A stretch of DNA of 64,000 bases. Origin: Candidatus Gastranaerophilales bacterium (GTDB taxonomy: Bacteria > Cyanobacteriota > Vampirovibrionia > Gastranaerophilales > Gastranaerophilaceae). The notes beneath the pieces were generated by a model. That model worked only from the letters and a program-made list of their open reading frames with translations, did not search any database and was not told where the DNA came from. The stretch spans positions 14,927-78,926 of the forward strand of contig CALUVW010000005.1 in NCBI GenBank assembly GCA_944324315.1, read 5' to 3'. Below, in pieces: positions 1-64,000 of the stretch. Each line of letters begins with the position of its first letter. The stretch's first letter is position 1. Both the position numbers and the translations under genes were made by a program.

Positions 1-57
1 AGAGGGTAGAATTTCTGCTTGACAGGTACGAAAGCTGGAAATTCGGGTGAGGATTAA

Positions 58-801
58 ATGGAAAATATTTTTTCGCGTAATGAACTTTTCTGGGGAGAAG
101 ATAATCAAAAACTTCTCTCTTTAAAGCATGTCGCGGTTTTTGGTTTAGGCGGTGTAGGCGGTTACTGTGCCGAATCTCTTGCAAGAGCAGGAGTTGGAGA
201 GTTAACGATTGTAGATTTTGATACTGTGTCGTCGACGAATATCAACAGACAGCTTGTTGCACTGCATTCTACTGTCGGACAATGCAAGACGCATCTTTTT
301 GAACAGAGGCTGAAAGACATTAATCCTGATATAAAATTGAATGTAATTGAAGATTTTTATACAGGAAATATTAATTTGTCTAATGTAGACTTTGTTGCGG
401 ATGCAATTGATACTATGCGCTCAAAAATTAAGCTTTTGCAAACAAGTGTACATAATAATATTCCTGTTATAAGTTCAATGGGAGCGGGAAACAGAATAGA
501 TCCGACTCAGCTTTATATTTCGGATATTTCACAAATTGAAAATAAAAACGCGCCTTTTGTATCTAACATAATTTATCAGCTAAAAAAGCTCGGAATTGAA
601 AATGGGATTACGGTTGTTGCAAGCAGGGAAAAACCGTTTGTTAAAGAAAAGATATCATCGACCGAAAAAATTATGACAACATCAGGGGAAAACATTGAAT
701 TTACAAAGATTACTCCGTCATCAACCCCGTTTGTAGCTAGTTGTGCCGGAATATTTATGGCATCATATATTACACAAAGTTTTTTAAAGGAGTATAAATA
801 A
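58..801 (+). CDS. tcdA: ThiF/MoeB-family E1-like enzyme, most like tRNA threonylcarbamoyladenosine dehydratase TcdA/CsdL
   Basis: 247-aa ORF. It has the GLGGVGG dinucleotide-binding loop followed by TIVDFD...STNINRQ, typical of TcdA-type ThiF proteins. Confidence 0.7.
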   Translation: MENIFSRNELFWGEDNQKLLSLKHVAVFGLGGVGGYCAESLARAGVGELTIVDFDTVSSTNINRQLVALHSTVGQCKTHLFEQRLKDINPDIKLNVIEDFYTGNINLSNVDFVADAIDTMRSKIKLLQTSVHNNIPVISSMGAGNRIDPTQLYISDISQIENKNAPFVSNIIYQLKKLGIENGITVVASREKPFVKEKISSTEKIMTTSGENIEFTKITPSSTPFVASCAGIFMASYITQSFLKEYK

Positions 802-1502
802 TGAATATACTTGTTACAGGTACTTCAAAAGGAATAGGGTATGCGATAGCTCAAGAACTTCAGAGTATTGGTGAAGTTTTTGTTACTGGGCGTAATGAGC
901 AGGCACTTGCTGCATGTAATGTCAAAGGTTTTTGTGTTTGTGATTTGTCAAAGGATATAAATGATCTTGCAAAATTTATCGAAGATAAAAATATAGATGT
1001 GCTGGTTAACAATGCAGGCGAATATATTTATGCAGGACTGGAAACTATGAATATTGCTGATATTCAGAGGCTATATCAGACAAATTTGATAGCTCCTGCA
1101 TATTTGATATCTAAGACAATACCTCATATGAAAGGTCAAAGATGGGGTAGAATTATAAATATAGGCTCAATTTCAGGAGTTATGGGCGAAGCTTATGCAA
1201 GTATTTATTCATCGTCAAAATCTGGATTGCTAGGATTAACGAAAGCTCTCGCATTAGAGCTTGCAGAATATGATATAACAGTTAATACAATAAATCCCGG
1301 TTGGGTTGAAACGGAACTTGGAATGAATTCTATTGAAGAGAGTGAGTTTTCAAAAGAGGAGATTATTGATACTATTCCTCAAAAACGTTTTGTAAAACCC
1401 GAAGAGATAGCAAAACTTTGCAAATACTTAATTTCGGAAGACGCAAAAGGAATAACTGGGCAGGCTATAAATATTTGTGCCGGTTTAAGTGTAGGGATAT
1501 AA
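801..1502 (+). CDS. Short-chain dehydrogenase/reductase (SDR) family oxidoreductase
   Basis: TGTSKGIG glycine-rich loop, NNAG motif and a YSSSK catalytic Tyr-x3-Lys. ATG overlaps the tcdA stop (TAATG). Confidence 0.8.
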   Translation: MNILVTGTSKGIGYAIAQELQSIGEVFVTGRNEQALAACNVKGFCVCDLSKDINDLAKFIEDKNIDVLVNNAGEYIYAGLETMNIADIQRLYQTNLIAPAYLISKTIPHMKGQRWGRIINIGSISGVMGEAYASIYSSSKSGLLGLTKALALELAEYDITVNTINPGWVETELGMNSIEESEFSKEEIIDTIPQKRFVKPEEIAKLCKYLISEDAKGITGQAINICAGLSVGI

Positions 1503-2128
1503 TGAATAAAGATTTGATGAATTATGTTGAAACCAGGATTATTCCTAAGTATATGGAGTTTGACAAGGGGCATAATATTGAACATGTCAGAACTGTTATT
1601 GAAGAGAGTTTGAAACTTGCACAAAATTGTGGCGCAAACCTTGAATATTCTTATGTGATAGCCGCATATCATGATTTAGGTTTGTGTGAAGGACGTGAAT
1701 TTCACCATGTTGTTTCAGGAAAAATCTTAGAGTCTGATAATCAATTAAAACAATGGTTTTCGGTAGATGAGATAAAATTAATGAAAGAGGCTGTTGAAGA
1801 TCACAGGGCATCTTCAAAAAATCCGCCGAGAACTGTTTACGGAAAAATTGTTGCAGAAGCTGACCGTGATATTGTACCTTTAAAAATTATAAAGCGAACT
1901 ATTCAATATTCCCTGAACAATACTCCATCTCCTGATAAGGAAACCCATTGGAAACATCTTGTTGATCACATGAAAGAAAAGTATGCCGATGGCGGATATA
2001 TGAAATTGTGGTTTGAAAATTCAAAAAATGCAGAAAATCTTAAAGAATTGCGGAAAATCATACAAAATCAAAAAGAACTGCGAAGAGTTTTTGACCAAAT
2101 ATATGTTGAAACCTTGAATAATCTGTAA
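1502..2128 (+). CDS. HD-domain metal-dependent phosphohydrolase
   Basis: The ORF-track entry 1418..2128 has an internal ATG at 1502 (MNKDLMNYVE) that abuts the SDR stop. It carries H...HD (AAYHDLG) and a downstream DH/D motif. Confidence 0.65.
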   Translation: MNKDLMNYVETRIIPKYMEFDKGHNIEHVRTVIEESLKLAQNCGANLEYSYVIAAYHDLGLCEGREFHHVVSGKILESDNQLKQWFSVDEIKLMKEAVEDHRASSKNPPRTVYGKIVAEADRDIVPLKIIKRTIQYSLNNTPSPDKETHWKHLVDHMKEKYADGGYMKLWFENSKNAENLKELRKIIQNQKELRRVFDQIYVETLNNL

Positions 2129-2142
2129 TAATGTTGTATAAT
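2114..2142 (+). promoter_or_regulatory. Sigma70-like promoter for pilin leader cassette copy 1 (TTGAAT-17-TATAAT)
   Basis: TTGAAT at 2114-2119, a 17-nt spacer and TATAAT at 2137-2142. Cassettes 2 and 3 have the same -35/-10 architecture. Confidence 0.45.
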
Positions 2143-2181
2143 TTATTATATATAATCAGAATAAAGAAAGGAGTTAGATTT

Positions 2182-2235
2182 ATGAAAAGATTATTAAGAA
2201 CTGTAAACCTCGGGGGGGGGGCGATTCAGAGCTAA
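2182..2235 (+). CDS. Upstream mini-ORF (MKRLLRTVNLGGGAIQS*) running through a G10 tract; leader cassette copy 1
   Basis: AAGGAG lies 8 nt upstream of the ATG. The C-terminus LGGGAIQS-stop is identical in copies 1-3, and tandem TAA TAA stops follow. Confidence 0.4.
   Translation: MKRLLRTVNLGGGAIQS
2212..2221 (+). repeat. G10 homopolymer inside the mini-ORF (copy 1)
   Basis: Counted directly: 10 consecutive G, flanked by CCTC and CGATTCAGAGCTAA. Confidence 0.9.
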
Positions 2236-2390
2236 TAAGAGGTCAGGAAGCCCGGAGGTCAAGAAGTCAAGCGATTAACGTCATCCTGAATTTATTTCAG
2301 GATCTAGTATTTAGATGCAAAGATGCTAAGAGGCATAGATGCAAAGTCTGTAACGTAAACACCTTCCTTCCCTTATTAGGGAAGGATAAG
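2236..2390 (+). promoter_or_regulatory. Conserved structured 5' leader of the pilin-like gene (copy 1)
   Basis: It contains AGGTCA(A/G)GAAG words, the hairpin GTCATCCTGAATTTATTTCAGGATCT (2280-2305) and the direct repeat TAGATGCAAAG at 2312-2322 and 2336-2346. An SD-sequestering hairpin CCTTCCC-TTATTA-GGGAAGG lies at 2366-2385. The leader is near-identical to 41713-41876 and largely to 28311-28420. Confidence 0.6.
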
Positions 2391-3158
2391 ATGATGGGTA
2401 GGAATCAATACCCACCCCTGCCCTCCCTAATCAGTGAGGGTGTTAAGCCCGTAGATACCTCGAATAACATTCGTCGAGCAGCTTTTACTCTGGCAGAAGT
2501 TCTCATCACCCTTGGAATAATTGGTGTTGTTGCCGCTATGACAATGCCTGTATTAATTCAAAAACACAAAAATCAGGTGACTGAAGCACGTTTAAAAAAG
2601 TTTTATTCTGTTATTAATCAGGCAATAATAATGTCAGAAGCTGTAAATGGAGAAAGAATTTATTGGGCTGATTTTTATACTGGTAAAGTTGTAAATGCCA
2701 GCACTGTAGAAAGTTGGTTTAATATATATCTTAAACCTTATATGAATATTGTAAAAACAGATAAAAACACTGTTGGTGGCGGTACTGCAGGAAATGTTTT
2801 TTCTGTTTACTTTCCAGATGGCAGTATTTTAAGACAATCCTATGGAAATGGTTATGCTGATTGGGTATTTTATCCGGATGGTGAAAAATGTGCAGAAAGA
2901 TATGGTGGAGCAGGAGGTTCAGGAATTTGCAGATTTCTTTTTTACTATAATCCTTCAGAAGAAAATAGTAAAGGTTTTGAACCATATAAATGGCTTTGGG
3001 ACGGTGACCCGGATAAATTAAAAAAAGCTTGTTATGACAATGTTTCAATTGCCAGCGGTGTAGCTCCAGGTGCTTATTGTACAGCATGGATTCAATACAA
3101 TGGTTGGAAAATCCCTAAGGACTATAAACCTCATAGTTCAAATAAGAAAAAAAGCTAA
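2391..3158 (+). CDS. Prepilin-type N-terminal cleavage/methylation domain protein (type IV pilin / pseudopilin-like) with a 36-aa leader
   Basis: The class-III signal RRAA|FTLAEVLITLGIIGVVAAMTMP has Glu at +5. The long leader is MMGRNQYPPLPSLISEGVKPVDTSNNIRRAA. Confidence 0.8.
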   Translation: MMGRNQYPPLPSLISEGVKPVDTSNNIRRAAFTLAEVLITLGIIGVVAAMTMPVLIQKHKNQVTEARLKKFYSVINQAIIMSEAVNGERIYWADFYTGKVVNASTVESWFNIYLKPYMNIVKTDKNTVGGGTAGNVFSVYFPDGSILRQSYGNGYADWVFYPDGEKCAERYGGAGGSGICRFLFYYNPSEENSKGFEPYKWLWDGDPDKLKKACYDNVSIASGVAPGAYCTAWIQYNGWKIPKDYKPHSSNKKKS

Positions 3159-3165
3159 TTAAATA

Positions 3166-4152
3166 TTATAATAAAATCTGTTTGACAATTTCTTCCGCTG
3201 AAATTTTTAAACAATCCAAATTATCACAGGTTGTATGACGATGTTCCCATAAACATGGTTTTATGGGGCATTTGTCGTTTGCTTTTATCGGAATAACTTT
3301 TTCTGATTGTGGGATTAATTTTTTATCATCGGTCGGCCCGAAAATTACATAGGTTTTTGTTCCCATAGCAACTGCAACATGTAAAGGTGCTGAATCCGAG
3401 CAGATAAATTTTTCTGCTTTTCCGATAAGTACAGCCAAATCTTTCAGACTTTTTGTTTTGCCGTAACAATTAGTGAAGAGTGAAGAGTGAAGAGTGATGC
3501 GAGAAAGAATTGTTTCTATTACTTCCTTGTCATCTGGCCCTCCGGCTAAGATAACGTGCTTTCCTTTTTCTATAAGTAAATCAACAGTCTGAGCCCATAC
3601 ATCTGCCGTAATTGTTTTTACCATCCCTTTTTGGACGCTCATTTTGCTGACGCCAGGGTGAATTAAAACAGAATTTGGAATTTTTTCCTGAGGTTCAACA
3701 TTTATTTCCGGCAGGTATGTTTTATGGTTTGTAACCGGTGTTACAAGATCATGATACATCGCGCAGGCATATTGATTTTTATTTAAAGGAACTGATTTTG
3801 TAAGCAAAATCCGGCTCAATTTACCTGTATCATAGCCGTATCTCTTTTTTATTCCTGTTAGTGTCAAAAGGATACTGATAAATTTGTTTCCTCCTGACGA
3901 AAAAACCATATCAAAATGCCCTTTGCGTGCGAGATACACAAGTTTCATAAGCTCTGCGTATTTATTTTTTCCCTTGACGTCAATAAGAAATAAATCGTCT
4001 ATAATATCAGTTAAATCTTTTACACTTTTGCTTCTGGGTTCCAGAGCAAGAGTAATTTTAGACTCGGGAAATTCTTTTTTTAAAGATATAAGCGCGGGCA
4101 GAAAAAATATTTCATCTCCTATTCCGCCGAAATTTATTGCCAGAATATTCAT
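3166..4152 (-). CDS. Glycosyltransferase family 9 (LPS heptosyltransferase-like)
   Basis: 328 aa. The N-terminal ILAINFGGIGDEIFFLPAL and C-terminal FICSDSAPLHVAVAMG motifs are typical of RfaF/WaaC-type GT9 enzymes. Confidence 0.75.
   Translation of the reverse strand: MNILAINFGGIGDEIFFLPALISLKKEFPESKITLALEPRSKSVKDLTDIIDDLFLIDVKGKNKYAELMKLVYLARKGHFDMVFSSGGNKFISILLTLTGIKKRYGYDTGKLSRILLTKSVPLNKNQYACAMYHDLVTPVTNHKTYLPEINVEPQEKIPNSVLIHPGVSKMSVQKGMVKTITADVWAQTVDLLIEKGKHVILAGGPDDKEVIETILSRITLHSSLFTNCYGKTKSLKDLAVLIGKAEKFICSDSAPLHVAVAMGTKTYVIFGPTDDKKLIPQSEKVIPIKANDKCPIKPCLWEHRHTTCDNLDCLKISAEEIVKQILL
3473..3497. repeat. Heptanucleotide tandem repeat (GTGAAGA x about 3.6) inside the GT9 coding sequence
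   Basis: Read directly: GTGAAGAGTGAAGAGTGAAGAGTGA. The unit length is not a multiple of 3. Confidence 0.85.
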
Positions 4153-4229
4153 AAATCAATTATATAACAAAAAAACTTTTGGTTATTCTGGAAGTTATAT
4201 TACAAGTTTACACTAATAAACGGAAAAAT

Positions 4230-4256
4230 GTCATGCTGAACTCGTTTCAGCATCTC
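4230..4256 (+). repeat. Dispersed hairpin repeat copy (GTCATGCTGAACTCGTTTCAGCATCTC)
   Basis: Matches the consensus GTCATNCYGAAY-NNR-TTTCRGNATCTC seen at 7 sites in the window. Confidence 0.7.
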
Positions 4257-4384
4257 ACAGCAGTTAGACCCTGCCCGTATTGGGACATTTTGCACGAAAT
4301 CATAGATTTCGGCAAAAGCAGTCAAACAAGTTCATGGTGACATTTTAGATGTTGTTTAATGTAAATTGCGATATAAATTCCCTT

Positions 4385-4405
4385 ATTCTGAACTTGTTTC
4401 AGAAT
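4385..4405 (+). repeat. Dispersed hairpin repeat copy, core only (ATTCTGAACTTGTTTCAGAAT)
   Basis: Same hairpin core with a T-A closing pair, located just upstream of comM/yifB. Confidence 0.6.
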
Positions 4406-4428
4406 TTGTTTTATATTAATATTAATTT

Positions 4429-5961
4429 ATGGTAAACAAAGTTACAACTGCGACAGTAATAGGTCTTAATGCATATAAAGTTTCTGTGGAAACAGATGTT
4501 TTGAACGGGCTTCCGGGATTTGCTATTGTTGGTTTGCCTGATACGGCGATAAATGAGGCGCGCGACAGAGTCCGTTCGGCTATAAAAAATTCTGGTTTTA
4601 CGTTTCCTGCCAAAAAGGTTGTAATAAATCTTGCGCCTGCGGATTTGAAAAAAGAGGGTTCAATTTTTGATTTACCAATAGCTGTCGGGCTTCTGGTTGA
4701 AGAAGGCGTTTTGGAAGAAGATAAAATAAAAGATTACGCTTTTATCGGTGAACTTTCGCTAGATGGTTCTCTTCGGGGAGTTACAGGCATGCTGCCTTTA
4801 ATTCTCGGGTTAAAGGCAGAAGGGATTAAAAATATTTTTGTACCACAAATAAATGCAGTTGAAGCTGCACTTGCAGGTGAAGTTAATATTTTAGGCGCAA
4901 ATTGCCTTTCAGATGTTGTAAATCATTTTGCAGATGTTCAAATAAAACCTACAGTTATTGATATAAATAAATATTTAACCGATAGCGCAAAGCAAGAGTA
5001 TTTGTATGATTTTAAAGATGTGAAAGGACAGCAAAAAGCTAAACGGGCACTTGAAATTGCTGCAGCAGGCGGACATAATATTTTGATGATAGGCACTCCA
5101 GGATCAGGAAAAACGCTTATGGCAAAATGTTTTGCATCAATTTTACCGCCGCTGGAACTGTCTGAGGCTCTTGAACTTACAAAAATATATAGTATCTGCG
5201 GACTTTTATCCACAAACGAACCGTTGATGACAAAACGTCCTTTCAGAGCTGTTCATCATACAGCCTCTGCAAATGGTATTATTGGCGGTGGTTCAAATCC
5301 TAAACCGGGTGAAATTACTCTTGCGCATAGAGGTGTTTTGTTTTTGGATGAAATGGTTGAATTTCCGCGAAATGTTCTGGAGGTTTTGCGACAGCCTTTA
5401 GAGGATGGTGAAATTGTTATTGCCCGTGCTAAACATTCTATTAAATATCCTGCACAATTTATGCTTCTCGGAGCAATGAATCCCTGTCCCTGCGGATATC
5501 TTGGCGACAGAGAAAAACAATGTACATGTTCCGAATTTCAAATAAGCAGATATCAATCACGTTTGTCAGGACCTTTGCTAGATAGAATTGATTTACAGGT
5601 TGAAGTTCCAAGATTAACAGCAAATGAACTTTTAAATACTCAGCCGTCGAATGAATCTTCAGCAGATATTAGAAAACGTGTTATAAAAGCCCGAAAAATT
5701 CAGGCGGAACGTTATAAAAATGACGGTATTTTAACAAATTCCGAACTTACTTCAAAACTCATAAAAAAATATTGCATAATTGATAAACAAAGCGCTGATT
5801 TATTAAAAACAGCTTCTGTGAAATATCAGCTATCAGGACGAAGATATGACAGAGTTTTGAAACTTGCAAGAACTATTGCAGATTTGGAAGGCTCTGAAGA
5901 TATTAAGCAAAGTCATCTTATGCAGGCTCTTCAATATAGAATGTCTAACCCGTCAGGTTAA
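4429..5961 (+). CDS. comM: YifB/ComM-family Mg-chelatase-like AAA+ ATPase
   Basis: 510 aa. It has an N-terminal Lon-protease-like domain, Walker A GTPGSGKT, an LFLDE Walker B and a C-terminal Mg-chelatase subunit ChlI-like region. Confidence 0.85.
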   Translation: MVNKVTTATVIGLNAYKVSVETDVLNGLPGFAIVGLPDTAINEARDRVRSAIKNSGFTFPAKKVVINLAPADLKKEGSIFDLPIAVGLLVEEGVLEEDKIKDYAFIGELSLDGSLRGVTGMLPLILGLKAEGIKNIFVPQINAVEAALAGEVNILGANCLSDVVNHFADVQIKPTVIDINKYLTDSAKQEYLYDFKDVKGQQKAKRALEIAAAGGHNILMIGTPGSGKTLMAKCFASILPPLELSEALELTKIYSICGLLSTNEPLMTKRPFRAVHHTASANGIIGGGSNPKPGEITLAHRGVLFLDEMVEFPRNVLEVLRQPLEDGEIVIARAKHSIKYPAQFMLLGAMNPCPCGYLGDREKQCTCSEFQISRYQSRLSGPLLDRIDLQVEVPRLTANELLNTQPSNESSADIRKRVIKARKIQAERYKNDGILTNSELTSKLIKKYCIIDKQSADLLKTASVKYQLSGRRYDRVLKLARTIADLEGSEDIKQSHLMQALQYRMSNPSG

Positions 5962-6475
5962 AAAATCCTGCAACCAGACCAACCAGAGCAGAAACCCCGA
6001 GATAGAACAGCGGATCGCGTTTTTCTGTAAGACTTGCGACAAATAAACCCGCTAAAAGAATCATGCCGCAAATATTGATATTATTTATAAACATATCAAC
6101 CCCAACCGCAGCCAAAAGTCCGCAACCTGTAGGTTTAAGCATATATATAACTGATCTTACGTATTTGTTATGTTTAAACTGTTCAAGTAATTTTGAAATT
6201 ATTATAATGAGTATTAATGATGGTAAAATAACAGATGCTGTTGCAATAAAAGATCCAAGAATCCCTGCAGTTTTAAAACCCGCAAATGTCGCAACATTAA
6301 CTCCGACAGGACCGGGTGTAACAGATGATATTGCAATCATATCCGAAAGTTCTTTTGTTGTATACCATTTTTGAACATCTGCTATGTGGTATAAAAACGG
6401 AAGTGTTGCATACCCGCCGCCGAATGAAAACAAACCTATATGGAAAAATTCTAAAAATAATTTTAAGTATATCAT
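5945..6475 (-). CDS. Chromate transporter (CHR) family protein, half-size
   Basis: FSFGGGYATLPFL motif and a multi-TM profile. It is translationally coupled to the upstream half-size paralogue. Confidence 0.75.
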   Translation of the reverse strand: MIYLKLFLEFFHIGLFSFGGGYATLPFLYHIADVQKWYTTKELSDMIAISSVTPGPVGVNVATFAGFKTAGILGSFIATASVILPSLILIIIISKLLEQFKHNKYVRSVIYMLKPTGCGLLAAVGVDMFINNINICGMILLAGLFVASLTEKRDPLFYLGVSALVGLVAGFFNLTG

Positions 6476-7032
6476 TCTTCTTTATCTCCATACTCGATTT
6501 TTTTCTGGTATTGCAGCCAAATTCCTATAAATATAGATAGTATAATAAGTGCAGCAGGTGGTGCTTTAAAGCATGCCGAGAGAGTAAATGTTATAAAAAA
6601 TATCCAACAGGTAAATTTATCTACAACACTTTTTTTCCACATTTCTTTTACGGCAAGATATATTAAAACAACAACCCCGATACCTACACCCCAGAATATA
6701 CTTTGAACAAACTTCATTTTTACAACTTCTTCAAGGATTTTTGCAACGAGTATTATTGATATAAAAGCAGGCATCACAATACCAAGAGTTGCAACAATTG
6801 CCCCGGGTGTTTTTTTTAATTTATATCCTACAAATATTGCGGTATTTGCGGCAATAATTCCGGGGACACTCTGTCCGAGTGCGTAATATTCGCATAATTC
6901 GTCATCGTCAATCCATTTTTTCTTATCAACAAGTTCAGACTGCAAAAGCGGTAATATAACATATCCTCCGCCCAACAGTAAAGTTCCCACTTTAAAAAAA
7001 GTTATAAAAATCTGGTATAATGTCTTTTTCAT
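6472..7032 (-). CDS. Chromate transporter (CHR) family protein, half-size
   Basis: LLLGGGYVILPLL motif and a multi-TM profile. It overlaps the next CHR gene by 4 nt. Confidence 0.75.
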   Translation of the reverse strand: MKKTLYQIFITFFKVGTLLLGGGYVILPLLQSELVDKKKWIDDDELCEYYALGQSVPGIIAANTAIFVGYKLKKTPGAIVATLGIVMPAFISIILVAKILEEVVKMKFVQSIFWGVGIGVVVLIYLAVKEMWKKSVVDKFTCWIFFITFTLSACFKAPPAALIILSIFIGIWLQYQKKIEYGDKEE

Positions 7033-7067
7033 ATCTTAATTATAATGCAATTCTGACTAAAATTATT

Positions 7068-7463
7068 TTAATTATTCAGAGTTGCCTTTAATCTGGCCAT
7101 TGCTCTTGCAATAGCTGCTTCTGCTCTTTTGGCATCTACTTCTGCATCTTTATCTGCCAACCTTGCCTGCGCACGTTTTAGCGCTTCTTTAGCACGTGTA
7201 ACATCTATTTCATCTCCGCATTCTGCGGTTGTTGTAAGAATTAATGCCTCATCATTTTTAAATTGCAGAATACCGCCCATTGTTGTAAAAAGTTTTATTT
7301 CATTATTATTTTTTACGGTTTTAGTTACACCGATATCTAATGCTGCCATTATCGGAACGTGATTTTTTAAAATACCGATTTCGCCATCGGTTGTTTTTGT
7401 ATAGATTTCATCTACATCTTCGTCAAATACAATTCTTTCCTGTGTAATTATTTTTAAATGCAT
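7068..7463 (-). CDS. atpC: F0F1 ATP synthase subunit epsilon
   Basis: The sequence MHLKIITQERIVFDEDVDEIY...GGILQ...AEAAIARAMARL is typical of epsilon. I place the start at the internal ATG 7463, because the 5' extension of the track ORF (to 7508) runs through a repeat-rich spacer. Confidence 0.8.
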   Translation of the reverse strand: MHLKIITQERIVFDEDVDEIYTKTTDGEIGILKNHVPIMAALDIGVTKTVKNNNEIKLFTTMGGILQFKNDEALILTTTAECGDEIDVTRAKEALKRAQARLADKDAEVDAKRAEAAIARAMARLKATLNN

Positions 7464-7550
7464 AAATACCCTTTCGAAGGGCAGGATGTCAGGAGGGCAA
7501 GATGTCAAGCTTTTTATCTTTTATACCAGCCTTCCTGTCTTTCTTGCCTT

Positions 7551-9014
<1,464 letters not shown>

Positions 9015-9033
9015 TTAATATTTTATTATTTGG

Positions 9034-9501
9034 CATAAGGCATGTTATCGGAAATTAATAAAGCACTCTTGCTTTTTAATGCGGGAACTATGCGTCCCCG
9101 CACCCCGCACTTAATTTCTTTCTTGCTTGGTTGCTCGCGATTAACGGCGTTGCGTGTCGAATGCTCAACGCATCCGACACGCCAGCCTTAGCTCGCAATC
9201 CGTTTTGTTACGACGCAAAGCGCATTGCCGGCAGACCCGTTTAATGCCGACAATGTAAGAGGAGAAAGAAATTAAGCAAAGAAAGAAAAACACGCTAACT
9301 ATTTAATCTGCACTAAATTCAACCCGAGCGGATGAACTCGCTATATATTGGTCATACTGAACGGGTTTCAGCATCTCTTTACCGCTCAAACAGCATCCGC
9401 TTTGCCACTGTTTCATTAAGTGCAGATTATTGGATTTTTCGTGCGCTTTAGCGCACCGTAATGACTTATTTTATTATTCACTTCCCATAACATGCCTTAT
9501 G
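9034..9501. repeat. GC-enriched nested-palindrome island (candidate structured RNA or stacked MITE-like elements)
   Basis: A perfect 15-bp outer inverted repeat (9034-9048 / 9487-9501) encloses two long hairpin domains. These are closed by perfect stems 9110-9123/9263-9276 (14 bp) and 9304-9314/9419-9429 (11 bp). The island also contains the dispersed hairpin repeat at 9351-9377. Confidence 0.55.
9351..9377 (+). repeat. Dispersed hairpin repeat copy (GTCATACTGAACGGGTTTCAGCATCTC)
   Basis: Consensus match, sitting at the apex of the 9304-9429 hairpin domain. Confidence 0.7.
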
Positions 9502-9568
9502 TAAAATTTGTTTATATTAAACTAGCAAAAAATTTTTTTCTCATGTATTATATTGTGCATAACTTTTT

Positions 9569-10438
9569 ATGGACGATATAATGCAATTATTAATTGAAAA
9601 AGAATTAAAATCTGATGATAAGATTTTAAAGCCTGACTTTAAATCTAAAACAGGAAGGGAATTTCTTGCATTTTATCTGCAAACTAAATTTAAACAAATT
9701 CTTGCTTATGATAAAAGATGTGAAACGCCCTTTTTTAAAGAAGTAAACCCCACATTTATTACAAGATTTACAAGACGTCTTATAAATAATCCGTCAAGAC
9801 GTTTGTTAATCGGTATTTCTGGCGAATCTGCATCCGGGAAATCAACTATATGTAAAGAAATTAAAAATACAATAGAGCAGTTTGCTATGCCGGTGTCTGT
9901 TTTAAGTACGGATAACTACTTCAATGATATTTCTGCGCTGATTAAACAATACGGTAGTTTTGATAATCTTAGGGATAACGGTTATGATATTGATTCTCCG
10001 GATAGTTTTCAGCTTGATTTGTTAAAAAATGATTTGGAATTGCTTGCCGAAGGTAGAGATATTAAAGCGCCTAGATATGTCCCTAACGGTACCGGAGTGT
10101 CTATCCCGCGTTCTTTGGATGTTCGTTCTGACAAAATTATTGTTGTAGAAGGTATTGCTACAATGTATAAAGATGTTAAAGATGTTTTTGATGTTAAAAT
10201 ATATATAGAAACCGAAAGTGATATAAGGCGTGAAAGAATTATAAAAAGAGCTATTGCAGAACGTAATCAGGATGAGGTAAATGCTTTCAAGCACTGGGAG
10301 TATCTCCTTCGTGCCGGTGACAAATATGTAAAACCCTGCAGACAGTATGCAGATTTTGTTTTGGACGGAAATTCTGATTTACATTATTTGGATCAAATTT
10401 TGGAATATATTTATGCTTTTACAAATAATTTTCAATAA
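9569..10438 (+). CDS. Uridine kinase / phosphoribulokinase-family P-loop kinase with an N-terminal extension
   Basis: ISGESASGKSTIC Walker A, and a downstream DNYF...VVEGI pattern typical of the Udk/PRK family. Confidence 0.6.
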   Translation: MDDIMQLLIEKELKSDDKILKPDFKSKTGREFLAFYLQTKFKQILAYDKRCETPFFKEVNPTFITRFTRRLINNPSRRLLIGISGESASGKSTICKEIKNTIEQFAMPVSVLSTDNYFNDISALIKQYGSFDNLRDNGYDIDSPDSFQLDLLKNDLELLAEGRDIKAPRYVPNGTGVSIPRSLDVRSDKIIVVEGIATMYKDVKDVFDVKIYIETESDIRRERIIKRAIAERNQDEVNAFKHWEYLLRAGDKYVKPCRQYADFVLDGNSDLHYLDQILEYIYAFTNNFQ

Positions 10439-10599
10439 TATTTCTTAATATTTTTGACTTTTTTGCCATGACTATAAAAATGTGCTATTATAAATTTACA
10501 ATAGTGTAATTTTTTTGAATTAAATACACTAAATAATTGATACGTTAATTATTATATTTTAATATAATAAAACAGGATAAGATAAGAGATAGGTGGCAA

Positions 10600-11367
10600 G
10601 TGAGTAAAAATTTTATAGACAGATTTTATGAAGAGGATATAAAAGACCAATTCTGGAGTCTAAATAAAATAATAGGCATAGGAGTTGCGCTTTTACTCTT
10701 AACTATAATTATGATAAATACTACGGGATGTACTCAGAATTTGTCTGAAGAATCCTTTTCTATGGATCTTCCGGCAAATGCAGCAGAACCGCCGCATAAA
10801 GGTTCTGTTAAGGTCGGGAATGATGGTGTGAATGCTGCCATTGCGCCTGATTCATTGGACAATTATATTGCGGCAGTTCCTGATAAACCGTTAAAGAATA
10901 GTACAGCAAAAAATACAACAACAGTAACGATGTCTGTTGAAGATTCCGGACGTTCTGATCCGTTTCTTCCTTTGCATGAAGCTGCAGCAGCAGCAGCTGC
11001 AAAGGCTCAAAAAGCAAAAGCTAAACAAGTTAATCCTAATTTAGTTCCGCCTCCGGAATCATTGATTGTAGATTCTACTGCAACAGATGTTATGACAACA
11101 AAAGTTTCCGGGATTATGTTTGATAAACTTAATCCTTCAGCTATTTTGAAAATCGGCGGTTCTGATTATTTGGTCAGAAGCGGTGATATTATCAACGGTT
11201 ATAAAATACTTTCGATAGCAAAAGATAATGTAACTGTTCAATATGGCGCTAACGTATATAAAGCCGGTGTTGGTGAATTATTTACCGGCGACGGTATAAA
11301 CTATAATACGGTTTCTAATTTGGAAAGCAAATTCGGTGGACGTAAAAATATTGCAGGTAAAAAATAA
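10600..11367 (+). CDS. Membrane-anchored PilP/GspC-like secretin-associated protein (hypothetical)
   Basis: GTG start, one N-terminal TM segment or lipobox-like TTGC, and an Ala/Lys-rich linker. The C-terminal beta-rich segment (ILKIGGSDYLVRSGDIINGYKILSIAKDNVTV) resembles PilP/GspC HR domains. It lies directly upstream of the secretin. Confidence 0.4.
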   Translation: MSKNFIDRFYEEDIKDQFWSLNKIIGIGVALLLLTIIMINTTGCTQNLSEESFSMDLPANAAEPPHKGSVKVGNDGVNAAIAPDSLDNYIAAVPDKPLKNSTAKNTTTVTMSVEDSGRSDPFLPLHEAAAAAAAKAQKAKAKQVNPNLVPPPESLIVDSTATDVMTTKVSGIMFDKLNPSAILKIGGSDYLVRSGDIINGYKILSIAKDNVTVQYGANVYKAGVGELFTGDGINYNTVSNLESKFGGRKNIAGKK

Positions 11368-11396
11368 TTACAAAAAATAATAAACCAGGAGCAGAT

Positions 11397-13271
11397 ATGA
11401 AAGATAAAATTTTAAGAAAATTTATTGCAGGCTTAATGTTAACGGCATTTGTTTTTACAAACAGTGTCTTAACGGTTGCGGCAATGGAAGATGCCGGAGA
11501 GCTCAATGTTTACGGGCTTGAATCCAAACCTGATTTACGTGACAATCAGGAAGAATATTCTTTAAAATTAAAGGGGGATGTAAGTTTCACAGAGAAAAAT
11601 ATCCCTATAAGCATCAGTTTAAGAGATTCTGATGTTCAGCAAGTTTTGAGAATGTTTGCGGATAAAGCGGGTTTGAATATTATATTCCATAATTCCGTTT
11701 CAGGAACTGTAACGCTTGACTTGGTTGATGTTCCATTAAATAAAGCTTTTGACATGGTTATGGAAATAAATGACCTTAACTATGTTATTGACGGAAAAAC
11801 AATTGTTGTTGCAAAATCCGGTACTTCAGGCTTCAATCTTGCAAAACAGGATATGACTTTGATTCCGGTAAAATATATCAGTGCCTCTGCTCTTGCTGAC
11901 TTTTTAAATAAAAATATTTTTGCAATGCATAAACCGGGCTTATCAAGTTCTGATATTGTTACAACAAATCCTGTGAACAATGAGTTGATTGTATTCGGGA
12001 CGAAAAATGACGTTGCTATAGCCAAGAAAATTGTTGACAAATTTGATAAAAAGCCGCAGACAACTACATTTAAAGTTAACCATACAACTCCGGCAGAAAT
12101 GGCTACTATGATTTGTAGTATGTTGTTGCCGGCTACAGGCGGCGGTGCTACTGGCGGAGCTGCCGGTATTATGACAGGTGCGGCAGCAGCTGATTATAAT
12201 CCAAGCGGAGGTTCATCAGGCGGCGGCGGAGCTGCTGGCGGTGGCGGAGGATCCGGCAGCGGTATAGCGTTGAATGAAGGAACTATTGCTTGTACTTTAG
12301 ATGGTAAAGCAAACGGTTCGATGTCATCATTCGGATTACAAAATTTATCTGTTGCATATTATTCACAGCTAGGTACTATAAGTATTATGGGTGGTTCTGA
12401 ACAGCAGATTGAAATGATAAAAGACTTTATTGCACAAACTGATAAAAAACAGCCTCAGGCATATTTAGAGGTTGCTATTATTGAATTGAATGAAGAAGGA
12501 AGTAAAACATTACAAAATAACTGGACTTTCTTAAGCCACTCTTTCTCAGCTTCATTTGACGGAGAAACAACAAGAACAGATCCTTTACATCCTATATTCT
12601 TTAAAGGCAATGGCTATGATGTATGGGATACAACAAGTGAAGAGCCTGAAATTGTTAACACTTTAAGACCATTCAGCGGTCCGATTAATATATCTTATGC
12701 AATTAATTATTTAATCAGCAACCAGAAAGGACGTATAGTATCAAATCCTAAAATTTTAATAACTAACGGACAGGAAGCTACTATAGATATAACTCAAGAC
12801 TATATTGAATCTACAGAATCCGAACAGAGCGCATACACAGGTGGTACAATTGCTACAAGAACCTATAATATTGCAAGTGATGCAGGTATTAAGGTTGGTA
12901 TTACACCATTCATAAGTCCTGACGGCTATGTTACATTGAATATTACACCGGAATATGCTACTATTTTAAGTCAGGTTCCGGCTCAGGATGAAAATGGTAC
13001 CTATACAGCAGCAACTTTGCTGTCACGTAGAAATCTTGATTTGAAAAATGTTCGAATTAAAGATGGTGAAACACTTGTTATTGCTGGTTTAATTAACGAA
13101 GAAGAACAAAAAACGGTAGGCAAAGTTCCGTTCTTAGGTGATATTCCGGGAATTGGCGCACTGTTCAGATCAACTACTTCTACTAAAAGTAAAAATGAGA
13201 TGGTTATAATGATCACTCCAAAGATTGTTACTGATACAGAGGATGCAGTTGGAAATACCGAAACATTATAG
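11397..13271 (+). CDS. pilQ: Secretin (PilQ/GspD family) with an internal Gly-rich insertion
   Basis: Signal peptide, N-domains, and a C-terminal secretin core (VSNPKILITNGQEATI...VPFLGDIPGIGALFRS). A Gly/Ala/Ser-rich low-complexity linker (GGGATGGAAG...GGGGSGSG) is present. Confidence 0.85.
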   Translation: MKDKILRKFIAGLMLTAFVFTNSVLTVAAMEDAGELNVYGLESKPDLRDNQEEYSLKLKGDVSFTEKNIPISISLRDSDVQQVLRMFADKAGLNIIFHNSVSGTVTLDLVDVPLNKAFDMVMEINDLNYVIDGKTIVVAKSGTSGFNLAKQDMTLIPVKYISASALADFLNKNIFAMHKPGLSSSDIVTTNPVNNELIVFGTKNDVAIAKKIVDKFDKKPQTTTFKVNHTTPAEMATMICSMLLPATGGGATGGAAGIMTGAAAADYNPSGGSSGGGGAAGGGGGSGSGIALNEGTIACTLDGKANGSMSSFGLQNLSVAYYSQLGTISIMGGSEQQIEMIKDFIAQTDKKQPQAYLEVAIIELNEEGSKTLQNNWTFLSHSFSASFDGETTRTDPLHPIFFKGNGYDVWDTTSEEPEIVNTLRPFSGPINISYAINYLISNQKGRIVSNPKILITNGQEATIDITQDYIESTESEQSAYTGGTIATRTYNIASDAGIKVGITPFISPDGYVTLNITPEYATILSQVPAQDENGTYTAATLLSRRNLDLKNVRIKDGETLVIAGLINEEEQKTVGKVPFLGDIPGIGALFRSTTSTKSKNEMVIMITPKIVTDTEDAVGNTETL

Positions 13272-13288
13272 AATAAAATATCAATAAG

Positions 13289-15298
13289 ATGAATGAGCTA
13301 CTTAACAGGTTAAAAAACAGTATCAATACCCAGATACTGAATAAAGTAAACAGCACACTATTGGAACAATATAAATTTGTTCCAATTAGTGTTAAAGATA
13401 ATTTCCTTTTTGTAGCAATAAATTCTACCTCTGATAAAGATGTTATAAACCTTAAACTGAAAGAGTTTTATCCCCAACAGATAAAATTTATACAGGTGCC
13501 CGATCAGGACTTGCTGGATTTAATTGAAAACATAAAATCTGATATGCAAAAATCAGGCCCTGACGATGGTACATCAAAGCAGGTCAGACTCGGAGAACTT
13601 TTAGTTCAAAAAGGTTATATCAATGATGTTCAATTGCTGCAGGCTCTGGCTGAGAGTAAAAGACAAAAAATTCCTATAGGTTCTACTCTTTTTAAACTCG
13701 GATTTATTTCGCTTGATCAACTTAAAGAAATCTTGCATCTTCAAACGGGTTATGATCTTGTAACTCCTGAACAGCTTGCGTCTCAGGCTAAATTTATAAA
13801 AATTCTTCCGGAAGATTTTATCAAAACAAATAAAATTATTCCGATATCTTCTGACGGCAAGACTCTTATTCTTGGTGTTGTTACCCCTGTTAAACCGGAT
13901 ATTCTTAAAGATATTATTTATTTGACAGGACAAAATCCAAAACAGCTTTTGATGACTCATTACGAGTTTGAAAACTCGTTAAACACATTTTTCAGTGAAC
14001 AGAAAAAGGAAACTGAAAAAGTTATCAAAGAAATCGAAAGTGAAGTTGAAGAGCTTGAAGTTGAAGAATCTTTGTCTGATATGGTTGATAAACAGCTGAA
14101 AGATTCAACCGGTTCAGTTGCAAAATTCGTAAACCAGATTATTACAAATGCGATTGACAATAAAGTATCAGATATCCACATAGAACCAAGATTGACAGGG
14201 TATATCGTAAGATACAGAAAAGACGGTATGCTGCAAAAAGTTCTTGATATTCCGCCAAAAGTTGAAACCTCGGTTATTGCACGTTTTAAGGTTTTGTCAA
14301 GAATGAACATCGCAGAACACAGACGACCTCAAGACGGTACGTTTTCCATAAAGTATAAAAACGGATCTTATGACTTCCGTATAAATACTCTTCCTGTTTC
14401 CGGTAAAGAAAAAGTCTGTATTCGTGTACTTGCTCCTGCAGTAAGTTTGAATGCCGAAGATAAAAATATTAAGTTAGTTGGCGGAACTGATGAAGATATT
14501 GCTAAAATTAAAAATATGGTAAGTTGTCCAAACGGTATTATTCTTACATCCGGTCCTACCGGTTCTGGTAAAACAACTACTTTGTATTCGGTATTAAAAA
14601 GTTTGAATGACGAAGATGTTAACATTACTACAATTGAGGACCCGATAGAAATTAAACTTGAAGGTATTAACCAGTCACAGATTAATGCAAAAGCCGGTAT
14701 TACATTCGCATCCTGTATGCGTGCTATCTTAAGACAAGACCCGGATATTATCCTTGTTGGTGAAATTCGTGACTACGAAACATTAGAGATTGCGATATCC
14801 GCGGCATTGACAGGTCACCTTGTATTAAGTACCGTTCACACAAACTCTGCAGCCGCAACAGTTACCCGTTTGATTGAAATGGGAGCAAAAGATTATCTCG
14901 TATCATCAACACTATCAGGGGTTATTGCTCAACGTCTGGTCAGAAAACTTTGTGATGATTGTAAAGAAGAATATTTCGCAAGTCATGAAGAAGCAAGGCA
15001 AATAATCGCAAATGAAGATGAAATTCAAGAATTTATGAAAAAACCGATTTATCGTGCAAAAGGTTGTAATAAATGCGGATTTACCGGTTATAAAGGCCGA
15101 CTTGGCGTATATGAAATTATGACAATTAATAAAGAAATTAAAAAGTTAATTGCAAAGGGTGCTCATGATTTGGAAATTGAAGAATCTGCAGTTAGACATG
15201 GCATGAGGACACTTAATCAATCATGTATCAGCCATATACTTAATGGCATGACAACAATTTCTGAATTTGTAAGGGTACTCGGTGTTGTTAACGAATAG
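13289..15298 (+). CDS. pilB: GspE/PilB-family type IV pilus / T2SS assembly ATPase
   Basis: Walker A GPTGSGKTT, Asp and His boxes, and a tetracysteine motif CDDC...CNKC. It also has T2SSE_N-like N-terminal domains. Confidence 0.9.
   Translation: MNELLNRLKNSINTQILNKVNSTLLEQYKFVPISVKDNFLFVAINSTSDKDVINLKLKEFYPQQIKFIQVPDQDLLDLIENIKSDMQKSGPDDGTSKQVRLGELLVQKGYINDVQLLQALAESKRQKIPIGSTLFKLGFISLDQLKEILHLQTGYDLVTPEQLASQAKFIKILPEDFIKTNKIIPISSDGKTLILGVVTPVKPDILKDIIYLTGQNPKQLLMTHYEFENSLNTFFSEQKKETEKVIKEIESEVEELEVEESLSDMVDKQLKDSTGSVAKFVNQIITNAIDNKVSDIHIEPRLTGYIVRYRKDGMLQKVLDIPPKVETSVIARFKVLSRMNIAEHRRPQDGTFSIKYKNGSYDFRINTLPVSGKEKVCIRVLAPAVSLNAEDKNIKLVGGTDEDIAKIKNMVSCPNGIILTSGPTGSGKTTTLYSVLKSLNDEDVNITTIEDPIEIKLEGINQSQINAKAGITFASCMRAILRQDPDIILVGEIRDYETLEIAISAALTGHLVLSTVHTNSAAATVTRLIEMGAKDYLVSSTLSGVIAQRLVRKLCDDCKEEYFASHEEARQIIANEDEIQEFMKKPIYRAKGCNKCGFTGYKGRLGVYEIMTINKEIKKLIAKGAHDLEIEESAVRHGMRTLNQSCISHILNGMTTISEFVRVLGVVNE
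13586..13744 (+). other. MshEN-like tandem motif (candidate c-di-GMP-binding region) within the pilus ATPase
   Basis: The two motifs are RLGELLVQKGYINDVQLLQALAES and IGSTLFKLGFISLDQLKEILHLQ. Both follow the RLGxxLLxxGLIxxxxLxxxLxxQ pattern described for MshE-type N-domains. Confidence 0.5.
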
Positions 15299-15306
15299 GA
15301 GAAATA

Positions 15307-16530
15307 ATGGCAATATATAATTACATAGCTTTAAAAAATAATAAAGATATCGTAAAAGGTAAAGTTGATGCCGAAGACTTGAGAGAAGCAAGAGAAAGTA
15401 TTCGAAAACTCGGCTTTATTCCGACAAAAGTTTATGAGGAAAAAGGCAAAGAAGACAATAAAGCCGCTAAGGGAGATGTAAAAGGCGGGAAAATTCAAAA
15501 ACTCGGGCTTCAAGATCGTATTGATTTCACCTCAACTTTGCAAATATTGGCTCAGGCAGGTATTCCTATTATTGAATCTTTGATGTTTATTGAAAACGAT
15601 GCGGCAAAGCTCAGAGTAAGACTTGTTGCAAAAGAATTAAGACGTCAGATTATGGCAGGTGCTACATTTGCTGATACGGTTGCAAGATATCCCGAACAGT
15701 TTGGACAGGTATATATCGGTCTTGTAAAAGCCGGTGAAGATTCCGGTGAACTTGAAAAAACTTTGCAACGTCTTTTGGAATTGCAGACAAAAGAGGCAAA
15801 TATCAGAGGTAAAGTTATCGGAACATTGATGTATCCGATGTTCGTTATTGTTTTGGCAGTAATTATTGTACTTGTTATGTTAATGTTCGTATTCCCTGTA
15901 TTCAAAGAAATGTTTGACGGTATGGGAAAAGAACTGCCATGGATTACGGCGACATTGATGAGTGCCGGTGTGTTCTTAAAAACATACTGGTTTTTTGCTC
16001 CGATTATATTAGGTTCTATGGTTGGTTTTTGTACATTCATCATGAGATGGCAGCCTTCAAAAAGAAAAGTTGACGAATATGTATTAAAAATTCCTCTTTT
16101 ATCTGATTTGATGCAATTTTCAAACTTTGCAAACTTTGTTGCGGTTATGCAGGTTGCGTACGACGCAGGTGTTCCGATTATTGAGTGTTTATACCTTGCG
16201 AATTTGACTCTTACAAACTATACACTTAAAACAAAAATAGAAGCAGCAACTCTAAAAGTTCAACAGGGGCAGCATTTATCTGTTGCATTAAGATCAACTG
16301 GGGTTATGCCAAAGATGATTTTGTTTATGATTGCAACCGGTGAACAATCTGGTCGTTTGGGTGATATGCTTTTGCAGGCAACATCTTATATTGATAAAAA
16401 ACTTGATACAATTATTGATACAATGACAAAAATGATTGAGCCGATAATGCTTATCGTAATTGGTAGTATTGTATTGACATTGGCTCTTGCACTTTACTTA
16501 CCGCTGTTCAATTCTTATATGACAGATTAG
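15307..16530 (+). CDS. pilC: GspF/PilC-family platform protein
   Basis: 407 aa. It has two repeated T2SSF domains and three TM segments, and follows the ATPase by 8 nt. Confidence 0.9.
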   Translation: MAIYNYIALKNNKDIVKGKVDAEDLREARESIRKLGFIPTKVYEEKGKEDNKAAKGDVKGGKIQKLGLQDRIDFTSTLQILAQAGIPIIESLMFIENDAAKLRVRLVAKELRRQIMAGATFADTVARYPEQFGQVYIGLVKAGEDSGELEKTLQRLLELQTKEANIRGKVIGTLMYPMFVIVLAVIIVLVMLMFVFPVFKEMFDGMGKELPWITATLMSAGVFLKTYWFFAPIILGSMVGFCTFIMRWQPSKRKVDEYVLKIPLLSDLMQFSNFANFVAVMQVAYDAGVPIIECLYLANLTLTNYTLKTKIEAATLKVQQGQHLSVALRSTGVMPKMILFMIATGEQSGRLGDMLLQATSYIDKKLDTIIDTMTKMIEPIMLIVIGSIVLTLALALYLPLFNSYMTD

Positions 16531-16547
16531 TGAAAAGGAATTTATTT

Positions 16548-17366
16548 ATGAAAAAAACGTATGTAATTACGGGGACAACTTCCGGTATAGGGAAAAACCT
16601 GCTTGAAGTCTTTGCAAAAAATAACATTGTTTTTGCAGGCTATAGAAATGAAAAATATCTTGAGGATTTAAAGGCGGTCTCGGATAATGTAATCCCTTTT
16701 TTCATAGACATGGAAAATAAATCATCAATTGCACAGGCTGCAGCATTTATTAAATCTAAAACAGATAAAATTGATACCTTGATAAATGTTGCAGGATGTG
16801 TTGTTGCAGGATTAATGGACAGAATTGATGTTGATGATATAAGAAAGCAGTTTGAAGTTAATACTTTTTCGCATCTTGATTTGACACAAAGATTATTACC
16901 TTTATTAAAAGGCGGAAAAATCATAAATATAAGTTCTATGGCAAGTTTTGGGATATTTCCTTTTGTTGCCCCATATTGTGCCTCAAAACGGGCTATGGAT
17001 ATTTTGTTTAATTCTCTTGCTGTAGAATCAAACATAAAAGTAGTTTCGGTTAAACCTGGAGTCATTGCAACTCCTCTGTGGGGAAAATCCGTTGAACTTA
17101 ATAAAAAATCAATTGAAAATTGTAAAGAATATGAAAAACAGATGCAATATATGATTTCGAATGCTAAAAAGAACGAAACCAATGGTCTTGATGTTCATAA
17201 AGTCACTGACCTGATAATAAAAATTGACGGAGATGACAATCCTAAAGCATCTTACACAGTAGGTAAAGATGCATTTTTTGCTAAATTAGCATCAAAACTT
17301 CCTCAAGATTGGATTAACAAGATGATAAGGTACGGAATAAAATCTAAGATTTCTTCCGTAAAATAA
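16548..17366 (+). CDS. SDR-family oxidoreductase
   Basis: ITGTTSGIG loop and a YCASK catalytic motif. The ATG at 16548 is preferred over the GTG at 16530. Confidence 0.75.
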   Translation: MKKTYVITGTTSGIGKNLLEVFAKNNIVFAGYRNEKYLEDLKAVSDNVIPFFIDMENKSSIAQAAAFIKSKTDKIDTLINVAGCVVAGLMDRIDVDDIRKQFEVNTFSHLDLTQRLLPLLKGGKIINISSMASFGIFPFVAPYCASKRAMDILFNSLAVESNIKVVSVKPGVIATPLWGKSVELNKKSIENCKEYEKQMQYMISNAKKNETNGLDVHKVTDLIIKIDGDDNPKASYTVGKDAFFAKLASKLPQDWINKMIRYGIKSKISSVK

Positions 17367-17580
17367 TTTCGTAATTTAAAATATCCGCTATTTCTGCAAG
17401 TTCAGAGACTCGAAATGTTTTGTTGCGCAGTTTGTTACTAAGGTTGTTATTACTATCACTTTTACCGTATTTTTCGTTAACAAGTTCTTTTACTCTTTTT
17501 ACGGTAAGACCGTCAATGGCTGCGAGATATTTGATTTGTAGGGCTAATTTATCTGTTTCAAGTATTATTTCTCTGTCCAT
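17344..17580 (-). CDS. Small putative DNA-binding (HTH-like) protein, divergent from a pilin-like gene
   Basis: 78 aa. The pattern LTVKRVKELVNEKYG...LSNKLRNKTFRVSELAEIADIL resembles short XRE/phage-repressor-type HTH proteins. This is a weak call. Confidence 0.35.
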   Translation of the reverse strand: MDREIILETDKLALQIKYLAAIDGLTVKRVKELVNEKYGKSDSNNNLSNKLRNKTFRVSELAEIADILNYEIILRKKS

Positions 17581-17622
17581 TAAAGAATAATACTATTTAT
17601 TAATTAATAAAGACAATAGATA

Positions 17623-17651
17623 TTGACATTATTAATTATATAGTTAATAAT
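17623..17651 (+). promoter_or_regulatory. Sigma70-like promoter for the pilin-like gene 17691 (TTGACA-16/17-TAATAAT)
   Basis: TTGACA at 17623-17628 and an AT-rich -10 near 17645-17651. It is embedded in TTAATTAAT palindromic words. Confidence 0.4.
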
Positions 17652-17690
17652 ATATATTAAATAATTAATTAATATGACAGGAGGATTTTT

Positions 17691-18326
17691 ATGAAAAAAG
17701 GGTTTACGTTAGCTGAAGTTCTGATAACACTCGGTATTATAGGCGTAGTAGCTTCAATAACCATGACGTCGTTGATTGCAGAGCATCAAAAGTTGGTGAC
17801 AGTTACAAAATTGAAAAAAGCTTATAACGTCTTAAATAATGCTATTAGATTGGCAGAAGTTGAACATGGAGATAAGTCTCAATGGGGTGATTCTAATAAC
17901 GATGAATGTGGACTTTATATTTATAATCATTATGTTAGAGGTAAATTAAAAGTTCTTAAAGATGTAGAAGATACTGGCTCTAATTGTCAATCTGATCCTG
18001 AAATTGTATTAGCTGATGGTATTGTTCTGGATTCTTTTATTAATTGGAGTCCCTTAAGTCGGGACGCTTTCACTGTTGATATAAATGGGGCAGCGGGGCC
18101 TAATAAAGTGGGTAGAGATAGATTTGACTTTTTCTATTCAAGTAAATATGGATATGCGCCTGCTGGTTTTTGTGATCATCCGGAATGGTCACCTTCCGAT
18201 TGTGTCGCAACAGATGGTAGTAGGAATGATGTGAAAAATGCCGGATGTAATGAGCGAAATAAGTTTTTATGTGGTGCATTAATTATGATGGATGGGTGGC
18301 AAATAAAAGACGATTATCCATGGTAG
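17691..18326 (+). CDS. Prepilin-type N-terminal cleavage/methylation domain protein with a classical short leader
   Basis: MKKG|FTLAEVLITLGIIGVVASITM, and a C-terminal VDINGAAGPNKVGRDRFDFF motif shared with the other paralogues. AGGAGG SD. Confidence 0.85.
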   Translation: MKKGFTLAEVLITLGIIGVVASITMTSLIAEHQKLVTVTKLKKAYNVLNNAIRLAEVEHGDKSQWGDSNNDECGLYIYNHYVRGKLKVLKDVEDTGSNCQSDPEIVLADGIVLDSFINWSPLSRDAFTVDINGAAGPNKVGRDRFDFFYSSKYGYAPAGFCDHPEWSPSDCVATDGSRNDVKNAGCNERNKFLCGALIMMDGWQIKDDYPW

Positions 18327-18376
18327 TGATTACATAAAAATTTATTTGTGCTAAAGTGGTTGAAAAGAGGTAGATA

Positions 18377-19681
18377 ATGAAAATAGCTTTGTTAAACCAC
18401 GGATGTGCAAAAAATCTTGTAGACAGCGAACTTATGCTCGGACTTCTTGCTCAAAAAGGGCATCAGGTTACATTAGATGATAATGATGCTGATATTGTTG
18501 TCGTAAATACGTGTTCTTTTATTCATGATGCCGAAAAAGAATCTGTTCAGGCAATTTTACAAATGGTGCAAGACGGGAAAAAAGTCATTGTAACAGGTTG
18601 TCTGCCTCAAAAGTATAAAGGAGAACTGAAAAAAGCTATTCCTGAAATCGCAGGAATGATTGGAACTTCTGATATAAAAGAAATTGTAGATATTGTTGAT
18701 AAAGTCGCAGGAAACAAAAAGTATGCCGAACATGTTTCCGAAAAACCCGAATATATATATCCTGAAAATATAGAACGTCAGCAAATTACTGTCGGTGCAA
18801 GCTCTTATATAAAAATTGCTGACGGTTGTAATTACCATTGTGGTTATTGTATTATCCCGCAGCTGCGTGGAGAATATCATTCAAGAACTATAGAAAATAT
18901 TGTTGAAGAAGCAAATTCGCTTGTCCAAAAAGGTGTAACCGAACTTGTACTTATTGCACAGGATACAACAAGCTACGGAATTGATTTATATGGAAAACAA
19001 GCTTTACCTAAGCTTCTTGAAGAACTCAACAAAATAGAAGGACTTGGCTGGATAAGAATTATGTACGCTTATCCTTCTCAAATGTCAGATGAGTTGATTG
19101 ATGCAATAGCGCGGCTTGATAAAGTTGTTAAATATATTGATCTTCCGCTTCAACACTGTAATGCAGAAATTTTAAAAGCTATGAGGCGTCCTGTTATGGA
19201 TTATGAAGCTTTAATAAAGAAAATAAGAGATAAAATCCCTTCAGTTGCTATAAGAACTGCATTTATAGTCGGATATCCAGGTGAAACAGATGAGCAGTTT
19301 AACGAATTATACGAATTTGTTAAACGTGTAAAATTTGATAAAATGGGAGTTTTTGAATATTCAAGAGAAAAAAATACAGTTTCATATTCAATGATGGAGC
19401 AGGTTCCTGCAAAAATTAAAAAACAAAGACATAAAAAATTAATGACTTTGCAGCAAAAAATTTCCAGAGAGATAAATGAAAGTTATGTTGGAAAAGTTTT
19501 GCCTTGTATTGTTGAAGGCTGCACTGATGACGGGGTTGTATTAATGCGTTCTGAGCATGACGCTCCAGAAATTGACGGAATGGTCTATGCATCATCTGAT
19601 AGTCAGGTTGTACCCGGTGACATTGAAAATGTTTTAATTGAACGTGCCGATGAATACGATTTATTTGGTATTTTACAATAA
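18377..19681 (+). CDS. rimO: Ribosomal protein S12 methylthiotransferase RimO
   Basis: N-terminal GCAKNLVDSE, a radical-SAM CNYHCGYC motif and a C-terminal TRAM domain. Confidence 0.85.
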   Translation: MKIALLNHGCAKNLVDSELMLGLLAQKGHQVTLDDNDADIVVVNTCSFIHDAEKESVQAILQMVQDGKKVIVTGCLPQKYKGELKKAIPEIAGMIGTSDIKEIVDIVDKVAGNKKYAEHVSEKPEYIYPENIERQQITVGASSYIKIADGCNYHCGYCIIPQLRGEYHSRTIENIVEEANSLVQKGVTELVLIAQDTTSYGIDLYGKQALPKLLEELNKIEGLGWIRIMYAYPSQMSDELIDAIARLDKVVKYIDLPLQHCNAEILKAMRRPVMDYEALIKKIRDKIPSVAIRTAFIVGYPGETDEQFNELYEFVKRVKFDKMGVFEYSREKNTVSYSMMEQVPAKIKKQRHKKLMTLQQKISREINESYVGKVLPCIVEGCTDDGVVLMRSEHDAPEIDGMVYASSDSQVVPGDIENVLIERADEYDLFGILQ

Positions 19682-19721
19682 TCAAAAGTTATAGTATAAT
19701 TTATACAATCTTAAAAAGGTA

Positions 19722-21182
19722 ATGATGGAATTTGTAGAAAATAGAGAAGTTGAAAAAGAACAATTAAAGGCTATTTTTAGGGATATGTTGAAATATTCTC
19801 CCTCTAAAATTATCGGCATGCTTGGCAATGCAATAATTGTTCCTGTGTATACAAGCCTGTTGTCTCCTGAACAGTATGGGCTATATTCGCTTTCTATTGC
19901 ATTATTGTCATTCTTGTGCATTATATTTTCTGATTGGGTAGGGCTTTCCGGACTAAGGTTTTTTAAGCATCATCAAATGACCCAGGATATGCCGAAATAT
20001 TTAACTACTCTTGTTACGATGCTTGTATCAAACATATTTCTTATGTTTATAATTGCATTTGTGTTCAGGCACAATTTTTACAGTTTTTTCAATATTCCTG
20101 TTAAATATTTCTTTGCTATTCTTGTGTTAATAATTCCTGTTGCAATAAGAGCTTTGTTATTTCAGCTTTTAAGAGCACAGCTTAAATCAATGTCTTTTAC
20201 ATTATCAACAATTATTAATCAGTTTTTAACAATACTTTTATCAATATTTTTTGTGAAATTTTTCCATTTAGGTGCAATTGCACTCCTTTTGGGTATGGGT
20301 GTTTCAATTTCTTTAATAGATTTACTCTTGATTTACCAGAGTAATATTTTGTCATGGTTCAAGCTGCAAAAAATTGAGTGGAATTCAGTTTTGCCGATTA
20401 TGAAATACGGGGTTCCTATTGCAGCTACTTCTTTGAGCGCGTGGATAATTAATCAGAGCAATAAATTTATTATGAACAGTATTCATGGTTTTTCTCAGGT
20501 CGGAATTGTCGGGGTTGCATACGGTTTGACCTTGCCTTTATTAATGACAATTTTTTCAATTATAACGGTTGCTGCCATACCTAGAATTATCAACATGTAT
20601 GAAGAGAAAATTGATGTAAGGCCTTTAATTTCCAGATTTACAGGATATTATATTCTCGTTTCTTTACCTGTAATCACAGTAATTTCTTTATATGCAACAG
20701 ATTATGTCCAGATGTTATCGTCTAATGACAAATTTCTTGATGCATTTCAGCTTATACCTTACTTTGCATTCGGAACATTTTTTATGGCAATAACTGACTA
20801 CACAACGTTGCAATATCATCTTGCAAACAAAACTTATATTGATTTTATCATTAAGTTAACATCTGGAATTTTGAATGTCGGTTTAAATATATTGTTAATT
20901 CCTAAATATGGTTTGGTTGGTGTTGGTATGGCAACGCTTGGAGCAAATTTCCTATATTTTCTTTTGAGTGTTATTATTGTTTTGCCGGGCTTAAGATTAA
21001 TTTTTCCGTTTTTAACAGTAAAAAGGATGATAATAGCAGCATTACCGTCGGCTGTAATGTATTATGTATTCTCAAAATATGTTCATATTCCGGCACTATT
21101 TGAAATGTTATTGTTAATAGCACTATTTTATCTGCTTTATTGGGTTTTAGCTGATAAATTAATGAAACGCAGTGCTAATTAA
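19722..21182 (+). CDS. MOP-superfamily oligosaccharide/polysaccharide flippase (Wzx-like)
   Basis: 486 aa, a profile of about 12-14 TM segments, and a polysaccharide-biosynthesis-protein-like N-terminus. Confidence 0.65.
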   Translation: MMEFVENREVEKEQLKAIFRDMLKYSPSKIIGMLGNAIIVPVYTSLLSPEQYGLYSLSIALLSFLCIIFSDWVGLSGLRFFKHHQMTQDMPKYLTTLVTMLVSNIFLMFIIAFVFRHNFYSFFNIPVKYFFAILVLIIPVAIRALLFQLLRAQLKSMSFTLSTIINQFLTILLSIFFVKFFHLGAIALLLGMGVSISLIDLLLIYQSNILSWFKLQKIEWNSVLPIMKYGVPIAATSLSAWIINQSNKFIMNSIHGFSQVGIVGVAYGLTLPLLMTIFSIITVAAIPRIINMYEEKIDVRPLISRFTGYYILVSLPVITVISLYATDYVQMLSSNDKFLDAFQLIPYFAFGTFFMAITDYTTLQYHLANKTYIDFIIKLTSGILNVGLNILLIPKYGLVGVGMATLGANFLYFLLSVIIVLPGLRLIFPFLTVKRMIIAALPSAVMYYVFSKYVHIPALFEMLLLIALFYLLYWVLADKLMKRSAN

Positions 21183-21371
21183 TAATTCTTTACATTAGTT
21201 AATAATTTGGCAACAAAAATTCTTTACAGATTTTAATTTTATAAATTGTGTTGTGTGTAATTTTATTAAGTATTTGTAATATTAAATGGTAAAACAAATT
21301 TGCTCTTGGTAAAATTATATAACCGGACGATTACAATATAATTAAAATAAAATTTGAAAGGAAATAGAAGT

Positions 21372-24300
21372 ATGATTCAAGTTAAAGCAGGTAAAAGAAA
21401 AGTTGTTGCATCGGCATTAACGTTTTGTTTCTTTTTGCAGCAGTCATTTTGCTTGCAGGTCGTGGCAACAAATATTACCGGTGTGGAAGGTGTAAACGGT
21501 GTATTTAATATAGATCCGACTGCAACTAACGGAGATATCGGCTTTAGAAAATATAATGACTTTAACTTGAGTCAGGGTGATATTGCTAATTTGATTTTCC
21601 ATGATTCAACAAGTGGCAAAGATATTTCTACGTTTGTAAACCTTGTTGACAATACAATTAATATCCGAGGGATTGTTAATGCAGTAAATGCCGCAGGAAA
21701 TATTGACGGCAGCGGGCATGCTGTTTTTGTTTCTCCAAATGGTATGGTTGTAGGAGCAAGCGGGGTTTTAAATGTAGGCTCTTTGTCTATTTTGACTCCG
21801 GAGCAGAGTTCATATGAAAAATATAAAAGTGATTTACGGAATCCTACTCTTATCAAAGATTACGAATCAAGATTGAGCACTCCAGGTAACGGTAATGTTT
21901 CTATCAACGGCAATGTTCTTGCACGTGATTTTATAGATATAAATGCAGCAAATGTAAATATCGGTAATAATGCTATTTTACTGGCTGGAGTAAAGGATAA
22001 TACAGTTCTATCATCCGGTGCACAAGCTGAAAGATTGTTTAATCAATTGGTTAACACTGATAATGTAAGTAACGCTAACAATCTGGCAAATGAAAACGGA
22101 AGCATTGTGATAAAGTCTTACGGTGCAAATGGTGGAACAAATGTTGCAGGAACTATGAAAAATTTTGGAGCCGGTAATATTCAAATTACTAATTCAGGCT
22201 CAAGAGGCGTAAATATTTCAGGAACAACAACAAATTTTAACGGAAATACGTTAATAGAGAATACAAACGGTGGAGTTAGCGTTTCCGGTAATGTAGAAAA
22301 TTCAGGTAATGCCGGATCTATAAAAATAAATAACAGTGGTGCTGAAGGTGTTAATATTTCCGGTGAGCTTTCTAACTATAATACTGCTAAGACATCCGGC
22401 AGTATAGGTGAAATTTCTATAAGAAATACCGGTTCTAAAGGTATATATGTTTCTGGAACTGTTTCAAATTCATCGAAGGGGAAGGAACAACAGACTAATA
22501 TCCTTAATTATAATGAAAATTCTGGTATAAAAATTTCTAATACCGGAAAAGTTGTAACTGATGGTGATGTAAATATAATTAATAACGGTACTGATGGTAT
22601 TAATGTAAATGGTATAGTTAACGGGAATAATATTAATATAGATAATCAAAATTCTAATGTTGTATTAGGTTACAATACCGGTAAAGATTATTTGAACGCT
22701 TCTAATAATGTTAATATCTCAGTTGTTAACGGAAACTTGCTAAATTACGGTACAACAGCAAATCTTATTAAAGCCGGTAATAATTTGAATATTGATGTTC
22801 AAAATGGTTCTATAGGTAAAGAAGTAGGACCTTGTGACGGTGGTATTTGTACTGGTATAGGACCTGATGCAAGAGATTTGACAAAATCTGTTAACATCGC
22901 AGTAGACGGCAAGGTTAGCGCTGAAAGTACTAAAGGCTCAAATAATTCTTTAATTAACCTTGCAAGCATAGACAAAAATATGAATGTTGATCGGATAAAA
23001 GCTGACGGCAGAGTTATTTTGCTTGCAGACAGTTCCGTAAAAGGTTCAAAAGCTTATGATATCGTTAATGCTTCTACAGATTCTACAAAACCGAATGTCG
23101 AAGGTGCAGGTATTTCAATAATTTCAAGCGGTAATATCGGTTCTAAAGACAATGCGCTCACTTTCAGACAGACTCAAGGAGTTTTCGGAAATGTTGATTC
23201 TAACTTGAATTATTCGTCAGATGCAAAATACGGTGTTGATATGCTTGCTATTAAAGATATTAACATTAAAGGACTGGATTCTGCAGACGGGAAAAAACTT
23301 GATACAAACGTATGCGGATTGATTTCACGTGAAGGTTCAATAAATGCAGAATTTTCAGGAGATACATATATAAGAGAAACTACTGCTGCTAACAATATAA
23401 ATATTGTTAACCGTGGCAAAGAAATTTATATAAGCAATTTAGGTGAAGTTCCAACCTATCCTCAAGATTATTTCGGTGCAAATGGAAATATAAATCCTGA
23501 TAAAGTTACAATTTCAGCATTAGACTTAGGAACATCATGGCCTAATAATCCTGCTGACTCAAGAATAATAATTAAGAATGCTGTTGTTGACGGTTTGGGG
23601 CTTGGCAGACCGTCACATGAACAGGATTTGACTCTTGTTGCAGATAATATTTATGCTGGCGGTTATTATTTTAATATGGGTAAAAATAGAGGACAAACAA
23701 GTGAAGATCCTTTAAGATTTAACCCTTCAAGTATAACTATTGATAACAGAACAAATAAAATTACGACATCTGATGGTGAAACGGTTTCCATAAGAGCAAA
23801 AGCGGTAAGACCTGATGATGTTACTGCAATTGGGAAAAATGAAGATGAACGTAATTATTATTATGGGGGTAGCTCTCAAGGTAAAGATGACGGATATGAT
23901 GGTGTAAACGGTGGAAATGATCCTGATAAACAAGGTTCAGAGGAAGATGATGATAACCTCGTAGTACCTAAGGAAGATGATCCTGTTATTCCCGTAGATG
24001 ATGATTCCGATTCAGACTCGGATACCGATACGGATACCGACACTGATACAGATATTGATACTGACACCGATACGGATACAGATACAGATGTCGATACCGA
24101 TACAGATAACGATAACGATAATGATAATGACAGTGATTCAGATACTGATATGGATACCGATACGGATAATGACACTGATTCAGATACCGACACTGATATA
24201 GATACGGATACGGATTCCGATTCAGACTCGGACACTGATACTGATACCGACACTGATACAGATATTGATACTGACACCGATACGGATACAGATACAGATA

Positions 24301-25292
24301 CCGATAATGATTCAGATACCGATAATGATTCAGACTCTGATACTGACAATGACACGGATAATGATAATGATTCGGATAATGACATGGATAGTGATACCGA
24401 TAATGATACTGACAATGACACAGATACCGATATGGATACAGATACGGACACTGACACTGATAATGATACCGATACAGATAATGACAGTGACTCGGATACT
24501 GATATAGACAGTGATACCGATACAGACATGGATACAGATTCAGATACTGATACTGACAATGACAGCGACAGTGATAGTGATAGTGATAGTGATAGTGATA
24601 ACGATTCCGATAGTGATACTGACTCGGATACAGATACAGACACTGATACTGATACCGATACGGATGTAGATACAGATACTGATAGTGACACTGATACAGA
24701 TTCAGACACGGATACTGACAATGACAGTGATAATGATACCGACAATGACAATGACAATGATAACGACAATGATAACGATATGGATTCAGATACTGACATT
24801 GATTCCGATTCGGATACCGACACAGACATAGATACGGATTCCGATTCTGATTCAGATTCTGACGATGATGATGATATTAGTATTCCTAATGAAGATATGG
24901 GAAAATATACATATAAACAGCGTGTTGTCGATTATAATGTAAATTCTATTGACAAACGTCAGTATATGAGATTTGATACAAGGGATAATCGTAATCCTGT
25001 TCATCTTGCAGAAAATACTCAAATTGAATCCTTATTAGATATATCGCGCGGCGGTATTGCAGTAACTCATAAAAACGGTTTGAAAGTCGGTGATGTTGTT
25101 CCTGTTCACATTTCATACGGTAATTTGGATATTAATGCAGATGTGAAAATAGTTTCAGCTAATGATAGACGGGCAGGAGCAGAGTTTATTAACCTTGACC
25201 AAGCTACTGCAAACAAGATTCTTTATATGAATATAATGCTTGAAGAGCAAACTGCAGCTAGAGCAAAAGATAATCTTTCATATTTAAAATAG
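21372..25292 (+). CDS. Giant exoprotein-like protein: signal peptide + TPS (haemagglutination-activity) domain + beta-helical repeats + acidic D-T/D-S/D-N repeat + C-terminal PilZ domain
   Basis: It has a signal-like N-terminus and a TPS-type motif ([24 protein letters not shown]). Gly/Asn-rich repeats such as NISG..NNSG follow, then about 290 aa of Asp-X dipeptides. The PilZ motifs are RQYMR (RxxxR) and DISRGG (DxSxxG). The ATG at 21372 is preferred over the TTG at 21354. Confidence 0.8.
23995..24876 (+). repeat. Coding low-complexity repeat (GAY-ACN/WSN/AAY)n encoding (D-T/S/N/I/M)n
   Basis: About 880 nt of near-periodic 6-nt units, read directly. Confidence 0.9.
24951..25255 (+). other. 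PilZ (c-di-GMP receptor) domain at the C-terminus of the TPS-domain protein
   Basis: KRQYMRFD...[11 protein letters not shown] gives the canonical RxxxR and D/NxSxxG motifs at typical spacing. Confidence 0.75.
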
Positions 25293-25315
25293 ATGAATTT
25301 TAAAATCAGTAAATA

Positions 25316-25354
25316 AAAACAGGAAACTAACTTAATTGGAAGTTTCCTGTTTTA
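25316..25354. terminator. Bidirectional intrinsic terminator between convergent genes
   Basis: Stem CAGGAAACT / AGTTTCCTG, flanked by an A-run and a T-run. Confidence 0.6.
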
Positions 25355-27121
25355 TACCATAGCACCTGTTGAAAGTCTGTAGTTCCTTATCCTTTGGAAT
25401 CTGCTGTCCTGACTTAAATCCCATTGAGGGGCGTATGTTCGATTATTATTGGCAGTGTAGTTGGTTTGAGTATTTTGAGAATTAAATCTTGCAGCTACTG
25501 ATGTTAAGCCGTTGCCTAATTTTTCCCAATCAAATTTTTGACTGGATTTAATTGTATTTGTTGCTGTATTGCTAAATTTTGAAACTGTTTTGTTCCCAAT
25601 TTCTTTTCTAGCTTTATCATCAAGCCCGCTGACAACTCCATTTTCTATTTTACCATGGGCATTTGTGACTGCAGATGAGAAAGTTGTTCTTGTTTGATCT
25701 GCGGCATTATTAACCGCTGTAAAGTTTGTTTCGCTAAGTTGACCGTTTTTAATATCGGAGAGCATATCTTTTGCATCAAGTTCACCCTTTGCCATCTTTT
25801 CTTGAAGTTGCGAACTTATAGATTTTTTCATTTCTTTTTCGCTCAAGCCGCCTAGCTGTTCTGTTGTCATTTCACTTACAGCATCTTTAGCAGCAGTATT
25901 TGATGCAAGTTTTTGAGTTGCCTGGTTTGCTTGTTCATTAATTTGATCAAATGTTTTTCCTAAATTTTTTGTTGACTTGCCGGCTGCAACTCCTGTCTGG
26001 ATAGCTGCAGCTGCACTTTGTAAAGCACCTGCCAGATTTCCGTCAGCTGCGTATGCTGCGGTTTTAGTAACATTTGCGGCAGCTTGTCCGTAGTTACCTA
26101 CCATTTCTGTTACTTTGCCGACTTTTTGCATAACATTTCCGGCTGCAATTAAGGCTGCTCCTGCACCGGCTGCCCAGGTCATTGATGAACCAAGTGCTAC
26201 CAAACCGACACCTGCATAATTAACTGCCTGCCCTGTCATTGCCACAAGTGCACTGATTTGGTCTACTTTATCTGCGACTTCTATAACTTTGCTGGTTGTA
26301 GATTGATTTGCTTCAATTTGTTTTGTGTTTGTTTGTTGAACTTTTATAAACTGGTTGTTAGTTTTCTGCATTTTTGTAATAGTTCTGGAAGAACTTCTTT
26401 GCAGAGAATAAATTTGCTGCCCGTTTGATTGAAGTAAGTTAATTTTTGTATTTAAAAAACTTGAAAGTTCATTTATTCTGTCTTGGTTTGGATTTGTTTG
26501 AGTACCATCATCATTTATAGTAAATGCGTTGGTAGACATAAGCGAGTCAAGTTCATTTTGGGCATTTTCAACTTCTGTTTGTGTTTCTTCGCTTTCTCGA
26601 ACAAGTTTTTCAAGAGTTTTATTGTCTTTTTCAAGAGCCTTTTCTTCTTTTTTTAACCTTGTCGTAAATGTTTTTTCATCTTTGGCGATTTGTTTATCTA
26701 GTTTTTGTGCATTGGTGCTAAAGCTGTTTACAGTTAATGTATTATTTTCTGTTTCAGCAGTAAGTGAGCTTACCTCATCACTGCTTTGTTCTGCAGCTGC
26801 GGCTGCAGCTCTTCCGTCAGCCGCATTATCAATACTCGTTATATTGTCAATTGAGCTTGTTCCGTCTCCGCCATCGGTGCTGTTGTCGGGATTTGGATTT
26901 GTAGTTGCTCTGGTGTGTAATTCTGTTAAAGTTCTTGCGGTATTCAAATCGCTGAGAGTTGTCGGATTTGTTGTTGTTCTTGCATTAGGGGCGTTAAAAA
27001 TTGAACCTGTCATTGTCATGTAATCAGGTTTTCTCGCGGCAGCAGCACTGGCTGCTTGTTTTTGCATTGCCAGTTTGACTAATTCAACCGGATTTCTGTT
27101 GTTTACGTTAGAAACGCCCAT
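25352..27121 (-). CDS. Hypothetical 589-aa protein: Thr/Asn-rich N-terminus, coiled coil, central Gly/Ala-rich hydrophobic hairpin
   Basis: No recognisable catalytic motif. It has a heptad-like KEEKALEKDNKTLEKLVRESEE region and a hydrophobic segment AGVGLVALGSSMTWAAGAGAALIAAG. Confidence 0.6.
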   Translation of the reverse strand: MGVSNVNNRNPVELVKLAMQKQAASAAAARKPDYMTMTGSIFNAPNARTTTNPTTLSDLNTARTLTELHTRATTNPNPDNSTDGGDGTSSIDNITSIDNAADGRAAAAAAEQSSDEVSSLTAETENNTLTVNSFSTNAQKLDKQIAKDEKTFTTRLKKEEKALEKDNKTLEKLVRESEETQTEVENAQNELDSLMSTNAFTINDDGTQTNPNQDRINELSSFLNTKINLLQSNGQQIYSLQRSSSRTITKMQKTNNQFIKVQQTNTKQIEANQSTTSKVIEVADKVDQISALVAMTGQAVNYAGVGLVALGSSMTWAAGAGAALIAAGNVMQKVGKVTEMVGNYGQAAANVTKTAAYAADGNLAGALQSAAAAIQTGVAAGKSTKNLGKTFDQINEQANQATQKLASNTAAKDAVSEMTTEQLGGLSEKEMKKSISSQLQEKMAKGELDAKDMLSDIKNGQLSETNFTAVNNAADQTRTTFSSAVTNAHGKIENGVVSGLDDKARKEIGNKTVSKFSNTATNTIKSSQKFDWEKLGNGLTSVAARFNSQNTQTNYTANNNRTYAPQWDLSQDSRFQRIRNYRLSTGAMV

Positions 27122-27292
27122 AGCTCTCCTGTTTATTTAATCTCTCTTAAATATATAAAAACTTTCAAATCTCCTTGATTTCAGCATGTATGCATGTTGT
27201 TACAATTGTTAATATTTAAAATTTGCTTTAATTTGTTGTTTTTGATAAAATTAATTTTGTATTTTAGTTAGTAAAAGAGGGAGATAAAAATT

Positions 27293-28105
27293 ATGAAACT
27301 AATGGAAGGTAAAAAGGGTGTAATATTCGGAGTCTCAAATACTCACGGTATTGCTTATGCAATTGCAAGACAACTCTATGAAGCAGGTGCTGATATTGCA
27401 TTTACTTATGCCGGCGAAGCTATGGAAAAACGTGTAAGACCGCTTGCAGAAGAAATGGGTGCTAAAATAATTATGAGCTGTGATGTTACAAAAGAAGATG
27501 AAGTTGCAGCTGTATTTAAAGAATGTGAAAGAGTTTACGGCAAGTTAGATTTTGTTGTTCATGCCGTTGCTTTTGCCGCAAAAGAAGATTTGCAGGGTAG
27601 ATTTATTGATACATCCCGTGCAGGTTGGGATCTTGCAATGGGTGTCAGCGCTTATTCATTAATCACACTTTGTAAGTATGCAGAACCTATTTTGAATGAA
27701 GGGGCATCAATTTTTGCTTTGACATATCTAGGTTCTGAATATGTTGTAGCAAACTACAACGTAATGGGTGTTGCAAAAGCAGCTCTTGAATCTTCAATGA
27801 GATACTTAGCAGCAGATCTTGGTAAGAAAGGTGTCAGAGTTAACTGTATTTCTGCAGGTGCTGTTAAAACTCTTGCTGCAAAAGGTATTTCTGGCTTTGA
27901 TAAAATGCTTAAAGCAGCCGTTGCAAAATCTCCGCTTAACAGAAATGTTGCATTAGAAGATGTAGGTAAAGCAGGTTTGTACTTAGCATCAGATTTATCT
28001 ACCGGTACAACGGGCCAAATCCTATATGTAGATTGCGGCTGCCACTCGGTTTATGCATCTTTAGAGGAAATGGAAATTATCGCAAATTCTATTCCAAAAG
28101 CTTAA
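27293..28105 (+). CDS. fabI: Enoyl-[acyl-carrier-protein] reductase (NADH) FabI
   Basis: GKKGVIFGVSNTHGIAYAIA, the Y-x6-K (YNVMGVAKAAL) catalytic motif, and a length of 270 aa. Confidence 0.9.
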   Translation: MKLMEGKKGVIFGVSNTHGIAYAIARQLYEAGADIAFTYAGEAMEKRVRPLAEEMGAKIIMSCDVTKEDEVAAVFKECERVYGKLDFVVHAVAFAAKEDLQGRFIDTSRAGWDLAMGVSAYSLITLCKYAEPILNEGASIFALTYLGSEYVVANYNVMGVAKAALESSMRYLAADLGKKGVRVNCISAGAVKTLAAKGISGFDKMLKAAVAKSPLNRNVALEDVGKAGLYLASDLSTGTTGQILYVDCGCHSVYASLEEMEIIANSIPKA

Positions 28106-28124
28106 ATAACTTAAATTTTTGAAA

Positions 28125-28162
28125 AAATAATCTCTGATATTATATCGGGGATTATTTTTTTT
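28125..28162 (+). terminator. Intrinsic terminator after fabI
   Basis: Stem AATAATC(T)C / G(G)GATTATT, followed by T8. Confidence 0.6.
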
Positions 28163-28196
28163 AAGGATTTATATACAAGTTTGGTCAAAACTTATA

Positions 28197-28225
28197 TTGA
28201 AAACATTTAAGAAATATGTTAAAAT
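28197..28225 (+). promoter_or_regulatory. Sigma70-like promoter for leader cassette copy 2 (TTGAAA-17-TGtTAAAAT)
   Basis: TTGAAA at 28197-28202, a 17-nt spacer, and an extended -10 TG-n-TAAAAT at 28217-28225. Confidence 0.5.
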
Positions 28226-28256
28226 ATAAATATCATAAAAAAGAAAAGAGTAATGT

Positions 28257-28310
28257 ATGAAGAGATTAACTATGCCTGAAATCCTCGGGGGGGGGGCAAT
28301 TCAGAGCTAA
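28257..28310 (+). CDS. Upstream mini-ORF (MKRLTMPEILGGGAIQS*) through a G10 tract; leader cassette copy 2
   Basis: Same C-terminus and stop context as copies 1 and 3. The SD (AAGAG) is weak. Confidence 0.35.
   Translation: MKRLTMPEILGGGAIQS
28287..28296 (+). repeat. G10 homopolymer (copy 2)
   Basis: Counted directly. Confidence 0.9.
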
Positions 28311-28355
28311 CAGGAGGTCATGAAGCCCAGAGGTCAAGAAGTCAAGAGATTAGTT

Positions 28356-28380
28356 TCATCCAGTATTTATTTCAGGATCT
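28356..28380 (+). repeat. Degenerate copy of the dispersed hairpin repeat within leader cassette 2
   Basis: In TCATCCAGTATTTATTTCAGGATCT the left arm is mutated relative to copy 1. Confidence 0.5.
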
Positions 28381-28492
28381 AGCATTTAGATGCAAAGATG
28401 CTAAGAGGCATAGATGCAAAGCAGCATTTATTCTTGCCGAAGGTGCTACGCACGTAGCCCACTCTCAGAATATTCGTCGAGCAGCTTTTACT

Positions 28493-29272
28493 TTGGCAGA
28501 AGTTCTCATAACCCTCGGCATAATTGGAGTAGTTGCCGCTATGACAATGCCGAGTTTGATTACTAATTACCAGAAAAAGGTCTGGACTGATCAGCTAAAA
28601 AAAACTTATTCTACCTTGAATGAAGCATACCGTCAGACTTTAGCACACGCAGGCTGTACAGATGCAATAAGCTGCGGGTTTATGGATGTTGGGAGCTCTA
28701 TACTTCCAGAATTTAGCACTGATTTTTATATTAAATTATTAAATAACTTGAAGCATGAAAATTTATTATTAGTTCCAAATATGAATAATATGACTTCAGA
28801 AGAATTGAATGATTTTAGTGCAAATGTAAATCAGGAACTTGGAAATTATTATACAACTTTAACCTTTAAATTAATGAAAAATAATCGTCAAGTAGATCTT
28901 TATGATTTGATTCCATCTTACTATGTTGAAAAAGGTGGATTTTTTGCGAATACAACTGACGGAGCAATGATAGCATTCTTTAATCCTGGTATCTTGATAG
29001 ATGTCAACGGAAGTAAGGGGCCAAATGTTGTAGGCAGAGATGTTTTTATGTTTTCTGCAACTGATAATGCTATAGTACCAGAATCTTCTATTGCTTATAG
29101 GAATTTTCTTTCGAGAATTTATCCTAAAGCAGCTGATGAATCCGGCCTTTCAGATACACTGCTTGACTATAATGAATTGAAAAGTAAATGTTTATCTTCT
29201 ACCAGCGCTTCTACTTCAGCTGTATGCTGTGCAGATATAATTGTGTTTGATGGCTGGGAGATGAAGTATTAA
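28493..29272 (+). CDS. Prepilin-type N-terminal domain protein without a conventional in-frame start; frame open upstream to 28280
   Basis: IRRAA|FTLAEVLITLGIIGVVAAMTMP is encoded from 28472. The only track start (TTG 28493) lies inside the mature FTLAEV motif. No ATG, GTG or TTG occurs in frame between 28280 and 28492. C-terminal motif IDVNGSKGPNVVGRDVFMF. Confidence 0.7.
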   Translation: MAEVLITLGIIGVVAAMTMPSLITNYQKKVWTDQLKKTYSTLNEAYRQTLAHAGCTDAISCGFMDVGSSILPEFSTDFYIKLLNNLKHENLLLVPNMNNMTSEELNDFSANVNQELGNYYTTLTFKLMKNNRQVDLYDLIPSYYVEKGGFFANTTDGAMIAFFNPGILIDVNGSKGPNVVGRDVFMFSATDNAIVPESSIAYRNFLSRIYPKAADESGLSDTLLDYNELKSKCLSSTSASTSAVCCADIIVFDGWEMKY

Positions 29273-29284
29273 TATTTATTAATT

Positions 29285-29310
29285 AAAAAGCCTCCATATG
29301 GAGGCTTTTT
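29285..29310. terminator. Bidirectional intrinsic terminator
   Basis: Perfect palindrome AAAAAGCCTCC-ATAT-GGAGGCTTTTT between convergent genes. Confidence 0.8.
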
Positions 29311-29743
29311 AATGTTTAGATTTTTCAATTCTTAAATACATTTCATTTAAGATTTCTTTTAAATCTCTTTTATTATAATATTCTCTGTTTATTTGGTAAA
29401 AAGTTTGTGTTTGAGGGTTTATAACAAGCATAACCGGCAATTTTTCATCAATTCCGAATGCATCATAAAGTTTTTCGTTCTCTTCAATTTTTGTATTGAG
29501 TATGCAGAAATTATATTTCCCTTTAAATTCATCATATATCATTTCGCCTATAGGTGCCATTTTTATAACAGAGAATATATCACGTGAATTTGCAAATACC
29601 AGAATAAACGGTAAATTTTGAGTTATTCCCTGTTCATAGGGAACCCCTATATAAGGTTTGTTAAGATATTCCTTTATGTTTAGAGCATAACAATTGTTGG
29701 GGAAAATTAAGAGTATAAAAATTAATAACAGCAGTTTTTTCAT
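29309..29743 (-). CDS. Secreted thioredoxin-fold-like protein (no CxxC), hypothetical
   Basis: It has a signal peptide. The FILVFANS...LPVMLVINP pattern resembles the thioredoxin-like fold. This is a weak call. Confidence 0.35.
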   Translation of the reverse strand: MKKLLLLIFILLIFPNNCYALNIKEYLNKPYIGVPYEQGITQNLPFILVFANSRDIFSVIKMAPIGEMIYDEFKGKYNFCILNTKIEENEKLYDAFGIDEKLPVMLVINPQTQTFYQINREYYNKRDLKEILNEMYLRIEKSKH

Positions 29744-29818
29744 GATAATACTTATATCATAATAATTTTTTTTATGCTATTTTTATATTATATTTGTTAT
29801 TAATAAGAAGGATTTTTT

Positions 29819-32521
29819 ATGACAGCAACAAAGATTGATGATTTACCCACGGTTTACAATCCCAAAGAAACAGAAGAAAAAATTTATAAATTCTGGGAAG
29901 ACGGCGAATATTTTAAGGCTGATGCAAAAAGCAAAAAACCGCCGTATTCAATAGTTATACCGCCACCTAATGTTACAGGCGTACTTCATATGGGACATGC
30001 ACTAGATGAAACTCTGCAGGATATTCTTATTCGTTATCACAGAATGGCTGGTTACGAGACTCTCTGGCTTCCGGGAACCGATCATGCAGGTATTGCAACA
30101 CAAAATGTTGTAGAAAAAAATCTGAGAGAAAAAGGGCTGTCACGCTATGATCTGGGACGTGAGAAATTTCTGGAAGAAACGTGGAAATGGGCAAATGAGC
30201 ATAAATCTGCAATTTTGGATCAGTGTAAACGCTTAGGAGCTTCTTTTGACCGTTCAAGAGAGCGTTTTACATTTGACAAGGGATGTTCTGAAGCTGTTAA
30301 AGAAGTGTTTGTAAGACTTTACGAAAAAGGGCTTATTTATAAAGGCAAATATATTGTTAACTGGTGTCCGCGATGCAACAGTGCAATTTCAGATGTCGAA
30401 ACAGAATATGCAACAGAACAAGGACACATGTGGGAAATTTCTTATCCTTTAAAAGGCGAAAGCGGTGCAATTATTGTAGCAACAACACGTCCTGAGACAA
30501 TTTTTGGAGATGTTGCAATAGCAGTTCATCCATCTGATCATAAATATTCAGAATTAATCGGGAAAACGGTTATTATTCCGCTTTCAGGCAGAGAAATTCC
30601 GATTATTGCTGATGAATATGTTGATAAAAACTTTGGAACCGGAGCTGTTAAAATTACTCCCGCGCATGATCCGAACGACTTTGAAGTGGGTAAACGCCAC
30701 GGTTTGAAACCTATATGGGTTATTAATAACGACGGAACAATGAAGGCGTGCGGTGAAGTTCCGCCTGATTTGCACGGACTTGACAGATATGAAGCTAGAG
30801 AAAAAATAGTTGGAATGCTTTCATATAACAATTTCTTATTGAGAACACGTGAACATGAACATAATGTAGGCAAATGCCAGCGCTGCGGAACAACTATTGA
30901 GCCGCTTTTATCAGAACAATGGTTTGTAAAAATGGAACCGCTTGCAAAAGAAGCTATTGCTGCTGTTAATGACGGAAGAATAAAATTTGTTCCGGACAGA
31001 TGGGAAAAGAATTATCTCGGCTGGATGGAAAATATCCGCGACTGGTGTATTTCGCGTCAATTATGGTGGGGACATCAAATTCCTGCATATTATCACAATG
31101 AGACAGGCGAAATGGTTGTTGCAAAAGAAAATCCCGATCCTGCTAATTATACACAGGATAGTGATGTCCTTGATACCTGGTTTTCTTCAGGTTTATGGCC
31201 TTTCTCTACTATGGGTTGGCCAAATACTGACTCTGATGATTTCAAAAAATTCTATCCGACAACAACTTTAGTTACAGGATTTGATATTATCTTTTTCTGG
31301 GTTGCCCGTATGATTACTATGGGGCTGGAATTTACAGGAAAAGCACCTTTCTCAACGGTTTATATTCACGGGCTTATCCGTGATGAAAAAGGACAAAAAA
31401 TGTCTAAATCCAAAGGCAACACAATAGATCCTGTTAAAATTATTGACAAATACGGTTGTGATGCATTGAGATTTACAATGACATCTTTATGTACTTACGG
31501 CGGTCAGGATATTAAAATGAGCGAAGAAAGATTTGAATATGGCAGAAACTTCGCAAATAAAATATGGAACGCTTCAAGATTTGTATTGATGAATCTTGAA
31601 GGCGTTGATGACAAAGATATTGATTTTGAAAATCTAACAATTGCTGATAAATGGATTTTGGACAAATTAAATAAAACAGCAAAAGAAGTTAATGACAATA
31701 TCAAAGATTTTAGAATAGGTGAAGTTGCTCATGTTCTTTATGATTTCTTCTGGAATTCATACTGCGACTGGTATGTTGAAATTGCCAAAATTCAATTACA
31801 GGATAATAAATTAAAAGCAAATACTCAGCGTGTTTTAAGATATGTTCTTGATATGTCTTTGAGAATGCTTCATCCTATTATGCCGCATATAACTGAGCAG
31901 ATATGGCAGTTAATTCCGAAAGCTGATTGCGAGCTTAGGGCAGATAGAGGCTGTGCAGACCTGTTAGACGCGAGCAACCAAGCAGCCAGGGCGCTTATTG
32001 TAGCTGAATTTCCGACTTTTAAAGAAGAATTGGAATTTCCTAAAGAAGCACAGGAGATGGAGCTTGTTTTTGAAACAATCACATCATTAAGAAATGTCCG
32101 CCAAAGTTTCAATATTTCTCCGTCAGTTAAATGCGATATCGAAATCAGGGCAGAACAGTCTGAAAAACCGATATTTGAAGCTATAGAATCTTATATAAAA
32201 CGTCTAGCAAGAGTTGAAAATATTTCTTATGCTGATATGAATGCTCCTGTTCCACCCAAAAGTGCGACAGCTGTTGTTTCGGCTTCAAAAATAATTCTGC
32301 CCCTTGCGGATTTGATTGATTTGGATGCGGAAATTGCACGTCAGCAAAAGAAACTTGATAAATTGATAGGAGAAAAGAAATCAATGCTCGGCAGAATTAA
32401 TAACCCGAAATTTGTTGCCAATGCTCCTAAAGAACTTATAGAACAGACAAAATCTCGAATTAATGAAATAGAAATTCAAGAAAATACTATAAATCAACTT
32501 ATTATTTCATTAAAAGCTTAA
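29819..32521 (+). CDS. valS: Valine--tRNA ligase
   Basis: HIGH-type PNVTGVLHMGHAL, KMSKS, a CP1 editing region and a C-terminal coiled coil. 900 aa. Confidence 0.95.
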   Translation: MTATKIDDLPTVYNPKETEEKIYKFWEDGEYFKADAKSKKPPYSIVIPPPNVTGVLHMGHALDETLQDILIRYHRMAGYETLWLPGTDHAGIATQNVVEKNLREKGLSRYDLGREKFLEETWKWANEHKSAILDQCKRLGASFDRSRERFTFDKGCSEAVKEVFVRLYEKGLIYKGKYIVNWCPRCNSAISDVETEYATEQGHMWEISYPLKGESGAIIVATTRPETIFGDVAIAVHPSDHKYSELIGKTVIIPLSGREIPIIADEYVDKNFGTGAVKITPAHDPNDFEVGKRHGLKPIWVINNDGTMKACGEVPPDLHGLDRYEAREKIVGMLSYNNFLLRTREHEHNVGKCQRCGTTIEPLLSEQWFVKMEPLAKEAIAAVNDGRIKFVPDRWEKNYLGWMENIRDWCISRQLWWGHQIPAYYHNETGEMVVAKENPDPANYTQDSDVLDTWFSSGLWPFSTMGWPNTDSDDFKKFYPTTTLVTGFDIIFFWVARMITMGLEFTGKAPFSTVYIHGLIRDEKGQKMSKSKGNTIDPVKIIDKYGCDALRFTMTSLCTYGGQDIKMSEERFEYGRNFANKIWNASRFVLMNLEGVDDKDIDFENLTIADKWILDKLNKTAKEVNDNIKDFRIGEVAHVLYDFFWNSYCDWYVEIAKIQLQDNKLKANTQRVLRYVLDMSLRMLHPIMPHITEQIWQLIPKADCELRADRGCADLLDASNQAARALIVAEFPTFKEELEFPKEAQEMELVFETITSLRNVRQSFNISPSVKCDIEIRAEQSEKPIFEAIESYIKRLARVENISYADMNAPVPPKSATAVVSASKIILPLADLIDLDAEIARQQKKLDKLIGEKKSMLGRINNPKFVANAPKELIEQTKSRINEIEIQENTINQLIISLKA

Positions 32522-32667
32522 ATTCACTATTTTATAAGGAAAAAACGAGTCCGGTTTTTTAAAATCGGCTCGTTGCGCTGTTAAAATATGTAAAAGAAAT
32601 TTACAAAAACTTTACAAATATTTAAACATTTGTTACAATAGTCGCAAGGTTAATAGATTAGTGTCTT

Positions 32668-33765
32668 ATGACAAATGGAGTAAAAATGACATCAAGTGAA
32701 TTAGATTTTGAAGAATTATTGAAAAAATATGATTACAAATTCCAGAAAGGTGATTTAGTAAAAGGAATTGTCTGCGGTTATGACAGTCAGGGCGTCATGG
32801 TTGATATAGGTGCAAAAACTATAGCTGTTGTACCTACACGTGAGGCTGTTGATAAAGATGAAAATCTTGAACAAAAATATGAAAAAGGTAAAGAATACGA
32901 ATTTTTGATAATAAAAGAAGAAGATGAAGACGGCAAATTTCTTCTTTCACGCAAAAAAGTTGATCTTGCATACGCCTGGAAAGAACTTGAAAAAGCAAAA
33001 GAAGCAGATGAAACGATCCTCGGAACGATTGTAGGCATTGTTAAAGGCGGAGTTCTTGTCGAAATTTCTGGTGTCAGAGGTTTTGTTCCATCTTCTCAAT
33101 TGCGGGCAAAAGAAAGTGAACTAGAAGTAGGTGGAAAACTCGAACTTAAAATTCTTACTCTTGACTCACAGCAAAATAATTTTATTCTGTCAAATAAAAA
33201 AGTTTATGATGATAGCGTGGTTGAAGCAAGAAAAAATGTATTCTCTCAAATCGAACCGGGACAAATTGTGAAAGGCGATGTTGTAAGAATTACTGATTTC
33301 GGTGCATTTATTGATCTTGGCGGTATAGATGGACTTCTTCCATTGTCACAATTGTCTTGGCGCTGGATTGACCATCCGACAGATATTTTAAATGTCGGTG
33401 ACAAAATTGATGTTGAAGTTATTGCTGTAGATCATGACAAACAGCGTGTATCTTTAAGTTTAAAAAATCTTGAGCCCGATCCATGGCTTGAAGCCGAAAA
33501 ACAAATTAAAGAAGGCGATAAAGTGGAAGGTACTATTACGAGAATTAAACATTTTGGCGCATTTGTGGAAGTGTTCCCGGGAGTTGAAGCATTATTGCCT
33601 CATGCTGAAGTTGTTGAACTGCAAAATCAGAAAGATTGTATTTTGCAGGTAGGCGATAAAGTTGATACATATATTTTGAAATTTAATCCTACAGACAAAC
33701 GTATTGCATTAACTGTTAATGCTTCAAAAGTTGACGGTAAAGAACCTGAACAAACTGAAGAATAA
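32668..33765 (+). CDS. rpsA: 30S ribosomal protein S1 (four S1 domains)
   Basis: Repeated S1 OB-fold motifs (G..V.G.V......G..VD.G). An alternative start at 32686 has a better SD (GGAG). Confidence 0.85.
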   Translation: MTNGVKMTSSELDFEELLKKYDYKFQKGDLVKGIVCGYDSQGVMVDIGAKTIAVVPTREAVDKDENLEQKYEKGKEYEFLIIKEEDEDGKFLLSRKKVDLAYAWKELEKAKEADETILGTIVGIVKGGVLVEISGVRGFVPSSQLRAKESELEVGGKLELKILTLDSQQNNFILSNKKVYDDSVVEARKNVFSQIEPGQIVKGDVVRITDFGAFIDLGGIDGLLPLSQLSWRWIDHPTDILNVGDKIDVEVIAVDHDKQRVSLSLKNLEPDPWLEAEKQIKEGDKVEGTITRIKHFGAFVEVFPGVEALLPHAEVVELQNQKDCILQVGDKVDTYILKFNPTDKRIALTVNASKVDGKEPEQTEE

Positions 33766-33791
33766 ATTTTTTAATTATACAAATTGTTTAT

Positions 33792-33823
33792 AAGCAGTGT
33801 TCGATTGCGAACACTGCTTTATT
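33792..33823 (+). terminator. Intrinsic terminator after rpsA
   Basis: Stem AAGCAGTGTTCG-ATTG-CGAACACTGCTT, followed by TATT. Confidence 0.7.
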
Positions 33824-33987
33824 AATATGAATTTACTCTTTTTTATCCATTAAACGTATGATTTTATTGTAATTTGTGTATATATTTTTGCATTAGTACC
33901 GTATAATTTTATATGTAATGTTGACTTTATAATTTACATCATTATAAACAAATTGTAAGGTAGAATTTTTGAAGGAGAGTGACCATT

Positions 33988-35238
33988 ATGGGTATGGCAG
34001 CTTCACAGGCAAGATATTTAGGCTTGACAGCAAGAAAAACAAACGTTGAATATGAAGGACAGCAGATAAATCAGGCACGTACTGCGCTTGCAAACCAGAG
34101 TGCCAATACATTTAATGAGTTGCTGGCTTTGGAAGTTCCGACTGCACCAAGTACACAGGATTATACAACATTGCAGTATTCTTATCAGGATGGAACTTAT
34201 GCAGAAACGATATCTAGTATGACGGAAATCACAAATGATCCGAATTATAACTATTTGATTACACATTATCATTATTCGGATATCTATACCGGAATAAGAG
34301 TAAATCGTGCTAATCCGCAGGTAGTTCTTGATACGGCAGGTATTCAAGGAACCGTTGATCGTAATAATGTAACTTACGATGATGTAAATGATACTTATAC
34401 TATTAACGGTGTTCAAGCAAGTCAGTATGATCCTCTGGTTGAAGAACAAAGAAATAATTATGAAAAAATTTGCCAGGATTATCCTGCTTTAGCAACTGAA
34501 GATGCAGATAATATTTTAGTATATACAGATACTGACGGTTCTATGAAATTTACGACACGTGACAGTTTGCAGAATGCTGCTGCCGGTACTTCAGATGCAT
34601 TAAATTATACTGTTCAATCAGGGGTGCCAACTTATGTCGGTAATTGTGAAGTTTCAGCTTACGATCCTACTGATCCTGACCAAAAAGCCGCTTATGAAGA
34701 AATTTGTGAGGAGTTCCCGACAGAAAATTTTGCAAATTCTGATAATATCTATACATGGGAATATCAAGGACGAAGATATTTCGCAAGCTTAGAGGATTTA
34801 ACAGCATCTGCAATTTCAGCTCCGGATCCTTCAAAACCTACTGAAAATCAAAATAAATTAACTGCTTATTATGCAGAAAATGTAGAGACTAAAATAGAAC
34901 AAACACAGCGTGCGTTTGTTGATTTAGATGAATCCGGCCGTCCTCAGTCTATAAGATATGAAGATTCAACAGCAACTTTTGCATTAAAAACAGAGACTAT
35001 AACAGATGAAAATGCATACAATGATGCTATGAATCAATATAATTACGATATGCAGGTTTACGAAAAGAAAATTGCAGATATAAATGCAAAAACCGAAAAA
35101 ATTCAGGAACAGGATAGAACTCTTGAATTGCGTTTGAGACAGCTTGATACAGAACAGGAAGCGTTACAAACAGAAATGGAATCAGTCCAAAAAGTTATTG
35201 AGAAAAATATCGAATCGACTTTCAAAACATTCCAATAA
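33988..35238 (+). CDS. Hypothetical protein, large member of a family with conserved termini and a variable core
   Basis: The start MGMAASQARYLGL follows AAGGAGA. The N-terminal helix and the C-terminal ...VIEKNIESTFKTFQ are shared with the 108-aa ORF at 36550. Confidence 0.7.
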   Translation: MGMAASQARYLGLTARKTNVEYEGQQINQARTALANQSANTFNELLALEVPTAPSTQDYTTLQYSYQDGTYAETISSMTEITNDPNYNYLITHYHYSDIYTGIRVNRANPQVVLDTAGIQGTVDRNNVTYDDVNDTYTINGVQASQYDPLVEEQRNNYEKICQDYPALATEDADNILVYTDTDGSMKFTTRDSLQNAAAGTSDALNYTVQSGVPTYVGNCEVSAYDPTDPDQKAAYEEICEEFPTENFANSDNIYTWEYQGRRYFASLEDLTASAISAPDPSKPTENQNKLTAYYAENVETKIEQTQRAFVDLDESGRPQSIRYEDSTATFALKTETITDENAYNDAMNQYNYDMQVYEKKIADINAKTEKIQEQDRTLELRLRQLDTEQEALQTEMESVQKVIEKNIESTFKTFQ

Positions 35239-35262
35239 TAAAGAAGAATATAAGAGGTTTAA

Positions 35263-36081
35263 ATGGCTTACAAAAACGACAGTTACTTGGTTATCGCAAA
35301 CAAATTCAGTTCCGCAAGCGGAGATGCAAAAGCGCAGCTGTGGGAAACTTATGACCAACTTAGGGATTTAACTGTTTCCGGCAACGGACTTGGTTCCGGA
35401 TTTGGTATGACAGGCGGATTTTTATATAATCTGGCAAGTTTACTTGCGCCTTCGTCATTCGCTACAGTCTTTGGTTCTTCTGAATCAATGAATATTCCGG
35501 GTACATCTTATGCTTCAAAGTTTAATGGAGGCTCCTCTTACGGCTTGGATTCTTTATATAATTATTCAGGTTTTCCATCAGGCGCTGCTCCTGTATCATG
35601 GGGGCTTGACGGGTATGCAACAGGCGGAGCTTCTTCAATTGTGAGCGGCTGGGGAACAGATACAGGTGTTGCAACAGGATATGCATCAGGTATCGGTGGA
35701 ATAGCAGATGTTGCCAGTGCAGCAGCTTACGGGCTAGGTGCAGCTAACGGTTATGGATTTTCAATGAAAAATTTAGTGTTGCCTGTTGCAGGTGTTATAT
35801 CCGGTTGGGGTGGTATTATGCAGGCAGCAGCGCCATATCTTGGCGAATACGGGCTTCCCGCTCTTGTTATGGGAAATTTGATGCAGGGTACAACTTCAGC
35901 GGCTCTGGCAGCATATCAGAATGTAACAGGTAATATTACGGCAAATGCTGATACTATTCTTTCTAACAAGGTCAGAAACATAGAAACTGTTTGCAAAATG
36001 CTTGATACACAGGGTGATGTTGTTAAAAAGATGCTTAAAGAATCTATAGAAGGCGATAGTAAAGCTATTCAAAACTTGTAA
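35263..36081 (+). CDS. Hypothetical Gly/Ser/Ala-rich protein
   Basis: 272 aa of low complexity with hydrophobic G/A-rich stretches and an SD AGAGG. It lies 24 nt after the preceding gene. Confidence 0.55.
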   Translation: MAYKNDSYLVIANKFSSASGDAKAQLWETYDQLRDLTVSGNGLGSGFGMTGGFLYNLASLLAPSSFATVFGSSESMNIPGTSYASKFNGGSSYGLDSLYNYSGFPSGAAPVSWGLDGYATGGASSIVSGWGTDTGVATGYASGIGGIADVASAAAYGLGAANGYGFSMKNLVLPVAGVISGWGGIMQAAAPYLGEYGLPALVMGNLMQGTTSAALAAYQNVTGNITANADTILSNKVRNIETVCKMLDTQGDVVKKMLKESIEGDSKAIQNL

Positions 36082-36107
36082 AAATTTTTTACAAGTTTTT
36101 TTATTTT
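36071..36107 (+). terminator. Intrinsic terminator overlapping the stop of 35263..36081
   Basis: Palindrome AAAACTTGTAAAAA/TTTTTACAAGTTTT, followed by a T-run. Confidence 0.6.
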
Positions 36108-36549
36108 GTTAAAGATTATCATATATTTTTCCGTAATAAATACAGTAAATAAAAAATTAAGACTGAAATAGTTAAGACATGTTAAGCAAATATTTTCTAA
36201 AATGGCAATATTTGTTTGTAAATTGTTTTAATATACATGTAGGTCTAAAGTGTAAAGGAGAAAAATGCTTCGTGATACTTTAGAGATGAATATAAAAAGA
36301 TTAGTTGACTTCTTGATATATTCAAAAAATTTCCTAATAAGGAAAAATCCTATAAAATCAATGTCAAATTCATTTGTTGAAAGTTTGAAAGAATTTTTAA
36401 CAATGAACAAAAAAAGAAAAATGGCGCAGTATAGATTAAACTATCACCGTCATCAGTTTCAAAAAATGGAACAGTTGATTGCCGAAAATAACCAGCATAC
36501 TTTTTTAAGAGGCAGCCGGCTGAACGAAACAAGGTAGAAGGACAAAAAA

Positions 36550-36876
36550 ATGGGATTAGTCACCTCACAAATAAGATTATTATATCTTCAGCAGCAAAGA
36601 TTAGATTTGGAATATAAGCTCCAATTAATCACGCAGACAAAAATGGGTTTATCCCGTTCGGTGAGTGATTTGACTCAGATTGGTAATGATTATGATCCGG
36701 AGTCGCCGACAACTAAGTTACTTCAGCAGCGATTATCCAAATTAAAGGTTCTTGAGCAGAAACTTGATGCTCAGATGTTGCAATATCAATCTAGGTTGAA
36801 GATGATAGATGCAGAATACCAGTCTTGCCTGGGCTTAATAGATAAAAATATTCAATCTTCATTCACATATAGATAA
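36550..36876 (+). CDS. Hypothetical protein, minimal member of the conserved-termini family
   Basis: The N-terminus MGLVTSQIRLLYLQQQRLDLEY and the C-terminus LIDKNIQSSFTYR align with the termini of 33988..35238. Confidence 0.65.
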   Translation: MGLVTSQIRLLYLQQQRLDLEYKLQLITQTKMGLSRSVSDLTQIGNDYDPESPTTKLLQQRLSKLKVLEQKLDAQMLQYQSRLKMIDAEYQSCLGLIDKNIQSSFTYR

Positions 36877-36877
36877 T

Positions 36878-36905
36878 AAAAATCGGCTTTTAAAAGCCGA
36901 TTTTT
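36878..36905. terminator. Bidirectional intrinsic terminator
   Basis: Palindrome AAAAATCGGCTTTT-AAAAGCCGATTTTT between convergent genes. Confidence 0.8.
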
Positions 36906-36908
36906 ATT

Positions 36909-37532
36909 TTAAATATTTGTTTGTATAAATAAACTTATTATATCATTCAGAGAAGAGTATTGGCGCTGATATTTTTGCGCTTGTTTTTCAAGAACGCTTA
37001 TTTGTTTTTTGTATTCCATAATAGATGCCTGGCATTCTCTTGATGAATTATTCAGGCTTTCCTGAACTTGTTGAGCTTCTTGTAGTACACTTTTCATAGA
37101 AATTCCCAGTGCTTCCATAGTTTGTTTAATAATTTGGGCTCCGGTTTGTTTGGAAACACCTGCAGGAAGCTGATTAATAAGCTGTTTTAGAACTGCAATA
37201 TTTGTCGGAATTTCAAAGCCGTCAAGGTCATTTGAAAAAGATTCTTGCTGAGTGTTTGGAGAAAAAGAAATTGTATTTTGATTTGTAATATTAGGCATTA
37301 CAGGTGTTTCGTTGTGTTCAGAAAAATCGATATCTTGTTGATAATCATTAACATCATCATTAATATCATCAAAATGATCATTATAATTAATGTCGTTTGA
37401 AAACTGTACGTCAGTTTCTTCCTGTGGCGGGACTGCATTGTCAACAACATTTTGGATTTCGATATCGGATTGCTGTTTTAGTGCTTCTACGATTTTTTTG
37501 CCTACACCTTCTGTAATTTTGTTGCTTACCAT
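36909..37532 (-). CDS. Hypothetical acidic protein with a C-terminal helical/coiled-coil region
   Basis: 207 aa, with no recognised motif. Confidence 0.5.
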   Translation of the reverse strand: MVSNKITEGVGKKIVEALKQQSDIEIQNVVDNAVPPQEETDVQFSNDINYNDHFDDINDDVNDYQQDIDFSEHNETPVMPNITNQNTISFSPNTQQESFSNDLDGFEIPTNIAVLKQLINQLPAGVSKQTGAQIIKQTMEALGISMKSVLQEAQQVQESLNNSSRECQASIMEYKKQISVLEKQAQKYQRQYSSLNDIISLFIQTNI

Positions 37533-37682
37533 TATTTTCCTCTTTCTTCAAAAGAATTATAATATATCAAATAAATTATTTCAAGAAATTAATAAAATAG
37601 TTACGAAATGCTAAGAAAATTTCAATTATTTAAAAAAGTGCTATAATAATAAATTATATGTAAGCAGGAATGAGGAATAAAA

Positions 37683-39188
37683 ATGAAAAGGCGAGCATTT
37701 ATAAGTGTATATGATAAATTAGGTTTAACGGATTTTGCACAAAATCTGGTGGAAAAATTTGATTATGAAATAGTTGCAGGCGGTGATACTTATGACTTTT
37801 TGAATAATGCTGGTATAGAGGTTGTTGATGCTTCTGCTTTTTCAAGTACATTAGGTCTTATATCAAAAGAGCTGGAGCAGATGAGTGAAACTATTATAGC
37901 AGGTATTCTTGGTAATAGCACAGAGTCAAAATTGCTTAATGATATGGAAGATGCTCTTATCAAACCTTTTGATATGGTTGTTGTTAATCTTTGCCCGTTT
38001 GATAAAATAGCTTATGAAAATCTTGATATTGACGATGCTATTTCAAAGATTGATATTGCCGGAATTACTTTATTAAGAGCTGCGGCAAAGAACTATAAAC
38101 ATGTAACTGTAATTACTGATAAGGTTGATTATTACGTAGCTTTGAATGCAAATGAATTTGGCAGATTAAAACTTGCTATAAAAGCATACAATTTGACTTC
38201 AAATTATGACAGGATGATTTGTTCAAAACTGGCAGAACAAACAGGTGAAAAACCATTTAAAACATTTAGTTTTGAAAAATTAAAAGATTTACAATACGGA
38301 GAAAATCCTCATCAGAAAGGTGCTGTCTATAGAACAGCAAATATGGTAGATTATGAGGTTGTAAATGAAAAAGAACTATCGTTTAATAATTTACTTAATA
38401 TAACTGAAGCTGTAAATATTGTAAGTGAATTTTATGATGTTAACTGTGTCTCTATAATAAGACATACAAAACCATGCGGAGTTGCTTTAGGGCGTTCTTT
38501 GTATGATGCATATACAAAAGCTTTTGACTGTGATCCTATAAGTTCTTTTTACGGAGTTGTAGGTTTTTCAAAACCTGTAGACATTGAAGTCGCAAAACAT
38601 CTAAATTCAATGTCTGTTGAAGTTGTTGTTGCTCCTGATTATGAGCCGGAGGTTATAGATCTTTTTAAGGATAATGATGATATTAAACTTGTTAAACTAA
38701 ACACATCATTAAGAGAATACAGAAGGTTGACTGTGGAAGAAGTCATATTGACTCCTTTTGGCGCCCTTGTTCAAGATAGAAATAACAGTGAACTTGACAA
38801 AGATAAATTTAAAGTTGTCACGCGTGAAAAACCTACAGCAGAACAAATTGAAGATGCAGTATTTGCATGGAAGGTTGTAAAACATGCAAAAACTAATGCA
38901 GTTGTTATAGCCAGAGATTTTAAAACGGTTGCAATTGCTCAAGGACAGACAAATTCTATATCTGCCGTTGAACATGCTTTAAACTACGCCTGTGACGGAT
39001 CTAAAGAGGCTGTATTGGCATCAGATTCAATGCTTACGGCTGAAGATTGTATTTACTCTGCTGTTCAAAGCAGAATTGGATTAATTATACAACCCGGCGG
39101 CTCTATTAAGGATAAAAGTCTGATTGATGTCTGTGACAAATACGGCATAGCAATGATTACAACCGGAATAAGGAATTACAGACAATAG
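37683..39188 (+). CDS. purH: Bifunctional AICAR transformylase / IMP cyclohydrolase
   Basis: MGS-like N-terminus (AFISVYDK.GL..FA) and an AICARFT domain (LKDLQYGENPHQKGAVY). 501 aa. Confidence 0.9.
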   Translation: MKRRAFISVYDKLGLTDFAQNLVEKFDYEIVAGGDTYDFLNNAGIEVVDASAFSSTLGLISKELEQMSETIIAGILGNSTESKLLNDMEDALIKPFDMVVVNLCPFDKIAYENLDIDDAISKIDIAGITLLRAAAKNYKHVTVITDKVDYYVALNANEFGRLKLAIKAYNLTSNYDRMICSKLAEQTGEKPFKTFSFEKLKDLQYGENPHQKGAVYRTANMVDYEVVNEKELSFNNLLNITEAVNIVSEFYDVNCVSIIRHTKPCGVALGRSLYDAYTKAFDCDPISSFYGVVGFSKPVDIEVAKHLNSMSVEVVVAPDYEPEVIDLFKDNDDIKLVKLNTSLREYRRLTVEEVILTPFGALVQDRNNSELDKDKFKVVTREKPTAEQIEDAVFAWKVVKHAKTNAVVIARDFKTVAIAQGQTNSISAVEHALNYACDGSKEAVLASDSMLTAEDCIYSAVQSRIGLIIQPGGSIKDKSLIDVCDKYGIAMITTGIRNYRQ

Positions 39189-39189
39189 T

Positions 39190-40086
39190 TTATTTCATAT
39201 CCGATTTAATTTTCTCTTCAAGTCCGCTATAATGGTTCAAAACATTTGTAAGATCTTTATAAAATAATTTTTCACCGTGATCATTTATTTTGGTAAGGCA
39301 TGGTCCGTCTATAGTTTCATCTATTTCTGCTGGCTGCGGTATGTTATTCGGGATTACGTTGATTTTTGTTCCGTTCATTACAGCCATTAACCAGAACCAT
39401 ATATCATCATTTGTCGGTGCAAGAGTCATAAATAATTTTTCGTTAGTTACATCTTTATATAATGAATGCGGAGGGAAGAGCACTCCACCTACGCCGACTG
39501 ATTTATTAGCAAAAGAAGGTTGTTTATAATATTTTTTCCCTCCGGCTTTTGCCGTTAGTGTGCCTTGTTTGTAAAACATTTTTGTACATCTGTGACAATG
39601 GATATATTGCGGACTTTTGGTGTATGCTTTATATAAAAGTTCAACCATATTGCGGTCATAATATATATCGTCATCTGTTGTTATAATAATATCTTCAGGA
39701 AATTCTGTTAAAGCAGGAATAAGCTTTTTATAGGAGCGTATATCTTTGCACCATTTAATTGAAAGTCCGAATTGTTGTAGTTCTAAGAGATTTGCGGGTA
39801 AATCTTTTTCTTTATTTACAAACTGTTCTTCCGCAAGCCATAAAATGACCAAGTCAGGCTTTAATGTTTGATCAAGAAGGGATGAAATTGTTTTATAAAC
39901 ATAATTTATTCTTGCAGGAAAAGATGTTAAAGAGACAATAATTTTCGGATTTCTTTTTTCATTTGTTGTACCGTTTGAAGTAATATGAGCAACTTTATAA
40001 TCTCTGCCGGCGCGATATCTAAATTTCAACCCCATAACGGATATAATTCGCATTTTGCCGATTTTTTCTTTTTTAAAAAGCTGCAT
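39190..40086 (-). CDS. Glycosyltransferase (surface polysaccharide biosynthesis type)
   Basis: The IVSLTSFPARI...ITTDDDIYY pattern (DxD-like) is typical of small capsule/teichoic-type glycosyltransferases. Confidence 0.6.
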   Translation of the reverse strand: MQLFKKEKIGKMRIISVMGLKFRYRAGRDYKVAHITSNGTTNEKRNPKIIVSLTSFPARINYVYKTISSLLDQTLKPDLVILWLAEEQFVNKEKDLPANLLELQQFGLSIKWCKDIRSYKKLIPALTEFPEDIIITTDDDIYYDRNMVELLYKAYTKSPQYIHCHRCTKMFYKQGTLTAKAGGKKYYKQPSFANKSVGVGGVLFPPHSLYKDVTNEKLFMTLAPTNDDIWFWLMAVMNGTKINVIPNNIPQPAEIDETIDGPCLTKINDHGEKLFYKDLTNVLNHYSGLEEKIKSDMK

Positions 40087-40088
40087 TG

Positions 40089-41063
40089 TTATACTTCCTT
40101 TTTAGGTAATTTAAGCATTTCGCCGAGTTCAAGGTCATATTTTTCCGGAGAAAACTTGTCAACACCGCTCATTGATGTAAATGTCATTTCTCCGAAGTAA
40201 ATTTTTCCGTCAACATTATAAAAATCAACCCTTACAAATGCAAAATCATGACATAATTTTTCTGCAAGTTCAATCATTTTATCAAGGTGCAGAGGTTTGG
40301 GTATATCCTGTTTTGATATAGGGTACGTCATTGTAAAAGGCTGCAGATTCCAGTTTAAATCATAGATATTTTTTGTATGTTCATTGGAATATCTCCCGCA
40401 GTCAACCCATACAAATTTTGGTTTGCCGTTGAAGCAAAGAATTTTGTAATCGTTTAATTCGCCGTGGGAATCTTCCATATATTTTTCAGCAATAATTTTG
40501 GGTTTAATATCATTATACTGCATCTCAAGACCGGCTTTGAACGCGTAGTTACGTTTCATCCATTTGTCAAATATTTTCTTTGACTTTTTAATATTGAATT
40601 TTGATTTATCTTTAACAATAATATTCCAATGAGAACCGTGATTTGCTTTTAAAACAAACTGTTCAGGTAATTTGTTAAAGTCTATTTCATCAAATTTATC
40701 CCACACGCCAAGAAGCGGGATAAGGTATTCATCTCCAATCTTATTTTTTACCCAATCTCTGACAAGATATTTATCTGCGAGTTTTGCTTTTACAGGCGTA
40801 TTGTCATAAATTTTTAACCATTGAATTTTTTCGTTAAAAGTTTTAGGGTTATCAAGATTTAGATTTTTGCCTGTACGTTTTTTATACCATTTTTTCAAAA
40901 TTTCCGAAAAATCTTTTTCGCATTTGTTGCGTTCGAATGACAGAACATAGCCTCCGAACTTTATTCTTAGGCCTTCACCATACTTTATTTTTTCAATAAA
41001 ATCAAACATAATCATATACTCAATTATGTAATTATAGATTGCCAAATATCCGCTGTCAAGCAA
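40089..41063 (-). CDS. TupA-like ATP-grasp family protein
   Basis: FNEKIQWLKIYD...LADKYLVRDWV...FVLKANHGS...DFYNVDGKIYFGEMTF matches the TupA-like ATP-grasp signature. An internal ATG near 41015 may be the true start. Confidence 0.65.
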   Translation of the reverse strand: MLDSGYLAIYNYIIEYMIMFDFIEKIKYGEGLRIKFGGYVLSFERNKCEKDFSEILKKWYKKRTGKNLNLDNPKTFNEKIQWLKIYDNTPVKAKLADKYLVRDWVKNKIGDEYLIPLLGVWDKFDEIDFNKLPEQFVLKANHGSHWNIIVKDKSKFNIKKSKKIFDKWMKRNYAFKAGLEMQYNDIKPKIIAEKYMEDSHGELNDYKILCFNGKPKFVWVDCGRYSNEHTKNIYDLNWNLQPFTMTYPISKQDIPKPLHLDKMIELAEKLCHDFAFVRVDFYNVDGKIYFGEMTFTSMSGVDKFSPEKYDLELGEMLKLPKKEV

Positions 41064-41155
41064 ACATAAACATTTTTAAAAATTAATATTGCAAGTGAAA
41101 CTTGTTGAATGTATCATGTAATTGCGAATTAAGATTTTTAAGAAAGAGGCGGGAT

Positions 41156-41602
41156 ATGGAAATGAAATCATGGGAAGACTACTTTTTAGACCTTGCAAAA
41201 ACATGTGCCAGCAGATCAAATTGCATAAGAGCGCAGGTAGGTGCCGTAATTGTCGGTGATGATAAAAAAATTAAGGCAACAGGTTATAACGGAACGCCTT
41301 CTAAGGTAGAATCATGCTATGAGAGAGGCGAATGCTACAGGATAAAGCATAATATACCCTCAGGAACCAAATATGAAACCTGCAGATCAATTCATGCCGA
41401 ACAAAATGCAATTATTCAGGCAGGGCAAGACAGATGTAAAGGTTCTACAATGTATATATGGGGACATAATTTTATTTGTATCTTGTGTAAAAGATTTATC
41501 GTGCAGTCAGGTATAACAAATGTAGTATTACGAAAGGATGAAAATTCACCTGTCTTGCATGTAACAGTTGAAGATATCAGACGAGAACTTGAAGAAGTAT
41601 AG
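41156..41602 (+). CDS. comEB: dCMP deaminase (ComEB-type cytidine/deoxycytidylate deaminase)
   Basis: HAEQNAI zinc motif and a C..C pair. The ATG at 41156 after GAGGCGGG is preferred over the TTG at 41102. Confidence 0.8.
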   Translation: MEMKSWEDYFLDLAKTCASRSNCIRAQVGAVIVGDDKKIKATGYNGTPSKVESCYERGECYRIKHNIPSGTKYETCRSIHAEQNAIIQAGQDRCKGSTMYIWGHNFICILCKRFIVQSGITNVVLRKDENSPVLHVTVEDIRRELEEV

Positions 41603-41617
41603 AATGTATGTTATACT
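41589..41617 (+). promoter_or_regulatory. Sigma70-like promoter for leader cassette copy 3 (TTGAAG-17-TGtTATACT)
   Basis: TTGAAG at 41589-41594, a 17-nt spacer, and an extended -10 TG-n-TATACT at 41609-41617. Confidence 0.5.
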
Positions 41618-41655
41618 AAAAAAGGTAATATTTAAGTTTAATAAGGAGCAGATGT

Positions 41656-41712
41656 ATGAAAGATATGTTAAAAAATATTAAGTACCTCGGGGGGGGGGCG
41701 ATTCAGAGCTAA
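41656..41712 (+). CDS. Upstream mini-ORF (MKDMLKNIKYLGGGAIQS*) through a G10 tract; leader cassette copy 3
   Basis: AAGGAG lies 7 nt upstream. It has the same LGGGAIQS-stop end as copies 1 and 2. Confidence 0.4.
   Translation: MKDMLKNIKYLGGGAIQS
41689..41698 (+). repeat. G10 homopolymer (copy 3)
   Basis: Counted directly. Confidence 0.9.
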
Positions 41713-41762
41713 TAAGAGGGCATGAAGCCTGGAGGTCAAGAAGTCAAGCAAGTTTACAAAAA

Positions 41763-41789
41763 GTCATCCCGAACTTGTTTCGGGATCTC
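41763..41789 (+). repeat. Dispersed hairpin repeat copy with compensatory changes (GTCATCCCGAACTTGTTTCGGGATCTC)
   Basis: The stem is CCCGAA/TTCGGG, versus CCTGAA/TTCAGG in copy 1. Confidence 0.7.
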
Positions 41790-41876
41790 ATAATTAGATG
41801 AAAAGATGCTAAGAGGCATAGATGCAAAGTCTGTAACGAAAACCCCTTCCTTCCCTTATTAGGGAAGGATAAGAGG

Positions 41877-42704
41877 ATGGGTATTAATCAATACCCACCC
41901 CTGCCCTCCCTAATAAGGGAGGGTGTTAAGCCCGTAGATACCTCGAATAACATTCGTCGAGCAGCTTTTACTTTGGCAGAAGTTCTCATCACCCTTGGAA
42001 TAATTGGTGTTGTTGCCGCTATGACAATGCCTGTACTTATAAATAATTATCAAAAACACGCTTTGAAAAATCAATTCAAAGTAGCATATTCATTGTTAAA
42101 TCAGGCATTACTATCGGCCATAGAGAAAAACGGCGGTGCATTTAACTGCTGGTATTGGAAAACTATTCCGTATCCTGGTGCAGTATGCAAAAAGTGGGAT
42201 GGCAGTGCCTGTGCTGAGTACTCTATGCCTGACGGTTCTCCATTACCTGCAGATTATAACGGAAAATTTGACGAATGTGCAAATATGTATAATGCATTAC
42301 ATTCTGAATTGAAAGTCGTTTCTGAATGTAAAAATAATTCGACCAATCATTGTGTTCCTGAATATAAAGGAAAAGATGTTGTAAATGCTGATCCTGACAA
42401 AACTATGACGGAAATATTAGGTGCGTGTCCGAATTTAGCAACAAGTAATTTGAATAGGTTTTCTTACAAAATTTTATCTAATGGTATAATAACCGGGTAC
42501 GAGCGGTCAGGCTGGGTCTTTATTGTAGACGTAAACGGAAGTAGAGGCCCGAATAAATGGGGTTATGATGTTTTTCTTTTTGCCCCACAACTTCATGGTT
42601 CCAATAGTTCAGGAATGATTATTTTTGGCGGTATGAAAGGGAATGGTTGTAATTTAAAAGAACCGGGAGGCTATTATACACATGAAATGCTAGAAAATTA
42701 TTAA
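41877..42704 (+). CDS. Prepilin-type N-terminal domain protein with a long leader
   Basis: MGINQYPPLPSLIREGVKPVDTSNNIRRAA|FTLAEVLITLGIIGVVAAMTMP. The first 160 nt or so are near-identical to 2391-2560. C-terminal motif VDVNGSRGPNKWGYDVFLF. Confidence 0.8.
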   Translation: MGINQYPPLPSLIREGVKPVDTSNNIRRAAFTLAEVLITLGIIGVVAAMTMPVLINNYQKHALKNQFKVAYSLLNQALLSAIEKNGGAFNCWYWKTIPYPGAVCKKWDGSACAEYSMPDGSPLPADYNGKFDECANMYNALHSELKVVSECKNNSTNHCVPEYKGKDVVNADPDKTMTEILGACPNLATSNLNRFSYKILSNGIITGYERSGWVFIVDVNGSRGPNKWGYDVFLFAPQLHGSNSSGMIIFGGMKGNGCNLKEPGGYYTHEMLENY

Positions 42705-42874
42705 AAAAATATTTTGCTTTTAAAACAAAAATCATTAAAATCATGCAAAGACAGGTAGTAAGTTTGATTTAAGTTTAGTTATTTTTCTACTGAATTTGGA
42801 TGATTTTTACCTGTTTTGTATATAAAATCAATAAATATTAATGTATTATAAGTATAGAAAGGCAGGTAGATTTA

Positions 42875-43213
42875 ATGAGCAGTTTTTATCCGCAATATGA
42901 TCTGGCAGGCAGAATCCAACATACAAAGTTGGATACCGGAGTAGGTAATATGCCCTCTGCAAGAATTTCACGGGTAGAAGATCAGGCATCTCCGGATTTT
43001 AAACAGGTAATGTCCGGTTTGGTAGAAAATCTTAATACAGAACTTAACGCGCCTGATAACCTGCTGAAAGACGTTATGTCAGGAAACAGTAATGTAGATA
43101 TACATGATGTTATGACTGCTATGGCAAAATCTGAAATCAGTATTAACGTTGCAACACAACTTACCGGAAAAGTCATACAGGCGTATGACAAAGTTATGCA
43201 AATTCAGGTGTAA
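42875..43213 (+). CDS. fliE: Flagellar hook-basal body complex protein FliE
   Basis: 112 aa. The C-terminus VATQLTGKVIQAYDKVMQIQV matches the conserved FliE end. Confidence 0.75.
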   Translation: MSSFYPQYDLAGRIQHTKLDTGVGNMPSARISRVEDQASPDFKQVMSGLVENLNTELNAPDNLLKDVMSGNSNVDIHDVMTAMAKSEISINVATQLTGKVIQAYDKVMQIQV

Positions 43214-43302
43214 AATAAATATAAGGATTAGGAAAAAGACTTGGGCTAAAACATAATGTCAAAATTTAAAAATTTGACAAATGCTTGCAAAGAGGGTAAC
43301 AA

Positions 43303-44973
43303 ATGGACTTTTCAAAGATACTGGAAAATAAACCTTTATTATATGGTATAATCGGCGGAGTTATATTAATTTTGGCTCTTGGAATTACCGTGAGTATTAT
43401 AACTGCAAGCAAAAAGCCCGCAAATGGCGTGGAAATTACCGGTGAACCTTTGAGAGAAGATGTGGATCTGCTGACAACCGACAATGCCGGAAAAGCTATT
43501 GAAATTCAAGCTCTTCTTGCAAAATATGATATTGCCGTCAGCAGAAGGCTTGACGGTACAAAATCTATTCTTTATTTGAAAAAAGGAGATTGTAAAACAG
43601 GTAGAAAAGCCTGTTATACAACGGATAGAGATTTAGCTCTCATTCAAATTGTTCAAAGCGGTCTTATGGACCAAAATGTAGGACTTGAAATTTTTGATAA
43701 AGGTGATTTTACATCAACAAAAGAAGATAAAAAAATAAGACTTTCAAGAGCTATTAACGGAGAATTATCAAGATTAATAAGAAGAATTGACGGGGTTGAC
43801 AATGCTTCTGTATTTATTTCTATTCCTGAACAGACTATGTTTACCTCAATGCAAAAGCCTGTTACTGCAACGGTGCAGATTACTCTGTCTAAAGGGGCAA
43901 CAAAATTGGATCAGCTAAAAGTGAAGGCAATAACAAATCTTTTACTGGGCAGCGTAACAGGTTTAACTGCTGAGAATATAGCTATTACTGATACTAACGG
44001 TAATACTTATCACAGTATTATGAATGCTGAAGATGAAATGCTACAGCGCTTGGAAGAAAATGATAAGTATATGACATCAAAGGTAAATCAACAGTTAGAC
44101 AGACTAATAGGTCAGGGTAATTATGTAGCAACTGTCAGTACGTTTTTACGTCAGGCTCCTGTTGAAAAATTTACAATAGATTATGATCCAAACAGAAAAG
44201 CATCTGTTACGGAACAAACTTTTTCCGAAGGGTTAGGGGATCAAACAAATGATTCAAATAAAAATGTTAACGCAGTGAGTGTATATCTCCCTAATGGTCT
44301 GCCAAACGGTTCATCTGATTCGAGCCAGAACAGAAATTATTCGCGTACTGCAAGAGAAACTCAATACGGTGTTACTAAAACCCAGACAAATGAATATATT
44401 AAACCAGGTGTTGTAGAAGATATTTCTATTGCAGTAACATTAGATAAAAATGCTCTTCCTGCAAATACTACGCTGGAAGAATTAAAAGAATTAATTGCAA
44501 AAGCTGCAAGTCCGAAAGTTGACCCTGAAAATGTTTCAATTGCATTTTCCGATTCAACAGATCCTTATCTGGCATCTGACAGACCGGCAAACCTCCCTAA
44601 ACCTGATGAAACAGGTAATCCATGGTGGCTTGCAATTGCTCTCAGTGCGATAGGATTGATTATAGTATTTAAAGCTGTTTCAAATAAAGTTCAACAGGTT
44701 CAGGAAGCAAACAGACGTGAGGTCGAAATGCTCAGACAAAAAACAGCTCAACAAGAACAGCAGTTGAGTGATATAAGCAACAGAGCCGCACAATTGACAG
44801 AAAGACAATCTGAACTTGCTCAAGGTCTTGTTGAACAGCAGCAAAGAGGCTATATACAACAGCAAAATCCTGCACAACTTGCTGATACTTTGTCTAATCT
44901 GTCAGCAGAACTTTCTAACGCAGATGATGAAGAAGCCGGTGAAAAAATTAAAAGCTGGATAGAACAAGGGTAG
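43303..44973 (+). CDS. fliF: Flagellar M-ring protein FliF
   Basis: N-terminal TM segment, YscJ/FliF-family periplasmic domains, a second TM near the C-terminus and a Gln-rich cytoplasmic tail. 556 aa. Confidence 0.8.
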   Translation: MDFSKILENKPLLYGIIGGVILILALGITVSIITASKKPANGVEITGEPLREDVDLLTTDNAGKAIEIQALLAKYDIAVSRRLDGTKSILYLKKGDCKTGRKACYTTDRDLALIQIVQSGLMDQNVGLEIFDKGDFTSTKEDKKIRLSRAINGELSRLIRRIDGVDNASVFISIPEQTMFTSMQKPVTATVQITLSKGATKLDQLKVKAITNLLLGSVTGLTAENIAITDTNGNTYHSIMNAEDEMLQRLEENDKYMTSKVNQQLDRLIGQGNYVATVSTFLRQAPVEKFTIDYDPNRKASVTEQTFSEGLGDQTNDSNKNVNAVSVYLPNGLPNGSSDSSQNRNYSRTARETQYGVTKTQTNEYIKPGVVEDISIAVTLDKNALPANTTLEELKELIAKAASPKVDPENVSIAFSDSTDPYLASDRPANLPKPDETGNPWWLAIALSAIGLIIVFKAVSNKVQQVQEANRREVEMLRQKTAQQEQQLSDISNRAAQLTERQSELAQGLVEQQQRGYIQQQNPAQLADTLSNLSAELSNADDEEAGEKIKSWIEQG

Positions 44974-45065
44974 TTTTTAGAAGATAAGAAGATACAAAGT
45001 TAAGAGGTCAGGCTAAATAAAAAAAGAAAGGAAAGTTTATTAAGCAAAAGAGGTGCGAGGGATAA

Positions 45066-45092
45066 GAGATTCTGAAACGAGTTCAGAATGAC
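45066..45092 (-). repeat. Dispersed hairpin repeat copy, reverse orientation
   Basis: The reverse complement reads GTCATTCTGAACTCGTTTCAGAATCTC. It lies in the 230-nt fliF / fliG-like spacer. Confidence 0.7.
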
Positions 45093-45203
45093 CAGGCTAC
45101 CCGAGTGCATTGACTGAATAAAGCGGTAATATTAAAATAGAAAAAGTTAATGCAAAATAAGTAAAAAGCGTCTCAACAGCAGTTGTAAGCTATGGTATAA
45201 AGA

Positions 45204-46220
45204 ATGGCAATACAAGGATTTGATTATAAAGGTTTTGCACAGAATTTAGCACAGCAGGCTCTAGAGTTAATCCCTAAGGATTTTAACGATAACCAGAAAA
45301 ATTATGTTGCCAATACTTTGCTGAATTTTTCAACAGTTGCAGGTCAGGCTCTATATGATGATGAATCTTTGGGATTTAACCTTGATCAGGCTGTAATGAT
45401 TACGCAAATAATTGCCGAGTGGTCTTTTCATAAATCCGTAGACTTAATCCGTTCAGGAATCCCGCAGCAATACTGGGATTCTATTATGCAGAAAATTGCA
45501 TATACAATTTTTGAGATTGCAAAGAATGCATTTCATCAAGGACTCCCACAGGATCAATGTTTACAACTCATTGAACATCATGTAAAAAAGACATATCTTG
45601 ATTGTATTGCTGAATTAAAGGATAAAAACCTTATAGATGAAGCTTTGATGGAACAGGCCGCAAGCCAGTCAAATATTGATGCAATGATGCAGCAGCAGGC
45701 ACAGGCAGAACAGCAGGCATCTCAAAGTGCAGCTAATATAAATTCAGCATCTGCTGCACAAGTTCAGGACTTGCCTTCATCAACAGCCCCTGCATCTGCT
45801 TTAGGTCCTGATGCCAAAGTCCTTAAACTTGCAACTCTTGCGCTTTTGTTTCAAAAAATGAAGCAGGAAAAAGTTCAGACAATTTTGAATAAATTTAATC
45901 CTGATGATGCTCAATCGGTTATAAAATTTATGGGTATGCATGATTTGGGCGAAAAGGTTGACCCTGGTATTGCCTTGAGATGTTTACAGGAAATTAAAAC
46001 AAATCTGCCTTCTCAAAATACCAATCTTACTCCTGCCAAAATCGTTAATAAAATACAAAATGTTTCGCAATATTTAGACAGATCACAGCTTGAACAAAAA
46101 TTAAGATTAGAGCGTATTAATGTAAAAAGGCTTGTATTCAATGCATTAGACGGAGAGTATTATGAAATGCCTCCGAAAGTTGCAAATATTATTGCCACAC
46201 ACCTTGAGGATAGTGTATAA
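45204..46220 (+). CDS. FliG-position protein with only an N-domain-like FliG segment (divergent rotor protein candidate)
   Basis: It occupies the fliG slot between fliF and fliH. The segment LKLATLALLFQKMKQEKVQTILNKFNPDDAQSVIKFMG resembles the FliG N-domain. I could not recognise the middle or C-terminal torque-helix motifs. Confidence 0.35.
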   Translation: MAIQGFDYKGFAQNLAQQALELIPKDFNDNQKNYVANTLLNFSTVAGQALYDDESLGFNLDQAVMITQIIAEWSFHKSVDLIRSGIPQQYWDSIMQKIAYTIFEIAKNAFHQGLPQDQCLQLIEHHVKKTYLDCIAELKDKNLIDEALMEQAASQSNIDAMMQQQAQAEQQASQSAANINSASAAQVQDLPSSTAPASALGPDAKVLKLATLALLFQKMKQEKVQTILNKFNPDDAQSVIKFMGMHDLGEKVDPGIALRCLQEIKTNLPSQNTNLTPAKIVNKIQNVSQYLDRSQLEQKLRLERINVKRLVFNALDGEYYEMPPKVANIIATHLEDSV

Positions 46221-46231
46221 TAAAATTAATC

Positions 46232-46930
46232 ATGATTATAAAAAAGAAATTGAACAGGCATATAGAAAAACCTGTTGAAAAACCTGCTGAAAAAGAAATA
46301 GAAGTGAAGGTTGAAGAAGAAGGTTCTGTAGACTTATTCAATCTAGATCATATAGATTTTCAACAACGCCAGGAAAGACGCCGCGGAGACAGGCGCAGAG
46401 GCTTTAGGCGAATTGATGATAGAAACCTTATTTCGCGTGCGCGTGAGGAAGCTCAAAGCATAAAAGAAGCTGCAGCAAAGGAAGGTTATCAGGAGGGGCT
46501 TGAACGCTCAAAATCGGATATAGATGAAGTTAAAAATGCAATAACAGGTTTTTTGTCAGCAAAACAAGAAGTGTTTGAATATATTGCCCCTGATATTCTG
46601 GAAATCAGTGTTGATATTGCAAAAAAAATTATTAAAAAAGAATTGCAGCAAGATCCTACAATAATTCTTGATAATATAAAGGAAGTATTGAAGGGTGTGT
46701 CTAAAGAAGAATCCAAAGTCACTTTGCGTGTAAATCCTTCTCAGGTATCGCTTTTAAAAGCTGAAATTCCTGAGGTTATGAGCAGTATAGGTTTAGAGGC
46801 TAAAGTTATGATTGTTCCGGATGAAACAATTATGGAGGGTGGTTGTGTTGTAACAACTGCAAACGGTGTAATAGATGCGACGATTGAAACCCAGTTGTCG
46901 GTAATAAGTGAGGCTTTAAAAGAAATTTAA
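46232..46930 (+). CDS. fliH: Flagellar assembly protein FliH
   Basis: Charged coiled-coil N-terminus and the C-terminal motif GGCVVTTANGVIDATIETQL, typical of FliH/YscL. Confidence 0.7.
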   Translation: MIIKKKLNRHIEKPVEKPAEKEIEVKVEEEGSVDLFNLDHIDFQQRQERRRGDRRRGFRRIDDRNLISRAREEAQSIKEAAAKEGYQEGLERSKSDIDEVKNAITGFLSAKQEVFEYIAPDILEISVDIAKKIIKKELQQDPTIILDNIKEVLKGVSKEESKVTLRVNPSQVSLLKAEIPEVMSSIGLEAKVMIVPDETIMEGGCVVTTANGVIDATIETQLSVISEALKEI

Positions 46931-49035
46931 TGGCGCAGGAACAGGCTCAAGGGAGCGGAGGTAACAATTTAAGCGAAGTTTTTATGGCAATATTTGTATT
47001 ATTGCTTATCGTTCTGTTGCTTGTAGAACTTCCGAATTGGGTTATAAATGTTTCAATTTGTTTAAATATTACTCTCGGAGTTGTTCTGTTGATGATTTCT
47101 CTGTATGTAAGGAAAACTCTTGAACTAGCATCATTCCCTTCTATTATTCTTATAGGTACAATGTTTCGACTTGTACTTTCTATTGCATCAACAAGATTAA
47201 TCCTTGCTAAGGGTGAAGCCGGGGAGGTTATTCATGCCTTCGGAACATTTGTTACCGGCGGTAATATGATTGTAGGAGGTGTAATCTTCCTTATTATCAC
47301 GGTTGTACAGTTTATGGTAATTACAAAGGGTGCCGAACGTATCGCAGAAGTTGCAGCACGTTTTGCTTTGGATGCTATGCCGGGTAAGCAGATGACTATT
47401 GACGCTGATTTTAATGCAGGCTTGATTTCTCCTGAAGAAGCTACTAAAAAGCGTGAAGATTTGCAAAGAGAATCAAATCTTTTCGGTAGTATGGACGGTG
47501 CAATGAAGTTTGTAAAAGGGGATACTATTGCAGGTATTATCATTGTACTTATTAATATTATCGGCGGATTATGCATCGGTTGTTTAATGAACCAGATGCC
47601 TGTTGCAGATGCTGTATCAAAGTATACAATTTTAACAATCGGTGACGGATTGGCATCACAGGTTCCGTCATTGTTGATGTCTATTGCCGCTGGTATTTTT
47701 ATGACGCGTTCATCTGCCGCAAATTCTTTAGGTACAGATGTTACCGGACAGATAATAAGCAAACCTTATGCCCTATTCCTTGCTGCTGCCTTTTTGATGC
47801 TTCTTGCTATAACAGGTCCGCCGTTTACAGGTCTGCCTTTTTGGCCGTTTTTCTTCTTTTCAATAGGTCTTGGAATTGCAGGATTTTCAACGCTTATTAA
47901 CGCAGATGTACAGTCTCAATTGGGACAGTTGGAAAATGTACGTCAAAATATGCAGGATCTTGTTAACCCGAATAGAATGTATGAGCGTTTGGGTGTTGAT
48001 GTCTTGAGTTTGCAGGTAGGTTCTAACCTGCTTGTAATTGCAGATCCGGATCAGGAAGGTCAACTGCTTGCAAAGATTGCTGCTTTACGTCAGAGAGTAA
48101 CTGATGAATTAGGCTATATTTTGCCTAACATAAGAATTATGGATTCATCAGCACTTGATGCTAATGAATATATGATATCTATCCGTGGAAATACTGTTGC
48201 CACAGGTTACGTTTATCCTGGCAAATTGATGGTAATCGCAGATCAGTGGGATTCTCTGAAAAAAGAAGTTCCTCAAGATGCGATTATTGGTATAGATCCG
48301 ACTTATCAAACTCAGGCATACTGGATTTCCCCTGAAGATGCAAAAACTGCACGCTCTGTAACTGCAGTTGATTCCACTGATGTAATTGTTACGCACCTGC
48401 AGGAATGCGTAAGAAAACATGTTGATGAGGTTATGACAAAAACAGATGTTCTTAAACTTATGGAACTTGTTCGTTCGCAGGATCCGACACTTGTTAATGA
48501 CCTTGTTCCGACAATTATTTCTACAAGCGATTTGAGAAAGATTTTTGTTAACCTTATTCGTGAAAAGGTTTCTATTAAAGATATTATATTTGTATTTGAA
48601 AGATTATGCGATTATGCCAGATTTTCAAAAGAACCTGATATTTTATCTGAACGTTTAAGAGCAGCGCTCGGACGTCAAATTTGTCTTGCAAATGTCGGAG
48701 ACGACAGGGTTTTGTATGCCTTGACACTATCTCCGGAATGGGAAAAAACGCTTGATGACAGCTGCCAGAGAACAGAACTCGGTACAATGTTTCTGCTAAA
48801 TCCTATGCAGGTTCAGGAACTTATTGAGACAACAGCTACAACATTAATGCGTGCACATCAGGCATGCGGACAACAGCCTGTAATTTTGTGTTCGCCGAGA
48901 ATAAGACTGCCTTTGTATCAACTTCTGGAACGTCATATCCCGACAATTGTTGTAATTTCGTATTCGGAATTGATTACGGATATCAAAGTTGAAGCGATTG
49001 ACACAATCGGTGAATCTTACCAGATGGAACAATAA
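46930..49035 (+). CDS. flhA: Flagellar export apparatus protein FlhA
   Basis: FHIPEP region (VITKGAERIAEVAARFALDAMPGKQMTIDAD), 8 TM segments and a C-terminal cytoplasmic domain. TAATG overlap with fliH. Confidence 0.9.
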   Translation: MAQEQAQGSGGNNLSEVFMAIFVLLLIVLLLVELPNWVINVSICLNITLGVVLLMISLYVRKTLELASFPSIILIGTMFRLVLSIASTRLILAKGEAGEVIHAFGTFVTGGNMIVGGVIFLIITVVQFMVITKGAERIAEVAARFALDAMPGKQMTIDADFNAGLISPEEATKKREDLQRESNLFGSMDGAMKFVKGDTIAGIIIVLINIIGGLCIGCLMNQMPVADAVSKYTILTIGDGLASQVPSLLMSIAAGIFMTRSSAANSLGTDVTGQIISKPYALFLAAAFLMLLAITGPPFTGLPFWPFFFFSIGLGIAGFSTLINADVQSQLGQLENVRQNMQDLVNPNRMYERLGVDVLSLQVGSNLLVIADPDQEGQLLAKIAALRQRVTDELGYILPNIRIMDSSALDANEYMISIRGNTVATGYVYPGKLMVIADQWDSLKKEVPQDAIIGIDPTYQTQAYWISPEDAKTARSVTAVDSTDVIVTHLQECVRKHVDEVMTKTDVLKLMELVRSQDPTLVNDLVPTIISTSDLRKIFVNLIREKVSIKDIIFVFERLCDYARFSKEPDILSERLRAALGRQICLANVGDDRVLYALTLSPEWEKTLDDSCQRTELGTMFLLNPMQVQELIETTATTLMRAHQACGQQPVILCSPRIRLPLYQLLERHIPTIVVISYSELITDIKVEAIDTIGESYQMEQ

Positions 49036-49125
49036 ATTAATATTTTATCACTCGCCCCTTGCGGGAGAGGGAAGAATTTAAATTTGAACATAGCGAAAAT
49101 TAGAAATTCGGGTTAGGGGTAAAGT

Positions 49126-49332
49126 ATGAAAAGAATAATTTTATTTTTAATTTCAATATATCAGAAGATTTCAAAACATACACCTGCTGTTTGCCGGTTT
49201 TATCCGACCTGTTCTGAGTATACGCGTCAGGCTATTGAAAAATACGGAGTTGTAAAAGGCGGCTGGCTGGGTATAAAAAGGATTAGCAAATGTCATCCCT
49301 GTCATGACGGCGGTTATGATCCGGTGCCGTAG
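49126..49332 (+). CDS. yidD: Membrane protein insertion efficiency factor YidD
   Basis: The 68-aa sequence [30 protein letters not shown]...GGYDPVP is the YidD signature. Confidence 0.9.
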
Positions 49333-49362
49333 GGAGTAAAATCTAATAATAATTGTTCCTAT

Positions 49363-52300
49363 TTATTTAACCCATTTGAAACTTCTTACATAATCAAATC
49401 CGTTGATGTCACCGTTAATATCAACTTTAAAGATTCGGTAAATGTTAGTAGCATCTTTTATACCCGGAATTTTGCTGATTTCTGTTTGAAGAATCAAGCG
49501 TTCTGTAGCATCGTTTATTCCTGGGATTGTATTAAACAGTGTGTTTAAAGATGCATTTTTAATCTTTCCGAATACAGTTGTTATATTTTTCGTTAAACTT
49601 CCGTATATTTTCATATCCGCAATTGAGGTGACAATATTATATGAACCGTTCATATACATATTCAAGTCGTTTCCGTTTGAATATATGTTAATTCTGTCTG
49701 CTATACCGTCTGCAATATGAATATCTCCGTATATACTTTCAAAATCCCCTGTCTTTAAAGGAGTTACAAGGTCTATAAGGCTGTTAATGGAAAGCCCTGT
49801 AAATCCGCCTTTAAGCAGATTGCCGGCTTTTAGCAGATATTCAAGAGAACCTAGTTTAGGCATTCTTCCGTCTGCTATCTTAAAAGAACCTTCTCCTGAA
49901 AGTGTTTTAAAGCAGCTTTCCTGACTGTCTCCCTTACAAGTAAGTTTAAAATCACCGTTTACCGAACCGTATACCTGCCCCTTCAAATCAAATAAAGCTT
50001 CTGACATTATTAAAGCATTTGCTTTATCAAGATTTATATCTAAATTGGTTATATGATTTTTTAAATTATGTTTGAAAGTACCTGTAACAGTTCCTTCAGC
50101 AAGATTAAATTTAAAGTTTTTAACATTTATAACATTATCTTTATTTATGCTTAAATTAGTTGTAAAGTTGTCTGCATTAATGTTACGAACTTTAATTTTA
50201 TTTGCCTCTATACTGCCATTATTTATAATTAGTTGTTTTATATCAAAAGGTTGTGCGATATTTGAGCTGTAAGACGGATTTTTAGTCGCTTCTGCTTCAA
50301 TATCTATAATTGTGTCCGTAATTTTGTTTATGTTAAGATCTGCAAGCTTTAATTTAAAGTTTTCTATTGTATATGGGGGTGTGAGTTTATTTTGCATCAC
50401 AGCATCAAGGTATATGTCATTTGTAAGCACAGTACCTTTACTTGTAATATATAATTTATCCTGTTTAAAATCAAGATTTATATCTCTTATTGTTGAATCG
50501 AAAAATGGAATATCTATGCTTGTTATATCAAGTTTCCCTTGAATTTTAGGGTTTATTGACGTTCCGTTTAAAACAAGATCTGATGAGAAAACTCCCTGTT
50601 TCATAAAAGGTTTTCTGAATATTATGTTAAATATTTTTGCATCGGTAGGAGTTTGGGTTTTTATTCTGAAATTGTTAAAGCCGGCATTGTTATTGTTCAA
50701 AAGAGTTATAGTCCCTGAAGCATTAAGCTGAGGCTTGATATAGGGTTTGTTATTTTGTGAAGTTATTGTTTTTTCATACTGTAAATTATTTATTTTAATC
50801 CTATTTGGAGAGTAATTGTAATTAACAGTAATTTTAACAGGATTTTCTGGATCGCCGATAGAGGCTCCCATGTAATACAAACTGGAATTTTCTGCAATAT
50901 TTAATGTGGATTTTGAAGTCAAGTTATTTTCAGTGCCCCTTACTTTTGCCGATAATATTGTATCTCCCTTTAATTTTATCGGGTATAGAGCGTTGTTATT
51001 AAAAAATTGGTCAAAAAATTCCTGAGTCGGTTTTGCATTTATATATAAATCAAGATTAGGATTTTTTTGAACATTGGCAATTTTTCCGTCAATAAATAAA
51101 GGCATTTCTCCAAGTTTTGCATTAAATTTATTAATATTCAAAGTATTGTTTTTCAAAAGTAAATTTCCGCTGTTAACGGTCAATTTCATATTTTTGGGTT
51201 TGTAAAGAATATTTATGTCATCGAGTTTTGTATATGCATTCAGATAATTGTTTCGAATTTTTGCCGATAAATTAACGTTACCGTTTAAAAAATCTATGTC
51301 TTTAAAAGTTTGCGCTGTTTGCGGCGGAAGAATATATGTTAAGGCTTTGTCATTTATTAAATTCAAATCAAGAGAATTAATTTGACAGTTTCCGTTGACA
51401 ATTCGTTGATTGGAAAACATATCAGATACATTCAGCGAGATATTAAACGGACTTTTTTTGAATGAACCCCTTAAAAGCGGAAGTTTGAAATTAGAATTAT
51501 TCAGTTCGTATGTACTGTTGTCAACTATTATAGCGCTTTTTGCACCGTGATTTGAATAAATTTTCCCTTTAAGAAAAACCTTATCAAAGTTTATTTTATC
51601 AATATTCCCCTCATATCTTGCTGTAAAACTTGTATTAATTGTGCCGAAGTCATTCGCATAAGGGATTTTTGTTCCTGAAGGAAGAGTTTTTAACCCATCT
51701 TTCAGGTTAAATTTTTCTGATACAATTTGAGTTTTGCAATTATTATCCTTGATTCTGCCTGTAATATTAAGCTTTGATGTTCCGAGAGCAGATTTTAGAC
51801 TGAAATCTGCATCCATATTATTGAAATTAATTGTTCCCGAAGTTTTTGAAATTGAAGCAGGGATATTTTTTATTTTTATTGTATTTGAAAAAAGATCAAT
51901 TTTTCCTTTTGCAAAAAGATTTTTGTTGAACACAATGTCTTTCGGGTCTTTTACTTTTCCTGTAAGGTTTATTGCAAGATTTACCAAACCTTTGCCGTTT
52001 TCAATGGGAGAAATAAGTTTTTGAATATCTTTAAGCATCGGGGATGTATTTATAATTTTTAATAATGAATCCAGTTCCTGCTTGTGCGTTAAGACTTCAA
52101 AATTTAACTCTCCGCTTAATGAACATGTTCCCTTTACAGAAACCGGTTTTCCGTTAAGTTTTGCGGATTTTGTTTGAAAAAATGTGTTTTGATTATCAAA
52201 ATCTAATGTTCCGGAGCCGTTTGTAAGCGTCATATTATGTATATCAAGAAAAGACACTGTTGCATTTTTAAAACGGAATTGCCCCCAGCCGTGCGGATTT

Positions 52301-53814
52301 TTACGTGTACCTATTACATGAAGATTAATACCGCCTTTTCCTTTAATGTCCATAATCGGTACAGGTCCGAGATCAAAGTGTAATATTTCATGAAGCGGAT
52401 TTAATACAATTTGAGCTGTTTTTAAATCAACATTATTTGTACTTGTTATATTCAAGTCAGCATATTTTTCATTGTAAAGATTAATAGGACCTTTTACGTA
52501 TACGGTTTGATCGGGACTTGTCGGAACAGTTACATCTATGTTAGTTTTATCTTTGTTAAATGCAAGTTTAATAACAGCTTTTTCTGCATTCGGGATTGGT
52601 TTTACCATATAAGCGTTAGAGATTAAGAGATTCCCGAACACATCAGGGTAATCTGCTTTTCCTTTAATTTCTAAATTCCCTGCTACATCTCCCCAAAAAC
52701 CTGTCTGTTTAAGTAAAAGCAGATTAAAATCCGGTGATAAATCAGGTTCACCCGGCAGCAGTGAAATAATATTTTCAGCTTTTGATTTGTTAACAGTGAC
52801 ATTCAAATCTAAATAAGGGAATTTTGCATTAAGGTTAGTAATTCTTCCTCTTGTAAAAGCATCAATCCCTTTGCTGGATATACGCATCTCATTTATTTCC
52901 AGACCATTTTTAATAGTATTTACATCTATTTTAATTACAATTTTATCTTTGGAATAAATTGATGCAGAATTATCTTTTTTCCAAATCCCCAGGTTATTGA
53001 TATATAAATTTGTTTTTATTTGTTTATGTTTGTCTTGAGTAATTTTAGTATTTGCCGTGAAATTTATAATGCCTGATAATGAATCAATTTTGTTTTTTGA
53101 TATTGCTTTTGCATATTCAGAAAAATCAGAAAGGTCAAGGTTTACTATATGGCCGGAAATATCGCATTGGTCATCTGATAATTTAGTTAAAGGAAGTTTG
53201 AGAGTCAAATCAGCTTTTATATACGCTTTTTTATTTCCTGCTGTTAAATCGGCAATAGTTGAGAGGTTAATGTGTTTATCAAGTTTAAAATCATTAATAT
53301 CAAGATATTTACCGTCAAGTTTTATTAATTTTTTTTGAATTTTGTCATCCAGATTTATATTGTAACTGTTTATATTAACATTAGCATGTTTAAGTTTAAC
53401 AGGCATGTTCGTATTCCGGACAATCAAATATTGCCCGAGTTTCAACTTATAATCCTTGTCAAGAACAAGATTTGTTGTAATATTTTCAGCAGAAAGATGA
53501 TGAATGTCAAGATTTTTTAGTAAAATCGGAAGCAGTCTTATATTAATGCAGGGTTTCTCAATATAAAATGCTTTTGAGTTATCATTGTTTAATATGGAAA
53601 AGTTGTCTGCCTTAAGCCAAATTGAAGGTATTAGTCCCATTTTCAAAGACGGATTTGAAAGTTGTATTTTAAATCCTGTTTGTTCTAAAACTGTTTGTTC
53701 AATTAATGCAGCTCTTTTGGGTAGATTTACAATGGCAGGTATCCCGAAATAATAGGCTGCATATAAAACCGTCAATGAAAATAATATTATTAAGTATTTT
53801 AAATTCCTGCCCAT
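49363..53814 (-). CDS. AsmA/TamB-like giant outer-membrane biogenesis protein
   Basis: 1483 aa. It has a single N-terminal TM anchor and a long Asn/Lys-rich beta-rich body. The C-terminal region (GDFESIYGDIHIADGIADRINIYSNGNDLNMYMNGSYN) resembles AsmA-like C-terminal domains. Confidence 0.55.
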   Translation of the reverse strand: MGRNLKYLIILFSLTVLYAAYYFGIPAIVNLPKRAALIEQTVLEQTGFKIQLSNPSLKMGLIPSIWLKADNFSILNNDNSKAFYIEKPCINIRLLPILLKNLDIHHLSAENITTNLVLDKDYKLKLGQYLIVRNTNMPVKLKHANVNINSYNINLDDKIQKKLIKLDGKYLDINDFKLDKHINLSTIADLTAGNKKAYIKADLTLKLPLTKLSDDQCDISGHIVNLDLSDFSEYAKAISKNKIDSLSGIINFTANTKITQDKHKQIKTNLYINNLGIWKKDNSASIYSKDKIVIKIDVNTIKNGLEINEMRISSKGIDAFTRGRITNLNAKFPYLDLNVTVNKSKAENIISLLPGEPDLSPDFNLLLLKQTGFWGDVAGNLEIKGKADYPDVFGNLLISNAYMVKPIPNAEKAVIKLAFNKDKTNIDVTVPTSPDQTVYVKGPINLYNEKYADLNITSTNNVDLKTAQIVLNPLHEILHFDLGPVPIMDIKGKGGINLHVIGTRKNPHGWGQFRFKNATVSFLDIHNMTLTNGSGTLDFDNQNTFFQTKSAKLNGKPVSVKGTCSLSGELNFEVLTHKQELDSLLKIINTSPMLKDIQKLISPIENGKGLVNLAINLTGKVKDPKDIVFNKNLFAKGKIDLFSNTIKIKNIPASISKTSGTINFNNMDADFSLKSALGTSKLNITGRIKDNNCKTQIVSEKFNLKDGLKTLPSGTKIPYANDFGTINTSFTARYEGNIDKINFDKVFLKGKIYSNHGAKSAIIVDNSTYELNNSNFKLPLLRGSFKKSPFNISLNVSDMFSNQRIVNGNCQINSLDLNLINDKALTYILPPQTAQTFKDIDFLNGNVNLSAKIRNNYLNAYTKLDDINILYKPKNMKLTVNSGNLLLKNNTLNINKFNAKLGEMPLFIDGKIANVQKNPNLDLYINAKPTQEFFDQFFNNNALYPIKLKGDTILSAKVRGTENNLTSKSTLNIAENSSLYYMGASIGDPENPVKITVNYNYSPNRIKINNLQYEKTITSQNNKPYIKPQLNASGTITLLNNNNAGFNNFRIKTQTPTDAKIFNIIFRKPFMKQGVFSSDLVLNGTSINPKIQGKLDITSIDIPFFDSTIRDINLDFKQDKLYITSKGTVLTNDIYLDAVMQNKLTPPYTIENFKLKLADLNINKITDTIIDIEAEATKNPSYSSNIAQPFDIKQLIINNGSIEANKIKVRNINADNFTTNLSINKDNVINVKNFKFNLAEGTVTGTFKHNLKNHITNLDINLDKANALIMSEALFDLKGQVYGSVNGDFKLTCKGDSQESCFKTLSGEGSFKIADGRMPKLGSLEYLLKAGNLLKGGFTGLSINSLIDLVTPLKTGDFESIYGDIHIADGIADRINIYSNGNDLNMYMNGSYNIVTSIADMKIYGSLTKNITTVFGKIKNASLNTLFNTIPGINDATERLILQTEISKIPGIKDATNIYRIFKVDINGDINGFDYVRSFKWVK

Positions 53815-53889
53815 ATCCTGTTAAAATTATACGATTAATATTGCTAAAATAAAAGGATTTTGGCAAAATGTTACAATGTTAAAGTTTTA

Positions 53890-54053
53890 TGCAAAACTCA
53901 AGTGATGAGTGGCGCGGCTACGCTCTTTCTTTAGTTTTGGCTAGTTAAGTTTTTGCAAAACTCAGGTGGTGGGTGGAGCGGCTACGCTCTTTCTTTAGTT
54001 TTGACTAGTTAAGTCTATGCAAAACTCAGGTGATGGGTGGAGCGGCTACGCTC
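53890..54053. repeat. 64-bp tandem repeat, about 2.6 copies, each with a GAGCG-GCTA-CGCTC hairpin
   Basis: Units start at 53890, 53954 and 54018 (TGCAAAACTCAGGTGATGGGTGGAGCGGCTACGCTC...). The last unit abuts the rubrerythrin stop codon. Confidence 0.85.
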
Positions 54054-54632
54054 CTAGTAGTTTTCGCATAAGATTTGAAAATATGCCTGTTCGTGGTGAC
54101 AATTCGGACATTTTTTCGGAGCTGATTTCCCTTTGTGAACATAGCCGCATTCTCTGCACATCCAGTAAACTTCTTTGTCTTTTGTAAATACCGTATCATT
54201 TTTTATGTTTTCAAGAAGCTTTAAATATCTTTGTTCATGATGTTTTTCGGCTTCTATTACGTAGTGAAATGTATCTGCGATTTCATCAAATCCTTCTTCG
54301 CGTGCTGTTTTTTCTCCGTCAGCGTATAAGAAAGACCATTCTTCTTTTTCTCCTGCAGCAGCACTTTCAAGATTTTCTTCTGTAGTTCCGAGTTCAAAAG
54401 GGTATTCTGCATTGACATGTCCTCTTGTGTTGCCAAGATGTTCATAAAACAATTTTGCATGTTCTTTCTCATTATCAGCAGTCATACAGAAAATTTCTGC
54501 TATTTGTTCATAACCTTCTTCTTTAGCTTGTTTTGCAAAATAAGTGTATCTGTTCCTTGCTTGAGATTCCCCTGCATAAGCATTTATTAAATTTTGTTCT
54601 GTTTTAGTTCCTCGTAGCTTTTTTTCAGTCAT
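54054..54632 (-). CDS. rbr: Rubrerythrin
   Basis: Ferritin-like diiron ExxH motifs, plus a C-terminal rubredoxin-like CRECG...CPNC. Confidence 0.9.
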   Translation of the reverse strand: MTEKKLRGTKTEQNLINAYAGESQARNRYTYFAKQAKEEGYEQIAEIFCMTADNEKEHAKLFYEHLGNTRGHVNAEYPFELGTTEENLESAAAGEKEEWSFLYADGEKTAREEGFDEIADTFHYVIEAEKHHEQRYLKLLENIKNDTVFTKDKEVYWMCRECGYVHKGKSAPKKCPNCHHEQAYFQILCENY

Positions 54633-54786
54633 AGTTTACCTCCGTTAAAGTATATTAAAAAATTTTTATAACAGATGATATTACCCGTATTAACTATTAA
54701 AACAGTTAAATTATTCCTCGTTAGTCGGATTATATGTAAAGAAAAAAAGTCGATAATACTATTATGTATAAGCGGGGAATTGAATT

Positions 54787-54942
54787 ATGAATTTGTTAGA
54801 ATATACTAAAAGATTATCCGAAAAAATTAAGTTTTATGATTCTATGGCGCAAACTACATTTTGGGGTACGCATACTGCAAACCCGTTTGCGAAGCCTTTG
54901 AATATTACAATAATCTGGGTGGAAGATGACTTTGAAAAATAA
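54787..54942 (+). CDS. Small hypothetical ORF (51 aa)
   Basis: Found by hand: ATG after GGGGA, sequence MNLLEYTKRLSEKIKFYDS..., with no motif. It is below the track length cutoff. Confidence 0.25.
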   Translation: MNLLEYTKRLSEKIKFYDSMAQTTFWGTHTANPFAKPLNITIIWVEDDFEK

Positions 54943-54943
54943 A

Positions 54944-55090
54944 TTATTTTGTATGTTCTTTTACATAATCATTGATTAATTTTGTCCCAAGATTTCCAGC
55001 TGTGCGATTTTGTTCGGCAGCTAATTTTTTAAATTTATCGTATATTTCCTGTTCAACCAGAAGAACAAATCTTTTTTTCGGTTCCGCCAT
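54944..55090 (-). CDS. Ribbon-helix-helix (CopG/Arc-type) small DNA-binding protein
   Basis: Found by hand. The 48-aa sequence MAEPKKRFVLLVEQEIYDKFKKLAAEQNRTAGNLGTKLINDYVKEH has an N-terminal beta-strand followed by two helices, typical of RHH. AAGGA SD. Confidence 0.55.
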   Translation of the reverse strand: MAEPKKRFVLLVEQEIYDKFKKLAAEQNRTAGNLGTKLINDYVKEHTK

Positions 55091-55199
55091 TGTAATTTCC
55101 TTGTAATTTATTTATAACTATATTGTAATATTACTTAATTTTTCTAATCATTTCAATTGCAATTTAATTATAATTTAGTTATAATTAAATTATAATTAA

Positions 55200-55421
55200 A
55201 TGAGGTTTATTATGTATATTGATAAATTAAGTGATATAATCTATGAGCTATCAAACACTATCTCTTACATTGAGGTTTTAGTCGATTACTGCAGGTATAA
55301 TGATACATCAAAAGAAATTTCGACTATGACAGCTTTACTGGAGCATACATGTAACGAGTGCTTGAGAATTCTTGAAGAAATGGAAAGTATGGAAACTGTT
55401 GGAAAATATACAATTAGTTAA
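55200..55421 (+). CDS. Small hypothetical protein (73 aa)
   Basis: Track ORF with no recognised motif. Confidence 0.3.
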   Translation: MRFIMYIDKLSDIIYELSNTISYIEVLVDYCRYNDTSKEISTMTALLEHTCNECLRILEEMESMETVGKYTIS

Positions 55422-56419
55422 TTAACTCTTTCTCCTGTTTCGCTGTCAAAAAAGTACAAATCATCGGGATTGATACTTAGTTCGAGTTGTTTTTCGACAT
55501 TGAAATCTGCAGGAAGCTTTGCAGAACATTTTTTATCCCCTATGTTAAAATACGCAATTTTTTCACTGCCCAAAAGCTCTGTAATATCAACGTTTACGCT
55601 TAATTTTATACTTCCTTCAGGATTAAACATTTTTTCAGGACGAATACCGACTACGATGTTATCTTTAGTATTGTAGGGGAAATCCTTACAATTTATAAAA
55701 TTCATCTGAGGAGAACCTATAAAGCCCGCAACAAATGTATTTGACGGATTGTTATAAATTTCTTCAGGGCTTGCAGCCTGTTGTATAACACCCTTATCAA
55801 GCACAACAACCCTGTCACCCATCGTAAGGGCTTCTGTCTGGTCATGAGTTACATAGATAAATGTTGTTTGAAGTTTCTCGTGTAATTTTTTTATTTCTGA
55901 GCGCATCTGTACACGTAATTTGGCATCTAAATTAGAGAGAGGCTCATCCATTAAAAATACTTTAGGATTTCTGACAATTGCACGCCCCAGAGCTACACGC
56001 TGCCGCTGACCGCCTGAAAGCTGTTTAGGTTTTCTGTCAAGATACTCTCCTAAATCTAGAATTTCAGCGGCTTCCTGAACTTTTTTGTCAATTGTTGCTT
56101 TATCAACTTTTCGCATTTTAAGACCAAAGGCAATATTTTCTCTTACGGTCATGTGCGGATACAGAGCATAGCTCTGGAATACAAAGGCGATATCTCTATC
56201 TTTCGGATGTACATCATTAACTTTTTTATCCCCTATAAAGATTTCACCGTCTGTAATATCTTCAAGTCCTGCAATCATCCTTAAAAGAGTTGATTTTCCG
56301 CAGCCTGAAGCGCCGACAAGTACAACAAATTCTTTATCTTTAATGGTTAAGTCAATATTATCAATAACTTTTTTTGTGTCGTATATTTTTGTAACATTTT
56401 TTAAAACAACACTGCTCAT
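55418..56419 (-). CDS. ABC transporter ATP-binding protein, MalK/MsmX/UgpC carbohydrate-import type
   Basis: Walker A GASGCGKST, signature LSGGQRQR, Walker B FLMDEPLSNLD and a C-terminal TOBE-like regulatory domain. No permease is adjacent. Confidence 0.85.
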   Translation of the reverse strand: MSSVVLKNVTKIYDTKKVIDNIDLTIKDKEFVVLVGASGCGKSTLLRMIAGLEDITDGEIFIGDKKVNDVHPKDRDIAFVFQSYALYPHMTVRENIAFGLKMRKVDKATIDKKVQEAAEILDLGEYLDRKPKQLSGGQRQRVALGRAIVRNPKVFLMDEPLSNLDAKLRVQMRSEIKKLHEKLQTTFIYVTHDQTEALTMGDRVVVLDKGVIQQAASPEEIYNNPSNTFVAGFIGSPQMNFINCKDFPYNTKDNIVVGIRPEKMFNPEGSIKLSVNVDITELLGSEKIAYFNIGDKKCSAKLPADFNVEKQLELSINPDDLYFFDSETGERVN

Positions 56420-56455
56420 TTTATCCCCTTTTTATTCTCTGAAAATAGCCCAGAG

Positions 56456-57574
56456 TTAAATATTTTTTTCTACAGGCAGAATTATATAAAAAGTTGAACC
56501 TTTCATTACTTCAGAATTTATCCAGATAGCCCCGCCCAAACGTTTGGTTATTGTATATGCCGTTCCTAAAGTGATAGAGCGGACAATAGTCTTTTTATGA
56601 ACTTTGTCAAGCTGTGTATACGGTTCAAAAATTCCTTCAAGTTCTGATTCAGCAAGCCCCATTCCTGTATCGGTTATTGAAATTCTTACGTAAGATGTAT
56701 TTTCTGCATCTTTTATTAATTTTACCCCGCATTTTTCAACAAGTTCCAAATCCGGATGGTCACATTTTATTGTTATTGAACCTGTGTCAGTTAACTTAAT
56801 AGAAGTTTCAAGAACATTTTGCAGAACGATTTTTACAGCATTTTCATCATTATATACAGCCTTTTTGGTTAATTCTTCAAAATCATAATTAACGGTTAAA
56901 TCTTTAGCATTTAGAGCGTTATCATTATTTCTTACAATTGTTTGAATTGCATTCACAATATCAAAAATTTGTTTGTCACAATGAAACAAGGACGATTCTG
57001 CCTGCGAAAATTCAAGAAACTTTTCCATAAAATATAAAAGTTCAGTTGAATTTTTGTTTATAATTTTCACATATTTATTTTGTTTGTCGTTGATTTCTCC
57101 GCCCAAACCGTCAAGCAATGCCTGTGAAAAACCTATTATAGACTGTATCGGCGATTTTATTTCATTCGAAAGCTTGACAAACATGACATTTTTTTCTTTA
57201 TTTAATCTTCCGGTTCGTTCTGCAATCGCAAGAACGTTAGTCATTGCCGTGACATCCCGGATTGTAATAAAATACTGGTCAATGTATTTTTTCGCATTCA
57301 TTTCAATAAAAAATTCTTTACCTTCTATTGTGAATGCTCCAGTAACCACGGAGTTTCTTTTTGAATAGGATTTTTCAGCCAATTCCATGCCATTTGCGAC
57401 AATTTCATCAAAATTCAAGCCTTTTAAATCTCTGATTTTACTTTCAAAAATGACAGCCGCTTTATCATTTGCCCATAAAACTTTTCCGTCAAAATCAATG
57501 ACAAAAACAGCATCCGGTAAATTGGTAATTACTTCTTTCGGGTTTATATTACTAAATAAATTAGTAAAATTCAT
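56456..57574 (-). CDS. Cytoplasmic PAS-domain sensor histidine kinase
   Basis: PAS-like N-terminus, a HisKA-like dimerisation/phosphoacceptor region (FVKLSNEIKSPIQSIIGFSQ) in which the canonical H-box His is replaced by Asn, and HATPase N/G boxes (DTGMG, GGAIW). Confidence 0.8.
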   Translation of the reverse strand: MNFTNLFSNINPKEVITNLPDAVFVIDFDGKVLWANDKAAVIFESKIRDLKGLNFDEIVANGMELAEKSYSKRNSVVTGAFTIEGKEFFIEMNAKKYIDQYFITIRDVTAMTNVLAIAERTGRLNKEKNVMFVKLSNEIKSPIQSIIGFSQALLDGLGGEINDKQNKYVKIINKNSTELLYFMEKFLEFSQAESSLFHCDKQIFDIVNAIQTIVRNNDNALNAKDLTVNYDFEELTKKAVYNDENAVKIVLQNVLETSIKLTDTGSITIKCDHPDLELVEKCGVKLIKDAENTSYVRISITDTGMGLAESELEGIFEPYTQLDKVHKKTIVRSITLGTAYTITKRLGGAIWINSEVMKGSTFYIILPVEKNI

Positions 57575-57813
57575 GGTTGCAATACTTTCCTTAATGTTGT
57601 ATACTTTATATAACTTTTATATACTACAATCATCTACACTGTACTTTTAATATATCATAAACAGTCTGTAAAAAAAGGTTATATATTAATTTTTGTAATT
57701 TTTTTTTTACAAACTAGCAAAAAAATTTCTTTTCATGTTTTAAAGCAAAAAACGAGTATAAGAGAATACAAATGTTACGGCTATGTCTGTAACCCCGAAA
57801 AAGAAAAGAGGAT

Positions 57814-58167
57814 GTGACTATGAACGAAATTCCAAAAAACGCGCAAGGTCCTAACATTCCGCAGCAGACGCAGAAAATTGAACAAGTAAAAACGGAGTCA
57901 AATCAAGAACCCCAACAGATTAAGCAGCCAGAAGTTCAGACTAAAGAAATTAATGAAATTCCTGAAAATCCGGCAGACAGAACGACTGTAAAAGTTGATA
58001 ATCTTGAAAATGATATAAAAATCTTTGCAGCAAATCCTGAATTAGCCGCAAAAGCTCTTGAAATTGCTGAATTAGCAGAAAAAAAATATGCTGATGCAGG
58101 TATTGAACAACCTGAACTTAAAGCCCTGGCTGTTGGAAAAGCTTTTGTTGATGAATTTCAAAAGTAA
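57814..58167 (+). CDS. Hypothetical Gln/Glu/Pro-rich small protein
   Basis: Track ORF. The likely ATG is at 57820 after AAGAGGATG. No motif. Confidence 0.4.
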   Translation: MTMNEIPKNAQGPNIPQQTQKIEQVKTESNQEPQQIKQPEVQTKEINEIPENPADRTTVKVDNLENDIKIFAANPELAAKALEIAELAEKKYADAGIEQPELKALAVGKAFVDEFQK

Positions 58168-58234
58168 AGCATTGATTTTATAATTAATTTTCTCTCTTCT
58201 TTAGAGAGTTAGACAGATGGTGAAAATTTTATAT

Positions 58235-58678
58235 TTATTTTTTGTCGTTTGATAAGTAATCGACAACTGCTTTAAGCCCCAGTTTATAACTATTTACCCC
58301 GAATCCTGAGATTTGTCCGATGCAAACAGGTGCTATGTATGAATGATGTCTAAACTCTTCTCGTTTGTATATATTGGTCATGTGAATTTCAACTGTTGGG
58401 ATATCGACAGCTGAGAGAGCATCTCTAATTGCAATACTTGTGTGAGTGTAAGCACCTGCATTTATAACAATGCCGTCAAAAATATTTTTTGCACTGTGAA
58501 TTTTTTCTACAATTTCTCCTTCAAAGTTGCTCTGGAAAGTCTCAAGGTCAATTCCGAGTTCAAAAGAGAAAGCATATAATTCTTTTTCTAAATCTTTTAA
58601 TGTCATGCTTCCATACTTTTCAGGTTCCCGCAATCCAAGCATATTCATATTTACGCCGTTTATAACAAGTATTTTCAT
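58235..58678 (-). CDS. aroQ: Type II 3-dehydroquinate dehydratase
   Basis: The sequence INGVNMNMLGLREPEKYG...NAGAYTHTSIAIRDAL...VEIHMTNIYKREEFRHHS is the AroQ signature. Confidence 0.9.
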   Translation of the reverse strand: MKILVINGVNMNMLGLREPEKYGSMTLKDLEKELYAFSFELGIDLETFQSNFEGEIVEKIHSAKNIFDGIVINAGAYTHTSIAIRDALSAVDIPTVEIHMTNIYKREEFRHHSYIAPVCIGQISGFGVNSYKLGLKAVVDYLSNDKK

Positions 58679-58938
58679 ATTTTTCCTCTAAACACTATTA
58701 TATTATAAAATCAATAAATTGTAAATTTTTATTAACTTTTTAATTACATGTGTAACAAAAAAAGCATGCTTGAATTATCATGCATGTACAACTATCCCCA
58801 AATCTCCTCCCAAGATTATTGTTCAAAGTCGCACACAAATATGTGTGGCTTTTTTTTATAAAATTAATACTATTGTTATGCTGAATTAGCCTTGACTTAT
58901 TAAAATAAATAACTAAAATATATAATATAAGACAGGGG

Positions 58939-59196
58939 ATGAAGATGAGACTTGTAGAAAAACTTAAAGAATTTGAAAACCAATATATGTTTATTAAATG
59001 GGCAACCGGAGGCGAATACGGAAAACTCATTTATGCAGGGGAAGATTTCATTGAGTTTAACGTGATTAATGTCGACACTATGGATTATGCTGAAACAGTC
59101 TTAATTCACAGTCCTTTGATTTTGGAAGTTGCAATTGGCGGAGCTGATGTTCAGAGGATTGTGGCTGAAGTTTCTTCAAAACTGACTATGGAATAA
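58939..59196 (+). CDS. Small hypothetical protein (85 aa)
   Basis: Track ORF with a GGGGA SD and no motif. Confidence 0.4.
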   Translation: MKMRLVEKLKEFENQYMFIKWATGGEYGKLIYAGEDFIEFNVINVDTMDYAETVLIHSPLILEVAIGGADVQRIVAEVSSKLTME

Positions 59197-59197
59197 A

Positions 59198-60040
59198 CTA
59201 TTTACATTTAGTTTTTGTTCCCCATTGTAAATCATCGCAGTGAAGATAATCCATATTTTCATTTTGTATGACCCATGCGGTACAATTACTGGCTAAAGCC
59301 CTGTTGAAACTACAAGTTTGTGAAAAATCTGGATGTTCTTGTTGTGTTCCGGTTGGCAGTATTCTGTCTTTTTTCATTTCAAACACAAAAAAGTCTTTGC
59401 CAAATTGGTTTGGTCCCCTGTAATATCCGTTTGTATCTACAAATATTTCTGCACAGTTGGTGGCATTGCTATATAGACCAATATAGTCTGTTGAGCATTT
59501 TTTAAATCCGGGGCTGACATGGAATATAATTAAAGTACCATCTTCTAAAACTAGATGTTTGTAGGAACCTTGAAAATTGTAAGCTATATGCGGAGTTCCA
59601 TTTAAATATAAATATTTTTTTGAACCAATGCAGGTATTTATTTTTTTGCAGTCATCAGCTATTTTAAAATATGGTTTAAAATACTGATTAAGTAGTACTT
59701 GTGAACCTTCTTTTGAATCCTCATCTTTTAAATCCCATTGATCAACTGTCATTCCAGTGTCATTAATCGCACTTACAAGTGCCTGGCTTAAAATAGAATA
59801 TACTTTTTTCAATTTGGCAACGGTTTCTTTTTCTCTATGATCTTGAATAAGAGATGGTATTGTCATTGATGCAACAACACCGATGATACCGAGGGTGATA
59901 AGAACTTCAGACAAAGTGAATGCAAATTTTTTTAGTCGATAAGACGTTAAGACGTTAGGACGATAAATGCGTTTCGGGGAATTACTCTTCCCCTCCCTTA
60001 TCAGGGAGGGGGGTAGGGGTGGGTATTGATCAAAACCCAT
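59198..60040 (-). CDS. Prepilin-type N-terminal domain protein with a long leader (cassette copy 4)
   Basis: MGFDQYPPLPPSLIREGKSNSPKRIYRPNVLTSYRLKKFA|FTLSEVLITLGIIGVVASMTIP. C-terminal motif VDTNGYYRGPNQFGKDFFVFEM. Confidence 0.8.
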   Translation of the reverse strand: MGFDQYPPLPPSLIREGKSNSPKRIYRPNVLTSYRLKKFAFTLSEVLITLGIIGVVASMTIPSLIQDHREKETVAKLKKVYSILSQALVSAINDTGMTVDQWDLKDEDSKEGSQVLLNQYFKPYFKIADDCKKINTCIGSKKYLYLNGTPHIAYNFQGSYKHLVLEDGTLIIFHVSPGFKKCSTDYIGLYSNATNCAEIFVDTNGYYRGPNQFGKDFFVFEMKKDRILPTGTQQEHPDFSQTCSFNRALASNCTAWVIQNENMDYLHCDDLQWGTKTKCK

Positions 60041-60177
60041 CCTAACCTTCCCTAATAAGGGAAGGAATTTATTTTTACGCGGGCACTGCCCGCCAATAAC
60101 AGCCTGCCCTCCTGCCTTCTTGACCTCCGGAAATCTGTTTATATTAAACTCACCTGAAAATACAGTATCTGTCAGTC
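60041..60177 (-). promoter_or_regulatory. Leader of pilin copy 4: SD-sequestering hairpin plus a GC hairpin
   Basis: CCTTCCC-TTATTA-GGGAAGG (60046-60065 on the + strand), then TTAGG-ATG. It also has a GCGGGC-AGT-GCCCGC hairpin and the word CCGGAGGTCAAGAAG shared with copies 1-3. Confidence 0.55.
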
Positions 60178-60216
60178 TTACGGGGGGGGGGCAATTCTAA
60201 GCTTTCTATTTAACAT
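60178..60216 (-). CDS. Upstream mini-ORF (MLNRKLRIAPPP*) running through a C10 tract; leader cassette copy 4
   Basis: A strong SD AGGAGG lies 5 nt upstream. It starts 9 nt after the stop of 60226..60870. Confidence 0.4.
   Translation of the reverse strand: MLNRKLRIAPPP
60182..60191. repeat. G10 (top strand) / C10 (gene strand) homopolymer, inverted module
   Basis: The top strand reads CGGGGGGGGGGCAATTCTAAGCT, matching the top-strand CGGGGGGGGGGCAATTCAGAGCT of copy 2. The associated pilin gene is on the opposite strand. Confidence 0.9.
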
Positions 60217-60225
60217 TTTGACCTC

Positions 60226-60870
60226 CTATATATTAAAACTTTTTCTTGAGCCTTCTTCATGGTAGAAACCTCCGCCGCAGATGGTTTCTACTACCTTTAA
60301 CACGAATTCTCTTGGAGCATCAACCTGATTGAGGTAAAATTCGCGGTTTGGAAGATGTCTGATTTTCATTATTGAATTCTGTGTTGATTCCGGCGGTATA
60401 AATAAGGATGCAACTTCATTATCAAGAAGTTTGACCATTTCTTCATCATGGTCAGTTACACCTTTCATTAATTCATAATAATTACCTCTGATTGCCATAA
60501 TTCTGCTTGAGAAGAGGTGATGACCATCCTCTCTGTATAAGGCTTGAGGCTGATAATTACATCTGGTGGTAAAGCTCATTTTGTGCCATAGAATATTAAC
60601 GATGACTATTGATTTTTGAGGATCTGTATCAACGTATATATTCTGTGTTGTAACGTTTCTTGATGAGAAAGCCTCTTTTAATGAATCAACAACTATTTGC
60701 AGGTTATCAATCATTCTTGAAAATATTTCATTGGTATTGATATTTGCGTGTTGATAATCCAGAAATTGTTTATACATGTGAGTTGAGACTAAACCGACTC
60801 TTTCCTGAATTAATGCGGATTTTCTTGCAGATGTTTCGGAATTATCAAAGCTTTCAAAATTATTTAACAA
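60226..60870 (-). CDS. Hypothetical protein (214 aa), probably co-transcribed with leader cassette 4 and its pilin gene
   Basis: Track ORF with no recognised motif. Confidence 0.5.
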   Translation of the reverse strand: MLNNFESFDNSETSARKSALIQERVGLVSTHMYKQFLDYQHANINTNEIFSRMIDNLQIVVDSLKEAFSSRNVTTQNIYVDTDPQKSIVIVNILWHKMSFTTRCNYQPQALYREDGHHLFSSRIMAIRGNYYELMKGVTDHDEEMVKLLDNEVASLFIPPESTQNSIMKIRHLPNREFYLNQVDAPREFVLKVVETICGGGFYHEEGSRKSFNI

Positions 60871-60979
60871 TTGTTACCTATCCTTTTACCCACATGTAAT
60901 AATAAACATGAATTTATGTAAACATTATATGTTTTTTCTTTACAAAGTAGAATACGTAAATGGTAGTATTTATTTATAT

Positions 60980-61717
60980 TCAAATTTTTTTGCAGATAAC
61001 AATCATCGGGCAATAAGTAAGTGGAATATCAGGATATTGGTCTTTATATCTGTCGCAAAAATTTTTGACTTCTTTGAATGTCCAATACTGTGTAGTCAGT
61101 GAGTTTACACCTGTTTTTTTTATATGTGCCAGAAGTTCAAGCGGATTTGAAAATTTTAAAGTTGTTGAAAATTCCTCAGTGTACACTATTTCAAACTCTT
61201 TTTTTAATATATTTTTTATTTCTTCTAATGATTTATAATCAAGAGAAAGCCCCGTAAGGTTACGTATTTCTTTAAAATTTTCGGGAGAAAATGTGGAAAA
61301 CGCCAGAATGCCGTCTTTCTTCAAAAATCTTTTATAATTAATGCAGACTTTTTCAAGGTTTTCAAACCACTGAAACATTGCATTTGAAATAATTAAATCC
61401 ATTTTTTGAGAGGGGGTTATCCGTTGTGCATTCCCGCAATAAAAAACTGTGTCAGGAATAATTTTATTAATATAAAACTTTGATTTTTCAATCAAATCGT
61501 TTGCAAAATATTTTTTAAAGCTTATTTTTTTTACTAGGTCACTTGTTAAAAGCCCTGTGCCGCTGCCAAGTTCAAGAATGTTGTCAAATTCTGTCCGGAT
61601 ATTAGATAAATTTTCAATTAGTTTTTCAGCCATAATTTTTTGAACAATGGCATTTTTATTATATGTATCAAAACTTTTTTCGAAATGTTTTTTTATTAGT
61701 TTAGGGTTTACTTGCAT
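60980..61717 (-). CDS. bioC: Malonyl-[ACP] O-methyltransferase BioC
   Basis: SAM-MTase motif ILELGSGTGLLT and the N-terminal IKKHFEKSFDTYNKNAIVQ typical of BioC. It lies in a bio operon. Confidence 0.8.
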   Translation of the reverse strand: MQVNPKLIKKHFEKSFDTYNKNAIVQKIMAEKLIENLSNIRTEFDNILELGSGTGLLTSDLVKKISFKKYFANDLIEKSKFYINKIIPDTVFYCGNAQRITPSQKMDLIISNAMFQWFENLEKVCINYKRFLKKDGILAFSTFSPENFKEIRNLTGLSLDYKSLEEIKNILKKEFEIVYTEEFSTTLKFSNPLELLAHIKKTGVNSLTTQYWTFKEVKNFCDRYKDQYPDIPLTYCPMIVICKKI

Positions 61718-62376
61718 AATATTTCATTCCAGCTTTTAAAATTATAATAAGGAAAATGTCCAGCTTCAAGCATTTCAATTACGGCATTATTCTTCCAAAA
61801 ATTAATCTGATTTTGTGTTGGAATAATTTTGTCATTAGTACTTATTAATGCTTTATCATAATATTTGTCATAAGATAAACGGGTATTTTTTATTTTTTCG
61901 TAAAGAGAATTGAGTTCTGTGACACGGTTTTCAATAGATCTTTCAACAGCAGTAGAGATGTAACGGTTATATTCTTCAGTTTTCGCAAAAATATTCTGGT
62001 AAAATTTCTCTTCAAGGCCCTGCTTTGCATGGCGCAGGGTTAGGAGAAACGGTTTTGCCGGTATGCCGTATTCATCATCAACAGGATAGGGTGTTCCGTT
62101 TATTGCTATTTTTTTAGAAAACTCTGGCAGTTTGTCTTTCAGAATATATGCAGCGTATACTCCCATTGACCAGCTTATTAAAAAATATTCTTTATATTCA
62201 GGAATTACCGGAATTTCAAAGTTATTATAATCATAAACCATTAAAACATCAAAATTTTCGCATTTGATAAATTCAAAAGGCTTGTAATCAAAGCTCCATC
62301 CGGTAAAAAATATAATAAGCCTGTCATTATTTTGTTTGTTTAGCCAGTGAAATTGCATCGAATAATTCCTTTTCAT
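61708..62376 (-). CDS. bioG: Pimeloyl-[ACP] methyl ester esterase, DUF452/BioG-like
   Basis: The LIIFFTGWSFD motif, a size of about 215 aa and a position between bioF and bioC. An alternative start lies at 62358. Confidence 0.55.
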   Translation of the reverse strand: MKRNYSMQFHWLNKQNNDRLIIFFTGWSFDYKPFEFIKCENFDVLMVYDYNNFEIPVIPEYKEYFLISWSMGVYAAYILKDKLPEFSKKIAINGTPYPVDDEYGIPAKPFLLTLRHAKQGLEEKFYQNIFAKTEEYNRYISTAVERSIENRVTELNSLYEKIKNTRLSYDKYYDKALISTNDKIIPTQNQINFWKNNAVIEMLEAGHFPYYNFKSWNEILCK

Positions 62377-63451
62377 TAATTTCGGTAGTAAGTGATAGTC
62401 TTAATCTGGAAGTTCCGTCAGGAACTGTCGGTGGTCTTATGGGTAGTGTAAAGTAGCCGTTATGGAACAAGATATTACATGTGTCTATTGTTTCTTTGTT
62501 GCCACCGATAATTACGGGTACGATATGACTTTGGCTCCCTGCTTTTTGCCCGATTGTAAGCATATTCATCCTTTTTTCAAATGTATAGGGCAGTTTATTT
62601 TCTATAATCCATTTTGAAAATGCAATGTTTATTGGCGGCAATGCAGTTGAGAATATAAAAGAACGGGCTTTATTAATCAAATAATCAATTAATATTTTAT
62701 TTCCTGTTGCAAAAGCTCCCATAGAGCCTATTGCTTTACCGAAAGTCCCGATAATTAAATCAACTTTATCTGTAATTCCGAGTGTTTCCGTAACTCCAAG
62801 ACCTTTTGTTCCAAATACTCCGAAAGCATGCGCTTCATCGAGAATTAAAATACAGTTATATTTTTCTTTTAACTCTACAAGTTTTATTAAATCCGCAATA
62901 TCACCGTCCATAGAAAAAACACTTTCAGAGACAATTATTGCGTTATTAAAATTTTTACGTTCTCTAATTAATAGAGTTTCAAGTGCGTTCATATTGTTAT
63001 GAGGGTATCTGAAGAATTTTCCCTGAGAAAGTCGCATACCGTCAATAATACTGGCATGATTAAGTTTATCCGAGAAAATTACATCACCTTTGCCCGCGAT
63101 AGAGCTGTTTATTCCGACATTTGCATGATAACCGCTGTTGAAAATAAGTGCGGCATCTTTATTAAACATTTCAGATATTAATGTTTCAAGTTCTCTGTAA
63201 ACAGGTAAAGTTCCGGTCAAAAGCCTTGCCGATGCACTTCCTAATGAATATTTCCCTTCAGAAAAATCCATAAATTCTTTAATTATTTGTGGGTTATCCG
63301 CAAAACCAAGATAGTTATTTGATGATAGATTAATTAGCCTTTTGCCGTTGATGTATATATATTTTTCGTCTTTTTTTTCAAAATTTTCTATATTTCTTAT
63401 GTGTGAAGCAGATTTTAGTTTGTTTAATTCTGCTGAATAAAATTCAAACAT
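62327..63451 (-). CDS. bioF: 8-amino-7-oxononanoate synthase
   Basis: PLP-dependent class II aminotransferase fold. It has DEAHAFGVFG and the TFGKA PLP-lysine motif. Confidence 0.9.
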   Translation of the reverse strand: MFEFYSAELNKLKSASHIRNIENFEKKDEKYIYINGKRLINLSSNNYLGFADNPQIIKEFMDFSEGKYSLGSASARLLTGTLPVYRELETLISEMFNKDAALIFNSGYHANVGINSSIAGKGDVIFSDKLNHASIIDGMRLSQGKFFRYPHNNMNALETLLIRERKNFNNAIIVSESVFSMDGDIADLIKLVELKEKYNCILILDEAHAFGVFGTKGLGVTETLGITDKVDLIIGTFGKAIGSMGAFATGNKILIDYLINKARSFIFSTALPPINIAFSKWIIENKLPYTFEKRMNMLTIGQKAGSQSHIVPVIIGGNKETIDTCNILFHNGYFTLPIRPPTVPDGTSRLRLSLTTEINEKELFDAISLAKQTK

Positions 63452-63563
63452 AACTGTAATTTATAATAAAAGATAAAAAATGTCCACTGAAATGGGCTTG
63501 CATTATCTTAAAAAAAGGAGTATTATCTTATTAATTTGTATAATAAGATAAGAGGTTCGTTTT

Positions 63564-64000
63564 TTGAAATTTCTTAACAAACAGTTATATTCCGGTTTTA
63601 CTCTTGCAGAGGTGCTGATAACTCTCGGTATTATAGGTGTAGTCGCTGCGATGACACTCCCTACTTTAAATCAGAAACTTTCTGACCAAAAAAATATGTC
63701 ATCTTTAAAAAAAGCATATTCCATTCTTCAACAGGCAACTCTTCTTGTAATATCAGAACATGAAGCGCCTGAATACTGGACTATTGAGGATAATGATCAA
63801 GAACTTGTAAATACTATTTATAATTATTATAAACCTCATTTCAATATGATGAGAGAATGCCAGAACAGTTCCGGATGCTGGGGATATCCGACAAAATATC
63901 TAAATGGTAATGTTTATTGGTCAGCACATAATACTTCATGGTATCAATATGCTTTTACACTCACAGATGGGATTAATGTTTTATTAGATATTTATGATAC
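63564..64000 (+). CDS. Prepilin-type N-terminal domain protein (5' partial in window; TTG start)
   Basis: LKFLNKQLYSG|FTLAEVLITLGIIGVVAAMTLP is a classical G|F cleavage site with no long leader cassette. The ORF runs off the window end. Confidence 0.7.
   Translation, partial: MKFLNKQLYSGFTLAEVLITLGIIGVVAAMTLPTLNQKLSDQKNMSSLKKAYSILQQATLLVISEHEAPEYWTIEDNDQELVNTIYNYYKPHFNMMRECQNSSGCWGYPTKYLNGNVYWSAHNTSWYQYAFTLTDGINVLLDIYD

Follow-up and report, generated by a model that had tools for sequence, protein, structure and literature searches.

How can a pilin-like protein be made from a reading frame that has no start codon of its own? This question is raised by copy 2, a pilin-like gene on a contig of Gastranaerophilales, a group of uncultured bacteria that are related to cyanobacteria, do not photosynthesise and are common in the guts of humans and animals. 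Knowledge of how these organisms interact with their hosts is minimal. The window, that is, the whole stretch of 64,000 nucleotides analysed here, holds copy 2 and several paralogues, and the pilin body of copy 2 is preceded by a mini-ORF in another frame that contains a run of ten G residues (Table 1).

Table 1. Coordinates in the window of the copy 2 features and of the other tract-bearing pilin copies (a slash marks the prepilin cleavage site)
Feature	Position	Strand	Content or basis
Copy 1	2182..3158	+	Promoter, mini-ORF, G10 (2212-2221) and leader layout as in copy 2; internal in-frame ATG 2391
Copy 2, sigma-70-type promoter	28197..28225	+	TTGAAA 28197-28202, 17-nt spacer, TAAAAT 28220-28225
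Copy 2, Shine-Dalgarno (SD) region of the mini-ORF	28243..28250	+	GAAAAGAG in the window; GAAAGGAG in orthologues
Copy 2, mini-ORF	28257..28310	+	ATG 28257 to TAA 28308-28310; 17 codons; encodes MKRLTMPEILGGGAIQS
Copy 2, G10 homopolymer (proposed switch)	28287..28296	+	Inside the mini-ORF, 30 nt past its ATG
Copy 2, leader block common to copies 1 and 3	28297..28420	+	Alignment; without stops in the pilin frame
Copy 2, 60-nt in-frame unit	28421..28480	+	AAFILAEGATHVAHSQNIRR; pseudo-copy of the pilin cleavage motif and palindrome GCTACG-CA-CGTAGC
Copy 2, prepilin cleavage site and mature pilin-like protein	28481..29272	+	AA/FTLAEV, F at 28487; 261 aa and stop
Copy 2, A8 run inside the body	28597..28604	+	A7 in allele L187; AAAGAAAA in other alleles
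Copy 2, intrinsic terminator	29282..29313	+	Sequence
Copy 3	41656..42704	+	Mini-ORF, G10 (41689-41698); internal ATG 41877 usable
Copy 4	59198..60216	-	Mini-ORF MLNRKLRIAPPP; C10 on the sense strand (60182-60191); internal ATG 60040

Reading frames and candidate starts of copy 2

Read back from FTLAEV, the pilin frame was described in the initial annotation as open to 28280 and free of ATG, GTG and TTG codons until the TTG at 28493, which itself lies inside FTLAEV. Both statements are confirmed, the preceding stop being TGA at 28277-28279, and the promoter, the mini-ORF and the intact 261-codon body with the family C-terminal motif were verified as well (the body ends in DGWEMKY; the family consensus is DGWKMNY). 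A short, basic leader with a canonical start is absent from copy 2, in which no in-frame start occurs within 28280-28486; tract-less paralogues, such as the copy at 17691, have the ordinary form, MKKG/FTLAEV.

Several other starts were considered and rejected. An ATG at 28253 is in frame with the pilin, but the TGA at 28277 intervenes. Recoding of TGA (genetic code 4 or 25), which would bring this ATG into use, was rejected on the 43 long ORFs of the window: these are uninterrupted under code 11, contain no in-frame TGA, end in TAA (28), TAG (13) or TGA (2), and use TGG 121 times. TGA is accordingly a genuine stop here. Among non-canonical starts, the pilin frame offers ATT and ATC codons only, none of which has a suitably spaced SD sequence. 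Two small ORFs begin out of frame within the leader block 28297-28420, one at ATG 28320, which is not conserved (AGG in copy 1), and one at ATG 28414, which opens an ORF of 50 aa; neither is accepted as the start. The ATG of the mini-ORF at 28257 is taken as the real translation start of copy 2.

The mini-ORF runs one frame ahead of the pilin frame, and a gain of one nucleotide or a -1 frame shift is therefore required to join the two. When the tract was resized in silico, lengths of G8, G11 and G14 fused the mini-ORF to the pilin in a product of 337-339 aa, whereas G7, G9, G10, G12 and G13 gave a peptide of 16-22 aa. With G11 or G8 the leader of copy 2 would measure 76-77 aa, and we know of no precedent for a prepilin leader of 77 aa.

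Anatomy of the leader

The copy 2 promoter matches 10 of 12 consensus positions, carries an extended -10 TG at 28217-28218 and is kept in orthologous alleles. The SD sequence is weaker in the window than in the orthologues (AAAAGAG versus AAAGGAG). Over the 190 nt of the leader, the pilin frame contains no stop, compared with five and three in the other two frames. The block at 28297-28420 would be translated in the "on" phase only, as the middle of the 77-aa leader peptide.

Compared with copies 1, 3 and 4, the initial annotation had regarded the segment 28421-28470 as replaced by other sequence. The hairpins and internal ATG of those copies are indeed absent from copy 2, with about 60-70 nt missing, but the sequence found there is not unrelated. 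The unit at 28421-28480, which stands in place of the hairpin and ATG module, is a canonical 60-nt unit, AAF(I/T)LAEGATHVAHSQNIRR, which is widespread in relatives (one to four copies each); its homologue in copies 1 and 3 is the EGVKPVDTSNNIRR segment. The possibility that the conserved leader of 135 nt contains a known structured RNA or riboswitch was also considered and rejected, as the whole window gave no Rfam match at gathering thresholds and the leader folds no better than shuffled sequence; around copy 1, Rfam searches at E values up to 10 returned noise only.

The pilin-like protein and its machinery

The N-terminus of the copy 2 protein, AA/FTLAEVLITLGIIGVVAAMT, combines the prepilin cleavage motif with a hydrophobic helix. 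The protein matches TIGR02532 with 18.9 bits (cut-off 16.3) and PF07963 with 21.7 bits (cut-off 21.2); the globular part in this family is DUF6613 (PF20318). An AF2 model (pLDDT 79, pTM 0.76) places a helix at residues 5-56, followed by strands and a globular domain. A Foldseek search against the PDB gave no significant match for the globular domain, the gonococcal pilin 2hi2_A ranking fifth with E = 2.2. Of the cognate machinery, the window encodes a secretin at 11397, an ATPase (T2SSE) at 13289 and a platform protein (T2SSF) at 15307; no prepilin peptidase was found among the nine window ORFs scanned.

Homopolymeric tracts across the pilin family

The window contains four G or C runs of ten bases against 0.004 expected, and all four lie in pilin leaders. 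Resizing the tract of copy 1 to G8 or G11 gives a fusion of 324-325 aa in silico. Copy 4 has the same -1 frame offset as copy 2, and C8 or C11 yields a fusion of 338-339 aa in silico. In copy 3, read-through is stopped by a leader TGA in the pilin frame. The leader and the N-terminal 30 codons are near-identical in several paralogues. Past residue 30, five paralogues have bodies that are 22-28% identical, the sixth being left out of this comparison because it runs off the window end.

In 36 of the 79 pilin loci surveyed in species-representative Gastranaerophilales genomes, an SD-ATG is followed by a run of 8-11 G or C residues (16 in one case). Adding the four copies of the window and four further loci retrieved through protein matches brings the number of tract loci to 44. 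Tract length is 10 in 32 of them, 9 in 5, 11 in 5, 8 in 1 and 16 in 1. The SD-ATG mostly lies 20-30 nt 5' of the tract (19-34 nt overall, except for three loci at 69-84 nt). Across loci, the peptide encoded by the mini-ORF retains the motif (F/L)RRA(F/L)GGG or (A/C)PPP; the glycine codons switch to proline codons where the tract is inverted, which argues for the DNA run, not the peptide, as the conserved feature. A metagenome scan with the leader 17-mer GAGGTCAAGAAGTCAAG yielded 98 stretches, and the 80 that were screened match by chance and lack the leader context.

The spacer between tract and pilin is strongly biased in its stop codons. In 42 loci comprising 7160 nt, the pilin frame contains 10 stops, compared with 229 and 187 in the other two frames (Poisson p about 1e-74, which is overstated, since related loci are not independent). 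The spacer is wholly open in the pilin frame in 38 of the 42 loci and in neither of the other frames in any; of the 30 spacers that measure 90 nt or more, 27 are open in the pilin frame. The frame stays open even though the tract is out of frame in most assemblies, so that read-through translation must be visible to selection. Half of the tract loci (22/44) resemble copy 2 in lacking an in-frame ATG between tract and pilin.

As assembled, 33-34 loci need one additional nucleotide and 6 need the loss of one. Merely 3-4 of the 43 tract loci with an assignable SD-ATG are in frame, where one third would be expected; the loci are related, and p-values on this difference are overstated. Such a one-sided bias towards "off" is not predicted by simple neutral switching. 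Of the 32 tracts of length 10, 28 would be brought into frame by exactly +1 nt or by a frame shift of -1.

Alleles of copy 2 and of related loci

At the copy 2 locus, the tract is always 10 nt long and off in ten independent assemblies. Eight alleles have G10, one G6TG3 and one G6AG3, so that no length polymorphism exists among the eight uninterrupted alleles. The body is intact in nine of the ten alleles, and promoter and mini-ORF are conserved. In allele L187, one of the two with an interrupted tract, shortening of the A8 run to A7 splits the gene into pieces of 108 and 219 aa, and this allele is found on two contigs. Between the window and the orthologous allele L001, dN/dS is 0.49 on 17 substitutions, too few to distinguish it from neutrality (p = 0.13).

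Length changes that switch the frame were found at related loci. Three loci that are 97% identical differ in the tract only, which is G8 and in frame, G10 and out of frame, or G11 and in frame. A second near-identical pair has G9 out of frame and G11 in frame. A further locus of the same leader family (L183/P0113) has an 11-nt tract, G9-A-G, and there the ATG of the mini-ORF opens a single ORF of 337 aa that takes in both leader and pilin. The proposal of the initial annotation that expression depends on a +1-nt or -1-frame event is thus favoured by the comparative data, whereas for copy 2 itself an "on" allele was not encountered: its 337-aa product is missing from a database of 5.8 billion proteins, in which the "off" calls of 243-244 aa occur on at least 30 contigs.

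A phase-variable switch as the preferred reading

The G10 run of copy 2 exceeds 7-8 bases, lies between start codon and body, and on resizing in silico toggles the product between full-length and truncated, as contingency loci do. We consider copy 2 to be probably a phase-variable (contingency) pilin-like gene in the "off" state, switched by slipped-strand mispairing, and assign this reading a probability of roughly 0.6. It builds on the locus anatomy, the frame arithmetic, the family-wide open leader and the on/off length polymorphism at related loci, all of which are shown by the sequences.

In the off state, the strong promoter would produce a transcript on which ribosomes load at the SD-ATG at 28257 and enter the G10 run; with ten G residues they would reach the TAA after 17 codons, and no pilin would be made. 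Slipped-strand mispairing at replication would give G11 (or G8), and the same start would then be read through the stop-free leader (28297-28486) into the pilin, producing a preprotein of 337-338 aa from which prepilin peptidase would remove a leader of 76-77 aa at AA/FTLAEV. Two elements of this scheme, the switching of the copy 2 tract at the DNA level and the tolerance and cleavage of the long leader, are what we infer. In copy 2 the tract would be the sole access to a start codon, whereas in copies 1 and 4 the internal ATG may offer a second route.

Several observations speak against this reading, namely the fixed 10-nt off tract, the lack of an "on" allele in the databases, the one-sided bias and the two interrupted tracts that are locked off, one of them with a frameshift in the body. 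In addition, dN/dS is indistinguishable from neutrality and the leader length is, to our knowledge, unprecedented.

Alternative explanations

The best-surviving alternative moves the event from DNA to RNA. On a fixed G10 or C10 run, RNA polymerase might add one G, or the ribosome might slip by -1 on GGG GGG GGG or CCC CCC CCC, which we regard as possible but rather unlikely. Every "off" paralogue would in that doubtful case supply a low and constant amount of pilin, and changes in DNA length would be a side effect. The run would tentatively be seen as a fixed recoding site with a set frequency, through which a family of start-less pilin paralogues is expressed at a low level and stochastically from unchanged DNA. 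Such recoding, if true, would explain the exact length of 10 and the exact +1 requirement in most loci: all four window copies and all eight uninterrupted copy 2 alleles, the latter from different samples, have a tract of exactly 10, and the frame states summarised above (28 of 32 at length 10; 33-34 against 6 overall) point the same way. It would also agree with the use of both G and C tracts, as hybrid realignment would have it, and with a leader frame that stays open when hardly any of the DNA is in frame. Shigella mxiE and Thermus dnaX are established examples of transcriptional slippage on long homopolymers.

However, in-frame DNA alleles (G8, G11 and G9AG) reach consensus in some populations, which would be needless under pure recoding. 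A length of G10 already puts some loci in frame (L069, L079 and L186), and G11 loci that need -1 also occur; therefore, 10 is not a universal recoding length. The RNA 3' of the tract (folds of 84-141 nt) is no more stable than shuffled sequence (z -0.9 to +0.5), and hence no downstream structure that would stimulate -1 frameshifting is present. Most slippage sites known in bacteria are runs of A or T, and we know of no description of family-wide slippage on G or C runs in bacteria. The trans-frame junction peptide of the read-through product would be ILGGGGNSELTGGHEAQR (…LGGGGNSEL…).

Decay is less probable still. Copy 2 would have lost its start together with the internal-ATG module, the tract would be stuck in the off state, and the intact body would reflect the recency of the loss. 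That copies 1, 3 and 4 have a hairpin and ATG module which copy 2 lacks fits this account, as do the off state of all ten alleles, the two tracts broken by substitution at an off length, the A8-to-A7 frameshift, a dN/dS not significantly under 1 and the weakened SD sequence of the window. Yet the same start-less, tract-only layout recurs in 22 of 44 tract loci from many species, with intact bodies and stop-free leaders, which argues for a maintained design rather than a one-off loss. The leader of copy 2 is itself free of stops in the pilin frame only, and within the 60-nt unit three of the five substitutions that separate copy 2 from L001 are synonymous in that frame. The body remains intact in nine of ten alleles, with promoter and mini-ORF kept.

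It is very unlikely that the mini-ORF acts as a regulatory upstream ORF, on whose Gly-Gly-Gly or Pro-Pro-Pro codons ribosomes stall while the pilin starts at a non-canonical codon within 28280-28486. The conserved peptide motif and the ATT and ATC codons in the pilin frame would suit such a role, but none of these near-cognate codons has an SD sequence at a suitable distance, and neither the in-frame alleles nor a pilin frame that is open back to the tract but no further (38 of 42 loci) would be explained.

The second suggestion of the initial annotation, a promoter-bearing silent cassette acting as a recombination donor, would make copy 2 the equivalent of a pilS copy for an expressed pilin (pilE); it is not supported and highly improbable. 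In its favour, several paralogues have near-identical leaders and first 30 codons, and the L001 leader looks converted towards the version of copies 1 and 3. Signs of gene conversion are limited to the leaders, however, and bodies with 22-28% identity offer no homology for cassette exchange. Each copy carries a promoter, SD sequence, start, complete N-terminal domain and terminator of its own, unlike pilS, and an expression locus flanked by recombination signals was not observed.

Implications for Gastranaerophilales

About half of the sampled pilin-like genes (36/79) carry a poly-G or poly-C frame switch, and this organism has four such genes within the 64 kb examined here, which implies, if copy 2 and its relatives switch as proposed, that phase-variable surface filaments form an extensive repertoire not described before. 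We found no description of this system in the literature on phase variation, homopolymeric tracts and pilins in Melainabacteria and Gastranaerophilales. Phase-variable surface filaments are a hallmark of immune, phage or niche-switching pressure, and such switching has been documented mainly in pathogens of the genera Neisseria, Campylobacter, Haemophilus and Helicobacter. In addition, gene callers systematically truncate tract-bearing pilins (for example, with a start at MTMPS) or extend them into spurious starts, and pilin repertoires in metagenome-assembled genomes are therefore mis-annotated.

Comparison with known systems

The copy 2 protein resembles type IV pilins and pseudopilins in its A/FTLAEV or G/FTLAEV motif, Glu5, hydrophobic helix and nearby machinery genes. 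It differs from usual type IV prepilins in a predicted leader of 77 aa, compared with 5-30 aa, and in the alanine at position -1. Several pilin paralogues with a conserved 5' region are also found in the Neisseria pilE/pilS system; however, the promoterless, 5'-truncated cassettes of that system are not seen here, and the bodies are only weakly similar.

Programmed transcriptional slippage is known from the T9 run of Shigella mxiE, the A9 run of Thermus dnaX and transposases of IS elements. The likeness lies in two frames joined at a homopolymer of about 9-10 nt, where the DNA length stays constant and some transcripts gain a base. The known cases involve A or T runs, whereas the tracts here are G or C runs for which in-frame DNA alleles exist.

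In Campylobacter jejuni, surface genes are controlled by poly-G/C contingency loci (PMC3401435, PMC4965091), and the modal tract length follows from a mutational bias by which short tracts gain and long tracts lose bases (PMC3401435). Both systems have AT-rich genomes with many G or C runs of 8-11 bases in surface-structure genes, on either strand and with a sharp mode, which is 9 in C. jejuni and 10 here. A mutational bias of the C. jejuni type could be the reason for the dominance of 10. In contrast to C. jejuni, the tracts described here occur only in a single gene family, at a single position within a dedicated mini-leader, their states are far more skewed towards off (about 39-40 of 43 assignable loci), and the eight uninterrupted copy 2 alleles show no length variation.

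A close parallel to the proposed switch is found in pilC of Neisseria gonorrhoeae and N. meningitidis, where poly-G in the 5' coding region drives phase variation (Jonsson et al. 1991, cited in PMC5953494). pilC shares with copy 2 a 5' G run within the reading frame of a pilus-related gene, the length of which sets the frame and hence the on or off state, and its tracts of 9-20 cover the same range. PilC is a tip or assembly protein, whereas the tracts described here lie in the leader of pilin-like subunits, 5' of the prepilin cleavage site. Moreover, the module here is shared by dozens of paralogues in many species and includes a translated spacer of up to about 400 nt.

Anatomy of the copy 2 locus

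Four pilin-like genes in the window (copies 1-4) carry a homopolymeric tract within a mini-ORF, a short upstream ORF with its own Shine-Dalgarno sequence (SD) and ATG. For copy 2, reading 27900-29500 and listing its ORFs confirmed the statement of the initial annotation that no usable in-frame start exists except through the G10 mini-ORF. The pilin frame is open from FTLAEV back to 28280, is preceded by a TGA (28277-28279), and offers as its first ATG, GTG or TTG past that stop only the TTG at 28493, within the mature N-terminal motif. TGA is a genuine stop codon in the source genome, so the ATG at 28253, which lies in the pilin frame, is cut off from the gene. A purine-rich SD follows the promoter, and the mini-ORF runs one frame ahead of the pilin. 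When the tract was resized in silico, G8, G11 and G14 gave products of 337-339 aa and the remaining lengths products of 16-22 aa; copies 1 and 4 behaved likewise, and in copy 3 a TGA in the leader, the stretch between tract and pilin, prevents read-through. The N-terminal motif of copy 2 scores above cut-off for TIGR02532 and PF07963, supporting membership in the pilin-like family, its leader is atypical for that family, and a structure search with its globular domain (DUF6613) returned no significant match.

The SD of the mini-ORF (28247) reads GAAAAGAG in the window versus GAAAGGAG in the orthologous loci L001 and L187 of other assemblies; judging from this difference, initiation may be less efficient on the window allele. 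The sequence ATGTATG, two overlapping start codons read in different frames, occurs at 28253-28259 and in copy 3 (41652-41658). In both copies a stop intervenes, while at L029/P0092 nothing blocks the first ATG, which at G10 shares the pilin's frame; the arrangement could be what is left of a start that served two frames.

The window (G+C 34.7%) contains six pilin-like genes. All four tract-bearing copies share an upstream module of promoter, SD-ATG mini-ORF, 10-nt homopolymer and leader, with a mini-ORF/pilin offset of -1 in every case, and apart from their 10-mers (0.004 expected) no G/C run in the 64 kb exceeds 6 nt. In copy 4 (60170-60216, minus strand), reverse-complementing GCTTAGAATTG-C10 yields the G10-CAATTCAGAGC of copies 1-3 (28287-28307 in copy 2), so the tract and about 11 flanking bases are inverted relative to the remaining leader. 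This inversion turns Gly codons into Pro codons, which suggests that the conserved feature is the DNA run and not the peptide. The genes at 11397-18326 form a cluster resembling a pilus or type II secretion system.

Coordinates of the pilin-like genes, copy 2 elements and secretion machinery in the window
Feature	Position	Strand	Detail
Copy 1, F of FTLAEV/FTLSEV	2484	+	
Secretin	11397-13271		
T2SSE ATPase	13289-15298		
T2SSF platform protein	15307-16530		
Short-chain dehydrogenase	16530-17366		follows T2SSF
Tract-less pilin	17691-18326		short canonical leader MKKG/FTLAEV, cleavage after G
Copy 2 promoter, TTGAAA	28197-28202		17-nt spacer to TAAAAT
Copy 2 promoter, TAAAAT	28220-28225		extended -10 TG
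Copy 2 mini-ORF	ATG 28257 to TAA 28308-28310	+	peptide MKRLTMPEILGGGAIQS
Copy 2 homopolymer	28287-28296		exactly G10, inside mini-ORF
Copy 2 60-nt in-frame unit	28421-28480		one copy; AAF(I/T)LAEGATHVAHSQNIRR
Copy 2, F of FTLAEV/FTLSEV	28487	+	body of 261 codons; C-terminal DGWEMKY, resembling family consensus
Copy 2 terminator	29282-29313		
Copy 3, F of FTLAEV/FTLSEV	41967	+	
Copy 4, F of FTLAEV/FTLSEV	59920	-	ORF 59198-60040; C10 on sense strand; mini-ORF MLNRKLRIAPPP, then stop
Tract-less pilin	63564		short leader; TTG start

Modular organization of the leader

Copy 2 lacks the 60-70 nt bearing two hairpins and an internal ATG, as first noted, but 28421-28470 had been misread as replaced by other sequence: it belongs to a canonical, not foreign, 60-nt unit that is common among relatives; copies 1 and 3 carry its homologue, the EGVKPVDTSNNIRR segment. 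The tandem unit, which encodes AFTLAEGATHVAHxxxxRR, combines a pseudo-copy of the cleavage motif of prepilins with the palindrome GCTACG-CA-CGTAGC, and many Gastranaerophilales pilins have 1-4 such repeats in their leaders (relatives P0101, P0084, P0086 and P0044). A minisatellite and a mobile palindromic element are candidate origins, and the units possibly act as decoy cleavage sites. Between the window and L001, three of its five substitutions leave the pilin-frame amino acid unchanged.

In copies 1, 3 and 4, the SD serving the internal ATG is sequestered within the first leader hairpin. Leaders in the window (2330-2480, 41800-41960 and, on the minus strand, 59930-60060) and in relatives are mosaics of short palindromic modules, including CCTTCCCTTATTAGGGAAGG, a C-rich hairpin that encodes NQYPPLPSLIREG, and ATCCTGAA…TTCAGGAT, which encodes ILNLFQDL. 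These modules recur between paralogues and species, in frame and stop-free throughout, and are reminiscent of the in-frame palindromic elements of Rickettsia. Two leader haplotypes exist at the orthologous locus (window 28302-28360 versus L001, L188, L189 and L191), one identical to the window and the other converted towards the copy 1/copy 3 leader (SELIRGHEAWRSRSQAINVTLNLFQDLV). Since the differences between the window and L001 in the conserved leader block are nearly all non-synonymous and bring L001 closer to copies 1 and 3, the sequence comparison indicates gene conversion between paralogous leaders.

Selection on the leader frame among relatives

Relatives were sought by protein search and by scanning species-representative genomes, and the family falls in gut metagenome-assembled genomes of Gastranaerophilales (Melainabacteria). 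Of 79 pilin loci analysed from the scan, 36 had a G or C homopolymer of 7 or more bases in the 500 nt upstream; these, the window's four copies and four loci fetched via protein hits make up 44 tract-bearing loci, with tract lengths of 10 (n = 32), 9 (n = 5), 11 (n = 5), 8 (n = 1) and 16 (n = 1). Nearly all have an ATG with an SD ahead of the tract, in most by 20-30 nt, and half (22/44) share the copy 2 layout, with no in-frame ATG between tract and pilin. Across the tract-to-FTLAEV stretches of 42 loci (7160 nt; up to 400 nt each), the pilin frame contains 10 stops, all in 4 loci, versus 229 and 187 in the other two frames; it is fully open in 38 of the 42 loci, and each other frame in none. 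Traced backwards, the open frame typically closes within 3-20 nt beyond the tract, and this pattern implies that selection preserves a leader that can be translated from the tract to the pilin. Of the 43 loci with an assignable SD-ATG, about 39-40 have an assembled tract that leaves the start out of frame: 33-34 need +1, 6 need -1 and 3-4 are in frame, the loci being related and not independent.

Gene callers treat these pilins inconsistently (P0001, P0002, P0021, P0118 and P0114), placing starts at MTMPS or MAEV in the mature protein or at MAEGATHV in the repeat unit, or extending into the AT-rich promoter; public N-terminal annotation of the family is therefore unreliable.

Tract alleles at the copy 2 locus and at sister loci

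Nine further assemblies from different samples, together with the window, gave ten alleles of the copy 2 locus. The G10 is uninterrupted in eight, and the seventh G is replaced in L187 (G6TG3) and L192 (G6AG3); total length is 10 and the frame is off (mini-ORF not fused to the pilin) in all ten. The copy 2 protein cluster (20 members, at least 30 contigs) consists mostly of calls that start at the internal MTMPS methionine, and no 337-aa "on" allele occurs in the protein database. Between the window and L001, dN/dS is 0.49 over 17 substitutions, which is not significant.

Tract length does change at sister loci. L002, L006 and L185 are 97% identical over 200 nt, with the tract as sole difference: G8 is in frame in L002 (protein MKRIYLKKARRGGHRPAFALTEGATHV…AFTLAEV), G10 is out of frame in L006 and G11 is in frame in L185. 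In a second pair, L004 has G9, out of frame, versus an in-frame G11 in L184. L183/P0113, of the window's leader family, has an 11-nt G9-A-G and a single 337-aa ORF (MKTLRFIKRLGGGSTSRLIGVQEARRSRGQAINVILNLFQDL…AAFTLAEV), as a G11 allele locked by point mutation would look. Many further database proteins begin with MK…(F/L)GGG(G), followed by a long leader and then the pilin.

A probable homopolymeric-tract switch and its alternatives

The best-supported reading, to which we assign a probability of roughly 0.6, is that the homopolymeric tract makes copy 2 a contingency switch. Translation would start only at the mini-ORF ATG; at G10 it would end after 17 codons, whereas at G11 or G8 the same ribosomes would translate a 76-77 aa leader plus the pilin, and the leader would be cleaved off at AA/FTLAEV, between A and F. 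The frame event at the tract proposed in the initial annotation is thus favoured by the open spacers and the sister-locus polymorphism, although no "on" allele of copy 2 itself was found. Simple switching leaves unexplained the zero length variation among the eight uninterrupted alleles and the one-sided family bias. The dominance of length 10 could reflect a mutational attractor, by analogy with the modal G9 of C. jejuni, argued from short tracts gaining and long tracts losing bases (PMC3401435), and "on" cells may be counter-selected in the gut.

Because of that fixed length and the one-sided need for +1 across these related loci, RNA-level recoding, by transcriptional slippage adding a G or a -1 ribosomal slip, is retained as a serious rival, albeit an unlikely one: no stimulatory structure lies downstream of the tract, and in-frame DNA alleles exist, against recoding as the only mechanism. 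Decay of copy 2 itself is less probable still. Its main support comes from L187 and L192; L187 is split by an A8 to A7 change at the equivalent of 28597-28604, the kind of lesion suggested at the outset as a sign of decay, but the body is intact in nine of the ten alleles. L187 also has T8 to T9 upstream. Both alleles derive from one sequencing project, L187 being found on two contigs, and may be genuine, either locked off or in decay, or poly-G base-calling artefacts. The remaining proposal, a silent cassette donating sequence by recombination, is rejected, as paralogue bodies are only 22-28% identical and each copy has a full set of signals for its own transcription and translation.

Comparison with known contingency loci

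Copy 2 displays the anatomy, frame logic and tract excess of a contingency locus, with polymorphism at sister loci; tract polymorphism at its own locus was absent from the 10 alleles compared, and the fixed G10 "off" state is the remaining puzzle. Our literature search found no description of phase-variable pilins or homopolymeric switches in Melainabacteria, and copy 2 probably belongs to a family-wide, apparently undescribed repertoire of phase-variable pilin-like genes carried by gut Gastranaerophilales. Neisseria pilC has a poly-G run in its 5' reading frame (PMC5953494, citing Jonsson 1991). The copy 2 locus would work in the same way as pilC, and likewise resembles in its operation the poly-G/C genes of C. 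jejuni (PMC3401435).

Follow-up and report, generated by a model that had tools for sequence, protein, structure and literature searches.

A G10 module at the type IV pilin loci of Gastranaerophilales keeps to one strand of the chromosome and not to that of the gene

Why should a short homopolymer element beside type IV pilin genes point along the gene at three loci and against it at a fourth? The question is raised by a window of 64 kb, the whole stretch of Candidatus Gastranaerophilales DNA that was analysed, which contains a type IV pilus machinery operon and four loci where a pilin-like N-terminus, FTL(A/S)EVLITLGIIGVVA, accompanies a 23-bp module. Three of the pilin genes lie on the plus strand and the fourth lies on the minus strand. 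An earlier note on this DNA had described the fourth module as an inverted copy of the one at locus 2 in which the frame arrangement is nevertheless kept. The sequence statements behind this description are all correct: the top strand at 60181–60203, CGGGGGGGGGGCAATTCTAAGCT, matches the module at 28286–28308 on the same strand with 2 mismatches, and pilin gene 4 is read from the minus strand, on which the module appears as AGCTTAGAATTG-C10-G. With up to 3 mismatches allowed, the 23-mer of locus 4 has exactly four matches in the window, all on the plus strand, against a chance expectation of 0.00 from 100 shuffles, and the runs of eight or more G in the window are confined to the same four sites (0.15 expected). 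The features of the four loci are collected in Table 1.

Table 1. Module, mini-ORF and pilin features at the four loci of the 64-kb window. Mismatches are counted against the 23-mer of locus 4.
Feature	Position	Strand	Description
Locus 1, G-type head	2182–2235	+	mini-ORF MKRLLRTVNLGGGAIQS, then stop; module 2211–2233 (3 mismatches), G10 2212–2221
Locus 1, pilin	FTLAEV at 2484, ORF end 3158	+	
Locus 2, G-type head	28257–28310	+	mini-ORF MKRLTMPEILGGGAIQS, then stop; module 28286–28308 (2 mismatches), G10 28287–28296
Locus 2, pilin	FTLAEV at 28487, end 29272	+	
Locus 3, G-type head	41656–41712	+	mini-ORF MKDMLKNIKYLGGGAIQS, then stop; module 41688–41710 (3 mismatches), G10 41689–41698
Locus 3, pilin	FTLAEV at 41967, end 42704	+	
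Locus 4, 23-bp module	60181–60203	+	top strand reads C, G10 (60182–60191) and 12-nt flank CAATTCTAAGCT (60192–60203); 0 mismatches
Locus 4, mini-ORF	60178–60216	-	MLNRKLRIAPPP, then stop directly after the tract
Locus 4, Shine-Dalgarno sequence	60220–60226	-	GGAGGTC; precedes the mini-ORF
Locus 4, open pilin-frame leader	59921–60196	-	spans tract to prepilin cleavage motif
Locus 4, annotated pilin ORF	59198–60040	-	280 aa; Pfam PF20318 (DUF6613), prepilin-type N-terminus

The mini-ORF of locus 4 is arranged as the earlier note had it, with a Shine-Dalgarno sequence, a passage through C10, a stop right after the tract and an offset of one nucleotide to the pilin. The peptide MLNRKLRIAPPP is the OFF-state (C10) reading of a prepilin leader, which C11 would extend into the pilin frame. 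The Shine-Dalgarno sequence overlaps the stop codon (60226–60228) of an upstream gene of 214 amino acids (60226–60870). The leader runs to the cleavage motif ..RLKKFA/FTLSEVLITLG, which starts at 59920 (the slash marks the cleavage site), and holds CCGGAGGTCAAGAAGG as well as three leader-specific palindromic units (59991–60065), one of which contains the annotated ATG at 60040.

The mini-ORFs of loci 1–3 end in ..LGGGAIQS and a stop. One nucleotide added to the tract fuses the mini-ORF with the pilin frame at all four loci of the window; the joined frame is open at loci 1, 2 and 4, and in the leader of locus 3 it meets one in-frame TGA (41799–41801). The usual pilin start is absent, the M position of M-R-R-A-A/FTLAEV being occupied by ATT (loci 1–3) or CTA (locus 4), and locus 2 has no in-frame ATG anywhere between the tract and the pilin. 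Loci 1, 3 and 4 contain an internal Shine-Dalgarno-like GGAAGG with an ATG within a palindromic unit, which could allow expression independent of the tract. The palindromic units were found only in pilin leaders, so they are not genome-wide dispersed repeats in this sample. Neither do the conserved leaders represent a known riboswitch or other RNA, as no Rfam family was matched in the whole window at the gathering threshold.

A search for the module pattern in a collection of species-representative genomes returned 56 loci, about 52 of them from roughly 20 MAGs of Candidatus Gastranaerophilales/Melainabacteria from human, mouse and chicken gut. The same module is carried at 58 places in related genomes, and one MAG holds at least 14 tracts. 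A census independent of the flank covered all 75 runs of eight or more G or C in 469 kb of related DNA. Most loci share the layout of locus 4, in which G-run and pilin gene occupy opposite strands (C-type), in the order Shine-Dalgarno sequence, ATG, a few codons, AGCTYWGAATYG, C10, leader and pilin. The locus 4 region itself is nearly identical to L032 from BRZ_BB__bin33. In the shortest C-type the tract is only 6 nt ahead of the cleavage site, and L008 with C11 would read MKKLRIAPPPEG/FTLAEV, with a leader of 12 residues.

The layout of loci 1–3, with the G-run on the coding strand (G-type), was found in twelve heads, namely those three and L009, L011, L012, L014, L015, L017, L018, L021 and L056; 11 of the 12 are open through to the pilin, locus 3 of the window being the exception. 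Setting n to 11 uncovered two further G-type heads (L012@1848 and L023@7447). Loci 1–3 are a recurrent minority class and not the norm, and the impression that locus 4 is the odd one out has to be reversed, with about 46 C-type loci to 12 of the rarer G-type. The heads of L009, L015, L021 and the window form a homologous G-type family across genomes. Heads also behave as modules, for within a single MAG a common 3' leader and pilin N-terminus is combined with different heads in L021 (G-type) and in L049/L020 (C-type).

A type IV prepilin typically has a short basic leader ending in G or A, followed by F-T-L-x-E and a hydrophobic helix. The genes described here encode prepilin-type N-termini (FTLAEVLITLG; PF07963/PF20318) in which the cleavage motif and the helix are canonical, while the leaders, from 12 to about 240–250 residues long, are atypical. 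We know of no precedent for prepilin leader peptides of up to about 240 residues. The tract pilin genes are systematically mis-annotated, with truncated starts or with internal ATGs in palindromic units.

The relation of tract length to reading frame was counted over tract–pilin pairs with an open frame. Fifty tracts of length 10 with an upstream ATG need exactly one more nucleotide to reach the pilin frame, the tracts of length 11 are in frame (5 of 5), and the sole tract of length 9 needs two more. The rule is common to C-type and G-type heads and has one exception, L040. In DNA of about 35% GC, as much as 731 nt can separate the tract from FTLAE without a stop in the frame, and about 27 of the tract pilins have no in-frame ATG downstream of the tract.

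The lengths themselves are narrowly distributed. Runs of G or C in the 469 kb number 89 at length 5, 7 at length 6, none at 7, one each at 8 and 9, 68 at 10 and 5 at 11, and the 73 tracts of 10–11, set against 7 runs of length 6 and none of 7, are perfect mononucleotide repeats of a length well beyond what composition would give. Orthologous loci differ at the DNA level. Among the orthologs of locus 2 (L060–L064), L062 has G9 where the near-identical L060 has G10, and lengths of 10 and 11 distinguish the orthologous pairs L019/L010, L013/L018, L030/L042 and L036/L033. For loci 1 and 3, no contigs encoding the neighbouring genes turned up. The protein database contains in-frame alleles of both the 11 and the 8 type (P0001, P0013, P0018, P0038); this search with the ON-state N-terminus returned mostly short fragments, and it shows that ON alleles exist and gives no ON:OFF ratio. 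The repeat number thus switches the frame between a full-length and a truncated product and differs among close strains in their consensus assemblies, and the structure under its control is one of the cell surface and host interaction, as is seen from the prepilin N-termini and the pilus operon. In Campylobacter jejuni the spectrum of polyG tracts (G5 303, G6 18, G7 0, G8 4, mode 9–10) has been explained by a bias toward insertion at G8–9 and toward deletion at G10–11 (PMC3401435).

The probable explanation for this system is phase variation of a pilin repertoire by replication slippage, with a polarity tied to replication and with no invertible switch. The G10:C10 tract would be a hypermutable homopolymer placed just after the start codon, in the leader region of variable type IV pilin genes. 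With the most frequent length, 10, translation begun at the Shine-Dalgarno sequence and ATG would end in the short mini-ORF (OFF), while a tract lengthened by one to 11, or shortened by two to 8, would join the start to the long leader and the prepilin (ON). With many tract genes per genome, each cell would express few pilin variants, and the 5 of 73 tracts at length 11 would correspond to each locus being ON in a small minority of cells. Switching is likely to be reversible and frequent, and the long leaders are presumably translated and cleaved. Slippage, one of the functions that had been offered for the module in the earlier note, emerges from these tests as the likely one. Against phase variation, the consensus sequences, from which tract lengths and orientations were read, show the OFF state at almost every locus in every assembly, and length 9 hardly occurs. 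Known phase-variable systems have a wider spread of tract lengths, and a fixed recoding signal would account for the present one just as well. The possible tract-independent starts at loci 1, 3 and 4, the stop in the leader of locus 3 and the unusual leader lengths also count against it.

The Gastranaerophilales, relatives of the cyanobacteria, are widespread in the gut; they are known as MAGs and, to our knowledge, have no cultured member. The present analysis suggests that they carry a large, stochastically expressed pilin repertoire under a uniform homopolymer switch, presumably used for immune or phage evasion or for the choice of adhesion.

The strand of the tract is independent of the direction of the gene. 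In the loci with several tracts (n=16), all tracts lie on one DNA strand (20 of 20 extra tracts), and two pairs of contigs, each sampled at separate places, also agree in tract strand. About ten of the multi-tract loci contain pilins in both directions or heads of both types, and there the type switches between C and G accordingly. When loci are oriented with the G-run up, the regression of GC skew against coding-strand bias has an intercept of +0.045±0.003 (t=13). When the coding-strand GC3 skew is computed only from ORFs that are not pilins and lie over 1.5 kb away from every tract, genes on the G-run strand have a value of +0.140 and those on the opposite strand one of -0.138 (p=7.5e-20), and by AT skew the G-run strand is T-rich. 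The G/T-rich strand carries the G-run in 47 of the 52 loci (p=1.3e-9), and within the window the skew shows no reversal. Composition alone is rejected as the cause of the polarity, because short runs show almost none (G4 377:365, G5 55:34).

An excess of G over C together with an excess of T over A is the usual signature of the leading strand and, judged from skew, the G/T-rich strand is probably the leading one. The module of locus 4 is not inverted with respect to the chromosome; its gene is. The earlier description of an inversion holds relative to the direction of the gene but misses the main pattern, in which the G-run is kept on the G/T-rich strand while gene direction varies. A pilin gene on the G/T-rich strand carries G10 in its coding strand (G-type, loci 1–3), and one on the opposite strand carries C10 (C-type, locus 4).

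Slippage-type events at G-runs were found to have a 4–8-fold strand asymmetry, stronger on the leading strand (bioRxiv 10.1101/2022.10.28.514265). The polarity may be under selection, given that slippage-type gains of G at G-runs occur several times as often on the leading strand; another possible cause is that deamination erodes C-runs faster on whichever strand is more exposed. The strictness of the polarity, with 73 tracts, 0 of them discordant within a locus, and 47 of 52 loci in agreement with skew, makes it a natural experiment for mutation biology, and it indicates that homopolymer switching may be strongly dependent on leading versus lagging synthesis. The compact element of 23 bp is directly testable in both orientations.

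Slippage alone does not explain the conserved 12-nt flank, which is found 58 times beside a G-run and 0 times elsewhere in the 469 kb of related DNA. The similarity between loci 2 and 4 is thus more than a homopolymer with chance flanks, and the conserved unit is, as had been supposed, a DNA-level module of tract and flank whose orientation is independent of the gene. Relative to the tract, one class has the flank on the 5' side and the other has it on the 3' side. C-type heads read it in two frames, ..ELRIAPPP.. and ..EALNCPPP.., while G-type heads read the other strand, where its AGCT+RR (AGC-TRR) provides the OFF-frame stop. Conservation as a leader-peptide sequence is rejected, and the mini-peptides are irrelevant, as the earlier note had also held, because the flank is read in at least two frames and on both strands.

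G-type flanks that had not been selected by the pattern (CACTCTCAGCT, CATTCTCAGCT, CATACTTTAGGCT and others) resemble the C-type consensus in the G-strand orientation, with a combined p of about 2e-8 that is inflated by shared head ancestry (control side 0.88). L017 shares 28 bp (ttttgc-G10-CAATTCTGAGCT) with C-type modules, as would a product of recent short inversion. The flank may have a function, for example in shaping slippage or as the binding site of a factor, or may have been inherited through a few in-place inversions.

It is quite possible, if not probable, that the two head types are an accident of history. G-type heads would then have arisen from C-type ones by a short inversion long ago, or by a few of them, for instance through template switching; the flank would be a functionless inheritance, and the polarity would be a side effect of differential tract survival under mutation. 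Few events would be needed, as the G-type heads of L009, L015, L021 and the window are homologous, and the in-place flip of a 23–28 bp module leaves its length unchanged, so the frame arithmetic is kept automatically. The 28 bp that L017 has in common with C-type modules fit such an origin too, and the G-type flank is in part trivial as the OFF-frame stop (AGC-TRR). It is harder to reconcile with an accident that the flank is kept while the adjacent head sequence diverges, that it tolerates two reading frames within C-type heads, that it is never seen without a tract, and that the unselected G-type flanks approach the C-type consensus (p about 2e-8, ancestry-inflated). Such an accident would be compatible with slippage-driven phase variation of the tract itself.

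A further reading, which we regard as doubtful, takes G10 and the 12-nt flank together as a dedicated replication-polar cis-acting mutational switch. It would work only where leading-strand synthesis produces the G-run, or where a factor bound to the flank reads the run on that strand, and the 23–28 bp cassette would have been repeatedly flipped in place when a pilin gene landed on the other strand. If true, this would mean a uniform rule of 10 = OFF and 11 = ON across 10–20 pilin genes per genome, and the first contingency-locus system oriented by the replication fork and not by the gene.

The constancy of the tract would also suit recoding at the RNA level, where a fixed 10-mer slippery site yields a constant fraction of full-length prepilin from an out-of-frame gene, through the addition of one nucleotide by RNA polymerase or a -1 shift of the ribosome on C_CCC_CCC or G_GGG_GGG. 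Length 10 is strikingly invariant (68 of 75 tracts) and always exactly one nucleotide short, and about 88% of the tracts are both 10 long and out of frame; about ten nucleotides is the length of the RNA:DNA hybrid required for slippage, and the shift needed is in the common -1 direction. However, the 45 nt past the tract have no conserved structure, with a mean folding z of -0.03 over 60 loci and 1 of 60 below -2. A -1 frameshift stimulator is rejected, since no element of common structure or spacing was found in this segment at the 60 loci, and short-leader loci pass straight into G/FTLAEV. The rule is identical for poly-C and poly-G messages despite their different tRNAs and hybrids, which argues for an event at the DNA level. 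Recoding is also opposed by the placement of the flank on different sides of the tract in the two classes, by a replication-type strand polarity that would be unexpected for an RNA mechanism, and by the occurrence of alleles of length 8, 9 and 11, those of 8 and 11 being in frame and at orthologous loci. Recoding is therefore considered unlikely.

An artefact, in which the true length is 11 and in frame and Illumina sequencing or assembly under-calls it to 10, is very improbable. Runs of 10 or more identical nucleotides are prone to error, several contigs end precisely at tracts (L011, L029, L037, L017) and coverage is low for some of the MAGs, but variable lengths are recovered in Illumina assemblies of C. 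jejuni (PMC3401435). In the present set lengths 11, 9 and 8 were recovered as well, and length 10 recurs in studies of human, mouse and chicken gut and under different assemblers, as judged by contig names of the SPAdes and MEGAHIT types.

The site-specific invertible switch put forward in the earlier note, with a recombinase flipping a segment of 23–39 bp, accords with the finding that the 23-bp module can point along or against a pilin gene and is nonetheless already largely refuted and scarcely credible: no inverted repeats of 6 nt or longer bracket 60181–60203 or 28286–28308; no recombinase, integrase or transposase Pfam domain was found in 40 scanned ORFs of at least 100 aa from the 64-kb window (nine of which have no Pfam hit); in consensus sequences the orientation at locus 4 is the same in 3 further assemblies (100% identical, C10) and in the orthologs L007 and L032 from two other species, and that at locus 2 is kept in 5 other strains about 6% diverged; known invertible elements are much longer than this segment; at n=10 the gene is OFF in either orientation, which leaves a flip nothing to switch; and the modules on one contig are direct, not inverted, repeats.

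Homopolymer phase variation of pilus-related genes is already well known. A literature search found no description of this system in Melainabacteria and no report of a replication-locked polarity of contingency tracts; the order-wide 10/11 rule, the flank module and the in-frame palindromic leaders were not found described, nor, above all, was the gene-independent, replication-type strand lock.

Programmed transcriptional slippage and -1 frameshifting (dnaX, IS elements) also place a gene one nucleotide out of frame at a homopolymer, and a correction of -1 or +1 nt gives the full product. Unlike them, the pilin loci have no stimulatory structure, employ both poly-C and poly-G mRNAs, have length variants at the DNA level and show a polarity that follows the replication-type strand. 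Invertible switches such as fimS, hin, piv and the R64 shufflon likewise have a short sequence in both orientations by pilus genes, but inverted repeats, a recombinase, orientation polymorphism and a change of state upon flipping are all missing here.

In Neisseria, a poly-G tract is located in the signal-peptide coding region of pilC, and there are other poly-G phase-variable genes, for example pgtA. The likeness to pilC lies in the poly-G within the leader-coding part of a pilus-associated gene, which is turned ON or OFF by frameshift; the difference is that one or two genes are affected and not a repertoire, and we know of no shared flank module or strand rule described for these genes. Neisseria varies the pilin itself by gene conversion and not by a homopolymer, and no silent pilin cassettes were seen in the present loci. 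A single G10 run is also without the four G-tracts of an intramolecular quadruplex. The G4/sRNA element of pilE in N. gonorrhoeae (Cahoon & Seifert 2013, PMC3547852) is again a G-rich cis element by a pilin gene for which orientation and direction matter, and lagging- or leading-strand placement is a point of discussion in that paper (PMC3547852). It is, however, a four-tract G-quadruplex that triggers recombination, whereas a single G10 within an ORF, acting by frameshift, is found here.

The polyG/polyC contingency loci of C. jejuni (Bayliss et al. 2012, PMC3401435) resemble the pilin loci in having G/C tracts in the 5' part of ORFs in a low-GC genome, G7–G8 nearly absent with a sharp mode at 9–10, one-nucleotide changes that toggle the frame, surface-structure genes as targets and multiple loci per genome. 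In that species 80% of the tracts are reported simply as polyG on the coding strand (PMC3401435). In contrast, the mode in Gastranaerophilales is 10 and the spectrum is sharper, one rule (10 OFF, 11 ON) applies at every locus, the targets form a paralogous pilin repertoire, a conserved 12-nt flank accompanies the tract, and the strand of the tract is fixed to the skew of the chromosome regardless of the direction of the gene.

The pilin leaders, the stretches of reading frame between the G/C tract and the pilin, are patchworks of short units that form perfect palindromes, both in the window and in the related loci L020, L049, L052 and L058 from other MAGs (L numbers denote loci fetched from such genomes). 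The reading frame is always preserved through these units, up to 731 nt, and in the sample of loci examined they are confined to pilin leaders. One unit contains a Shine-Dalgarno-like GGAAGG together with an ATG, which ORF callers use as the pilin start. In many leaders the true pilin N-terminus is also preceded by a degenerate second copy of itself (..KAAFTLAEGATHV....IRRAAFTLAEVLITLG), which suggests that recombination or capture has recurred where the conserved N-terminus is encoded. These features are collected in the table, together with the pilus machinery and the pilins that have no tract.

Coordinates of leader elements, pilus machinery and tract-less pilins
Feature	Position in window	Details
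Palindromic units in leaders	2366-2440; 41849-41923; 59991-60065; also 28442-28459; 41763-41787	
Example unit		CCTTCCC-TTATTA-GGGAAGG
Example unit		GGGTATT-AATC-AATACCC
Example unit		CCCTCCC-TAATCA-GGGAGGG
Example unit		GGTGCTACG-CA-CGTAGCC
Leaders with degenerate N-terminus duplicate	28415-28500	also in L052, L058, L025, L005, L013, L018
Type IV pilus machinery operon	11397-18326	secretin, T2SSE ATPase, T2SSF platform
Canonical pilin without tract, after the machinery operon	17691	MKKG/FTLAEV
Second pilin without tract	63564-64000	extends past window end; TTG start, Shine-Dalgarno AAGAGG

The leader of locus 3 contains an in-frame TGA at 41799-41801, a C to A change relative to loci 1 and 2. 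Even an 11-mer tract would not permit read-through from the upstream start. The locus 3 pilin may rely on an internal ATG at 41877, or the gene may be decaying. At locus 4 the Shine-Dalgarno sequence of the mini-ORF overlaps the stop codon of the upstream 214-aa gene, and therefore the two may be co-transcribed. The 3' end of this 214-aa gene holds a perfect 9-bp hairpin at 60262-60291 (GTAGAAACC...GGTTTCTAC). Loci 1-3 have promoter-like sequences of their own.

Tracts within one locus lie on the same DNA strand. The sole G8 run, at L034:4028, belongs to the normal coding region of a MurJ-like gene, in frame, and lies on the strand opposite to the C10 tract of that locus, which indicates that the strand rule covers 10-11-mers and not G-runs generally. 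Several tracts are unusual in other respects: the G10 module at L046:4938 lies within a 502-aa, apparently non-pilin ORF with a GTG start and is in frame at a length of 10, the tract at L042:2199 is in frame at 9, that at L040:2886 requires +2 at 10, and that at L031:6164 is close to the 3' end of its ORF. At L012:1848 a 504-aa pilin-like protein (G/YTLAEI) is under G-type control, with the G-run on the coding strand.

In several MAGs a G10 tract forms the exact contig start (L011, position 7; L029, 26; L037, 11; L017, 23). Assemblies are prone to breaking at these tracts, and this would fit with length heterogeneity or low read quality there. Many database pilin ORFs (P0003, P0005, P0023, P0034, P0038, P0066, P0081) stop a few codons past the conserved K-L-K-K motif. 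This motif is encoded by a poly-A run, which may be a second frameshift-prone site of the pilin genes or a recurring sequencing error.
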